Source: Sphyrna mokarran
Taxonomy: Eukaryota
Assembly: GCA_024679065.1 (NCBI GenBank)
Contig: JAGIQG010000003.1
Span: forward strand, 112,716,001-112,780,000
Length of the DNA stretch: 64,000 nt
Direction of reading: 5' to 3'
Positions 1 to 64,000 of this stretch are shown here, piece by piece. Numbering within the stretch: position 1 is the stretch's first letter; every line of letters begins with the position of its first letter. Below the pieces are notes generated by a model. The model worked only from the letters and a program-made list of their open reading frames with translations, was not told the DNA's origin and ran no database searches. The position numbers and the translations under genes are program-made.

Positions 1-69
1 TGAATGCCATTTGAAAAGTCTTCCCAGACTTGTGCGATTGTCAGGATTTTGCAATTTGAATTTTGGGTA

Positions 70-1560
70 AGATCAGAATTTATTGCTCATCCCTAGAAAA
101 TGGTGTGAGCTGCCTTCTTGAACTACTGCAGTCTATACAGCTGAGAATGTCTATTTGAAATTCCCTCTCTAAAACAAAGGTGGAGATATTAATATACCTC
201 CCTTAAAAGAATAGAGGTAGAAATTCCAGGCAAACACATTAACCATTGATGAGTAGGTCCACCTACAACACTGTTAGGGAGAAGATTCCAGGATTTTGAC
301 TAAGCAAATAGTGAAGGAACCATAATTATTTGCAAATCAGCTAGGAGGGGAACTTGCTGGTGGCAATTTTCCCATGTACGTGCTATACTTGTTTTCTAGG
401 CAGTGCTTTCAAGAGTTGGAAGATGAAATCAAGCCTTGGTAATTGCCAGAGTACACCATATAGATGGTACTCATTGCTGTTATGATGTACCAGTGGTGAA
501 GAGAGAGAATATTTAAAGTAACTAATAAAGCAGTCTGTTTCATCCTTGATAGTGTCAAGCTTCTTAGAGTTGTAGGAATTCATCCAAATAGGTGGAAACT
601 ATTCCACCACACTTCTTATTTATGTCTTGGTTGGAGTGTCAGAAGGTAAGCTACTGCTACAGAATTCCTGTCCTCTGATCTTAATTGTCACCATTTTATT
701 TATGGTCCAATTTAATTTCTGTTCAATGGTAACCCCAGGATATTGGTGGTGTTTCAGTAATGATGATGCAATTAAAATGGCAAGGGATATGATCAGACCT
801 TCCCTTGTTGGAAGTGATCATTACCTATCACTTGTGTAGCACAAATGTTACTTAAAACTTATCAGTTCAAGCCTGAATTTTGTCCAGTTCTTGTTGCATA
901 TGGATATGGACTACTTCATCATCCGAGCAGTCATGGTACTGAGCACTGTTCATGTATCAGCAAACATTCCTACTTTCGACCTTATGATAGAAAAGTTCAT
1001 TGATGAAGCAGCTGAAGATGGTTGGGCTCAGGACACAATCTGAGGAACGCCTGCAGCAAAGTCCTGGGACTGAAATGATTGGCCCCAATAACAATTATCA
1101 TAAAATGTTTTGCAAATTAGAACTAAAGAGATTTTCCCTTATTACCAATGACTTCAGTTTTACTAAAGCTTCTAGGCACCTCATTTCATCAAATGGGCCT
1201 TGACTCTCTCCTTACTTCTGCACTTTAGGCGTTTTATCAATGTTTGGATAAAGGATGTAATTAGGATCTGGAGCCAAATAATCATGGTGGAACTCAAACT
1301 GAGCATCAGTGAGTCAGTTACTGATGAGTAACTGCCTGTTAACAGTACTGTCACCAACACATTGCACTATGCTGATGGTCAGGAGTGGCAATTAGTTGGA
1401 TTGGAATTGTCCTGATCTTGTGAATAGGACATATCTGGGCAACATTCTACATTGTTGAGTAAATGCCAGTGGCTGTGCTGGAACAACTTCACTAGAGATG
1501 TGGCTAGATCTGGAGCAGAAGTATTCAGCTAGGTGATGCAACTTTTGCTGCAACTTGCAC
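70..1560 (-). mobile_element. Degraded CR1-type LINE, 3' part
   Basis: The reverse complement resembles the LINE 3' end at 62385-63190 (e.g. cattgaacagaaattaaattggacc). Tail remnant gatgagcaataaat near 75-95. Confidence 0.75.
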
Positions 1561-1884
1561 ACTCAGTCTTTTCTACTTACGACAAGCAAGGAATCAAATT
1601 TAAAAATAAACCTTACAAAACTACAAAGCAGGAGTGCATGCTAAACAGTGAAAGTAGCAATTAAGTGAAGACTATTCCATCACATTCCTTACTTATGCCT
1701 TGGTTGGCGGGATAGACCTTGGGAAATCAGAAGGTGCTCAATGCAGTTGTAGCCATAGTGGCCAGAATTCCCCAGCCATTTATGCCTCATCATCACTGCC
1801 AGCAAGATTGGAGAATTTGGTGCTCAGCCAAATCTCCATTCACTGCAGCGCGATGAGGAAAGATGAGGTCGGAGAATCCTGCTC

Positions 1885-2150
1885 TGTATTTAAAGCTGGA
1901 AAAACAAAACTCTTCGAAAGAGCAAAGTGATCATCCCCACCATTGGATCAGTTCGAAGCTCTGCAATCCTGCCACTTTCATGAATGAAATTGGATGATTA
2001 ACAACTGATGGAAAGAAGGGCTCCATGAACATCCCCAACATTGACAATGGTGGAGTCCAGCACCTAAGTGTAAAAGACAAGATTGAATTGTATATAAATA
2101 TCTTCAACCAGAATGTTGAGTGGATAATTGATTTGATCTCCTATCATTAG
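1885..2150 (+). mobile_element. Internal fragment of CR1-type LINE
   Basis: aagctctgcaatcctgccac...ggctccatgaacatcccc...aaaagacaag segment typical of this shark LINE family. Confidence 0.5.
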
Positions 2151-2169
2151 AGATATTTGCATTCATAAG

Positions 2170-2870
2170 GTTTTTTTAAAAAATTTGTTCATGTAATGTG
2201 GGCACTAGTGCTGACCCTTCTTTTTGAATTGCTACGAGAATAGCGATTGGACTAAACCGAGTGGCTTACAAGGCCATTTAAAAGACCTATTAAAAGTCAA
2301 CCACTTCACAGTGAGCATGGAGTCCCATAAAGACCACATTGGATAAGAACAACAGGATTTCTTCATTAAAGGACATTTGTGACGCAGACAGATTATGAAA
2401 ATAGTCCAGTTGTTTTACAGCCACCATGACTGATACTAGTTTTTTATTCCAGATTTATCTAAATTTTAACTAAATTACAACCAAAGATGTGTAGGTTAGG
2501 TTGATTAGCCATGTTAAATTGATTCTAGTGTCAGAGGGATTAGCAGGGTAAATACAGGAATAGGGCGTAGGTGGTACTGTGATCGGTGCAGACTCGATGG
2601 GCCAAATGGCCTCCTCCTCCACAGTAGGGATTCTCTGCTTCGATGATTCAAATGACATTGACAATGATGTGATCAGATGATCCTAGCAGATGCCAGTGGT
2701 GGGCAGTTTCCTGCAGCAGAGAATTCCACTTATTAGTTTTTTATTCAAGATTTATTTAATTAATTCTTCAGCTGCCATGGTGGGATTTGAAATCAAGCCT
2801 CTATATTATTAGTCCCAATCTCTGGAATTACCAGTTCAGTGATTTTATGTTCACCATATCAGCTCAAGGC
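2170..2870 (-). mobile_element. tRNA-derived SINE (same family as 15178-15420), interrupted by a V-SINE
   Basis: Reverse complement of the 15178 copy (ttccagattt, ggtgggatttgaa, ctctggaattaccagt). Its tail matches the CR1-type LINE tail at ~63140-63190. Confidence 0.65.
2483..2640 (+). mobile_element. HE1/V-SINE, 3' half
   Basis: caaagatgtgtaggttaggttgattagccatg...gggccaaatggcctcct...gtagggattct. Confidence 0.85.
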
Positions 2871-3831
2871 CTGTTTTGAAGGAATTGAATCTTGAACCAA
2901 CATAAAATCTTTCAGAAAATACTAATATAAGTGATCTTAGGTGTAACTCGTTTACATTTAAAATTCCCTGATCCTTTGCGTTTGTTCAACTATGGGTTAC
3001 ACTGATAAATTAATGAAAACAGAGATGACATCCTGCAATGTTTCCATGTTGTAATTATAAAACAAGAACTTTCTGTATTCAGTATTTCCACAAAAAAATG
3101 ACCACCCTGTGGTAGTTTCCAGCTACTGCATTAAACCATTATAAGTTGTCGAGAAATTATTTTAAACCAATATAGTGTTTAATTTCCGCATAAAACAGAT
3201 CTTGTGGCATTTGTCATTATCTTGAAACTCTATGTTAATTCATAATGAATCATCCTTTACTATTTGATCAGCTAATAATGTGTGTGGGTCTCCAAGATAC
3301 TATATAACTGAAATAGGTGAGATTAAAGTACCCGTACTTCATGGCAGCCAATGATTAATAAATACCGAACATAATTTTGAAAAATAAATGCTAGAATATT
3401 GTCATTTGGTTGCAAAGTTGATTCAAAATATATATTAGAATATTCACTTCTATATTGTCTCCAACTACCTATCATCTTTACTATGAATGGAATGTGCTGA
3501 GCCCCACATCAATGGCTTGGCCTTGCAAACATTAGCTGATTTATCAGAAAACTGCAGATGTATTGCTCAAGATACCTCTCTCATTAATGTCAATGCATGG
3601 AAAATTGTTGACAATGTAACCCCAATAAACCAATATGTCATCTTCTGAGTCTAGGTGGTGGGGTCCTTAAAAAGTTTTTTTTAATATTTATATTACTTTA
3701 TTGTAAACTATTTTAGTATATTACTTAAGTGCTAAAAACAATGGTGTACTATTTTGGAAAAGTCAATAGCAGGAATGTCTGAAGAGATTCAAGTGGAGAA
3801 ATAACGTACCTACAAGTATGTTGTATGTTGA

Positions 3832-4162
3832 GGGCAGCATGGTAGCACAGTGTTTAGCACTGCTGCCACACAGCACCAGGGACTCGGGTTCAATTTCGGC
3901 CTCAGGTCACTGTCTGTGCGGAGTTCGCACGTTCTCCCGGTGTCTGTGTGGTTTTCCTCTGTGTGCTTCAGTGTCTTCCCACAGTCCAAAGATGTGTGGG
4001 TTAGGTTGATCAGCTATACTAAATTGACCTTAGTGTTAGGGGGATTACCAGTGTAAATATGTGGGGTTATAGGAATAGAACCTGGATAGGATCGTCGTTG
4101 GTGCAGACTCAATGGGCTGAATGGCCTCCTTCTGTGCTGTAGGAAATCGATGAATCTATGAA
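3832..4162 (+). mobile_element. Full-length HE1/V-SINE (tRNA head, V-domain, CR1-type tail)
   Basis: A-box ggtagcacagtg, B-box gggttcaatt, V-domain gagttcgcacgttctccc...cccacagtccaaagatgtg, tail gggctgaatggcctccttctgtgctgtagg. Confidence 0.92.
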
Positions 4163-5987
4163 AGTCTAAAGTAAACATTTCTGCTTTAGTAATATAGAAT
4201 TTAGTACACTCCTTGAGGTAAAGTTGAAGGTGGTGGGGCATTTAATTGGACTGAAGGGTGCAACATGTGGACCCCATCACATTCCTGTTCCTGTCCTAAT
4301 TAAATCCAAAGCAGGGCTGGTTTCTACGAATGGCTTCTTGTGCCAATACCGATTAAAGCCCTTCATGGTCTTTGCCTACTGCGGCTTGTATTCAACCAAC
4401 AACAAACAGGAAGTTGCTATGTAGGAATTCCGAAAAGCATAACCCTATTGTGTTTGCTTGCTGAGTCCTGGGTGGAGGGCCCTCGTTGTCGGGCATTTGG
4501 AGTCTGATAAAAGGAGGAATTGGTATCATAAATGGGGAAGTATTGCTCTGTCTTTTGACATCCCCCCCCCCCATGCCACCCACCGCCTCCTCCCCATGCT
4601 CCCTCCTCCCCACCCAGCTAATGACATCTGTGGCCTGGATCCCTCTGCATCCTAGGCATCAAGTGGTTGCATTGCTGACAGCTACAATTGCTCCTATCAG
4701 TCTCTGAGCAAATGAAATTTTTCAGGGAGGCAAGATTTCTGCCCCGCCAGCCCCTGCCATGGGTCTTTAATCCTGGGGAAGGTCAGTCAATATGGTGGGT
4801 CATCCTTGAAGGAGGAACTATGGTGCTTATGCAAACTCTCCAGCTAGTAGGTCTGGATTAAATCATCTCATTAGAATATAGATGATTGTCCATGCTGCTA
4901 TCAAAGTAAACAAGTATAATTTAGCTTATCAGATATATCTCTTGCTAGTGACAAAATCAAATTTATTAGCTATTTAGTTTTGTCAAATCACATATGCAGA
5001 ATCAGCTTAAAAATGTTAAATATAAGCCAGCACCATGTAGTCTATCATTGAACATATAACATATTGAGTTGAGGTAATTTAATTTTGAGATCTTATCGAC
5101 ATTCGTTGACTGGTCAAAGATTTGCTTTTGCGATTTATTATATCATTGAAACCATTAGATTGAATTACTGCCCTGTGCCTCATTGTCAACTATCCAGTTG
5201 CAAGATGTATTTTCATTAAGCTTTTATCCAAACATCTGATCAGAACATTTTTAAATGTTTGAGCTTTATTTTAGATCACTGAAGTCAATTATCAGTCTGA
5301 AATGTAACTGAGGTGTGGATTTGTTTTCGACCAACAAGTCAATATTAAACCATGAGAGTGGTACGTGTAAATAGGGGAACATCAATGTGGGAGTGAAATT
5401 CCAAAAATAGAAAATTCACTGTTTCCGGCTGGGGGAAACAAGGGAAGAGAGAGCTCCTCTGAAACAGCCTAGGCTTCAGTGAGAAATGAAAAAGAGAAAA
5501 AGAGTCCTTGAATGCCCTGCTTCTCATTTCAAGTACATGTATTTAGGGTTTTCAATGAGGTTTGTACTACTGAATAATGGATGTCCAGGGTTTCAAAGGA
5601 TCAGCTATAATGTTTAGTTCATTTAATGAGTACAGTAAATAAATTGACTGCGCAATTTTAAATCCACTTTCGGGTCTAACGTTTTTGTCTGCTTAAGTTT
5701 TAATTTAGCTCCATGGAGTTCTTTTGTGCCCATTTAATCACTACTGACACATCCTTTATGGTTGACAATAAGAATTCTCCTATCTGATATGTTCAGAAGA
5801 AGGAGTGGACGATTAGATGGACACCAGGCAGGTCACATTGTTTCAGAGACATTCGATTCCTGCTCCAAATATCTATAATCCAGGTTGAATGTCCCTCACA
5901 TTAAAAAACAATTACAGAGGGTAACCTCCCAAAGCAATCACAGACATAAGTAGTTGGGGAAGCTTCAAAAATGCAAAAAGCAAAGAA

Positions 5988-6100
5988 AAAACTTACATTT
6001 ATACAGCATTTTTTTGATTCAGAATGTCTTAAAGCAGTGACTGCTGTGATGTATGAAACACAGCATCTAAGTTGTGCACAGAAAGTCCCCAAAACCATGA
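5988..6100 (-). mobile_element. DeuSINE (SacSINE1/AmnSINE1-like) 3' remnant
   Basis: acttacatttatacagc...gtgactgctgtgatgtatgaaacacagcatctaagttgtgcacag matches the reverse complement of the recalled DeuSINE tail. Confidence 0.6.
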
Positions 6101-6289
6101 GAAAATAAATAAATAAATTGGGAAAGATCTGAAAAATTTATCAATAAAAGATGATTTATTCGGTTGTCTAAAAGTTGTTTCCCTGCTACGTCCTAATTTC
6201 TCAACTTTTAAGTAACCAAAGTTCCAGAGGAGGAGGAAGAAAATGCAGAGAAGTCAGGCTCTAATTGGTGAGACTAAAGAGCGGGAAAA

Positions 6290-6560
6290 CAGTGGTCGAG
6301 CTATACGAACAGTTAACTTGAGATGTGTGCATATAAGGGACGAAGAAAGGCGATGAAGTGAGGAGGAAGAGGCAGAGGCTGATGAGGTGTTACTGTTTAT
6401 GTGAAAGATGACCAGGTTTGTGGCTCAACCTAGGTGGAGGGCAGCCAGAAACAACAAGGTGTGAGGTGCTGAAAGCCACCACAGGTGAGATCAGCCACCT
6501 TATGGAGCAGGTAAGGTAAGACAAACAGGTTTACAAAGTGACCCAGGGCAGACCAGTAAT
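6290..6560 (+). mobile_element. Possible Harbinger Myb/SANT-ORF remnant
   Basis: Decayed EV.RRR..L..W...A-like coding pattern; weak. Confidence 0.3.
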
Positions 6561-7310
6561 AGAGAGACACCAGACACTGCATCAAGCCTTATTCATAGGG
6601 AGACAATGAGTGAGGCAAGAAGCTGTCTTGAAGATCCCAGGCAGGTGAGATTGTGACCATGGAGATACTGTGGAAGCTGTGAGGTTGGGTGAGATGGTGA
6701 GGGGTGAGTAGTGCAGAAATGGGAATGAGCGCGAGCCCATGAACTATAAATGTCCCTCTGTGCAAGGATCTTGCTACCATTCATTCAAAAGAGTATCAAT
6801 TTGTCCATAAAACTGCATCACTCCTTGATTCACAACCTCTTAATGATAAGGCTGAGTTACTGCAGAGAAGGAAAGCTGAGAAAGCAAATTCTGTTCTCCA
6901 GATGCCATATCCTTCCCCTCTGCCCTAATACCTGCAGGTCAAGAATCATTCTATTCAGTCAGCTGAATACGCTGGTCAGAAATCCATGACGCCCTGTAGA
7001 CATCATTATCAAACTGAGGGACAGCTGTCATCACCATCGACAATGAGTAAAAGATGATTTTCATTGGTCAATTAAGTGGTGACAATTAGGCATGAAAGCA
7101 ACTATTATTACTAGAAATGTAAAGGGAGAGACTGGAAGAAATATTTTCATTCAAGAGAGTTACTACACATCCATTGAAGTATAACAAATTATTAATAGGA
7201 AATTAGACAGCATTATATAATTACAACAAGAAATTAAAGTAACAAAAATGATGAATAATAAACTTTAGTGGGAAAGCTTAAATGAGAACAATGTACCAAA
7301 CAACCCATAC

Positions 7311-7583
7311 TTTCTACCACAGCTACATTCGTGGCCAGGAGCCCCTGGAGAGGGAGCATGTGGTGTCCTTGTGCACAGTCGACACCTTCCGTGCCCGCTG
7401 GGCGCCACAGGGGCTGGTGTGTGTTATAGACCCTTATAATCACATTTTGATTTAATGTTTTAAGTTTCCTTTGAATTTTGGTTTCTATTCAGGCTGTCCC
7501 TCCTTCCTTTTTGGGGGGCTGTCCCTTTTAATTTGTCCCTAAATTAATCTGAGTTTGTTTTACTTGTTGGGTCATTGAAAGAA
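7311..7583 (+). mobile_element. Tx1-clade LINE 3' end
   Basis: Translates to FYHSYIRGQEPLEREHVVSLCTVDTFRARWAPQGLVCVIDPYNHILI*, a Tx1 ORF2 C-terminus pattern, followed by a T-rich 3' UTR. Confidence 0.7.
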
Positions 7584-8121
7584 CTACCAAATAACCCACA
7601 TCTGTAAGGAATCAACTATAATTCTGCGATGCTAAACTTAAATGATCATACAATTGGTTCCATACTAATTTATTATACTTTTCATTGTTCATTTCAATAG
7701 AAATCAATTTGTTTGAGTGGTACCTATTATAAGTCAAATGAGCTATAAAATTCAAATGTCTTAGGAATTGAAAACCAATGTTTAAGGTTTATGGTGGATA
7801 AGACTAATTTTCTTCTTTTCAAACTGATGGCTGCCAGTGTTAACAAAATGAACTATTTCCCACTTAAGGCAACAGGTATCAGAAACAAATGCTTCTGGAC
7901 CATACTTTCAGTACAAGTCAAAATAAAATAAATTAGTATCTTTCCTGAAACAGGGCTCAATTGATAATGTTACTGCTATTTAAAGATGAATCTAATCTAT
8001 CTAGCAACATCAAAAGAAACCTCTCTTCTGCCCATTTCCAAAAATAACTTCAGAAAGCTTTTTAGTATAAGTTTAGTATTACTACCTTTCCCCCACAACA
8101 TACTTAATTTTAATCTCTGTC

Positions 8122-10812
8122 ATGATAAACACATACAAAGGATTGTTCCAATACATGTGCCTATCTTTTGGTGTGTCTTCACCAAGTGCAATTTTCCAGA
8201 GGACAATGGAGATTCAACTGCAGGAGCCACTAATTGCTGTATACCTTGGTGATGTTCTCATAACTGGATTGGCAGAAACCGAAAATCTAGCAAAGTTAGA
8301 GGAGGTGCTGAAAAAGTTTCAGGAGGTTGGAGTTTGCCTCATGGAGAAGAAATGTGGCTTTAAAACCAACGAGGTAATCTAGCTGAAATATCATGTAGAT
8401 GGACAAGGATTGCAATCCTTGGAAGGCAAGGTATTAGAGAACTTCTAAATACTCTGGGATTTAAAACACTAATAAGGGCTAATAAAACAGAGTGGATTAA
8501 CTTAGGGTAAGAACCACAGATGCCTTATACATATATTTCACAGAGGTACTGTTTGCATAGAAACACATATAACACAGTTAGAGATTTTAAACTGTATTTC
8601 TGAAAAATGTGTTACAGCTTGGCTAATAACATAGAATTTTAAGGCATCATGGGAAGTGAACCACATTTTTTTTTTTACAACAATACACTCACAGAGGCAT
8701 ATCTCTGATCAGCATCGACCTAGACAGTCTTTAGGAATAGAAAATTCATAAGCCAAGGAAAAAGCTAGCAAACTCAGATGGACTAATGAATTGACAAAGC
8801 CTTCAACCAGATAAGGGAGTCTAGAACAGGCAACAGGTGACCATGGGAAAGTCAGGCAGAAACATATTGTTCCTATGTTATCAGAAAACATCTGTAATTG
8901 GTCAAGGTATATGACATTTACTAATGATGATTGGTTCATTTCCAACTGTGGATGTGCAGAATTATATAGCTGTATTGCCACTGTGATGTAACTTCAGACC
9001 GTCCAATCCTTCTCTCCCAGTGTACGTTGGTCAATAGAGAATGCCTTTTACTTGGATAATGTAGTCGCAAGTCTTTGTATTAACTAAAGTTAAGCTCAAT
9101 ACTTAGCCTCCGAAAAAGCCTCTACACAAGGTCAAGGCCATTAAGGAAACACCAACTCCCAAAAATACATTTGAGCACAAGACATTTTTGGGAACATGTT
9201 TAAAAGATGCACCAATCACTGGGTAAAAAAGTTAATCTCCATCCCCCCACCACAGAGGTTTTTGTGTGGCTGACAGTCCCCTTCTCCCAGATCATTCCAG
9301 CATCCCCACCCCTTCCGATTAATGCTGGCAGCCCCCCTTACCCCCAGTCCTGCTCTCACCCTTGAATTTACCAGGGCACTGCTTGGCCACGTCTCTCCCT
9401 CTGGGGGGATCCGCACGACAAGTTCATGTGTATAATGTTGGGTCACATCAGAGAGGTGCAAATATTTAGTAAGGGGTAAGATCTGGCAAGGAAAGCGTTT
9501 AATTAGATTGAAATTTGTTAAAATGAATTCAAATCAAATTCTCGCCCATTGTGGGCATAAAACCAGAAGTTGGATATTGCGATTTTGCCAGTGAGATTTG
9601 GCATTTCTGGGTTTCACCGGATCTTGAGCCCTTGCCAGTCATCTCACAGATGAAGAATGTGGGCTCAAGATCCTACCCATGGCATCTGTCAATGGATCAG
9701 TATTTACAAGTGACGAGTTTCAAAACTTCACAATACTCTATTACATAATGCACATTATAACCGGACGGACTAGCTGTGCAAGCCGTCTAAACTTTTAGGT
9801 CTGGTCTAAAGAAGCAGTCAGGAGAAACTTGAGACCAGAGTCTCACATTTCCTTCTTGGCTACAAGGTCACTCCCTAGGAACAACAAGAGTCCCACCTGC
9901 AGAGTTGTCAATGAACCATCATTTGTGAACAAGACTAAGCCTCGTATTTCCAAATTTGCCGGGGAGTGTTGAGGCCAATCAAGGCCATCGGATTAATGGC
10001 AGTCAACATGTCCTTTATGATGGATGATCCATGAGGTATCTTAGAAGTAGTTGAGTTGGGTCCCTGGAATTGTTGTCTCTAAAACTGGACTTCTGTCCTA
10101 TCAAGTGACCATAGAAGAAAGGATTGGCCGAAAACACAGACTATTTGAGCAAACAGTTTTGCCATCAGGAAGTATATAGCCATCAGGGAATGTTGCCAAC
10201 TGCTTTAGCACTAATTACCTGGTCATCTTGTGGCAAGCACAATGTTTCTCTATGGAAACAGATAGAACTAAATTACTTGTGCCTGAAGAGGCTCTGGGGT
10301 TTCAGTTGACAGCAATCCTGTGGATGTGCCCCAGCAAGAAGGCTTATTTCCCTGTTACACAAGGATTCAGAAAGATTTGGACTGAAACTCTCCCATTTCG
10401 TCAACTGCGGGAATCGGAATCATAACGAGTGAGGCAGAAAGTTCAGTGGACCACATGAAGGTGGGCAAGTCTTGAGGCCAGAGAATCCCACCCTTGATTT
10501 ATAAGTGCCTAAATCCATATACTAAATATTTAATTATCTGGGACGGTATAACTTGAGTAGTGACATTTACATAAAGGGAAATTATGGAGGGGGAGGAGTG
10601 AGGTGATTGTCCCTTTAAGGATCAATTTGCTGAGTAAGGGTCACATGATCCTGGAAATTGAGGAGTAGAGTAGACATCACCTGTAAGCACAGGCATCTGC
10701 ACCCAGTCACCTCGGGAGCTGATTGCAGCGACAAGGCTACAAGTTTCTGCGTAGTTTAACTATAAATAAACCAGTAGTATTTTCTCAAAATTGGTGAATG
10801 AGTATCTTTATA
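8122..10812 (+). mobile_element. Degraded Ty3/Gypsy element: RT, integrase, GPY/F remnants, PPT and 3' LTR
   Basis: RT INTYKGLFQY..FGVSSPSAIFQRTME..VYLGDVLITG (8122-8380). Integrase GLAVQAV*TFRSGLKKQ..LETRVSHFLLGYKVTP..PAEL (~9765-9960). WVPGIVVSKTGLLSYQV (~10056-10110). Purine tract ggagggggagga (~10586) followed by an LTR with aataaa (~10598-10812). Contains secondary insertions. Confidence 0.85.
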
Positions 10813-12351
10813 GTGGGTTAAATTTGCAGCATCACCATCTGGGTGATTTCAAGCAGGGCTGATTGTTCAATTGTCATAGACCCCCACTCAAATTATATCC
10901 CAAATGGAATGAAACCCAAATGTAAGACTTTGCCACACTGCATCTCTATTGAAAGATTCTTCAGCTGAGTGCATGCTCAAAAGAATTCAACATTCAAGTC
11001 ATAAAAGCCACAAAGGTAATCAATCTATCTTCAGCTATTTTATGACAGAGCCTACAGTAGGTGAAAAATTTGCTTCAAGATTAACTACTCCTTAGATATG
11101 GAATTATCTATATCTGCTGTGGTGGGGGAAGAGGGGAATTGTCAATTTCTTTAGCAGACAGAATTTTTCAAGCAAAACTACAAATAGCCAGTATTCAAAT
11201 TAATTCCCTGAAAACACACATAACTCCACCTAAGTTACCTTAAAAAATGCACTTCACTGAACCTGATTCACCTTGAACCTCTTAAATTAATCAATAGTAT
11301 TGTGCTCAATAAGCACAGCAGCTGCAAGACTAGCACTTTCTAGTTGTCAATACTGCCATTGTATTTGAACTACTAATGTATCACAATATAATTGGTCATT
11401 AGAAAATACATTACTTGTTGGGCAATCACAATCGGCTTTCCGGTAAAGTAAAACACATTTCTTACTGGATTTCTTATTCCCAAAGCAGCACTGCATAAAA
11501 TTGCCTCACTATTACAAAGATGATGCTGCCATCATTTCATTATTATACAGCAAGCTACAGTTAGCACAGGTTCCCCCTACCTAATCTCAAAATGATAAGA
11601 ATTACAAAAATCCAAATTTTGCCCTGTACCTTCATGTGTGGGAGACAAAGGTTTTGAGCATCCAGGAGGCTACACAACTTAGTTTAAGTGTTCTTGACAC
11701 CTGCTAATCCTATTAAAGACTGCTAGATCTGGGGAGATCTTGAGACTTAAATACCTTCAGCAGAGACAGAGTATATGGGGCACTACCCTAAATATGGAAT
11801 CGTGAAATCATACAGTACAGAAGAGGCCTTTGGCCCCTCCAGTCTGCACTGACACTAAACAGCCAGAATGTCAATTTGAATAATCAAGGTTAGGGATTAT
11901 GTTCAAATCCACTCTCTTCACACCATCAAAGAAAATGATAACTCTCAGCTTCTCTTGCAATTTAAAAATATAATGATGACCAGATTTTCAGGGCCTTAAA
12001 ACATGTTGATCCCATGGCCATCAATGAGCCCCCCCAATTCCTACCCTGAGTGCACCTGCCACTCACACATGTCAATTAACATGTCAGAAGGCAGTAGCTC
12101 TATCCCAACCAGGCCTTTGTAAAAATATGGGTGCAAAGCTGTGACCTTGTACCTGGTCTGGTTTCCACTAAAGCAGGAATATATTGCAAAAGCTGCACAT
12201 TTTCAAGAGCAATACTGTGCTGAGACTTACTGAAAAAATACACAATATACTACATCAGTGATAGCTTGAATTAAATAATCCTAATGACTATGTTTGAAAA
12301 GATTACTTTAGGAAATAGAAAATGCTGGAAATTGACTGAATGTCACAGAAG

Positions 12352-12665
12352 ATCATAGAATTCCAACAGTGCAGAAGGAGGCCCATTGAGTCTTCACTGA
12401 CCACAACCCCACCCAGTCCCTATTGCCGTAACTCCACGTATTTATCCTGCTCATCCCTCTGGCATTAGAGTTAATTTAACATGGCCAATCAACCTAACCC
12501 CCACAGCTTTGGACTATGGATGAAACTAGAGCACCCAGAGGAAAACCACACAGACATGGGGAGAATGGGCTAACTCCACACAGACAGTGACCTGAAGCCA
12601 GAATTGAACCTGGGTTCTTGGTGCTATGAGGTAGCAGTGCTAACCACTGTGCCACTGTGCTGCCC
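12352..12665 (-). mobile_element. HE1/V-SINE inserted in a Penelope-type palindromic repeat
   Basis: Reverse complement of the 3832 copy. The flanks (aaaatgctggaaa...; ...tccagtgttt) belong to the host repeat. Confidence 0.9.
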
Positions 12666-15177
12666 AAATTAGTGTCTATGGAAAGCAAAGACTTAATTAA
12701 TATTTTGGGTATAACTCTGGAGTCAGTATTGTAAATATTGACCTTTCTATTCTGACAGAATGTATATTTTCAGAAATTTCCTGTTTTTGGTTCATTTCTC
12801 CAGTGTTTACATATTTTTCTTTTTATTGTACCTTTAGTATATGCATACATCGATCTACAATTTTTAAAATTCAAAACAATAACATTAATTGGTTTTAGTT
12901 TCATTAGTTCCTCTTTGTATGACTTATTAAAGCTTCGCTCAAGAGTGACTCACGTTGTCAGCTTATTATTATCTGCCCATTTACTGAATAAAATAGTCTT
13001 AAAAACAGAAGGCTAAATCTTCTAAACTTGTGCTCAGAATTTCTAAGAAAAATTCAATGAATCACTGAAGAACAATATTTACCATCATTGAAATATTTTT
13101 TGGGGTTGAAAGAATGCAGTAAAAAGTAGCATTACTAAACTGAGAATGAACTGATAATCCCATTGAGAATAGTGTAAATCATTATTCATTTCTTTTACTA
13201 TTCCACGCTCATTCTCAAAATGTGTCATTGATATGAATTAAGCTGTTGGGCGGCTGATTTCATGTTTGTCACAAAGAAGGATCATAGGTCCGAGAAAGAT
13301 TTTTTAAAAAGTGACTAAAGCACAATTGCAATTCGAGTATACTGAACGAGTTCTAGTAAATGACAATAAAATTATGTTACAAGAATTCCCTTTCTTATAA
13401 AATGTCAATAAAACAGCAAACAAAGTTACAATCTCTTTCTGGAATTATCTGGGGAAGGCATCAAGCAGAACTGAAATGTTACATTAGAGGAAATGAAAGT
13501 GGCCAGTGTAATCAGCTCTCGTGCACCTCCCAGTGGCTTGTTGCACAACTGCACAGACAGGAAAAGCTCTTTTAACTACTTTTCGGCTGGGAATGTGGTT
13601 AGGTGCTTTGATTAAAGAGGTGGGAAGGAAGAAGGAAATATTTTAGTGCGAGAAAGATATTGGAGGTTAAAGACAAAAAGTTGTTAAAAGAAAGGGGAAC
13701 CACACAACTCTGCTACACCAAAACAAGGGTATCTAATTTGATTTGGACTGTTCAAATGTGTCTAATTAGCCAATTATGTTATTTTGACACTTAAATATCA
13801 ATTACAAAATAGTATTGCCAGTTGCTATTTGAGAATGCATTGGTTCCCAGAAAAAATTGTATAAATCCATGCCAAAATTAAATATTCAGATATTTTTCTG
13901 TGTCAGCTTGGGCTGTGAGGGGGGACTTAGAGCACAAGGTATAGGGCACATATGACTTGTGGTCGGTATTAGCCCAAGCAGCAGGTGTATCACCTGGGAT
14001 TGATTAGGAGTTTATAGATGAGGGGTTTTAGGCTCACCTGATCCAGGAAGACCTGCGGGGACAGTTAACCTGCTGTGCACTACCATTGAAGTTCACCACA
14101 AAGAAAAAGCAAGCAGACTGCATCAAGTATCAAAAGTAATTTAATTTTATTGCATTTTCAATGCTTGTCCTGCAGGTATCTCATGCTTTTTCTGTTGTGT
14201 CTGTCTGTAGTGTGTCATGAACTTTATATTGGCAGTCCACATGCATTGTGACTAAATATTTCCTCAGGTGGATGAATGAACAGAGGAAATAGGGAGTTGC
14301 AAGGGTGATTAAATCTGAGCACATCTTCTGCTGGAGTTGCTGTGGGCTCACCGCTTCCAGAATCAGCATCAACTCTCACTTATACAGGCTCTGTGATGAC
14401 ACTGAACATCTGCTGATAGCAGTATTATCCCAGCAGCTTTTGCACTGCTCCGTGTATTCCACTGCTAAAGGGCATCTCCTGATGATATCCACTGATCTCT
14501 CTTACAAGTAAGCGCCAGAACAATGTTGTCCCAGTGAACTGACAACAGCAAAAAGTATCCACAGCAATTGCAAAACAACCAATGAGAAATGATCTTCATG
14601 TGCCTGCGTGTCACAAAAGAATCCCATTGGCAGATGCCACTGGTGTTGCAAATGGTAGGACAAATAAATGTTGCACGACATTGCATGTATTAAAGGTGAC
14701 AGTGAATACCTAAGGCTATGAATTTGCTTTCATTAATGTCTAATTTACAGTATATACTGCTGCTTGATTCATATCATCAACTGGAATGTTAACCTAGTAA
14801 GGTATGTATCCCCTACTACTAACCAATTGTCTTAATGTTAATCACTGCCACTACCTTTTCTCCAGAGCTCACTGACTCAACATATGCCTGCTCCTCAGCA
14901 TTGGTGATTTTCTCCAATAATCAGGTTTATTATCCCTGTTCTCTGGCCACCAACTCCATCCCTCAGCTTGGAAATTGTCTGAAGTTACATCAGCTGCTCT
15001 CAGCTTTGCTTTATTACTGATCCCAGATGAGCTTTTGAACACACAACAGCTCCAACATTAAGAAAACTTATTTGCATCTTTAGGGTTATAGGTTGGTAGG
15101 AATCCCACCGAAACTGGCAGCATCCCTGCCGACTTGATCTGGGAACCCCCAAGTTAATCATTAGTGGAGGCTCTGAC

Positions 15178-15420
15178 ATTGTGGCATTATCACAGGATTA
15201 ATAATCCAGAAACCCAGGATAATGTTCTAAGATCTTAGGTTCAAATCTTGCCACGACAAGTGGTGAAATCTGAATTCAGTAAAAACCTGGAATTAAAAGT
15301 CTAATGGTGACTATGAAACTATTTTTGATTGTCCTAAAAACCCAACAGGTTCACTAACGTCCTGAAGGAAGGAAATCTGCCAGTCTTATCTAGTCTGGTC
15401 TTACGTGACTCCAGATCCAT
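15178..15420 (+). mobile_element. tRNA-derived shark SINE
   Basis: gtggcattatcacaggattaataatccaga...ggttcaaatc (B-box)...ggttcactaacgtcctgaaggaaggaaatctgcc...gtgactccaga. Confidence 0.75.
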
Positions 15421-15907
15421 TCTTGGCTCCTTAGGGAATGCCCGCATGGAATGAAAGTCCTTCTCCAGGGAGCGATTGTCCAATCAGAAGCTGGCAAATT
15501 ACATTGCACTGGAAAGTGACAGCAGATGGCAGGGAGGTGGGAGTTCACAGCTAAGGGTAAAGAATGTGGCTTTAAGTGTACCTCCAATCCACTCTTTCTA
15601 ATGTTGAATCCCATGATTAGGTACACACCAACCCCAACACCATCCCCCCCCAATCTCAGTTGACCACAAAGTTACCCAATAAGTCTCCTGCCTATTACTG
15701 GTTTTCAAACAGCCTTTAAGTGGGCATTAACACACACTCTGTACATTCTAGATCCTAACCACTCTCTGTGAAATACTATTTTCTCATGTCACTGTTGGTT
15801 GCAGCCATTCATCTTAAATCAATGTCTCTGGTTCTTGAACCTTCCAATAATGGGTACAATTTATCCCTATCTAGACTGTTAAACCGCCTCAGGATTTTGA
15901 ATTTTAG

Positions 15908-16495
15908 TTGCAGCATTGCCTGATTCCAGCCCACCTCAGTTTAACCGAAAGCCTCACCCATATCTTTGTTAACTTCACACTGACTGTTCCATTGCACTTC
16001 TGGTCAGCCTTCATGTTTTTCCCTCTGTTAACTTATGGCCATTCAAAGCTTCCTGCATGCAAAGTCACACCAAGTTCCATTCACCCATCATCCCTGTCTT
16101 CACTAACCTACAGTAATTCTGGGTAAGCAATACCTCAATCTTAAGATTCACTTCTTTGTTTTTGAATTCTTCCTTGGCCTCAGCCCTCTCTATCTCTATG
16201 ATCTCCTCCAGCTGCATAACTCTCCAAAATATCTATGTTTTATTAATTCTGGCCTCTTGAGCATCCCCAATTGCTTCACCACTGGCAGTCATTCTCTCCA
16301 TTGCTAAGCCTCAATGCTGAGGAGTTCTTTCCCTAAACCCCACTGCCTCTCTTTTATCTTCTGGTATACTTTAAACCTACCTCTTTGACCAAGATTTTAG
16401 TCATTGGCTCTAAATATTTCTTAAGGTTGTTTGTTTTCAAATTTTGCTTTAAGCAAATGGACACTTGAGTATTGTGTTATAATTAAATGCACTTT
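15908..16495 (+). mobile_element. L2 LINE 3' end
   Basis: Typical L2 3' pattern: cacccatcatccctgtc, tctggcctcttgagcatcccc, aaacctacctctttgaccaag. Confidence 0.75.
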
Positions 16496-17195
16496 TTACA
16501 CTCGTGTACAGTTTGTCGGTAACATACTTTGATGCAGCATATCATTCAAACTATAGGATATAGGACAATTATTTTCAAATATTAATCACTGTGTATCCAG
16601 CCAATCTCCACAATTCCAAAACTTGCTTTTTTTTTTAATGTGAAAATTCTAATTAATTCCTTATATGGAATGGAATTGTTTCAAATCATGGCTTTCACAA
16701 GGTAGTGTGCATAGTTATGAGCGCAAGTTTACATTCAACATAAATGCAATGGAGAAGAGACTCCAACAGAATAATCTGAGTCATGGAAATTTATCTCTCC
16801 AATGTATTTTTTCTATCATTGCATGTATATTGTATTTTGCATTTCCCTGTTATTCTCATTTTAACTATCTTAATTGTTGCAAGATTATTAATGTTTCACT
16901 CAAACTTAATTTCTGTTATGAACATTCACACTGGCAGGATTTTCCCATCCCGCTTGAGTGAACAGAGATTTGACTGGAAGTCAAATTCTCCGACCTCACT
17001 GCAGCGGAAGCATATCATAAACAGCCAGTAAGATCACGCTTGACACCTTTTTCTTTTCTTTAATTTATGAGCTAATGCGACAAAAGTCAGATCTGCTGCA
17101 ATGTCTTCCAGATAGTTGATAATGTGTTCACACAACTATTAGAGAGAATACTGAAAACAATGTTTAACATACAAGAGTACAAGAGCTGACCTTTA

Positions 17196-17687
17196 ATGTT
17201 GCAGTTGGATAAAACGCTGGTTAGACCTCATTTGGAATACTGCATCCAGTTCTGGTCGCCTTACTACAGGAAGGACGTGGAGACTCTAGAGAGAGTGCAG
17301 AGGAGGTTTACCAGGATGCTGCCTGGTATGGAAGGTCTGAGTTATGAGAAGAGATTAGGCAAGTTGGGACTGTTTTCCTTAGAAAGACATAGACTTAGAG
17401 GAGATCTAATAGAGGTGAACAAGATTATGAAGGGGATAGATAGAGTAAACAGGGTTAAGCTTTTTCCTAGGATGGACTCAAATAGCACGAGGGGTCACAG
17501 GCTTAGGGTGAGGGGGGTAAGGTATAATTTGGATGTTAGAGGGAGTTTTTTCACACAGAGGGTGATGGGGGTATGGAATGCACTGCCAAGTAAAGTGGTG
17601 GAGGCATGTATTCTGGAGTTATTTAAGAAATACTTAGATGGGCACATGAACAGAATGGGAATGGAGGGGTATAGAAAACCGATTTAA
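17196..17687 (+). mobile_element. Young 5'-truncated CR1 LINE, intact ORF2 C-terminus (element extends to ~18215)
   Basis: Uninterrupted ORF LVRPHLEYCIQFWSPY...LFSLERHRLRGDLIEV...FFTQRVMGVWNALP. Confidence 0.95.
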
Positions 17688-18361
17688 AATAGGGATCATG
17701 AGCCTTGGGAGTCGCTGGGAAGTGTGTAAATAGATGATGATATTGATGGACTTGTTTTTATCCTACAGGTACTTTGGTCCACCTTGTTGTCTAACGAGGG
17801 GCATACACGCGATGGTTCGTGAGACGGCTGCTCTTGGATCTTTTTCGAGAGTATCCTAGTGCTTCACGTCGTTAGTGTACGCTTGACCTGGACCATTTGA
17901 TGGGCAACACGACAGCTCAGTGACTTTCGCTGTGCTGAGCGGATACATAGATTTGGGCCTGTGTCTGTGGGAGTTTGTGCATTCTCCCCGTGCTTGCGTG
18001 GGTTTTCTCCAGGTGCTCCGGTTTCCTCCCACATCCCAAAGATGTGTTCTTAGGCTAATTGGCAAAACAAATTCTCCCTAAGTTGTCTCAAATTTGGTAT
18101 TTAATCCATAGATCTATAAACATGGACAGGGATCACGGGTAGAGGTGGGAACATCGGGGTGGCGGCGCGGGCTCGTTGGGCTGAAAGGCCTGTTTCCCAT
18201 GCTGTTTTGTTCTTTATAAACTTTCCACAAAATTGATTTATGTGTATATATGCATTAATTTTGCACGCCCTGACATTTAAAAAATATAAATAAATAGCTC
18301 TTAAAACAAGAAATTCAGGACTATAAATCATCACAATGTTATCAAATCAGTTTTACTTTAA

Positions 18362-18650
18362 GGTTATTTATAGTCTCAAGTAAGCTTACATTACTACTGC
18401 AATGAAGTTACTGTGAAAATCCTCTAGTTGCCAAACTCCGGTACCTGTTCGGATACACTGAAGGAGAATTTAGCACGGCCAATCCAATTAATCAGTGTGT
18501 CTTTCAGACTGAGAGGAAACCAAAGCATCCAAAGGAAACCCATGCAGACAGGGGGAGACTGTGCAGACTTCGCACAGGCAGTGACCCAAACCAGGAATCG
18601 AACCCAGTTCCCTGGCAACAGTGCTAATCATTGTGCCATGGTGCTGTCCT
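18362..18650 (-). mobile_element. V-SINE with alternative (type B) tail
   Basis: V-domain plus the reverse complement of the ttttcacagtaacttcattgcagt...gtaagc tail. Confidence 0.85.
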
Positions 18651-20371
18651 AGCACCATGAACATCAACCTAACAAAAGATAAGTCAGGTAATACTTTAAC
18701 ACTTTGTGTTCTGTGCACCGCTAGGCATTACACTAACTGGTGCTGTTTATCTTAAAACCCTTTTTATTGTCACATCAAAAAGTTTGTGTATAAATATTTG
18801 CTTTATCTTTCATAGTAAATGGTAAAACAAACTGAATAGCTAATGGACCAGAGAGAAATTATTAATTACAATTATGAATGCCGTCTATAAAAAAGAACAC
18901 CAAACAGTTTGACTGTTTAATCCAATAGATTGTGAAGGAGAGTGAGCAACCTAATAGCAGGGCCAGTGTGGTAGGTACATGTCCCATTCCAAAACCTGTG
19001 AGGTGGAAATAGGGAAATCCAGCACTTAGTAACCAGTTCATAAAATGTAACACTGAATGAAAAATAAGTATCACTGTGTAGCTATAGAGAAACCACTTAG
19101 ATAACTATGCAGGGAAAATTCCTCTGTGTATTAGTTATAGCAAAATTGTGAACAGTATCATTCTAAAGTAATTTACCAGTTCACTATACCAAATATACAA
19201 AAGAACATCTCTGCGATATTATATATGTTTTATTGCATTTTGAAAATTTTCATACATGGCTAAAGCATAATATTGCAACCTACAAATTATGTAAAACCAT
19301 AATTGATTTACAAGTGTAATGTTTTCTAATTATTTTCTTTTTGCTTCTCTTTAAATTTTGTATTTTTATATTTCCTCTCATTTAGATCAAAGCACTGAAA
19401 ACTTATACCTTGAAAATAAGGCATGTCTTCACTTTTTCTGGCAGAGACACATATTCAAGAGTAAAGTTAAATAACTGTGCTTTATAAATAATTATGCATC
19501 TTGGTAATGATATCTGCACAAAGATCTAAAGCAGGATCTTCCAGTCTCCCTGTAGCATGTTTTCCAGTTGTGGAGACATCTTACCATTGATGGCTAATAG
19601 TAGTTTCTGGTCCTGCTGATGGCTAAGCATTTTGCGTAGCTTACCTGTCTTGCAATCAGGGAACCAGCCATGCAGGAGTCTCCTCCAGTGGGACTGAAAG
19701 ATCCCACTGATGAAAACAGCTGAAAAATTCCACCCAACAGCTATGAAGGAGAGAATGGAAGCAGGTGGGCAGGCAATTTTCCAGCTCAGAGTCACTTTAG
19801 AAGTGGATGATTGGTAGACTGAAGGATGGTGATGTCTACCTTGCTAACTGCAAGCATTGATTAGCTAATTAAAGACGTTAATGGACCTATTGAGGGTACA
19901 GTGCAGACCAGGGGGACCGGAGCTTTATCCACCATTTCTGAACACAACAACCACCATCCCACTTCCTGTCTGCCCCAAAACCACAATTGTGAGATAGCCA
20001 TAGCTGCAGCCACAGGCTGCCTCAAGAAGAAGTGCTCTCCACAGAACTGGTCTGGCATCTGTAGCCAGTTTTATCCTCATATTTTAACAAAGTCTTTTGA
20101 CGGTGCTTCTTACCACCTTACCCTCTCCTGTTTGCATTGGCAGCTCTCACTCGTGATGATTAGGCTTACTGATACCTCATTGTTGGAGGGCCTGCGAATG
20201 ATCCTCAGACCTCAGGAACTTGCCCACTGTCCTTAACTGGATAGCAAGTGTACTTTCTGGCCACTAATTGACCATCCTTCAAAAATCATATTGGGAATTT
20301 GATGCCAATGTCTCACGGGTTCAGACCAAAATGTAGCAAATTCAAGAACAAACATTCTGACCTAGGAATCT

Positions 20372-21598
20372 GTGGGTGATTCTCCCATCCCATTGTGCTA
20401 ATTTATTACTGCAGTGGGCTGGGAGATTTCAGCAGGTCTGGGTTAGCCCGATCCACGCTGAGCATCTGGACCTGAGCACCTCCTCCGGTGACAGATTTCT
20501 GGTGCCATCAGTTCTGTGCCGAGCAGATTTGCTTTAGGTATGCAAGGGAAGATTTTAATATAAGTTAAATATGATTAGCGGACCAGGGGTTAAAGCCGCT
20601 GGGCCCGCTAGCCTCTCCCTCAACACTCCTTCTACTCTCCCCATCCCTCCCACCATGACCCCAGCTTGGAGTATTTCACTCCAGCTGAGTTTATAGTAAT
20701 TCCTCACTTTCAGGGAGCTGATGGCCTTATCCCGCTGGAGTGAAGGGGGGGGAGGGAGAAAGGGATGCAATCAGGGCCCTCAGAGGATTGAGCAGCAGGG
20801 GGTGCCACTGGGCATTAGCACCCTGTCAGTGCCAGTCTATGCCCCCAGATCTGACTAAGGGGGAAAATGCCAATGACTAGGGGGCATCTTGGCACTGCCC
20901 ATCAGGTATGGGGCAGTGCCAAGGATGCAGGGCATATGAGGGGGGGCTAGGGAGTGGGTGAGGCCTGATAGGGGCAGAGGCTGAATATATATGAAATCCA
21001 AGGCAACGATATATTGAAAGGAGAGTTTGAAATCCTGGATGTGGATCCCTGGTGAAGATACCTAATAGAAAACATTGGTGGGGCGATCGGTGGCCCCGGC
21101 TGCCAGTCAGCAGATAGCATTGGTGAGGAAGTCAGCGATCAGGGCAGTCGGGGGTAGGGGTGAGAGACTGCAGGTGGGGAGGGTTGGTACTGCAGCGGTG
21201 GTATTTAGGAGGAAGGGGTTTGTGGCTCAGCCTGGATATGGTCTAGGATCCAGTGATTGGGCCATGGGGGAGTCACACAGCCAGCAATGTAGGAAGGGTG
21301 GTCACAGGGCTAGCCAATGATCGAGCTAGCCAGCGATGGGGAGGCTGGTAGGCAAGGGCTGATCCCTGTGCTGCCAGATTGGGGCATGCATCATGATACA
21401 CTCAGAACTTTGCTGCCAGCCTCTCCAGCAGAAAAAGTCCCTACCTACTGGTTTTCAGTGTGATTTATGCTAGTGCACTTTGTAGTGCACGGAATGTGGG
21501 AGATCCATTTTCAAACTCCCACTGAAACAAGCAGCATGATTTATTCCAATTTTCACACAAATTTGACACTTAGAATTTCTTTGGGAGAATCCACTGCC
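20372..21598. mobile_element. Non-autonomous TIR DNA transposon (GC-rich)
   Basis: Ends gggtgattctccca ... tgggagaatccactgccc form inverted repeats. A reverse-oriented relative lies at ~49035-50231. Confidence 0.65.
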
Positions 21599-21768
21599 CC
21601 CCCCCTCATTTTCCCTTGCGTAAATAAACTTGCATTATCTGGGATATGCAACTATTGCTTTGTTTCCATCAATTGATTCATGTGTACTGTTATTTTTAAC
21701 AACATGCCATAATTAAAAGAAGTTAGCCCTGCAACTGCTTACATTGTTGATGTCAGTTACTTAAATGG

Positions 21769-23393
21769 TGTTACGGTCCCAGCTGATATTATTGCTGGAC
21801 AGTCAGATCTCGGAACAGAATCCTGGCTCAATAGATCATAACTTCTATTTTTTGTTTAGAGATCTATATGAACAGACATTTAACAAAATAATAAAACTTT
21901 TCATAGAATCCCTACAGTGCAGAGAGAATTGATTTAGCCCACAGAGTCTGCACCAATTTTCCAAAAGAAAATTTTACCCAGGCTCTATCCCTGCTAATCC
22001 CCATAAAATCTGTAAATTTTAGGACACTATAGAGGAGTTTGGCATGATTAATCCATCTGACCTGCACGACTTTGGACTTTTATTCGACAAGTAAAGATTA
22101 ACAATAATACACTACTCCTTCACTTCCACTAAAACTTCACAGATACACACAGATCTATAAGGATTATTCAAGATACAAGATATCTTAAACTCTAATGCTG
22201 TCAGTAAATGCACAGTCCAGGTAAACCAATAAGTGAAATGTGGCCAGGCATATTACACTCTGAAACAAAATGACAGATGCTACCAATTCAACTTCTGTGG
22301 ATTTCTCATCAAATCCTCCCAGATGTTTGTCACATTGTGAACCAACTGTCTCACTGCAATTTTAACTTACACACACCAGTTTCCAATCACCAGTCTCAAA
22401 GAACACACTTTGAAATCTTCTGCCATACAACATTTTTTATTAGGTGTCTTCACCAGGGATCCATATCCAGGATTTCAAACCCTCCTTTCAGTATATTTCG
22501 GCCTTGGGTTTCACATGTATTCGAGCTTCTTGAAATCTTGCAGGTACTCCGCCATGTCAATAGAACACCACTGTTGCACAGGTTAAATTAAGGTATCACT
22601 GACTTTAAGATTTCTTCAAGTGTCTTGAATATTGCTAACTGACTTCATCAGGTTTACACATTGCAGCTCTATCTTTAATTGAAAGCCTCTCTCTCTACCC
22701 CTTTATTTAACTTTAGTGAACAGTATCTTGTTCAAATTCTAGTTCTTGGTCCCTTGGACTCAGTTTTCCTGGGGCTCCTCTTTCATCCCCTGGTTTCTAG
22801 AACTAGCTGTTCTTTAGCTTCTGGGATTTGGTTTCTATCCCTTATTGCAGGTAGTTTCTCTGAAAGTTATATTCTCAGATACCTGGTTCCAAAGTAAACC
22901 CAAATGCTTCTACTCTTCAGTGTGGGCCTCTGGTTGTTTTACCTGTATAATTGATTTTATATCATAAACCTTTGATTACAAAGCAGGCATGGTTTAAATT
23001 GAGACCAAAACCCAGAGATATGCAGGTACCTTTGTTCAACATGAAGCTAACTGAAGTTTTAGTCTTTTCTTAGTACACGATTCCAGTGCCGGAATTGTCT
23101 GAGTGTTCATGCTGGTGGGATCTCCTGCACCCACCAATAATGTACCACTATCATGGACTTCCCAGAGACATAGGGTGCAATCAATAGGAAATTCCATTGA
23201 CAGCAGTGACCAGAAGATCCTGTTGCTGGAAAATGGAGCACCACTTCCTGTGTGCAAAACACGTTGAGGATTGGCCAAAGAATCCTCCCTCCTCACCAGC
23301 CCCCCCGTGCCAAGAAATACAAATTAGTTTAACTTATACTTTATTCTAATAAACACAAATACTAATTATTTAAGCAAGCTCTCTTTCCTAACA
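21769..23393 (-). repeat. 3' LTR (with a V-SINE at ~21900-22078 and a MITE-like insert at ~23070-23310)
   Basis: Collinear with 26927-27891 (cagctga...acagtcagatc; cacagatctata; ctggtttctagaac; tttgattaca). Confidence 0.85.
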
Positions 23394-24369
23394 CCATTCA
23401 ATGCATAACACCATTGTATCTTTCATTGAAGTAATCGTTCCCCCTTATTTCATAAACTATGCATCATATTGAATCATTACAAAGATTTAACCACAACAAA
23501 GGCAATAAACCTAACAACAATTTTGCAATACAAGTCTTTTTCTTCTTATTCCAAGTTTTTTTTTTAACTCAGAAAAGAATGTTTCACTTAAATTCACTGT
23601 CCACTCATCCTTTTTGTTTACTGTAGGCATAGTTCCATTCTTTGGTGCATTTGTTGAACTCACGTGTGGTAAACCATAATATTAATTTAGGAAAGTCACT
23701 TATTTTCTGGTCAAAGTCTGTTAGCTGTTTCAAGGATGTTGCTATGAAATTTCTTATATTCACTCAAAAGTCTTTTGTATTTCAGCTCAGTTTGAACTTA
23801 TAAATCATTTTTTTGTTTCTCCAAATCCCATCATCTTTTCAAATTCTTTTCAGCATCATCAATTACCTTCTCTCTCTGAAGTTTCATGGTTTTGTCCTAA
23901 CTCTTCAACTCTTTTGCATAATGAATAAATTACATCAGTCCAGTCCTCAACAGGTTTTGAATGATTTTTTGCAAACTGACCATTTGCCTGTATCCAAACA
24001 TCTACATCATGAGTACTTGTCCTGACAAGCATCTTTAAATCAGTGTCCTGGGTCATTGACCTGGAGGGCAGAATTCTCCAGCTACGCTAGTCTAGAAGCT
24101 GGAAATTCCCACCTGATTGTCAGAGGGATTTCACATTGCCCTCAACCCAACCAATAAAATTCCAGTGGCAGGTGGGATGAGAGATTCTGTTTGATATTAT
24201 AATTTCAGACTCTTTCGTTGCCTTTTTGTAACTTCTAATTTTGCAGGTACTTGAGCTGTTTTCCTATTGTCCATTGCTGATGTATCCACCTCAGTAATAT
24301 TACTTCCATCAATTCTTTGTTCAAATTGTTTTTATTCACAGGATCAACTTTAAAACTGCTCAATCCGAA

Positions 24370-24990
24370 CCTCCCTCCCCATCTTCTCTTTCATTTTCTC
24401 CAGTTCAAGGATCTCATTATTCTTTTCATGACAAAGTTCTAACAGTTCACCAAACCTGTTTTTCAATTCTGCATTTAACCAAGTACCAAAACATAAGATG
24501 CTGCAAAATCTCAGCAGGTCTGATAGCATCTGTGGGGAGGGAATAGAGCCAATGTTCTGAGTTTAGATGACACTTTGTTAGAACTGCTGTCAGATCTGCT
24601 GAGATTTTCCAGCATTTCCTTTTCTTGTTTCAGATTCCAGCATCCGCAGTATTTTTCTTTTATTCAATGAAGTATGCTGATTTACCAGCAATTCCTATCC
24701 TGTTCAAGACATTTTGTACAGTACTTCATAGAGACTTATGATACTTTTAACTTCATCAAGTTTTAACTGAAGATCAACCTTGCTAACTTTGCTTTTCCAA
24801 GTTCATCATTTAGACAATTCAAGTGCTCAGTCAAGTATTCCACTTTCCATGATTGCTTCTCAATTATTCTCATCAATTCTCTTTTTCTTCATTAGCAAAC
24901 TCCTCTTTCACACATGAAAATTAATTTTCTATGTTAATCAGATTTTCTTTCAATTGTTTGTTATCAGCAACAAGTGTCTCATTTTGTCTA
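24370..24990 (-). pseudogene. TPR: Captured intronless fragment of nucleoprotein TPR N-terminal coiled coil
   Basis: Frameshift-corrected translation [108 protein letters not shown], against recalled human TPR [110 protein letters not shown]. Confidence 0.85.
24486..24674. mobile_element. Penelope-type palindromic short repeat inserted in the TPR-like segment
   Basis: atgctgcaaaatctcagcaggtctgatagca...tgctgtcagatctgctgagattttccagca inverted arms. aagta is duplicated at 24481-24485 and 24670-24674. Confidence 0.75.
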
Positions 24991-25029
24991 CATTAATTTT
25001 GAAAAATCAGTTAAGATCAACTATCTTTT

Positions 25030-25300
25030 GCAATAGTATTATCGCCACACTACAATCTTCACTAGCCAAATCATTACCCAAGATAACATTTATTCCCCCA
25101 CAGGTGATTTTAAAATAATTCTCATTATAACAATTCCTTCTACAAAGTCACTTCTTAAATTAAGTTGACACATTCAATTAATATTCCTTATTAATATAAA
25201 GCTATTTAGAATATAAGCTGTATTCTCAGGCACAAAAGTTCTTTACCAACATATCTCAGAAAATTGGTTTGTCTACTTATTTTGTTGGAGGAGTAAAGGA
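25030..25300 (-). pseudogene. Decayed retrotransposon aspartic protease
   Basis: LRSDFVEGIV...P/GGINVILGNDLA, the Gmr1-type protease C-terminal motif. Confidence 0.75.
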
Positions 25301-25499
25301 ACACATCTCTCTTCAAAACAAAATCTCCAAGACCTCTAATAACCTGATCTCACTCACCAACATTCGAGGGATTCTCTAAAGTATCATGAACCATATTCCC
25401 CCTTTCTCAGAGATTCTGAGGGAGAATGTTTCACGTGTACCACTGCTATAATTTTAACAGATATTTCCTTTTCAGGTGCTACCTTTCCAGTTACTGCAA

Positions 25500-26685
25500 T
25501 TCGCCTCCCATTTAGTTTCCAGCAATCAGCCCAAATATGTCCTACTTTCTTACAGTGGAAACATTTAGGTCTCTGAATGGCACTTCCACCCTCAGCGCTT
25601 CCTTTTTTGATCTGAGCAGAATTTTCTTGACCATTCCTAACTGTTTCTTCTGTTCCCGAGCTACCTCCCTTCCTTTCACCATTCCATTTCCTATCTTTCT
25701 CAGGTTTATAAAGATGAGGGGAGAAAGGTTTGGTTCTATGGACCAGTTAATATTCACAGCCACATTTATTGCCTGTCTTGCCATTTTAATGCTGCTATTC
25801 TTCAACATGGGTCCCAGCTGCCAAAGAAAGTGAATCTTTAAATTCTTCCAAGATAAGTACTTTCCTCAGAGCTTCCCATGTAATTTCTACCTTTAATTCT
25901 AGCATCCAATGGTCAAAATTATTTTGCTTTATTCTTTTGCATTCGATGTTGTCTTTTTGGGCTATTTCCTTATATTCCGAAATTTCTGTCTGAATATCTC
26001 AAGAACCAATTCATACAAATTAAAGATAGTTTTTTTTAATTGCATTATATTTTATAAATGCCTCTTCTGGTAGTGATGCATACACTTCATGAATTCTACA
26101 AACCTACTTTGTAATAGTAATGTCTACATTTCTTTTTATCACTTCATTTGTTTAGCTACTTTTTCAAATATAATGAAGAATCCTCTATATCATTTTCCTC
26201 AAATTTGGAAGAACTTTTATAAATTTAAACAGTTGCTCACAGGTCTCTTACCTGGAAATAAGTTTTACCTCACCTCTGGTCTTTCTCCTTCTCTCATTCC
26301 TCCTTAGCTAGCTCTGCAAGTTAAGTTTTCACATGTCGAATTCCCTTTCCTTTGTTTTTCTTTCTCTTGCCCTTTTATTTGTTCCATTTGAAGTGCTTTC
26401 TCTTTTTCCTTTTCTTTTGCCTCCAATTCAAATTTTCTTTTCATTGTTAATTAAATCCTAGCCAATTCAAGTGCATCATCTCTTGGAAAAGTTTGTCTCT
26501 CAGGTATACCTTGCCATTTCAATTGCTGCACTTTTATTTTAACTACGTCTGCTTTACTTGTCCCTATAGGTAATTCTAACTAACTGATCTACTAACTCCA
26601 TTAATTGGCTCTTTATTACTTTCCATAAATAAGGCAGGATTGCATCTTCCATCTTTAGAAAAGCCTTAGCAACTTCCAATGCCAT
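25500..26685 (-). pseudogene. Decayed Gmr1-type gag (SCAN-related capsid plus CCHC zinc knuckle)
   Basis: MALEVAKAFLKMED..., LELARI*LTMKRKFELE..., FEKVAKQMK..TLLLQS, YELV.E.FRQKFRN..., LILEEFKDSL, and the knuckle CFHCKKVGHIWADC (~25522-25563). Multiple stops and frameshifts. Confidence 0.88.
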
Positions 26686-26902
26686 TTTGGATTCCAACCC
26701 ATATAATTTAACAGTAACTCTAGTTCCTATGTCCACTACTCCCATGGACCTTTTCTTTAAGGATTCACAGAACTCACCGAATGACAATAAATCCCATACC
26801 CAGTTTTGCTACTTAGTGTCCAGTAACTTATTGCCCACATATTGAAAGATCCTGATGAATTATTATTAATCAGCATCCAAAACTCTGCTCCCAAATTTCA
26901 GA

Positions 26903-26923
26903 AAATCCCGCATGAGTACCTGC
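26903..26923 (-). other. Degenerate tRNA-Pro primer-binding site
   Basis: Minus strand gcaggtactcatgcgggattt against canonical tgggggctcgtccgggattt, immediately after the LTR end. Confidence 0.55.
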
Positions 26924-26926
26924 TTC

Positions 26927-27891
26927 TGTTATAATTTTCAGCTGACGTTACTATTGAACAGTCAGATCCCAGAGCAGAACATTGGCTTAGTGGATCATTA
27001 TTTCTACTTTTTTGTTCAGAGGTATTTATGAACAGAGTCACAGGACTACAGATTGACTTTTAACAAAAGAACAAAACAATTATTCAGCAAGAAAAAAATA
27101 ACTATAATACACAACTTCTTCATTTCCATACACTTTCACAGATATACACAGATCTATAGGCATTACACAGGGTACAAATGTCTAATGTTCTACTTTAATA
27201 TTCTCAATATTAAACTGTGTATGTAAACCAATAGGCAAAATGTGGTCAAACACCCCACACTATGAAATCAAGTGACAGATGCCACCTAATTCAACGTCTA
27301 TAGATTTCTCATCAAATCCTCCAAATACCTGGTACCTCATCATGCCAACAAAACACCACTGCTTTACAAGCTGTATTAAGTGTCCGGAATGTTAGGATTA
27401 CTTCAGATGCCTGACTTCTTGCTAACCACTTCATCAAATCTGCACCATGCAGCTCTGTCTTTGACTGGGAGTGTCTTGACTTCAGTGAACAGTAACTGGT
27501 TTAGATTCCAGTTCTTCATCCCTTGACTCAGTCTTCCTGTGACTCCACTTTCACCATCTGGTTTCTAGAACGAATTAGTCTTTAGCTTCTGGGACTTAGA
27601 ACTACCTTCAAACTGAACCCAACTGCTTCTATTCTTCAGTGTGTGTCTCATGTTTGCTAAGCAACACTTAGTATTTTTCACACTGTAACTGATTTTGTGT
27701 CATAAATCTTTGATTACAATGCAGGCTCAGTTTAAAGTGAAATCAAATCCATTGACATGCAGGCATCTTTGTGTAACATAAAGCTATCACAAGTTTTAAC
27801 TGAAAATTAATCTTAAGCTTGATCTTTTACCCCATTTCTAATATTCACAAATACAGCTATCAGTTCTTTAAAGCAGCACTATTTCCAATCA
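26927..27891 (-). repeat. 5' LTR
   Basis: Homologous to 21769-23393 and followed on the minus strand by the PBS and gag. Confidence 0.85.
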
Positions 27892-28059
27892 ATGAGAATA
27901 TATCCACAGTCCATTTGGCAGTAAATATATGGTGTAACAACCTATCTGAAATCACCTGCCCTGTAAACCACCATCAAAAGTCTCCCTTCAAATTTCCTTA
28001 ACTGTTCCAGAATGTTCATCTGTGGGAAGGATTCCATGATTTTACCATTTTGATTCTAA

Positions 28060-29247
28060 GTGCTGATTCTGGGTGTAGTACAAATCTGATTTAGAACCTG
28101 CTTTCAGATGCCCCATACGCTCTCAACCATCTCCAGCCCGATTCACACTGTGCGTTGGGCTTAGCACTGCAGGAACAATCGGAGCTCTGAACTGCAGTTA
28201 AAAAAAATTAGGAAAAGCACACCTGTGTCAGATCACTCCTGAGTCGCAGAAAGCTGAGAAAGTAGGCCAGGAGCGAAAAGTGAGAGTGAGGATGTATCTA
28301 GGGTAGGGGAGAGGAGGGAGGTGGTAAGATGTATCTTGGGAGGTGCAGTTGGATCTCTGGTGGGGGCAGGGGGATCTGCTTCCACTCTGAGGGCAATCGA
28401 TGAAGGGGAGAGGGGACAGGGATGGCAATCAGTCTGGATAGTCAAGGGTGGATATGGGGGGGCATTGATATTGTGAGTAATGAAGGGGTATATAAGGGGG
28501 ACACACACACACACACATCATTGCCCCCTTAGCCACCACTAGATTGATTGCCTGCCTCTCCCCACCAGAGATCCATCTGACTCACCTCCCTCCTCCCCAC
28601 CCCCCCTGCCAAAAACAATGATCTGGGCCTTACTTCCACTTCTCTGACAACAAACCTGCCTCACTCCCCCCCACCTCCCAGAGAATGGTCTGACCTCACT
28701 TTCCCTCCCCTCCAGAAGATCATCTGACCTATCTCCTACACCCCATCCCCCAACCACCAGACAACTATCAGGTCTCCCGCCCACCAACAGGCAATGATCA
28801 GCCCTTCCCATCCCCCACCAGAGATACATCTGACCCATCTCCTCCTCCTCCCCCCTCCTACCAGGGAATGATCCAACCCACCTCTGCTCCCACCCCCACC
28901 ACTGATCTGGGTCAGACAGCCTTTGGAATTACTGAATGCTCTCTTCAGGAGCTGGAGTACCAGACTCAGACTTTTATTCAGCAGGTCCCTAATGGTGTGG
29001 TTCTGGATCGGCAAACGCAGTGGTAAAAGGGGAAATGCTGATAGAGTTGAGCTGGCAGTTCATTAATTAATTCAACTTAAATGTATACAAATGTCCAATT
29101 TGGATGCGGAATGGATCCATTCGCTGGTCTCGATAAAGTGGCAATCTGCGTGGACACGGGTGCAGATCGCAATAAAGGCCTCATACCCAACTTTACCATG
29201 GTTTCGCATTAGAAAACAGTAACAAATTGTTGGTAAAATCAGGCCCA
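28060..29247. mobile_element. GC-rich non-autonomous repeat with internal ~40-45 bp tandem units and a (CA)n tract
   Basis: Repeated cccaccagagat.catctgac units at 28560-28900; (ac)n at 28501-28518. Confidence 0.55.
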
Positions 29248-31157
29248 ATATCCTTCCAAAAAAAGGCTACAAACCAAGGAGGGCAAAGTCTTGAAAAAAT
29301 GGTGCCTCTCCCTTGGCAGAATTTATAGCCTTCAGAGTCGATATAACAAACTAATTTGTAATTCCCAGGCAGATATTGAGAAGAACTTCAAACAAGGAGT
29401 AGTTTCCAGACATTACTTCCTTTTGAGTAGTTACGATTCTGTTGAAAGGACTATTGATTTTCTCAGGAAAAATACCAATTTCAAATACAGTGAATAAAGA
29501 ATTTGTCACCATTTTACTTGGAAATTTTCAAGTACTAATTTATTTTTTTAAGGAACCACCGGGCCAGATTTTATTCACCTCCCAACAATGTATTTTCAGC
29601 AGTGCAGGCAGCTCACCATTGGCCATTGGCTGTTGTTCCTGTTCAACCAAAATCTATGGTGTTTTATGTGGCCCAACTGTCCTGCTGCCAGGAACACATC
29701 ATGGGGAGTGAGGGATCTCCCTTCAGTGGGACCAGAAGATTCCATCAACAGTAAGGGCCCGAAAACCCCATCCAGCAATATTCTTTAAGACAATATCAAT
29801 GGTGCTGAGCTTGAGCCCATGTCGGCATAGGCTCAAGTTCTGGAAGTTACAGTTCTTGCCGGCAGGTTTGCAATTTAATGGGCATGAACCTGCTTTACAT
29901 GCATTTGAATGGATTTTAATAAAATTAACTTGCCCCTTGCCAGATGCTGACAGCTTCACTGTATATTGACACTGTGGTAAAGTGACAGATGCCACCCAAT
30001 TCAACTTCTATGGATTTCTGGCAATTTCCCTGGCACTACCCCTTGGCACAGGTTGACACTACCAAGGCAGTGCCAATCTGTTCCAAGGGGCATGCCTTAG
30101 TGGGAGTCTCATACAGGGTATTCATTTAGATGTAGCAGCAACTGGGAGCGTATGAAGGACTTGGGGATTTCGGCAATGACTTGGTGGGGGAGTGGTTAGG
30201 AGGAGGTATGCAGATAGGACAATGTGAGTGCTGGCTCAGACTGTGTGATGTAGGGGATTGGGGGGGGGGGGGGGTGCGGTGTAGTGAAAAGGGCCAAAGA
30301 TAGAGGAGTAAGTAGAGAAGTGCTGATTCTAATCAAGGATGTGGAAGGGAGCACCTGACACCTCCATGGTGGACTTGGAGAAAGATTTACTCAAGTTATG
30401 TTCAGGGCGCCCTTTAAAGATGGTACCCTGATCACTGTACAGCCAAGTTTTACCAGCTTGCTGAGGTTCTGCACTATAATACCACCTCCGCCCTCCCTCC
30501 CTCCCACATATGATGACATGTCACATTGATTTTTTTTGGTAAGCTGTTGTAAGATCTGGAGTGAAATCTCACCAGAAACACGACAGCCATTTTTGGTAAG
30601 ATCTAGCACATTATATTATATGTTCCCAAGACAATGGAAAAGCTTAACATTGCCAAACCCTTGAGGAAATATTGGAATTTGAGAATTATCCATTCATCAG
30701 AGATTAACCATTATTTTTATTTTTAGCTATGTATATTCACATGAAGCAATCATTTTATAATTAACATAGGACAGAATCATCCCTCGTACACAATACATTT
30801 TTATAGAATGTATATTTACTTTATTTATAGCGCGTACATTTACAAAGTACATACGTTGCTGCTAAATTTATTTATTTTTAAGTTTATTTCCTGTCAGGCT
30901 ATGATAATAGAACAAGCCAGATGACAGATGATCATAGTAAATTATCAAAAATAAGATGTTTAAAAGGGCCCTGTTCAAATCTATTCATCTTTTAATCACA
31001 CAAAAAATAATCAGCAGGTAAGAAATTAGTTGTACAATCAAAGCAATCAAGTTATATTCAAGTCCCACCTGGGATCAAGTTCAGTTCTTCTTTCACATTA
31101 TCTGAAACTCAAAACTATGTTACTAACTTTGACATACATGAACAGGCCCAGATTTCG

Positions 31158-31520
31158 AATTTTGATTTGATATACTATTGTCACATGTATTAATATACAG
31201 TTAAAAGTATTGTTCCTGGTGTGCTATACAGACAAAACATACCATTCATAGAGAAGGAAATGAGTCGGTGCAGAATGTAGTGTTACAGTCATAGCTAGAG
31301 TGTCGAGAAAGATCTACTTAATGTGAGATAGTCCATGCAAAAGTCTCACAGCAACAGAGAAGAAGCTGTTCTTGAGACGGTTGGTATGTGACCTCAGACT
31401 TTTATATCTTGTTCCCGAAGGAAGAAAGTGGAAGAGAGAATGTCTGCAAGGTGCGGGGTCCTTAATTATGCTGGCTGCTTTGCTGAGGCAGCAGGAAGTA
31501 TCGACAGAGTCAGTAGATGG
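31158..31520 (-). mobile_element. Rex1/Babar LINE 3' end
   Basis: Reverse complement of the 47500-48013 copy, starting with the tttgatttga tail. Confidence 0.8.
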
Positions 31521-34500
31521 ATTTTACTGTGATATTAAAGGTGAGGCTATCAAAACTTACCACCTTTGCAGGATAAACCTGAAAGCAAATTCCAGCATCT
31601 GCACAAATTAGATATACATGAAAATCCAGAAGTTTAGAATTGACTTACTCCTCCAAATGACATGCTGTTGTAATCTTTGCTAATAGAGTCAGCACAGTAA
31701 TGGAGTGAACTTTGGAGACTTTGTTCATTAATTCTACACAGATGTTGGCTGAGAAAGGTAAAGGTGACACATTTAGTAGTGAGTTTTTAACTGATTAATT
31801 CAAGTGATATATATTGCTGAACAACTCTCCGGCTCTGAAAAATTATTTTTATTAGTGTAGACTCTCATTCCCTCAACAGAAAATTGATGTTGCAAATTTA
31901 AATACTAAATAATTTTTTTTGCTTTTTTTCTGCTTATCTCTTTAGCTGTATTTCACATTTAATTTTCTTCTAATCTCCATTTCACTTTCTCTACATCATG
32001 AAAATCTACTTTATATTTCATGTTTTATATTTTTTAGTTTTGAAGCTGTGTGTCTCAGTAAAAATTTTTCAACCTGATTGCTTGAAAAGCCTCATTATTG
32101 TTGCCTGTTCACAGTGCCACAGATACAATGTAGAGGAAGCCACTTTGGAAAAGATACGGGATTCATGGAATTCTCCACTGATAAGCCTGCAAAGGTTTGT
32201 GACAAAACCAGCAAAAGCCATTCCTTTGCTGCTGAGAGAAAAATCCATGACATTATATTTGATGCAACTGTTTTTTTCAACAACTCACCAATTTCCATAA
32301 ATGCAGAACACATACAAGTAATGAGATATTATCAAACATATGTCTTTGATTATGACTAAGAAAAAGTGAGGTATTGAGTTATTCATCATGTTATATATAT
32401 CACCCTGTGATATCATTTACTGGTATTATACTTTGCAAAGTTCCACTGATGATTCAAATGTTCAACTAATATAATCTTATGCATTTTCCAACTCAAGTAT
32501 GATCATTTTATTATCTGTTATACTATAAACACAATGATATTTTTCTCATTTATCCCAGTTTCTGCTAATGCTATTATTATAACCCACATTATCTTGCTGA
32601 TAGTCAACAGTGTTATTAAACCATTCAAAAACTGATAATAAATGCTAAGCAAAAGATTGATCAAGAAATTTAAAAAGTGAAAGAAAAAAACTGTTTCTGA
32701 ATAAACAATGTATCTGATTGCAACATTATCACACTCATTCTGTGCAAAACTCAATAATTGCTCTTCTAATGCATTTTTTTCTCAATAAAAGGAAGGAGAA
32801 CTAACTTGTAAAATGGCAACAGTATGATAGTTGCAATTTTAAGTATTCTCAGGCATTATTTGAAAACTCCACACTTACTCTTGAAATTAGTAGTTTGAGA
32901 TGGTGCTTTGTATGCAAATTTATTTGTGTATATATATTGTCAAAGATGCATTAGTTAGCAGGGATGGTTTTACCAAGTCTTTTGCAATGTAAGCTTGGCC
33001 TTCTGTGGGAGGCTGACAATCTCTTGCACACTGTGAAATCTACATGACAACTGTAAAAACCTTGTAAATTAGCTATGTTTGTTTCATAGAAAAATATATA
33101 TATGAAGAGAGAAACACAGAGAGAGAAGAGAATATCTAATATTGAAGCAGTTTTCCATAAATCTGTTCTCTGGTATATTACCCAGAATCATCACACCAAT
33201 GCATAAGTCGACAGTTTATAAATCAAGATAAAATTTGTTTGAGCGATTGAATCTGAGACTGTAGTTAAGGTGATGCCCATAATAATACGCAACATGCTGG
33301 AAACATACAGGAGGTCTGTCACATCCATCAGCGGAAAAGATAGGTTTACATTTCTGGTGTAACCCTGCAAGCAGCAAGGGCCTGTCACAATTTCCACCAT
33401 TTTATCCCATTATATTTGCAACGCTTACAATGTTGCATTTAAGAAATATTATTCTAGATTTAGACCAACATCTATTTGGCCTAGTACATTTTTCCATCTT
33501 GAATCGCTCTCTTTATGTATTTCATTATTTTTGTATTTCCATAAAAGCATTCCTTGGCAATACAGAACCACTTAAGTGGCATTCTGAAATACTAAAATAT
33601 AAGATGCTCCAAATACTTTAACTTTTCTCTTTTTATGACGTAGGTTGCACCACATGTGTTCCAAGAGATTAAAAAATGCTTCTTCATAGTTTAATACTCT
33701 TACATTCACAATTATTATCAGCACATCATTATACAATCTTATAAAATAACACAAAGCTGGGACATCACGGTAAGAAATGAGAAACGTATCTTTCTGGTAT
33801 TGGACATTTTCCATTTTTGAGTATAACACAGGAGAACAGCCAAAACTATTTGCAGACTAATGGTAAGGATAAGGTAAAATCATCAAAACTGACTATATGT
33901 TTTATATGTTTAAATTAATCACATGGATTCTATTAATATTTTCATTATTCTGGGTTAGTGATTGTAAAAGTAAAATAGCCTAACTATTGCTAGTCACCAA
34001 CTAACTAAATCACTTATCACATGTACTTCAGACCGTGTTTAAAAATACACCATGTAATAAATAAATCACCATATCACCCCCATAGTATAATTACTTGTGA
34101 AAAGAGCATACTTTATTATGATATTCTCTCATTCATGTGAAGCATGATCTTATACTACTAATGCTTTGATCTGTGTGACATATGGGTCCTTCACGCTTTG
34201 TGAAAAATCCCCACAATGCATCATTATGCATTTATGGTATTGTGAATTGGCCTGTTTACACTTATTTAATTCAGTTATTTTATTTTATAAAATCATATTC
34301 TAATGTTGGCATTTTAATTGCCCAACATTTCGATGTATCTTAAACAATAGGCCGACTAAAAACATGCAATTCATTCTGTTTACAATTACTATAGCACATA
34401 ATTATTTTGCGATAAAGTTACTTATTTGACATAGGTTTTAACTCCTATTCTTCATTTCAATAGCATTTTAATGGACTGTGCAACAATTCTTTTTCAGAGT

Positions 34501-35027
34501 CCTGTAGCAGTGCACCAGAATATTATCCAGCTATGCACCTGAACAGTTAGATAAGATACTCATTTCTCTTATCTGTAATGGTGTAATACATCCCAGCGCT
34601 GGGGCGAAATGACAGCGGGATGAAGTCAGCGCACTGTATGGGCTGCAAAAATCACACACTAACTATGTATGTGGCTAGTTTTTCCAAACTAAAATATATT
34701 GAAAAACTCAAGTGAAAAGTAAACGGTTGCCGGTCAGAACAATGAAAGTTAGCCCTAGACTCTGCTAACTGAGCCAAGAATGGTCAATTAAATCAGTATC
34801 AGTCATGATAGGATGACATAAATCTTAGCTTCTGCAAGCGGACAGCTATCGAAAGGACTGCCAAACATGTTCAATTAAATACGCATCAGTTAAAATGGAA
34901 TGATAAATATCACAGCTTATTGAAGAGGGTCAGTTACTTAAAATCCAAATAACTGTTAAGTGACTATTAAGTTCTAAAACAATCAGACAATAATTCTAAC
35001 ATTAAAAAATGAAAAGAGGTTGTTTAC

Positions 35028-35109
35028 CTTCTGCAGGAATTGTGAGCCTGAATATTTGGCTGAAATAGATTTGATTTCCCCTCCAAAGGCTGAAGCCCAT
35101 AGTTTTACC
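35028..35109 (-). CDS. CACNA2D3: CACNA2D3 coding exon 2 (82 nt)
   Basis: ttttttag|G GTA AAA CTA TGG...CAG AAG|gtaaac encodes VKLWASAFGGEIKSISAKYSGSQFLQK, against human VKLWASAFGGEIKSIAAKYSGSQLLQK (CACNA2D4 has ADTFGGDL). The phase fits exon 1. Confidence 0.96.
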
Positions 35110-35488
35110 CTAAAAAAGACATTAATATATGGATGGTAACATTGGAAAGAGAGAGAACAATTTGATTTCCAGTTGTAATCAATAGGAAGTAATCCTGTTG
35201 TTTCTTCTTTAATTAATTTTGTCATATCACACAAGATTTTTTTTTACCTATCAAGCATTTTTGAGATCCAAATGTTGGTGTGCAATACATCAGATCAGAC
35301 TAAACTATAGATTTCGGGCTATTACGCAGAACATGAGGTTATGTTTTATGAACCATAGAGATTCTGCAGCGTTGCAAAACACTAGTATTAAACCAAGTTT
35401 AAATTTAATCCAACGTGCATTCACTTAACTGCAGACACAATCAACTGACTGGACATGAAATGCAAAAAGAACAGAAATCAAGACTTAC

Positions 35489-35607
35489 ACATTTAGGGGA
35501 ATTTGTTGCTGAGATTCTTTCGCTTGTGTCAGTGTAATACTGAAAGATGTCCACACGATTACAGAAAAGCTACAGAAAGCTTGTAAAATATGCATGTCTC
35601 TCTGCAT
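35489..35607 (-). CDS. CACNA2D3: Voltage-dependent calcium channel alpha-2/delta-3, coding exon 1 (signal peptide)
   Basis: Manual minus-strand translation gives MQRDMHILQAFCSFSVIVWTSFSITLTQAKESQQQIPLN+GT, then donor gtaagt (phase 2). The end matches human ...SEQQIPLSV. An in-frame stop lies upstream (~35707) and the ATG has A at -3. Too short for the ORF track. Confidence 0.92.
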
Positions 35608-36480
35608 TTTTTTTGTACTTCCACAGATCAGAACGAAGTGCACAATTAGAATAAAGCTGATTACTAATGGTATACCGCGCTGTGTCTCGGGGTTTAAAAT
35701 AGATTGTCAGTTCATTTTCATTTCTGGGACATCCCAGATAAAAGAGAGACAAAAAAAAACGGGGAAGCAACTGAAAAGCTTCAGTGAGTTCAAAATGTTG
35801 CTGCTGGTATTAGATCCTCGGTAGTCAGACCGATTCTACCTTTACTGCAGGCAGTTGCATTTACTTCTTAACAACTCTGCAGTATGCAGTCCCCTGTATA
35901 ATATCATCATTCAGTGACCTACTGCCGGTCCGGTGTGCCCTCTGCTACAGGCCACAAGAGTCTATTGATTTCAACAGAGTAAGCTATCTTCGCACAATTA
36001 ATGTTCACTGTATAGATGTAAAGCTGCCTGCAGGCTCCCTTTATCTTCCTGGTAACCTCGAGCATTCATCCCACATCAAGTCATGCAGCGCTGGTTCACC
36101 GGAGCAGGCATTAATGGAAAGTGCTGATGAAAGGCAGTAAGAGCACTGGGAGAAAAAAAATTGTGACACAATGCCTCTTCCAGGACTGATAGCAGGGCTG
36201 AGTGAGAAGCACTTTGCTGTAGGGCTGACAGGGGGGTTGAGCTCAAAGTGACTCACGGACCTTACACTTGAGATGGTGAACACCCACTGGAGACGTCCCA
36301 ATTCATTTCGTGCGCCGCTGCTCGAAATCTTTTCGTATTCAGCTGACGGGGTGGAGTTGACTACAAAGTGAATCGAGTAACTCTCAAGACAAAAATAAGC
36401 GCACGCACTCAGAGGAGAATTATCACAGGGGAAAATAGTACCGAGCCACGTTAAAATCATCTTTAAAACAGCAGACCCTT
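35608..36480 (-). promoter_or_regulatory. Putative CACNA2D3 5' UTR / promoter (CpG-retaining, repeat-free)
   Basis: Lies directly upstream of the start codon. CpG is visibly more frequent than in the flanks and no TE sequence was recognised. The TSS cannot be determined from sequence. Confidence 0.6.
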
Positions 36481-36538
36481 TTCAGGTGCACAGTCTGGTC
36501 TGCAACAAATTCAATTAAGTCTTGTAGTACAGAATGAC

Positions 36539-36894
36539 TGCATTGGAGTGTTAAGGGAAAAAATGAAGACTTGAAAAGACTTATGAATGAAAGGAAATGC
36601 AACATAAGTAAATCAATGCGGGCTAAATGACTCAACACTGCGAATGAATAATTAATTGCTTCATGTAGAGGAATCCCTTTGGTAAAGTATGTATAAGATC
36701 ACAAGCTAACACAACGTAATATCTGTTCATTTGGGACATCTCTCTCGCCTGTTCATTGCCGTTACACAATGTATCTGTACATTTCAATTATTCTCTATGT
36801 GAACAATTTCCTGACAAGTGTCTTATTTAAAGGTTGGACTCCAAGAAATTATTAACAAAATTACCCTGACAATTCACTCTCTCAACTACAGTAA
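36539..36894 (+). repeat. Local duplication, copy 1
   Basis: Collinear similarity with 39620-39967. Confidence 0.85.
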
Positions 36895-37261
36895 CAGCTT
36901 GGCAAATGTACTGCATATCGGTGGTCAGACTGGATCTCACCAGAGGAACTTATTCGCTTTTTAACTCCTTTTGATCTCATGTTGCCGCAATTGAGTAAAC
37001 GGACCCCTTCGGACTTTGATTATAAGGAAGTCCTGCAGACAGTATCATCATCATCAGATGTTAGTTATCAATCGCCTGGATTTTGTCATTATTGTAAAGT
37101 AAATTATTGTTGTAATTGCGTTGTTCATCCTTGCCCAAGTGGTGCAAAATTCAAGCTGGTCTTTTATTAGATTTCAATTGTGCGGGCGCTGTTCCCTCAT
37201 CAAAAATACTGTTACCGGCCCTCTTTCTTTAATACAACCTCAATTTCTTCATGCTCCCCAA

Positions 37262-37501
37262 CTATAGTGTTATGTGTCATATATAGTACCAACCGACTGA
37301 AGAACAGTTTCTTTCCTGCTGTGGTCAGACTTTTGAATGGACCTAGTTTGTATTAAGTTAATCTTTCTCTACACCCTAACTATAACACTACATTCTGCCT
37401 TCGTTTCCTTCTCTATAAAATGTAAGCTTTGTCTGTAGAGCGCACAAGAAACAATACTTTTCACTGTATGCTAATACATGTGATAATAAATCAAATCAAA
37501 T
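37262..37501 (+). mobile_element. Rex1/Babar LINE 3' end
   Basis: accaaccgactgaagaacagtttctttcc...ttttcactgta...ataaatcaaatcaaat. Confidence 0.8.
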
Positions 37502-37559
37502 GTGAAAGGTTCCCTCCGTTCCCTTCTCAAAGGTGTTTTCATCATTAAACTCCAGGCTC

Positions 37560-38870
37560 AATAATCCTATTATTTGCTGTTCAAATTGTTTCCATCCGAT
37601 TTTTCGACTGTGCAGCACTGAGATTAGCCTAGTTAATGCCAATTATATCCTTTGTGAATGCATCTGGAGTGCATTTTCCCTTCTTGTACTCCGCAATCTA
37701 CCTGTGCTATTCAGAACAGTCTACTGCTCCATTACTTGGCCTTTATGGTACATCACTGTCATAACACTTCACATAATTCCACCGCACTTGTCCAAATTAG
37801 CTAACACACGTCCTGTAATTTCTGCTTTTTGCCTTCCATGTGTGACCACTTTCAGCATCTCCCAAGACACAAAGCTTATTCATCTTTTAGGCTTGTTCTG
37901 CGTGTTTCGTTCAGTGACAGAACGTGTTACGTTCTGCCAACGTAATTCCACAATTATTGTACCTTGTTTGCAAAATATGAAAAAAAATTCCATACTGATT
38001 CCATCGCCCTTTGTGGAGTCTGCTCAAATTAAACAGGGAACAACTTTGCCATTCTACTTGACACTGATCTAAACTTCACGGCCCAAAATCTGTCCTTTAT
38101 TGAGCTAGCTTATTTCATAGAGTGTAAGAGAATTTACCTCTATCCTTACTTTAATACCCTTGTTAGTGCTCTGCACATTGTTTGTCCACCTCCATAAACT
38201 GAAACTCATCCAAAGACTTGGTGCATGGATCCATCTATTGTGGTCTTGCACTGTAAAAATCTATTTCTGAACTCTTTCTCATTAACATGCTGCCCTTTGG
38301 CTACATCATCTGTAGATACGAGCTCAACGTCCACCTGTTTGCTGATGATACCCAATTCTACCTTTCCGCCATCTCATTTAACTTATTTTCTGCTTCTGTT
38401 CTATCAGGCTTCTTGACTGATAAACTTGAATGAGTTGCAATTTCTTTTAAATAAACGTTGAGAAGATAAAGTCAATGTCTGTCTACCCCCCAACACAAAC
38501 TATGTAGCATTATTATTAATCGCATTCTTCATCTCCTTCCACTGAATCAAACTTTGAGAATCCTGTTAAACCACAAGTTGAATTTACTTTTTATCACAAA
38601 GATCACCTATTTTTGCCTGTGTAACATTATCCATCCCCACTTCTACATCAGTCCATTTAATACTAAAATCTTAATCCTTTTGTCATCTCAAGAATTGATA
38701 TTCCAATGCTCACTTGGCTGACCCTTCCGTTGTCCACACTCCATGAACTTCAGGACATCCCATATTGCCCATATCCTCCCATGCCAAGTCATGCTCACCC
38801 ATTACTTCTGTCTTTGCCCCAATATCTCAAATGAAAAGACTTCATCCTCATGTTTACACTCTTCAAGGGT
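37560..38870. mobile_element. Old CR1 (minus) and L2 (plus) LINE fragments
   Basis: CR1-like cagcatctcccaag..cttatt...; L2-like tgctgatgatacccaattctac (YADDTQLY) at ~38340. Confidence 0.6.
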
Positions 38871-39619
38871 GCACCCATCCTAATGTGAAACATTTAATTG
38901 TAAATTATTGTTATAAATTTCCCTGCTTGTACATCTCTTTAGCTTCAAAAACTTTATCAAAACCTATGTCTTATGTCATATACTTCAGTTACTTGTTCAA
39001 ACAGTAATCCTAACTTCATTTTTTGTGTTAGTTTCCAAACCCCCTTTATTTGTGTGAGGTATCTTTTGCAACACAAATGGTTCATAAATGCAAATAGCTG
39101 TTTCACTGCATTTGTATAATTCTGCCGTTCATAAGCTAGAAAGTGCAAGATCTTCATGCCAGCTCCATCTAAATTCTTGCTCCTGCTTCATTTCATTAGC
39201 ATTTATTTACATGTTCTGTAACCAAGTGGCACCTTTGTATTTTTGGCACTGGTCTTGCAGTGAATATTGCAAATACTTCATTTTCTATATTGGACTTCAC
39301 CCATTTTCCACATTCATTAGCCTGTTCCATTTACATTTCACTGCATTTGGTAATGACACTTAACATTTGTTTCTGTTCATCTGATGGATTATGGCTGTTT
39401 ATATTTGTTCAATTTACAGACAAACATCACATATCCTTAGAATTGTTAAAGGAAAAGATTAATGGAATTCACACTGCTTTGCATGTCTCATTCATCTTTA
39501 ACAAAGCTAAAGGTTTCTGATGAAGGGCCTGATCCCTCACATCTGAATAAAATCAAAGATTCAATTGTCACACAGGACCACTCTTTATAAATGTGGACAG
39601 AACTATTGAACTAAATTAT

Positions 39620-39967
39620 TGCATTGGTATGTTAAGCAAGAATTAAGCTTTAAATGACTTGCGAACGAAAGGAAATGCAACGTAAGTAAATCAATGTAGG
39701 CTAAGTGATTCAAGCCTGTGAATAAATAATTAATTTGTTAATGTGGAGGAATCTCCTTGGTAAAGTAGACATACGATCACAATCTGGCATATTATGCAGT
39801 ATTCATCCAGATGGGATATCTCCATAACATGTTTGTCCCTGCTACTCAGTCAATCTATCTGCACATTCTGATAATTTTCTGTCACTACCAAGTGTCTTTT
39901 CAAAGAGTGAACATCAATAAGTTGCTGACGAAGCTACCCTGAAAATTCCTGGCCTCAAAGACAGTAA
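39620..39967 (+). repeat. Local duplication, copy 2
   Basis: Shares gaaaggaaatgcaac.taagtaaatcaatg..ggctaa, ttggtaaagta, gatcacaa, caagtgtctt, taccctga and acagtaa with 36539-36894. Confidence 0.85.
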
Positions 39968-40270
39968 AAGTGAATCATGATATATCTTCTTTGACTCAGC
40001 ACAAGCTGGATGTTTAGTATGTGCAATGTTGATTTATTATTGGGTTGGAAGGCATTTGAGAGACACTACAAAGGTTACTGCACAATGGAAAGTACACTGA
40101 TCCTTATTCTTGGAGAAATAATTTCCTTTGAGAAACCTACCCTGATACTATATAGAGGTTGACTTGCATTTGAAGATGCACTTCCATGCTTTTTTTTTAT
40201 TCTTATGTAATATTCGTATCTGATTGAGGATAAAGCCAAAACTGGGTCAAAGTAAGATGGAATGATCAAT

Positions 40271-40372
40271 TCTGAAGAAGGGTCATTCTGACTTGAAATG
40301 TTGGCTCTATTCTCCTCTCACAGATGCTGTCAGACCTGCTAAAATTTTCCAACATTTTGTTTTTGTTTCAAA
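40271..40372 (+). mobile_element. Penelope-type short repeat with a hammerhead-like core
   Basis: ctgaaga-agggtca-ttc-tgactt-gaaa followed by gatgctgtcagacctgct...ttttcca. Confidence 0.6.
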
Positions 40373-41043
40373 GTACAATGACTTAGTTCATTTTCATATT
40401 TCAGTGAATCAGGGCAAATCTATGTTTTGCTCAGCAAGAGTCAACTAAGTTTGGGATTTTGAAAGTGTCAGTGGTTTTTCAGTTGCATAATCTCATGATT
40501 TTCTGTGTTCACTTCCTGAAATAAATAAGTAAAATGAAGATTTAATATACTTCTGATAATTTTCCCTCCTTTCCGGAGCTAAAATAATCACTTATACAAA
40601 AATAATAGAACTAAATGCCATGTATATTGGCTCTATGATAGTATTTCTGCCTCAGAATCTTCTATGCAAGAGCTGAGCTTCAGAAGACAGTGATCCAATC
40701 TCTGAGTGCTGGGTTGACATCCAGTGGAGGACTTTGAAGTGGAGCGTTGAGACCACACTTCACTGTATTTAAGTAGCTCCTCTAAGTCAGTTAAATGAAG
40801 TATTAAGTAGCCTTTATCATAGAAGCAATACAAAGCATCATCTGCTGAATATAAAAGCAATGGAAATGGTAAGCCTCATACGCTACCGTTATGGCAAAGA
40901 AGAATGTTGATGCACCATTCTTGTCCCTCTCAACTTTGTCTTTTTGTCTCTTAAAAGTGCTTTGAGATGCTAAGAAACAACTCAACAGGCACTGATAAAA
41001 TTCTAGTATTTGTCTGCATAATGTTTATTTATGCCCAGTGTTG

Positions 41044-41790
41044 TGTTAGAGTATGGATTAGAAACCCTAAGCTATATTACGAAGTTAAATTAGACCACAA
41101 CAATTTTCTATTTTGGCATTAATTGAGGACATGATGTTTCACTTCAGGTACAATTCTACTGACAAATTGGGAAGCTTTTATCAAAACAAATTTTATTTAA
41201 CAACACAGTTAAATTATAACAAATGAATTAGCTTAACATTTTACAACTGAACAATATTTAAATATAATAGGACATAAATCTTAACTGCTTACCTATCACT
41301 ACAAGTTCTAATTAAAGCAATATCTCTCTTACAGACTTAAAATCCCTCTTCAAAATCAGTTACGCAAACACAGGCCTACATGCCTGAACTTAGGGTGCCA
41401 GACCTAGTGTTCTCAAAGTACTTTGAGAAAGAGAGGAGAAGACATACGTTTTACTTCTTTCAGAACAAGGCAACAAACTACTTGTTTTTTTAAAAAATGA
41501 AAGAGGAACTAGGTATCTTCCCTGAAAACTTAGCTCCTCTCATTAGTACATGATTCAGTCCCTGTTATCAATCTAACCAAAACCCTACTCTGAAATCCCA
41601 GGGTAAAAACCAAGTTAACAAATGTATTAACTATATTTAGACAAAAACACTATTAGTGAAATGAGTTATTAACCTGCAATCTCAGCATGGAGCTCTATAT
41701 TCTTTCAGACAAATCAACTCCTTGTAACAAAATACTGTCTCCTACAAGAAACATAATATAACTATATTTCTTAAAGGCACAGTATCATCA
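41044..41790. mobile_element. Probable solo LTR
   Basis: tgttag... to ...aaggcacagtatcatca ends. A matching end fragment in the opposite orientation lies at ~61908 (tcatgatactgtgcc). Confidence 0.55.
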
Positions 41791-42629
41791 AAGATGACAA
41801 GTTATTCAACCAAGGACAAAATCATAGATGAACCTGATGTGCCTCTACCCAACTTCCCCATATAAACACTTTATAGCAGATCTTTCCTTGTGTCTCCTGG
41901 TTCTTGTCTCCCCAACAAGAGGAAACATCCTTCCAGAATCCACTTGCCCATGTAGCCTTGCCAGGAAGAGTGCTCTCTGGCAAGAATCACAGCTAGTCCC
42001 CAGCAACAGTCATGATGGCCACACTGGTAGAATCAGAGACCACTGAAACCCCCCAGGGAAGTTAGGGGCAGGAGGTTACCCTTTGGGCAATGCCAGCCTA
42101 TACCTTGGCAGTAACCACAGTGAATTGCCAAGGGGCATGAAGAGATTGGGGTGGATGGTCAGTAGTGTGAGGGACTGGCTGTTGTATACTCTGCATCAGG
42201 GGTTGATAGAGGGAGGGAGGGGGATGATTGGGGCTGGCCATGGGGGTCACCCTGATCACAGGGTTGATCAGTTGGGGCAGATGGGGTAGTTACAGCAGGC
42301 CATGATCTCCCACAGTAATTGGGGAGGGGTGCAGGTATTTGCTGCTAGAGACATGCATATGCGCATTTGCACTCTCTGCTGCTCTCAGCCTGAGGATTTT
42401 TTAACTCTAAGTGGAAAAATCACCCAGAAATAGGATTTGATTTTCACTCCTATCCTAAACTTCAAATTTTTTCAGAAAGGTCATCCCCAGAGTGTATGAT
42501 CAGCTTGGATTCCAAACAAAATTTTAGTTTGGAAAGTATAATTCGTGAAATTTAATTTCGCATCCTAAATGCATTTGTACTAAATATCTATCTATGCTTT
42601 TTATACAGACATTTGATATTCCCAAATAA

Positions 42630-45600
42630 ATAGAATCATAGAATGGTTTCAACACAGAAGGCCATTTGACACATGATGCCTCTGCTGACCCTCTGAAGTA
42701 ACATTTCACCAAGTGCCACTCCCCTATCATTTTCCATAGCCCTAAAATATTTTCTTTTTCACATAATGATCTATTCCTTGATAAAAGTTGTAATTGACCC
42801 TGCTTCCACCATACTCTCAGATACTATATTTCAGATCCCAACCACTCACTGCATGAAAAGACTTTTCTTCATGTCATCATTGCTTCCTTTGCCAATTACC
42901 TTAAATCTATATCTTCGCAGAGTTTTTCCTCTGCCCATATTGCTCATGATTTTGAAGACCTCTATCAGATCTCCTCTCAACCTTCTTTTCACCACATAGA
43001 ACAGTCATGATTTCTCCAATCTTTCTATGTAACAGAAGTTTTCTCTGCTCTTACAGCCCTTTTAGATTTGTACCTCTTACTTTGTATTGTCTCTCGTGTT
43101 CTTCCTAACAACATTAATACTTCACATTTCTCTGCATTAAATTCCATCTCAATCCACTCAACTAACCTAGATGTATTCTTTTGATGCTCTGCACTATCCA
43201 TCTAATACTTCCAAGTTTCATATCATCTGCAAATTTTGAAGTTGTGCTCTGTACGCCAAGGTCCAGGTCACTAATGTATAATAAGAAGAGCAGGGATCTT
43301 AACACTAATTGCTAGGGAACTCCACTATAAATCATTCTTCACTTCAAAAAAAAAGCAACTATTCACCACAACTCAGTCACTCAGCCAATTTCATATCCAT
43401 GTTGTTACTGTCCCTTTATTCCATGAGCTATAACTTTGCTCACAAGTCTGTTGTGTAGCAGTTTATCTGCCTTTTGGGAGTCCAAAACCTCATCAACGGC
43501 ATTACCCTCATCAACCCTCTGTTATCTTAACAAAAGAAAGTCAAAAAGTCAATTAAACATGATTTTTTTTCCTCAGCAAATCCATACTGGCTTTTCTTAA
43601 TTAAATTACACTTGCCAAAGTACTGTAACAATTATTTTTTTCCTAAATTGTCACTTCTGAAAGCTTTCTTACCATTACCAAGCCAACATTAACTATCCTG
43701 TAGTTACTGGGCCTATCCTAATACCCATTTTTAAACAGAGTATAATATTTGCATTCCTCCAATCCTCTGATATCACCCTGTATCTAAGGAAGATTGGGAA
43801 ATTAAGGTCCATGCCTCCACAATTCCCGTTCTCACTTCCTCCAATATCATTCGATGCACCTCATCCAATCCTGGTCCCTTATAAACTTTAGCCTATCCAA
43901 TATCTTTTGCTTAACAATTATAAAACCTTTTTCACCATCACCTGGATAGCAATTTCTTCCTTGATAAGAACAGGTGTAAAATATTAATTTAATACCTTAG
44001 CCATGGCCCTTAAGATTCCCTGTCTTGCTCAAAATCCTCTTCCAACCATTCTTACTATTTATTTGCCTGGAGAAGACTTTTGGATTCCTGTTTATGTTAG
44101 CTGGCAATCTCTTTTCATACTCTTTGGTTAATTTATTTGATTTTTCAATTCCTATCAGAATCTTTTATATTCGCATTGGTTTTCAATTGTATTATCCACC
44201 TGATTTCTGTTGTTCACACACTCTTTCTTCTTCATCTTAATCTCTCTTTGTCATCCAGAGAGCTCTCGATTTGTTTGCTCTTCATGGAAATATACCTTGA
44301 CTGTTGAATTAGCTCTTTTTTAAAACAGTACGTTGTTCAGTTACAATTTGGCCTGCTAATCTTTCATTCCACTTCATCTTAGCCAGATCCTTTCTTACCC
44401 ATTGAAGTTGGCATCCCTCCAGTTCACTATTCTTACGCTGGATTATTTCTTACCCTTTTTCATAGCTAATTTAAACCTTATGATACAATAATCACTGTCA
44501 ATGAAATGTTCCCCCACTTCATTTCCAAGAACCAGGTTCAGCAGTGCCTCCTCTCTTGTTAGTCTGGAAATATACTTCCTGAGAAAATTCCTCTGAACAC
44601 ACTCTAGGAACTCTGGCTCCTCTTTACCCTTTATATTATTATTATCCCCACCTATATTTGGATAATTAAAGTCATCCATTGTAACTGCTCTATTAATCTT
44701 GCATGTCTCTGTAATTCCTTTACAAACGTCTTCCTCTATATCTTTCCCATGACCTGATGGCTGATAGACTACACCGAGAAACGTGACTGCACTTTGTTCC
44801 TTAGCTCTGGTCAACTTGACCATTAAATGAAACCATTTCTCTCTAGCACTGCAATGCTGTCCCTAAACAACACCACCCTCCCTCCTCTTTTCCTTAACAT
44901 CTTGTATACAGGAATATTTAATACCCAATCCCGCCTTTCCTTGAGCTAAGTCCTCGTTATTGCCATATCATCATAATTCCACATGCTTATCTGCATCTGC
45001 AATTCAGCAAGTACATGCACCAAAATCCTGATGTTTTCCTTATTACTTTCTCTCCAGCAATTAACCCAACCAATACCTTACTATTTCATACTCAACTACA
45101 ATTTGTCTCTCCCAATACTCATTGCATCTTGCTGTCCCTCTCTAATATTACATCCTGCTTTCCCCACCCTGCTTAGTATTTCTCCAATAGCAGGAAGAAA
45201 TTGCTTTGCAAGGAAATTGGTCTGTTTAGTGCAACCCATCTATTCCGTACATGTCCATTTTCCTGCAGACTGCAGCCATGGGAATGACTGATTCCCTATT
45301 AAATCTCCTTTCACTGCTGCTCTTCTAGTTACCTTCCTGTGGCCCTGTATACAGCTGAGTTACCTGTGGTGTCATGGACTTGACTTTGGCTGCACTTCAC
45401 AGATGAACCATCACTTTCATCGGTATTTTAGAATTGAGAACTGGTTGGAAAATGAGATTTTCTGTACCTTTGCCTATTCCTTTTTGACTGCCTGGTGGTC
45501 ATCCATTCCCTCTCTCTATATATTCCTATGCTGTGGGGTGCCACATCTATGAATGTGCTATTCACAAAGTTCTCAACATCACAAATGTGGTGCCAGCTGC

Positions 45601-45680
45601 TGCTCAAGGTTGAAAACTGCAGCTCCTGCAACAATGCTTCCTTCAATTATGTTTATCCAAGACACAGGAAATGTCCCACA
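42630..45680 (-). mobile_element. Degraded near-full-length CR1 LINE
   Basis: Tail tagaatcatagaat at ~42630, RT remnants, and an endonuclease ORF at 44443-44823 (GVVYQP..MDDFNYPNI..TREEALLNLVL..SDY). Confidence 0.88.
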
Positions 45681-45828
45681 TTCACACATGGAATGTCATA
45701 TGCACCCCAGTGACATTAATGTGGCAAGTGTTTCTACATTAACTTGTTTTAATCAGACCCTTTACTCCATTTGCTCCAAGTACAAATCCTGTTATGGCCA
45801 CAAACTCTTGCAATATGGCGATAACAAG

Positions 45829-46041
45829 ATCACTTCTTGGCCTTTTGGTTAAGATCAAGCATCATGTCAGGTCAAGCCCAACATGGGGTGTAATTTCTTA
45901 TCTTATATGTCTCTCTTACGTGGATCATGAATTAGATTTTGAATTTGGTTTTTGGAGTGAGCAAGGAAAGGATTTGGGTTTGACCAGTCCACGCTGAAAA
46001 TGTGTAACTTCAAGGATCAATTAAAAAACAAAAAACAAAAT
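45829..46041 (+). mobile_element. U2 snRNA-headed SINE-like repeat, copy 1
   Basis: atcacttcttggccttttggttaagatcaag is the U2 5' end with CpG decay. Sm-like gtttttggag, then gtccacgc and an A-rich tail. Confidence 0.75.
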
Positions 46042-47499
46042 AAGATTTGCATTGGGGAGATCTCAAAATGAAATCACCCTCCACTGGTGGTGTCAGATGA
46101 TCCCTCCCGCTGGCATGATATCAGTGTTGTTCTCCAGCAGTCAAGATGATCACTTCAGGGGCATGGAGCTATTGTAGTGCCTGGGTGGTCAAGGACATGC
46201 CAGGGCATTATAATGGTGCCAGCCTGGCTTACCATTATGTTTGGGGAGGAGACAACGATAGTGGGGGGAGAAGTGGAGTGGGGTGAATCTGTTGCACTAG
46301 TGCCGGCAATAACAGTGGGGGAGGGGGTCACATTGGTACTGGCGATGATTAGTGGGGGGGGGAGAAGTTTCCCTTCTGTGGGGTCAAGGGTTGGGGATGG
46401 CAGGGCTGGGTCATTGGGACATCCCCACCCCACTTCTTACCAGATGTGTCAATCTCAGTGGAACCAGCCTTGCTGACTTTAGCCTGCCCCTCAGGAACAT
46501 TGGCGCTAAACATGCCAGTTTTGAGAAAGCCTGGCTCTTCCTCCAGGAAAAGCAGACTGGTTTTCCATTGGAACCTAACACTTTGCCCTTTTTCAATAAA
46601 TTAAGCCCTTTATTTTTGGTTTATTTTGTTTAAAACGTTCAATTATGTAAGGTTATTTCTTAATATACCACTCAAGAGGACTGACATTTCTATTTTTTGA
46701 AATGAATGACAAAAATGCCTGCTTTTTGACAAAACTGATGAAGCATTAACAAAATCACCAGAATTCACGCTTCAAATACTATGATTCTTACGGAAGCAAT
46801 TTCATTAACAGTAACAAAAGAATAGCAGTCAATCACAATGCACATGCAATTATGCTCCTTCAACACATCAGAAGCAGCTAATGAGCTATTCAGTTGGTAT
46901 ATATGTCAGAAAGTTCATTCATCCAGCTGTGGATTGTACAATGAAGAAGAAAATTACTAAATAGCCAGTCTGAAGATTCAAAAAGAAAACACCTCCCCTT
47001 TTTAGATTACCAAAATTTAAATTACACAGCTATGACCCTTCAGTCACTCTCACAACTCACTTGAGTTGCTACTTAAATTAGCCTGCCCAAGTATGCCACC
47101 ATGTCTTTATCAACAAAAATTCAGTTCCAAATCTTCTATTTTCATTGACCAATTAGATGTAAATTCTTCTTTTAACTGCTCCTTTGGGTCCCTACAGGAC
47201 ACATTAACAGTTCAAACAAGGATTTGAATTTTATCTTTCCCCCTGGGGGCAGGGGTGTTAGCTGAGGGTGTATAAAATTAGGTGCCATAGGAGTGTTGCC
47301 AGGCCTCCCTCCATGAATTTCTCAACCCTCCCTGACATGGTCCCAAAAGGTATTTTAGCCAAATGTGGGGAAGGTGTCATGCAACTCACTCCTCCATGGG
47401 TCAACTGAGGCCTTAGATGACCAGATAATGGCCACTTAAGGGCCTCCTCCTGCCACTGCTCTGATTCTATCCATGACAGGGAAAGTCAACATCACATAT

Positions 47500-48013
47500 C
47501 CAGGACAAACATTAAAAGCTGCCATGCTTTGTGGCTGTGCTGGGCATGGTGTTTCCTGGTTGGGCATCCCAGCTGTGGCCACACTTCCAAGACTGCAAGA
47601 AACTACAAAGGGCCATGAACAAAGCCAGTCCACCACACAAGTCAGCCTCCCACTCATTAATACTATCTACACTTTCACTGCCTTGGAAAAGCAGTCAGCA
47701 TAATTAAGAACCCTATGCACCCTGGACATATTCTTTTCCACCCTCTTACGTCAGGAAAAAGATAAAAAAGTCTGAAGCATATACCAACTGATTCAAGAAC
47801 AGCTTCTTCCCTGCTGCTATCAGACTTTTGAATGGACCTACCTTGTATTAAGTTGATCTTTCTCTACATCCAAGCTATGAATGTAACACTACATTTTGCA
47901 CTCTCTTGTTTCCTTCTGTATGAATGGTATGCTTTGTCTGTATAGTGTGCAAGAAACAATACTTTTCAATATATAGCAATGCATATGACAATAAGAAATC
48001 AAATCAAATCAAA
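47500..48013 (+). mobile_element. Rex1/Babar LINE 3' part
   Basis: Encodes ..LGKAVSIIKNPMHPGHILFHPLTSGKR..FKNSFFPAAIRLLN; tail (aaatc)n. Confidence 0.85.
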
Positions 48014-48739
48014 TAGTGCCGCTGGCTCTTTGATTGGCTGATAAATCTTAGAGGCAGGACATTCTCTCCAACAGCAGCAGAAAGATCACCTTGATCCAAT
48101 TAAAGGCCAGGCAGCTGTTAAATGTAAATGTGGGGACCTTTCCACTCACATCTAATTCAACCCATGATTCAAAGTCTCCACCACACTGTACAAGAATACT
48201 TGTAACCAACATAACTCTATAATCTATTGGCTTCTATTCTCCTACAACATCCAAATCAGTATAGCAAAGCCTCCAAAGAGGCTTCACAACTGAAGAACTG
48301 ATCTGACCATCAGCGCAACTTCATCAAATTAATTCAGTGTAAATCTCCATTTGCGGCTGTGATTCTTCCTCAGTGTAATAATTCAGGAAGCCTGACTGGA
48401 AAGGAATGGTATTTATTGTTGAACACCAAATAAAGCCTCTATGTGCCATACATAAATGCCAACCAGAAGAACAGTTCTGCAACCTCTTCCCGGTATCTGC
48501 CTCATAAAGGACTCGGGTGACATGTTCCACCTGGGCAAACCATTGCCTGTTACTAGGGGAACTCGTATTCAACAGGCCCCACAGAGAAACCAATTAGAGA
48601 TTCCCCATGGAATTCGGGAGGGGGGCAGTTATCACACACGGTCAGAAAATGCATCATTTGTTGTTTAAACAAAATGAATATATAATACACAACAAAAACA
48701 AAAATTTAGTAAATAGTAGTACCATGATTGCAAATATGA

Positions 48740-50440
48740 ACAAAAGACAACAATATCATCATATTTATGTCATATCTGTATGGAAGAAAAGACCCATAGG
48801 TGTTTCACAGGAACATTATTTTTAAAAATGATACCACAACACATAAAGGGATATTTCATGGGTTAGATGTTGATCAAACTGATTGATTTGAAAAATTAAA
48901 GGAGGAAAGCTAGTGGGGAGGCAGAAGGGTAGAGCGATCGTATTTTAGAGCTTAGGATCTGGGCAACTGAAGGCACAGCCACCAATGATGGTGCAATTAA
49001 AATTATTTCTGATGAAGAGTCATCCAGACGCAAAGGATGGAATGCTCCTCAAAGAATTATAAGTGTTGAATTCCAATGAAAATTGGTGTAATTCATGCTA
49101 TTTTCTCAGTGGGAGTTCAGTGAACTGCAGAGGCCATTAACATCAATATCATTAAATTTCAGGGGATGGAGCCTATCCCCACTGGAGAGGCTCAAATCAG
49201 TGCACTGAGCGGGCACTGCGCATGCACCAATCTGTCAATGCCAAGATCGGCGCATGCACAGTGGTCCCAAACTACTGGCCTCTCAATTGCTGACCAGCTC
49301 GACCGCTAGCCAACCGCCCGACCCTCACAATGTTGGTTCTCCAGCATCCCCCCCAACCCATGGCTCAATCGTTCACCCTCCCAGACCATTCCCGAGCTCA
49401 GCCCCAACCCTCCTGGCCCACCAAGATCTCCAGCCCCACCCCCACCCCCGGCCCCTCACCCCCACCCTCAGATAATGCACTGCTGAATCTTCCTAGCAGG
49501 CTGGCTTCTCCCCTATTGAACACTCCTCATCCCTCAGCCAGTCCTGATCACTGGCCTCCCTCCTTCCCCCATTGATCCTGACTACAGACTGGTAGCTGGA
49601 NNNNNNNNNNNNNNNNNNNNNNNNNNNNNNNNNNNNNNNNNNNNNNNNNNNNNNNNNNNNNNNNNNNNNNNNNNNNNNNNNNNNNNNNNNNNNNNNNNNN
49701 NNNNNNNNNNNNNNNNNNNNNNNNNNNNNNNNNNNNNNNNNNNNNNNNNNNNNNNNNNNNNNNNNNNNNNNNNNNNNNNNNNNNNNNNNNNNNNAGGCAC
49801 TGCCACTGCCATTGGTATTTTTGCCTGTTGGGTTGTATTAGGGGGGTCAGACTGCCACAGCAAGGGTGCCAATACCCAAGGGCACCACCCCCTTACCACC
49901 CTGCCTGGGAGGGCTCCGATTGTCCCCTCTCTTCACTTCAGTGGGGGTGGGCCACTAGGCTCCCCGAAAGTGGGGAGCTAGTGTAATTCCCACTGGAATG
50001 AAACATTTTGGAAGAGTGGGAGGCTTCAGTCAGAGGCTCGCTAATGATATTGAAATAATATTAAAATGACCATCTAAATTGTCTGTGCAGTCTCCCCACC
50101 GACTTCCAGCATGGCGCAGACACCACCGGAAATCCAGTACTAGGAGACACAAAAGGGGCGAGAGCGCTTGCGCATACTCTGCAAATTGTGAATAAAAAAA
50201 TTGGTACAGCGAGATGGGAGAATCGTGGCCAAAATGTTAGCTCCATCCACTCTCCACAATTGCTGTCAGACCTGCTGAGATTTTCCAGTATATTCTGTTT
50301 CGGAATTAGAATTGGGAATGCACTAGAGGCCAGAATAAAAGAAATTCAGATATTTGAGGGTTGTAGAACTGGAGTACATGACACAGATGTGGAGGAATTT
50401 GAAAACAAGCATGAGAATTTTAAACAAAACCAAAAGCTTC
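48740..50440. mobile_element. Nested L2 (minus) > Penelope-type repeat > TIR DNA transposon (~49035-50231)
   Basis: L2 halves at 48740-49000 and 50310-50440. Penelope halves at 49008-49034 and 50232-50305. The TIR element is homologous to 20372-21598. Confidence 0.65.
49601..49794. other. Assembly gap (194 N)
   Basis: Run of N inside a GC-rich repeat. Confidence 1.
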
Positions 50441-50570
50441 TAATTGTTTTGTTAGCTGTAATAGTTGGGCAATGAGACCCTGATTCTCTTGTGTATCTGC
50501 CTGCAATAGTTAGCCTGTGCTGGTTTAACTAAAATGCTTGTAACAGGGTGCATGATTGATACGCATTTCA

Positions 50571-50794
50571 ATTGCTTCTCAACCTTCTGGCTAAGTTCAA
50601 GCATCAGACAAAACCCAAATTGGGGTGTTTTGCCTCAGGCTTGTCAGCTTGGATCCTGTTTGTCTTCCTTGTGGGAACCTTGAACTGTATTCAATTGGAG
50701 TTTGAATTTAGTTTTTGGAGCAAATAAGGAATGGATTTGGGTTTCTCTGCGTATTGGCTTTGTAACTTTAAGAATGGGCCAATTTTTAAAAAAA
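50571..50794 (+). mobile_element. U2 snRNA-headed SINE-like repeat, copy 2
   Basis: attgcttctcaaccttctggctaagttcaagcatc...tggggtg...gtttttggagc...tgtaactttaagaat...aaaaaaa. Confidence 0.7.
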
Positions 50795-52628
50795 GTCCCC
50801 TTAGCAACACAGGTTGAATTTCTGTGAGTGTCTGAAAATCTCTTGTAGTATAAATTTTGAGGTCAGTTGTGACCTTAACAGCCATTGGCAATAAATGGCA
50901 GATGGTTGGCTATCCCTCAAGGTCTTTCTGGACCAGATGGCACATTTCTGTTATAACTTCTTGCTGAGCAACATCAGGCACTGATCCTTCAGCATACTCA
51001 CTCATTTAGTTGATCAATTAAGCTAGGCCCACTGCCTAAAATTCACGTGTCTCCAATTGTCTCTTCATTCCCGAATTCCCTGCTCATCTCCCACTTGACT
51101 TGCCTAAAAATTTTGCTTCTGTGTATCTTTGGTCAAAATTCAGCTATAATTCCTGCTTTCCTAATGTTCACAAATCATTGCAATCACAATCCACATTTAT
51201 ATCAACTCTGTAAAATATTTGCTATTCAATGTGCTGTTATTGCTGTAAAATTATGTCATATTCATTATCTTTAACAAATTCAATTGACCTTCTTTTCAAG
51301 TTTTTACAAGTACACGTGTTTGAGAAAGGAAAGGCTCAACAATTAACCTGGTGTCATTTTCTGCGAACATTTAGCCATTCTAGGTTTCTCTGTATAGCTT
51401 CACAAATAAATATTCACTTTCAAGATCTTTGGTGCCATGAGATATTCAGAGCCTTTCAGTGTTCTGAAAATTATTATACAACCTGATGTACCACAATTAG
51501 TGCTTAATATCCCAATTACTGCTTTTCTAATCTAGAAGAGCACGTGTTTGGGTTTTCCAACATCTCATCGCAACTTCAAAAGAATTTGCTTCCATTTTCT
51601 TCCTAAACAGAGATTCCAAATGTTCTTTGTTAAGAGCAGTAAAGTACACTACAGAGATAATTAACTAGAAATAATTATAGTGCAGTTGGAAAATTACAGC
51701 TTCACTCCAGCAGAAAAGAGCAGCATTTCATTTGTGTCTTCTTCCACTGCCATCATGATTGATCCATTTTCAACAAAATTGTTTGAAAGCGAAACAAAAT
51801 GCTGGATAGTGCCTTAATATCGTAAGCTGCATTTACAAAATGATTGAAAACTCGTATGTATAGGAAGCAGACTATTCACAATCCACATTATTACAGCCTA
51901 ATTTGATATTTTCAGAGGGGCGGATGAACAGCACAAGGGTACCAGCTTAGTACCAACTGATGCATTAACTGAAGAATTGAGTCAGTACCGCATTAGTCTA
52001 TAAATGGCCTCTGCAGACCTATGCAGTCAACATAGCTAAAATATTCTTTTTTTCTAACTGAACAATCTAAGATTATTTGTTGTCTATAGATGCAGTTTAT
52101 TAAGTGTTGTGCATCAAACTACAACCGCTCTGCCTTGAAATTATTTTTGACAGTAATACCAAATGAACACTTGTGTGACATTCTTTTGCCTGCCTTTTTA
52201 TAGAAGAGTCAGTACTGATTAAAAATAAACCAGTTTTTTTTTGTATTGAAATAATGAATAGAAAAAGTATTGTGAGAATACAATGTGTGTTCATCTGCTA
52301 GTACTGCCAAGACTGAATCATTTTCAGTTTGCTGTGCAGTATCTTAAATGAAAGTCTGTTATAAAAACAGAAAATGGCAGTCATTTTAATTACAGTATTG
52401 TTGCTATCTTTTGTGCTTATTACTTTAAAAAATATTGAGATGAAATTAATTAAGAAACTTAAACATCCATTCTAACCCAGCACAGGAAGGGGCATGTGGG
52501 AAGACCCCATGTTGTCACCAGTCTGAGGTCCAGATAAGGTTAAGATTGATGGTCTGCTCATCCAATGGCATTAATTTATTGACACACCACCCTCTTACAC
52601 AACATAATGTCTATTCAAAGATGAGTAC

Positions 52629-52925
52629 AGGGACAGCATGGTGGTTAGCACTGCTGCTTCACAGCGCCAGGGACCAGGTTTGATTCCTGGCTTGGGTCAC
52701 TATGCAGAATCTGCAAATTCTCCCCGTGTCTGTATGGATTTCTTCCAGGTGCACCAGTTTCCTCCCACAGACTGAAAAAACATGCTGCTTAGATGTACTG
52801 GACATGCTAAGTTCTCCCTCAGTGTGCCAGAACAGGTGTCAGAATGTGGCGACTAGGGAATTTTCACAGTAACTTCATTGCAGTATTAATGTAAGCCTTA
52901 CTAGTGACACTGATAAATAAACTTC
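52629..52925 (+). mobile_element. V-SINE with type B tail
   Basis: gggacagcatggtggttagcactgc...ctccccgtgtctg...gtggcgactagggaattttcacagtaacttcattgcag...ataaataaac. Confidence 0.88.
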
Positions 52926-54277
52926 AAAACACCTCCTAGAAGTGAAGTTTTATTTCCTTCTGGAACATTCCAATGGAAAAATCTGAATCAGTGCACTATT
53001 AACCTATCTCTTAAATTTATTGCTGCAAAATATTGAGTGTTCCTTCTTCAGCTATTTCCTTACCTTCATCATGGACTTGCTGAGGAAATTTGAAGCTTCT
53101 CTAGCTGAAAGGCTATTGGCTGGGATTTTCCTGCCTTGCCTGGAGGTGGGATCTTCCCGTCCCACTGAAGGTGACCCCGCCTCCCCCAGCGGCTGTTTCC
53201 CCAGGGGCCCGGCTGGCAAGTGATACAAATGACCACTGACTTTGACAGAATCGGCAACAGCCAATGGTGAGCAGTCTCTGGAAAACATGTTGTGGGAGAC
53301 TGGAAAATGTCAGCCAATATGTTGTCTTTATTAAAGAAACCTCTGTGTTTGTCTTTCTCAAAAGTGTTAACTGATTTTGTGATGGACTTTTGGATCACAG
53401 GATGGTCACACATGAGCACAGAAATATGAATCGGCCATTCAGTCCCTTGATCTATTCCACCCCTAAATTAAATCACATTGATCTGTACCTCAACTGTGTT
53501 CACCTGCCATTTTCCTACATCCCTCGATACCTTTACCCATCAGAAACCCATCAACCTCAGCCTTAAAAACTTCAATTAATCCAACATTTTGTGGTAGGGA
53601 GCTGGGTTGCACAATTCACAAGGTGTTGCCCTCAGAGATAATGATGTGTGGATTTTCCTAAAACTGTCGGTGGCTTCTATTGATCAGGGGTCAAAAACAT
53701 AGGAAGGGATTCTTAGTGGCAGGAGATCATGCACCATCGGCCAGTAGCAGGTTTTTTTGGCCTCGTTACTGGCCACTGTCAATACAATTTCCTATTAAAT
53801 CCCCCCCTCAAGTCACCTGCAAACCTGCAGCAGGGAGCGTGTTGTCAGTGGGACCAGAAGATCTCACTGGTGGGAAGGATGAAAAAATCCCATCTGCAAT
53901 TTCAGCCATTTTAAAACATGTTTGTTCAGTTTTTAAAGCTTTCAAAATAGCAATGAACATTGCTCATATCTTATACAAAATAGAGACAGCGTGATATCTG
54001 AGTCTGTGACACTAAGTTCTGATAATTCAGGCATCAGTCCAGTTTACAAGAGATACCTGTCTTTTGCCTGGTGGAAGAATCTATGTAGGTTGGTACATGC
54101 CAATCAATTTAATGCTCAAGGCGCCAAAACCTAAAGCTGCATATAAGAATTAATTACCGACAGTTTAACGAGAACATACAAGAAGCATTCACAATGAGAT
54201 AGATTCAAAATGAACAGAATTCACTCTTCAAGGTTCTTAGTATCAAGACTTGTACACCAGAATCTCATTTATTTGCA

Positions 54278-54595
54278 TTCACAGAATTCCTACAGGGCAG
54301 AAGGAGACCATTCAGCTCATCGAGTCTGCACCACAATCCTACTAAGACCCTAATCCCATAAACCCTCATATTTTATCTTGCTAATGCCTTTGGCACTAGG
54401 GTTAATTTAGCATGGCCAATCACATAACCCCTCTCATCTTTGTACTGTGGAAGGGAACTGGAGCACCTGGAGGAAACTCACACAAATACAGAGAACATAC
54501 AAACTCCACACAGACAGTGACCCAACACCAGAAACAAATCTGGGACACCGGCGCTATCAGCCAGCAATGCTAACCACTATGCCATTTTGCCACCC
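54278..54595 (-). mobile_element. HE1/V-SINE
   Basis: Reverse complement of the 3832-type copy. Confidence 0.85.
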
Positions 54596-55751
54596 TGTTC
54601 ATTTCTTCTTTTTATTGCAAGTGTATCTCATACTTTGCACTTGAACTCAGATATGGGATTTTGCATTCTGAGGAGCCTGGAAAAACAAAACACATAAAAA
54701 CCACACCATGATACCAAGCACAGGACTTTACCTGCAGTTTCAGCACCCTGCTGTCAGGGTCAAATGGGGATCAGAATGGCACACAATCTGAGGAATAGCA
54801 ACTCACTCATCTGTGATCTTGGCTAATTAGTGGCCAGAGGAGCTTGTCTGGTTCTTGAAGCTAAAGGGTCAATAGGAAGCTGTCTAGCTCTGAAACATAG
54901 TAGGATGTTCTTACAAGTAAACGAGGAAGAGGGCATCCAAGTTAGAGGCTCCAGCTATCCAACATTTTAAAATCTAAAATAAAAATGCCTTTCCAGCCTG
55001 GCCAGCATCTTCATCAGGTGTGGTGTTCCTGTAAGCTGCCCTGTTCCCTGCCACTTGCAGAGGCCTGCAGGCTGACTGGAAATCCCAACTGGCCTTCAAC
55101 AATATACCTCAGGAGATCTTTATTCATCTTAATTGAATGCCCCTCTAGTAACGGCAGGTAAACCTGCTGCAACGTCCTCCCGCATTCCACTTGCAGGATG
55201 GATCTAGAGAATGGCATGCCAAGAATAGCACAAAATTCAACACTCGCCTCTACACTTGTCCTGTTGTGCGCTAAAAAAAAAATCAATCCTGTGACCTTGT
55301 TACAGAATGTTAAAATAATCCAAGATGAGTCAGCAAATCAATCTAAAGTATCCTTTGTTCTTTCTAAATGAGAAACTATCCAAATCAATCCTGGCATCCA
55401 CCAGGATTCCTAAGTAAAGATATAAATTAACAGTCGAAATATTTACTAATTTTACTGTCCACTTAATACTTTACCTGTTTGAGTCATCCAAACCCATAAT
55501 ACTGCGCTAAGGCTCACTTCCCACCATATTCGGATTAGCGAGTGCATTGTTCAAGATGATGAGTAAAGCACGCCATATTTCTTATTAAGCCTGCCAACAA
55601 CACAGCATCACCTGAATAAGGGTTATCAAAAATCTTCCAGAAATGTCTGTAGCAATCATTTTGAAATTGTCCTTTGAAATGCATTCCAATACGTCATCAA
55701 CAACAACATCAAAGAGAATAATTTTGCCTTACTCCTTTTTTGATGACAAGT

Positions 55752-58700
55752 AGGGGTAAAATTTACACTTGGGAATCGTCGCACTGCTCCCCACACTTAT
55801 ATAAAATCCAACATGATGTCGTCGGGTTGGGAACCCAAGTTACCATATCGATCATCGAACGGGCACCAAGATTGGTAGCTCATCCTTTTTTTAAAAAAAT
55901 GAATTTACAAGCTATTAAGCTTGTTAACAACTCAGTAGACTGCCTTTTTACACTGCCCATGACATTTCGCGGTGGGCGCATGTGACAAACAATCAGAATG
56001 CTTTATGCTAGATATGAGGAGGAGTTGCTAAGGCAGAAAGAAAGGCTGAAAGCAGAAATATTGCTGTATTTAGCTGGTGAAGGTGGGAGTGTTTTTCAGT
56101 GTTTTAAGTTCCTTTAATAATCTACAGTCTGAAATAGGAGATATTGTGAGGGAAAGGCATCTACAGACAAGAGTAAGCTAAAATTTATAGAATTCTCCCC
56201 CCCCCCACCCCCACCCCGCCCCTGCCCCATCTTGAACCCAGAGATTGTTGTCTACCATGGACTTTGCCCTTTCAGGAGGTGAGAGGAAGGGTATGCCAGC
56301 CAGGAAAAGGCACATTCTATGATCCAGTAATGTGAGGAACCTGCTGCTCTGGAAGGGCCTGTGAAGGAAGGACAAGAGCAACAAGCAGGCTGAAGTAGGA
56401 GAAGGCACTATTCTCCAACAAAGTCTACAGGGTTAGGGTGACTTATCTCTAAATTTCAGAGTACCAGTGTCTTTGAAGACAATGCCCCTCCAGGGAAACC
56501 ATCACATTGTTCTGTTACATGTTGAATGGAGAGATTGCTTTGAATTGTATCATGGCCACCCTTTATCTGTGGCATTGAAGGTTACAGTAGCTTTGATTTT
56601 CATTGCTTCTGGACCTTTCTAGTCATTGGCTGGGGATCTTTGCAGTCAGCAGCCCATCATTGTAAGGTTCAGCAACCCATCAAAGTTTTCAAGGTTTCCC
56701 ATGAATTTACATTAATCAATGTCTGCAACACTAGTCAAGCAGGCAGAAACCATCGTTGGATTCCCAAAAGTGGAAGAGATTATGATTTACACATGGGTGG
56801 AAATCAGGGCAACATTGGGACTGTCAGGGGATTTTGTGGACAGAAAGATGTTCCATTCGATCAATATGCAATTTGTCAGTGTTGTAGAAAAACAATTATG
56901 CAGATACATGCATGGTATTCTAGGAGCAGTCATGATTTATACATGCATAGATATTCCCAGGTACCAGCGATGTTCTGTGCACCAGAAGCTTTAGATGGCT
57001 GGCCTCTAGGAGACAGGAATTCCTGCTCAAGAGATGGTTTATGAGCCCACTCAGAAATCCACACATAGAACCTAAGAAGCCGTATAACATAGCTACGCTT
57101 CCACTCAGGCCAACATTGAGCAGATCCGGTCTGCTGTGTGTTACACAACCTGACGCTTTGTAGAGGGGAGGCCCAAAAAGAACAAGCCAGATTCTTTGAT
57201 GAGGAGAAGCCAAAGGATGAGCCTGATTATGAGGATGGTAATCTATGCCTGCTAGCTGTGGAAGCCTCAGCATTGGAGTGTTGGATGTTAGCAAGATGCA
57301 AAGATTTACCTAATTATGTGAAATGCCTTCTACTGCCGTCTTCCTTGTCCCAGCCAAGCTTCAACACCAGATCCACCTGTGAATGTTGCACAGGTGAAGG
57401 ATCAAATGAGGCTCAGAGGAGCCACATGAGCACAAACTCCAGTGTGGGAGTTTAATCAATCCAAAATCAGACCACTAATCACATGCATAAAACACCAATG
57501 AAGCAGGAGCAGAAAGTGAATACAGCAGTAATTTAGTACATAATTAAAACATCATCTTTTATATCTATCAGAACTACCCAGCCTTGTGAATCCATTTGTT
57601 GTTAATGAGGTGTTTTCTTAAATCTTTTCCAGATGCTCCAATCCAATGTACTGGAGACAGACTTTTATGCCTGTTTGTGTGGAATGACTTTGGCAGTCAT
57701 ACTCTGATTGCCTGAGCTTGCAAAGTTAGCGTCTCCTAGTGGTAGGAGTCTCATCTGCTGCCATGGCACTCTGCAGCAAGCTGCCTACATCAAAACCACC
57801 CTGAACAGTAACCACTGCTGACAACAACGAATACTCATTCATTGCCATGAGGTCCATTTGGCCCTCCCTACTTTCCTGAGAGGAATTAGGATTTAGATGT
57901 TACTCCAAGTGCCTTGTCACCTCCTTGCCTCAACTTTGGGCACCAGAGGCCAGCTTCAAGGTGATCAAATGCAAATGAGAACATAAATCCAATGTACTAT
58001 CAATGGCCTGCTGGGTCTGACCCTCTGTGACAATCACTGGTCTCTCATTAGAGAAAGCCATTTGTTCTGAAGTGCATGTGATTGCAGCATTCATGGTCTG
58101 CATGGATGCCTCCACTATCTCTGCCAGTGCACACAACCTCTCTGGAAATTCTGCCACATCTCTATGTACATCCTATATCTCATGGATGACTCCATGAGTC
58201 ATCATCATCAGCCTGGGGCCCAGAATCAAGGTCACCTCCGGCACTCCTTCAGATACTTGAACTATCTCTGAGTAATATCTTGCAAATACTACTCAAGTAT
58301 TTGCAGTAGTAGATTCTGATTGAGTTCCCTTCTCCGTGGACAAACAAATAGAGTTAAAGTGTCTTTTTTCTGAGCACTCCATTTTCAAAATCAGAATGGA
58401 GCAGGTATGTTCAGATGCTCTTTCAACTCTGATAAGACACAGCTGGCACAACAGGCACTAAGAATGTTCTTAGCTCTTGTTTCTCCAATACTTCAGTAGC
58501 TTCCAAAACAGTCTTCCAGCAATGTACACAATTCCTGAATACCTTGATGGAGAGTACACATTCCTCCGGATGCTCCAGTTTCCTCCCATAGTCCAAAAGA
58601 TGTGCTGGTTAGGTGCATTGGCTGCGATAAATTCTTCCTCGGTGTACCCGAACAAGCGCCAGAGTGTCGCAACTAGGCGGTTTTCACAGTAACTTAATTG

Positions 58701-58998
58701 CAGAGTTAATGTATGCCTATTTGTGACATTAATAAATAAAACAGCAATCAGTACCAGACTGTTTTTAAATGGGTGGCTTTGACCGACTTTCAGTTCATAG
58801 CCTGGCCTCTCCCTGGGAGCCCAATTGGCTGCACTATCCATACTTTCCTCACCTCATTGGCCACCTTCCGGCTGCTCATCTGCAAACTAGCCGTAATGTC
58901 CTTTATCCAGGATGTATAAAGGGCAGAAGCAAGGGCTGGCAGACAACACAGTTCTAATAAGCTTTCTTCACTCCAGCCAAAAATATAAAATTCATCCT
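55752..58998. mobile_element. Decayed PIF/Harbinger DNA transposon: transposase (+, ~56400-57200) and a probable convergent Myb-ORF relic (-, ~57600-58450)
   Basis: HPLSVALKVTVAL.FIASG, QSAAHHC, GFPKV, FVDRKMFHSINMQ, SSHD, DGWPLGD are HARBI1-type DDE motifs. Imperfect inverted ends aggggtaaaattta / taaaattcatcct. Confidence 0.8.
58562..58740 (+). mobile_element. V-SINE 3' half, type B tail
   Basis: tcctccggatgctccagtttcctccc...ttttcacagtaacttaattgcag...tgtgacattaataaataaa. Confidence 0.85.
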
Positions 58999-60360
58999 CT
59001 CAGTGAATTTCCTGCATGCAAGTCTCACTGAGGGAGGCTGGTTGGCTCAGTTGGCTAGACTGAGATCAGATTAATGGCAAGAACACAGGATTTGATGCGT
59101 AATCCAGAAGAGTAAACTCAGGGCTGCCTCCTCGCTCTACCATTAATAAAACGTATCACGGTTTGGTAAATAATCTTCAAGGACCTAAGATCTCACGAAG
59201 AAGAAGGCTGACTGTTCAACACAAGTTCATTATTGGTTGAAAACCTAATAAAAATGAATGGTAGCAATATAATTGTGTTTTTTCTAGAATTATGATATTC
59301 CATCATCTCCTGTGAAGCCAAAACCTGCCTTGCACATTCCTTACAAAAGCAAACTCCTACAGACGTCCAAATAATCAAATATATGCCACAACATCCCAAA
59401 ATAATTTAAGGGTGACTTTACAAATTTCTTTTTGTACATTTGAATGGTGTTCCCTGTGCATATTCAATCATTTTCATACTATACCACTTCTGGCGGTTTC
59501 ATTTTTCCTTCTTTTCATCCCTCAGTTTTCCTTTCATTTACTTGTCCTAATTTTTATTTGTCTTCATTTCCTTGTTTATTGCCATTCTATATTTTTCATC
59601 TTTTTTTTCTTCACTTGTGCATCTACTTTCTTCTTCCCAAGTGTCTAAAACCTGGAGTTATTTGTTAACATGTGCTTTGTCATATCTTGAACTTTAGTGA
59701 TACCAATGCCAGCAGCATTTTAAACATGCTGATAGCAGTGAAGACAGACATGTATTCCTATTTAACTGCTGCAGCTTATATTAAATATTTGAGCAACTAA
59801 AGCAAGGTGTCCCTGGGTTATGTGTGGTGGGGATGACTAGGAAGGTACTAGCCCATTGTCGTATCGGGACGCCATATTTAAAGAGCATCCACACATCGTT
59901 GATTGAGGAGATGGCCAGGAGTAGGTAGGGAGCTTCGGTGCCCAAATTCTGTGATGCTTCCCTGGACATCCTCCTTGATCAAGTGGAGGCCAGGAGGAAT
60001 GACCTATTTCCAGTGGATGGTAGGAGCAGGCCCAGCAGGGATACAAATCCAGCATGGAAGTGAGTCTCCAGACCTGCTGGGGCCTAGGACTGCTCTGTTA
60101 GACTGAAAAAGGATAAATGACTCATCTGTGCTGGCAGGATAAGTGGACTTTCAACTCTTCACACTCACTTCACTGAATTTTACAGGGAACATGGATCCCA
60201 ACATGATAAGATGATGCCTCACAACCCTACTGCAATCCATCTACTCTGCAGGTGGATGGGCTACTGTGGGCTCCTCAGCCTTCCACAGTGAACTCAAATG
60301 TTGTCTAGGAGAAGGCTGGGATGAGGAAGGGGCTCAGGCATTGAGTACATCTTCAAGCTA

Positions 60361-60676
60361 GGGCAGCACAGTGACACAGTGGTTAGTGCTGCTGTCTCAC
60401 AGTCCCAGGGACCAGGTTTGATTCCTGGTTGGGGAGTTACTCCCTGTTTGGAGTTAGCATGTTCTCCTTGTATCTGAGTGGGCTTCCTCCTGGTGCTCCA
60501 GTTTCCTCTTGCAGTCTAAAGATGTGCAGGTTAGGTTGATTGGCCATGTTAAACTGTCCCTTAGTGTCAGGAAAATTAGCAGGGTGAATACGCAGGCTTC
60601 TGGGGTTTGAGCTTGAGTGCAATTGTTTGGCTCAATAGGCCAAATGGTCTCCTTCTGCACTATCGGGATTTTATGA
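60361..60676 (+). mobile_element. HE1/V-SINE (followed by a CR1 tail fragment to ~60830)
   Basis: gggcagcacagtgacacagtggttag...ggccaaatggtctccttctgcacta. Confidence 0.88.
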
Positions 60677-62384
60677 AGCACCACTAATGACATGTCTCTG
60701 ATAGAGACTTCTGGATGAGTACATGGGATTTAATGGTATTGAGAGTTATAGATAGGCCTGGTAGGTATGGATATGATCGGTGCAACTTGTGGGCCGAAGG
60801 GCCTGTTTGTGCTGTAGTATTCTATGTTCTATATTTGCATTGCCTCATTGTTCTGGAAGTGCTGCCGCAGAACCCTTCTGAACAACCCACAAGGCATCAA
60901 TCAGATGGTACACAATCCAGTGGGTTTAATGTAAGAATAGAAGCATGAGAAAGATATATGAAACCCAATTGCTTTCAATGCCATCTTCTTCCTTTGTACA
61001 AGAGAAGTTAAACCTCCATGTCATCTTCATCTTTGCAAACTGCCCCAGGCCTTCTTCAGGCAAGTATTGATGCGTACATACCACATTGGTCCTGACGTGT
61101 TCTGAACTACGTGATTTCTTGCCAGCATGGACAATTGGGGTAGGAGAGCCATTCCAGTCAGGCCAACATCTGCATTCCATAATCAGGATCTAAGTCAGTT
61201 TCGTGCCGACAAGGATTGTGATCCACCATGAAGGGTGACAGCGGAAGAACTCACTGTCATTCTATGCTGCAGAAACTGACTGTTCAGCTCCTGCCATATT
61301 TCTTCCCTCCACTCCCAACTCTTCCACCACGGTCATTGAAACAACAGGGAGAAATATTAATAATATTTATACGCAGATCTTAGCCTTTTACTACAGCAGG
61401 AACAAGTTATTTGAGTGCAATTGTACATTGATATAACAGGACTCCCAAAACACAACACCACTTATGTCTTCCAATAGCCATGATTAGTTCTTCTTATACT
61501 TGGCGACTGTCCTTGAACTGTATTTGGCAAGTCTTCTGTTTAACATTCTCCCTTCAGTATGTTGATGAAGCCATTATTGAATGTACCACTGATCAACACT
61601 TACTTAGAAGCAGTTTAAACTGCTGAGTAATATATCATAGTCTGAAGGCTGAGATTTGCCAATTAGATTACAAGTGCAATTGATGAGTACAATGTGAAAA
61701 GTCATGAACAACAGAAACCATTAATATAAATGTTATAAATAGGATTATGTGATTAGGAGGTGCGTCCCACCAAGGCTTTACTAGAGTAGTATTTGAGAGT
61801 TTGTAACACATTTCTTAAAATACTTCACACAGCGTGTCTGAGAAGAAACATTATAAATTGTTGTTTCCTATTCTGCTTGCGTATTTTCTAGCATTAAAGA
61901 ATAATGTATCATGATACTGTGCCCTAAATAGAGACTAGGAATTGTTGCATGAGTACTATGCATGAGTCAACTGAGCGCCACATATGAACTTTTGAGCATA
62001 ATAAGCACATTCGGCATTTCATTGTTGATTAAAGTAACTAAGTCACCTACACCATGAACCTTCAACAGAATGGCAAGGTCAATAATGGGGACAAGAACTG
62101 TTAACAACAACAAATGGGCAAGAATCTGGTACAGTCAGAGAAGAGAGCAGGACAACTTCCGATATTCTATTTCTCTTCAGCTCTGGTGACTGTTAGACCC
62201 AGAAAAATTAAATAAATCGATTCACCACTGGAACCATTCCTACAGGGAACGGGAGAAAGGTAAAAAGTAATTAGCTGACAAAAACCACCACCTTATTCAA
62301 TGTGTCCAATACAGCAGATGTGGAAAAAAGCTGCAACAAACAGAACAGAAGTAAAAAGACATAAGGAGGGAAGAAGTTCATATT

Positions 62385-63190
62385 CCAATGCAGCAAGAGC
62401 TGGACAATATCCAGAATAGCGTCGACAAGTGCCAAGTAGCATTTTTGCCACTCAAGTGCCAGTCAATGACCTTCTCCAACAAGAGAGGATCTAACCGTCA
62501 CACTTTCACATTCAATGGCATTACCAATGTTGAATCCCCCACTCATTGTTGAATACCTAGTATCAACTCTGGGGGGTAATCATTGATCAGAAACTGAACT
62601 GGACTACCCATATAATTACAGTGGCTACCAGAGCAGGTCAAAGGCTAGGAATCCTGCAGTGACTCATTTGTCTTCTGACCTCCCCATAACCTGTCCACCA
62701 TCTACAAAGCACAAATTAGGCATGTAATGGAATACTCTCTGCTTGCCTGGATGAGTATAGCTCCAACAATGCCCAAGAAACTCAACAAAAAGCAATCCAC
62801 TTGATTGCTATTCCTTCCGCAAACATTCCCTCCCTTTATCACTGACAAATAGTGGCAGCTGTGTGTACCATCTACAAGATGCACTGCAGAAACTCACCAA
62901 GGCTTCTTAGGTATCATTTTCTAAATCGATGACCACTATAATCTAGGACAACAGCAGTAAGTACATGGAAATACTACCAACTGGGAATTTCCCTCCTGAT
63001 TTGGAAATACATCACCATTTCTTGCCTGTTGCTGGGTCAAAATCCTGGAATTCCCTCCCTAACAGCACTGTGGGTGTCCCCACACCTCAGGGACTGCAGT
63101 GGTTCAAGAAGGCAGCTCACCACCACCTTCTGATGGGCAAAATAAATGCTGGTCTAGCCAGTGAAGCCCGCATCCCAAAAATGAATTAAA
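62385..63190 (+). mobile_element. CR1-type LINE 3' end
   Basis: RT C-terminus (IYKAQIRHVMEYSLLAWM) and tail ataaatgctggtctagccagtgaagcccgcatccc...atgaatt. Confidence 0.85.
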
Positions 63191-64000
63191 AAATATAAAC
63201 CTTCTGGTCACTATTCCTGGAGCTACTATAACAGAATTAGAGTTGGAAGAGAGGTCAGAAAATCTTGAAAGAATCTAATTTATTCTGTGCCACATGCAAA
63301 TTTTTGATTAGGCTTAATTTGAGCCTTAGGAGCTTTAACTAAAAGCTGGCAAAGAGTTCATTTCAATAAGATAATAGATTGTAATATACATAATGTCCTA
63401 TAATTTTCCCAGGTGCTGAAATATGCCCTGGAAGCAGCCACATCCTGGGCTAATTTCTATCTAAAATTGTAAATTTTTACAATTTGATCTTATTTCCAAG
63501 ATATTAAAAATCAGCCTTTCTCTTAATTTCTCTTTACCCAAAGTTTTGGAAGTTGCCTGTTTAGTTCTAATGGCTTTGTTTTTTAATCAGCATTCTTGCC
63601 AAGAATTGCCCATTGCCTTCTGTGTTATTCGACGAATAACGAAGAGGTTGAAATGGAGATTGTGAAACAAAGTTCAATACATCAAAGGGAGATTTCTTTG
63701 CCCACCTTTATATATGAAGCCCCATCAACAGACCAAAGTTAGGCTTGGGTAAACCCTGATATCCAATGATTTGTTGTTGATTGATTTGTTGTTGATCCAG
63801 ATTGGTTGCATTGAATTAAACTTAAATTTAACTCCATCCAACCCAAGTCAGACTTGATAAATTACAGTACCTGAGCATGAGATTAAAAAGTATAATTGAG
63901 AGTTATTTTACCCAACTTATGTTGTGGGTAGAAGTTGTAGTGACAAGAGTCTGTGCCTTTTTATCAGGATATAGAAATGCCGGCACTGGACTGGGGTAAA

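Follow-up and report, generated by a model that had tools for sequence, protein, structure and literature searches.

A 64,000-nucleotide stretch of the Sphyrna mokarran genome, hereafter the window, harbours a dead, decayed copy of a shark LTR retrotransposon (27891-21769, minus strand) in which the protease is followed by a piece of host TPR, caught by the element as spliced mRNA in the sense orientation. An mRNA caught by an LTR element is as a rule a passenger that occurs once, whereas this capture founded a long-lived family in which one slot is filled by two unrelated host coiled coils, the frame apparently being selected while the sequence drifts. To explain it we propose, at a little less than an even chance of being right, that spliced TPR fused in frame to the protease replaced integrase-RT-RNase H, and that the frame was kept with the coil serving as what would be a generic protease-pairing module.

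In minus-strand order the element comprises a 5' LTR, gag with a CCHC knuckle, protease, spliced TPR, a tail and a 3' LTR. The LTRs were found as a TG...CA pair, the 5' one at 26927-27891 and the 3' one, with several later inserts, at 21769-23393; they are 76.7% identical over 947 columns (K2P 0.28), and their 4-nt flanks (TCAT and CCAT, 3/4 matching) make a weak target-site duplication. One arm of an inverted pair (98 nt, 86%; window 20976-21072 and 22433-22530) lies within a 3' LTR insert. A decayed primer-binding-site-like stretch at 26903-26921, clearer in copies L093, L094 and L198, is presumably similar to tRNA-Pro. The gag region (25750-26880) has stops and frameshifts throughout; we take capsid motifs in it to be SCAN-like, and no Pfam match for such a gag capsid was found in its decayed frames. 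The CCHC zinc knuckle (25522-25566) matched PF00098 with E 0.0023, under the cut-off. The aspartic protease (25064-25340, ending in GNDLA at 25078-25064) had no Pfam match and was called from D-T-G and GNDLA in copies, the catalytic D-T-G being present in many of them and decayed in the window copy.

As the earlier note had claimed, integrase and RT are missing, no RT, RNase H or integrase Pfam match having been found in the three minus frames of the window copy over 23400-25100. In Gmr1-like elements, as described in a recent report, integrase comes straight after the protease (bioRxiv 10.1101/2025.03.03.638093). Integrase was directly behind the protease in 13 of 20 lower-ranked protease matches in this genome, and Integrase_H2C2 was detected in L196 (E 0.019). 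Judged by sequence, the window element is a non-autonomous Gmr1-like derivative and not a full member, the integrase and then RT-RNase H being absent after its protease. Contigs of four other organisms tile the window copy with about 92% identity, and the borders between LTR and flank are spanned by short contigs (the 5' border in 4/4 runs, the 3' border in 3/4); the insertion hence predates the split of those four organisms.

The TPR-like peptides reported earlier are indeed encoded in minus-strand frames, and protein comparison identified them as TPR: whale-shark TPR aa 89-188 aligned to 24986-24694 (E 1e-13) and aa 196-234 to 24484-24380 (E 6e-6), the alignment spanning 24986-24380 in three pieces and crossing exon junctions, and the PF25481 Nucleoprot-TPR model matched 24350-24562 above the cut-off (E 1.3e-6). 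The host TPR gene lies elsewhere in the genome (G000:C1548:55.297-55.359 Mb), with 23 exons mapped and 960 identities to whale-shark TPR over 1037 aa; a 68-nt exon 3 was replaced by one of 74 nt on remapping. The window copy is 72.5% identical to spliced host TPR and has no introns at host junctions 3|4, 4|5 and 5|6, of which 4|5 is the intron position at EYLT|E named in the earlier note. TPR codons 1 to ~33 (24951-25048) are followed by a shared deletion (modal 201 nt), then by TPR nt 310-~590, exons 3-6, spliced (24670-24950), and, beyond an insert, by the remainder of exon 6 to aa ~234 (24380-24480). The insert, a real and later addition, is palindromic, 189 nt long (24669-24481), flanked by a short duplication and of very high copy in shark runs. 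Its palindromic short repeat also occurs at window 40301-40364 and 50237-50303, and is inserted in copies L088, L090 and L198.

TPR had been placed ~100 bp after the protease motif; homology instead starts right behind GNDLA, at ~25060 in the 5' UTR, with the Met1 position at 25048. The capture junction (25049-25060) holds about 12-19 nt of TPR 5' UTR, host similarity beginning 12-19 nt before the ATG and five codons past GNDLA. A Gag-PR-TPR frame, as first suggested, is borne out by copies: GND and TPR nt 13 lie 39 nt apart, which keeps the frame, in 18 of the 29 copies that could be scored, and in seven natural copies the protease frame runs on into TPR uninterrupted by stops, four of these continuing past the first deletion. 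Element and TPR match patchily at UTR positions -19 to -10, the switch-point region. Since such patchy similarity across the junction fits the pattern of LTR retrocopies (PMC5131818), the TPR mRNA was probably caught by a template switch during reverse transcription.

Copies were collected with a DNA search (40 scored matches among 139 candidates, 72-80% identity), a Pfam-model search (86 matches among 280 candidates) and a search with a piece specific to longer copies (42 matches among 144 candidates). TPR was present in 100 of 101 fetched stretches, which establishes the multi-copy family expected by the earlier note, with at least 100 loci in three groups, namely A (n=47, the window's type), B1 (n=17) and B2 (n=33), and three loci outside them (L116, L122, L200). 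Exon junctions 3|4 to 8|9 were crossed by 54, 67, 78, 41, 43 and 37 among 100 copies, respectively, confirming capture of spliced mRNA by an LTR element. In a tree of 38 copies and the host, group A was separated from B1 plus host with support 100/99 (38 of 49 copies were used, 11 with big inserts or truncations being removed). Gag/protease lay upstream in 42 of 47 group A copies and in 9 of 17 B1 copies, and the tail downstream in 38 of 47 of group A. The TPR piece runs from the 5' UTR to nt ~1393 in B1, the longest group (to aa ~464), the oldest-looking copies keeping nt 15-1393, and ends at nt ~710 in group A. Compared with the solved TPR oligomerisation domain (aa 2-142, PDB 5TO5), group A lacks about aa 34-100, and the domain is nearly whole only in the L125, L121 and L172 types. 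No intact copy was found among those examined, the longest TPR-bearing open frames being of 142-179 aa, and a search for annotated protease-TPR fusion proteins (41-230 aa) gave only three marginal matches with 15% coverage. In L116, the 5' part of TPR occurs three times, once inverted.

Group B2 (L165-L195, L111, L115, L126, L128) carries TPR nt ~290-1325 with the 96- and 186-nt deletions of B1, and the window's gag, protease or LTR matched in none of its 33 copies, which places B2 outside the evidence for a protease fusion. The TPR piece may thus have passed from one family of elements to another. By eye, many B2 copies end ~250 nt after TPR in an R-Y-G-R..P-type stop plus purine run, an ending that resembles the pol tail of another LTR lineage, the strict pattern being seen in only two. 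Upstream of TPR, B2 copies have common K/E-rich coil-like frames (L187:4191-4475, minus; L189:4056-4316, plus; L176:3529-3981, minus), which may be UACA/RAI14-like; a protein search with this coil was blank and the ESM Atlas gave nothing usable. B2 also shows an apparent 21-nt insert relative to host TPR near nt 290.

Five deletions in the TPR piece are shared between copies (201, 33, 117, 96 and 186 nt), all multiples of three and none following exon borders. The 96-nt deletion was found in 17 of 21 copies, that of 186 nt in 10 of 22, that of 33 nt in 10 of 69 (the rest mostly 0) and that of 117 nt in 3 of 7; for the remaining deletion, 201 nt is the commonest length but occurs in only 7 of 35 copies, L096 and L160 also having it, and a second method gave 206, 206 and 207 nt in three copies. 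The chance that all five would be in frame is 0.004 at 1/3 each, and 0.02-0.07 under a microhomology null (0.46-0.59 each). An apparent +2 frameshift common to copies in exons 4-5 (modal length 194 versus 192) was an artefact of anchoring: neither the multiple alignment nor the second method shows it.

Read column-wise, 16 group A copies have zero stops over 297 codons starting at TPR nt 601 (window 24469 to ~23530), whereas the two alternative frames of this region contain 39 and 47 stops over 417 codons; the tail alignment used 16 of 23 group A rows, copies over 1500 nt being left out. One frame is open from ~25860 through protease and junction, gag further upstream being thinly covered, and the group A frame ends ~140 nt short of the 3' LTR. 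In B1 the open frame is 136 codons long and several hundred aligned nt still follow it, and the tail, with its 260 open codons, differs widely between A and B1. On the internal branches of A and B2, 77 non-CpG changes include 0-1 disabling ones versus 6.9 expected from copy decay rates (p 0.001 for 0), and no shared frameshift. Two seemingly fixed stops in B1 and B2 were rejected as later decay, being in CpG codons and present as stops in 6 of 14 and 15 of 29 copies.

The amino acids, by contrast with the frame, drifted neutrally. The earlier note had anticipated dN/dS<1 among copies; on element-only branches the synonymous share (23/77) is that of neutral decay (p=0.41), and conservative replacements show no excess over neutral (p=0.91). 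The host-versus-element ratio of 0.10-0.16 mixes in the host's own purifying branch. Hydrophobic residues were lost 2, 0 and 1 times versus 3.8, 2.6 and 4.3 expected (p 0.25, 0.07 and 0.06, not independent), and the heptad register of deletions (5/6) was not significant (p 0.09-0.18). The N/S of shared variants is also near neutral in the protease and knuckle regions, and this test therefore has low power. An open frame with neutral amino-acid drift points to selection on the frame and not on the TPR sequence, and we infer from these alignments that selection acted on the open frame.

The stretch after TPR (23530-24379) continues the TPR frame and measures about 260 codons in the family; in correction of an earlier reading, it is no filler, being an old open frame that contains a CEP152-like coil at ~23960-23700, visible via the family profile and not from the window copy alone. 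A profile of 11 natural tail pieces matched CEP152 aa ~930-1020 (best E 4.7e-6 among 1.84 billion), five of its eight matches being in CEP152-named clusters (basking shark, ray, pig, vole and turtle), two in unnamed ones and one in a catshark element copy. Copy L093 is 30% identical to CEP152 over 122 aa; at the DNA level, the tail matched the host CEP152 exon weakly, with a score above those of 50 codon shuffles (E 0.008). No host exon was found when the tail piece served as query, the link coming via CEP152 itself as query, and the ESM Atlas was equally uninformative on the tail. The group A frame end (window 23600-23560) resembles a motif of the 'LSDTIFSKL' type that relatives L255 and L274 carry in the linker between protease and integrase, and the tail may therefore rejoin a linker remnant.

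The host CEP152 gene lies at G000:C883:19.37-19.41 Mb, and the CEP152 piece forms a family of its own, with 78 matches among 153 candidates. Several of 15 CEP152 loci fetched have spliced exons and deletions, four have gag matches upstream, and in L218 and L229 a GNDLA-like motif stands in frame with CEP152. L218-L232 make up an LTR-like family of their own that bears CEP152, with 62-83% identity to host exons and with internal deletions. With CEP152 behind the protease of this sister family, two host coiled coils occupy the same slot, and group A stacks both. These two captured genes are the only ones identified, and they were found because they share an element.

Retroelement proteases are active as dimers, and the coil might stand in for the lost integrase/RT as protease dimeriser; in an element without IN-RT but with gag and a D-T-G protease, any coil could serve. 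Such protease pairing fits the in-frame fusion, the loose sequence and the interchangeable donors. An analogy comes from HIV-1, in which protease activation is helped by RT-RT contact (PMC11998509) and a leucine zipper behind the protease raises Gag cleavage, conformation and not primary sequence being what matters (PMC3291649). Against protease pairing count the premature cleavage and fewer particles obtained with the same zipper construct (PMC3291649), as well as the neutral synonymous share and the non-conservative replacements. The family would have been mobilised in trans by enzymes of Gmr1-type relatives; group A would derive from the long-TPR group B1 and would have gained its CEP152 piece via recombination or a second capture. 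In its widest form, the proposal is that helper-dependent shark 'Gag-protease-coil' elements repeatedly swapped IN/RT for host coils (TPR, CEP152 and perhaps a third), which were exchanged or stacked between families and selected for protease pairing; this we advance tentatively, as distinctly short of an even chance.

An open frame with neutral amino-acid drift is also what would be predicted if the captured RNA were filler, its open frame avoiding nonsense-mediated decay or spoiled translation-linked packaging and its protein tail being inert, which we consider possible but rather doubtful. The end of the group A frame before the 3' LTR agrees with this, as does the A-richness common to the TPR piece, tail and gag-PR (A 0.38-0.40), but under filler there is no reason to expect long coiled coils in both of the identified captures, nor so early a closure of the frame in B1, and the weak lean to hydrophobic retention is likewise against it. 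Neither frame nor protein would be selected had a single lucky in-frame capture simply hitch-hiked in a non-autonomous element. The neutral N/S accords with such a passenger, microhomology favours in-frame deletions, and 14 of 17 young LTR retrocopies are in the parent frame (PMC5131818); the scarcity of disabling changes, the five in-frame deletions and a 260-codon open tail that differs widely between A and B1 make it disfavoured, and in our opinion unlikely.

The earlier note stands as regards capture, family, in-frame fusion and loss of IN/RT, but not in its suggestion of a TPR-specific function at the pore, by which the fusion would pair with host TPR or dock at the nuclear basket and so ease export of unspliced element RNA. 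According to PMC3258255, TPR does restrain CTE-type unspliced RNA export, and an LTR element with its own export protein is known (Cer1 CERV; PMC10309623); moreover, TPR nt 15-1393 were kept in the oldest-looking copies. Pore anchoring of TPR, however, requires the NUP153-binding L458 and M489, and N-terminal TPR fragments rescued retention and did not block it (PMC3258255), whereas M489 is in no group and the L458 region is missing from group A. Stepwise shrinkage and neutral drift of the TPR piece, the partial loss of the oligomerisation domain, and the occupation of the same slot by CEP152 in the sister family, also make a TPR decoy improbable. A processed TPR pseudogene made by a LINE inside a dead LTR element would likewise be intronless, and the piece is on the sense strand, but the junction and deletions are shared across dozens of loci, A10+ follows the TPR piece in just 1 of 97 copies, and loci picked by protease alone had TPR next in 22 of 29 and, in a second set, 23 of 29 cases (in several of the others an insert cuts the TPR start). 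The common junction and deletions, the want of a general poly-A and the repeated protease-TPR order refute this origin, to which we give almost no credence.

mRNA capture by LTR elements is already known, as are maize Bs1 and the crocodilian ERV captures. The retrocopies made by LTR elements in animals (Tan et al. 2016, PMC5131818) are alike in being partial spliced mRNA in the sense strand; they have microsimilarity at the switch point, to which the patchy match in the shark element may correspond, and sometimes combine two or more parent genes, but they are young, whereas the shark family consists of 100+ old loci in three groups with a frame kept open through five deletions. Bs1, as described in the same source, similarly holds pieces of several host mRNAs, re-transposed with switch points in common; it has one to five copies in Zea, and the shark family is far larger, in a vertebrate, retains gag and protease, and has coiled coils as both its named captures. 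Crocodilian ERVs with KIT-ligand or nectin3, the latter in the place of a viral gene, are likewise amplified vertebrate retroelements with host mRNA, but are true retroviruses with separate ORFs, 6-9 copies and purifying selection on the protein (PMC4299795), unlike the Gypsy-type polyprotein fusion with neutral amino-acid drift in sharks. Gmr1-like Ty3/Gypsy elements keep IN and RT-RH (bioRxiv 10.1101/2025.03.03.638093), where the shark family has a host coil instead.

Acutely transforming retroviruses carry gag-onc fusions; like these and the TPR-kinase fusions, the shark elements are defective and probably helper-dependent, with host mRNA fused in frame. In TPR-met/raf/trk, the N-terminal 140-230 aa of TPR are joined to the enzyme (PMC3258255), and a rat TPR-raf protein was among our protein matches; the shark fusion has its enzyme upstream and a shortened, drifting coil, and involves no growth-promoting gene. 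If our proposal is true, it would be a natural TPR-fusion-style protease activation invented by a transposon. We found no description of a TPR- or CEP152-bearing LTR family, nor of repeated, amplified, in-frame coil capture, in the open literature, a scope outside which lie Repbase, Dfam, subscription papers, supplements and repeat-library tables that could hold such a family. The family offers a countable natural test of whether a defective LTR element needs in cis a module for pairing or no more than an open frame, and would show host domains moving between transposon families. Its copies are prone to mis-annotation in shark genomes as TPR/CEP152 paralogues or hypothetical genes, an example being the 96-aa hypothetical protein P0121 (Scyliorhinus torazame scyTo_0007575), which is a copy or fragment of the element's tail.
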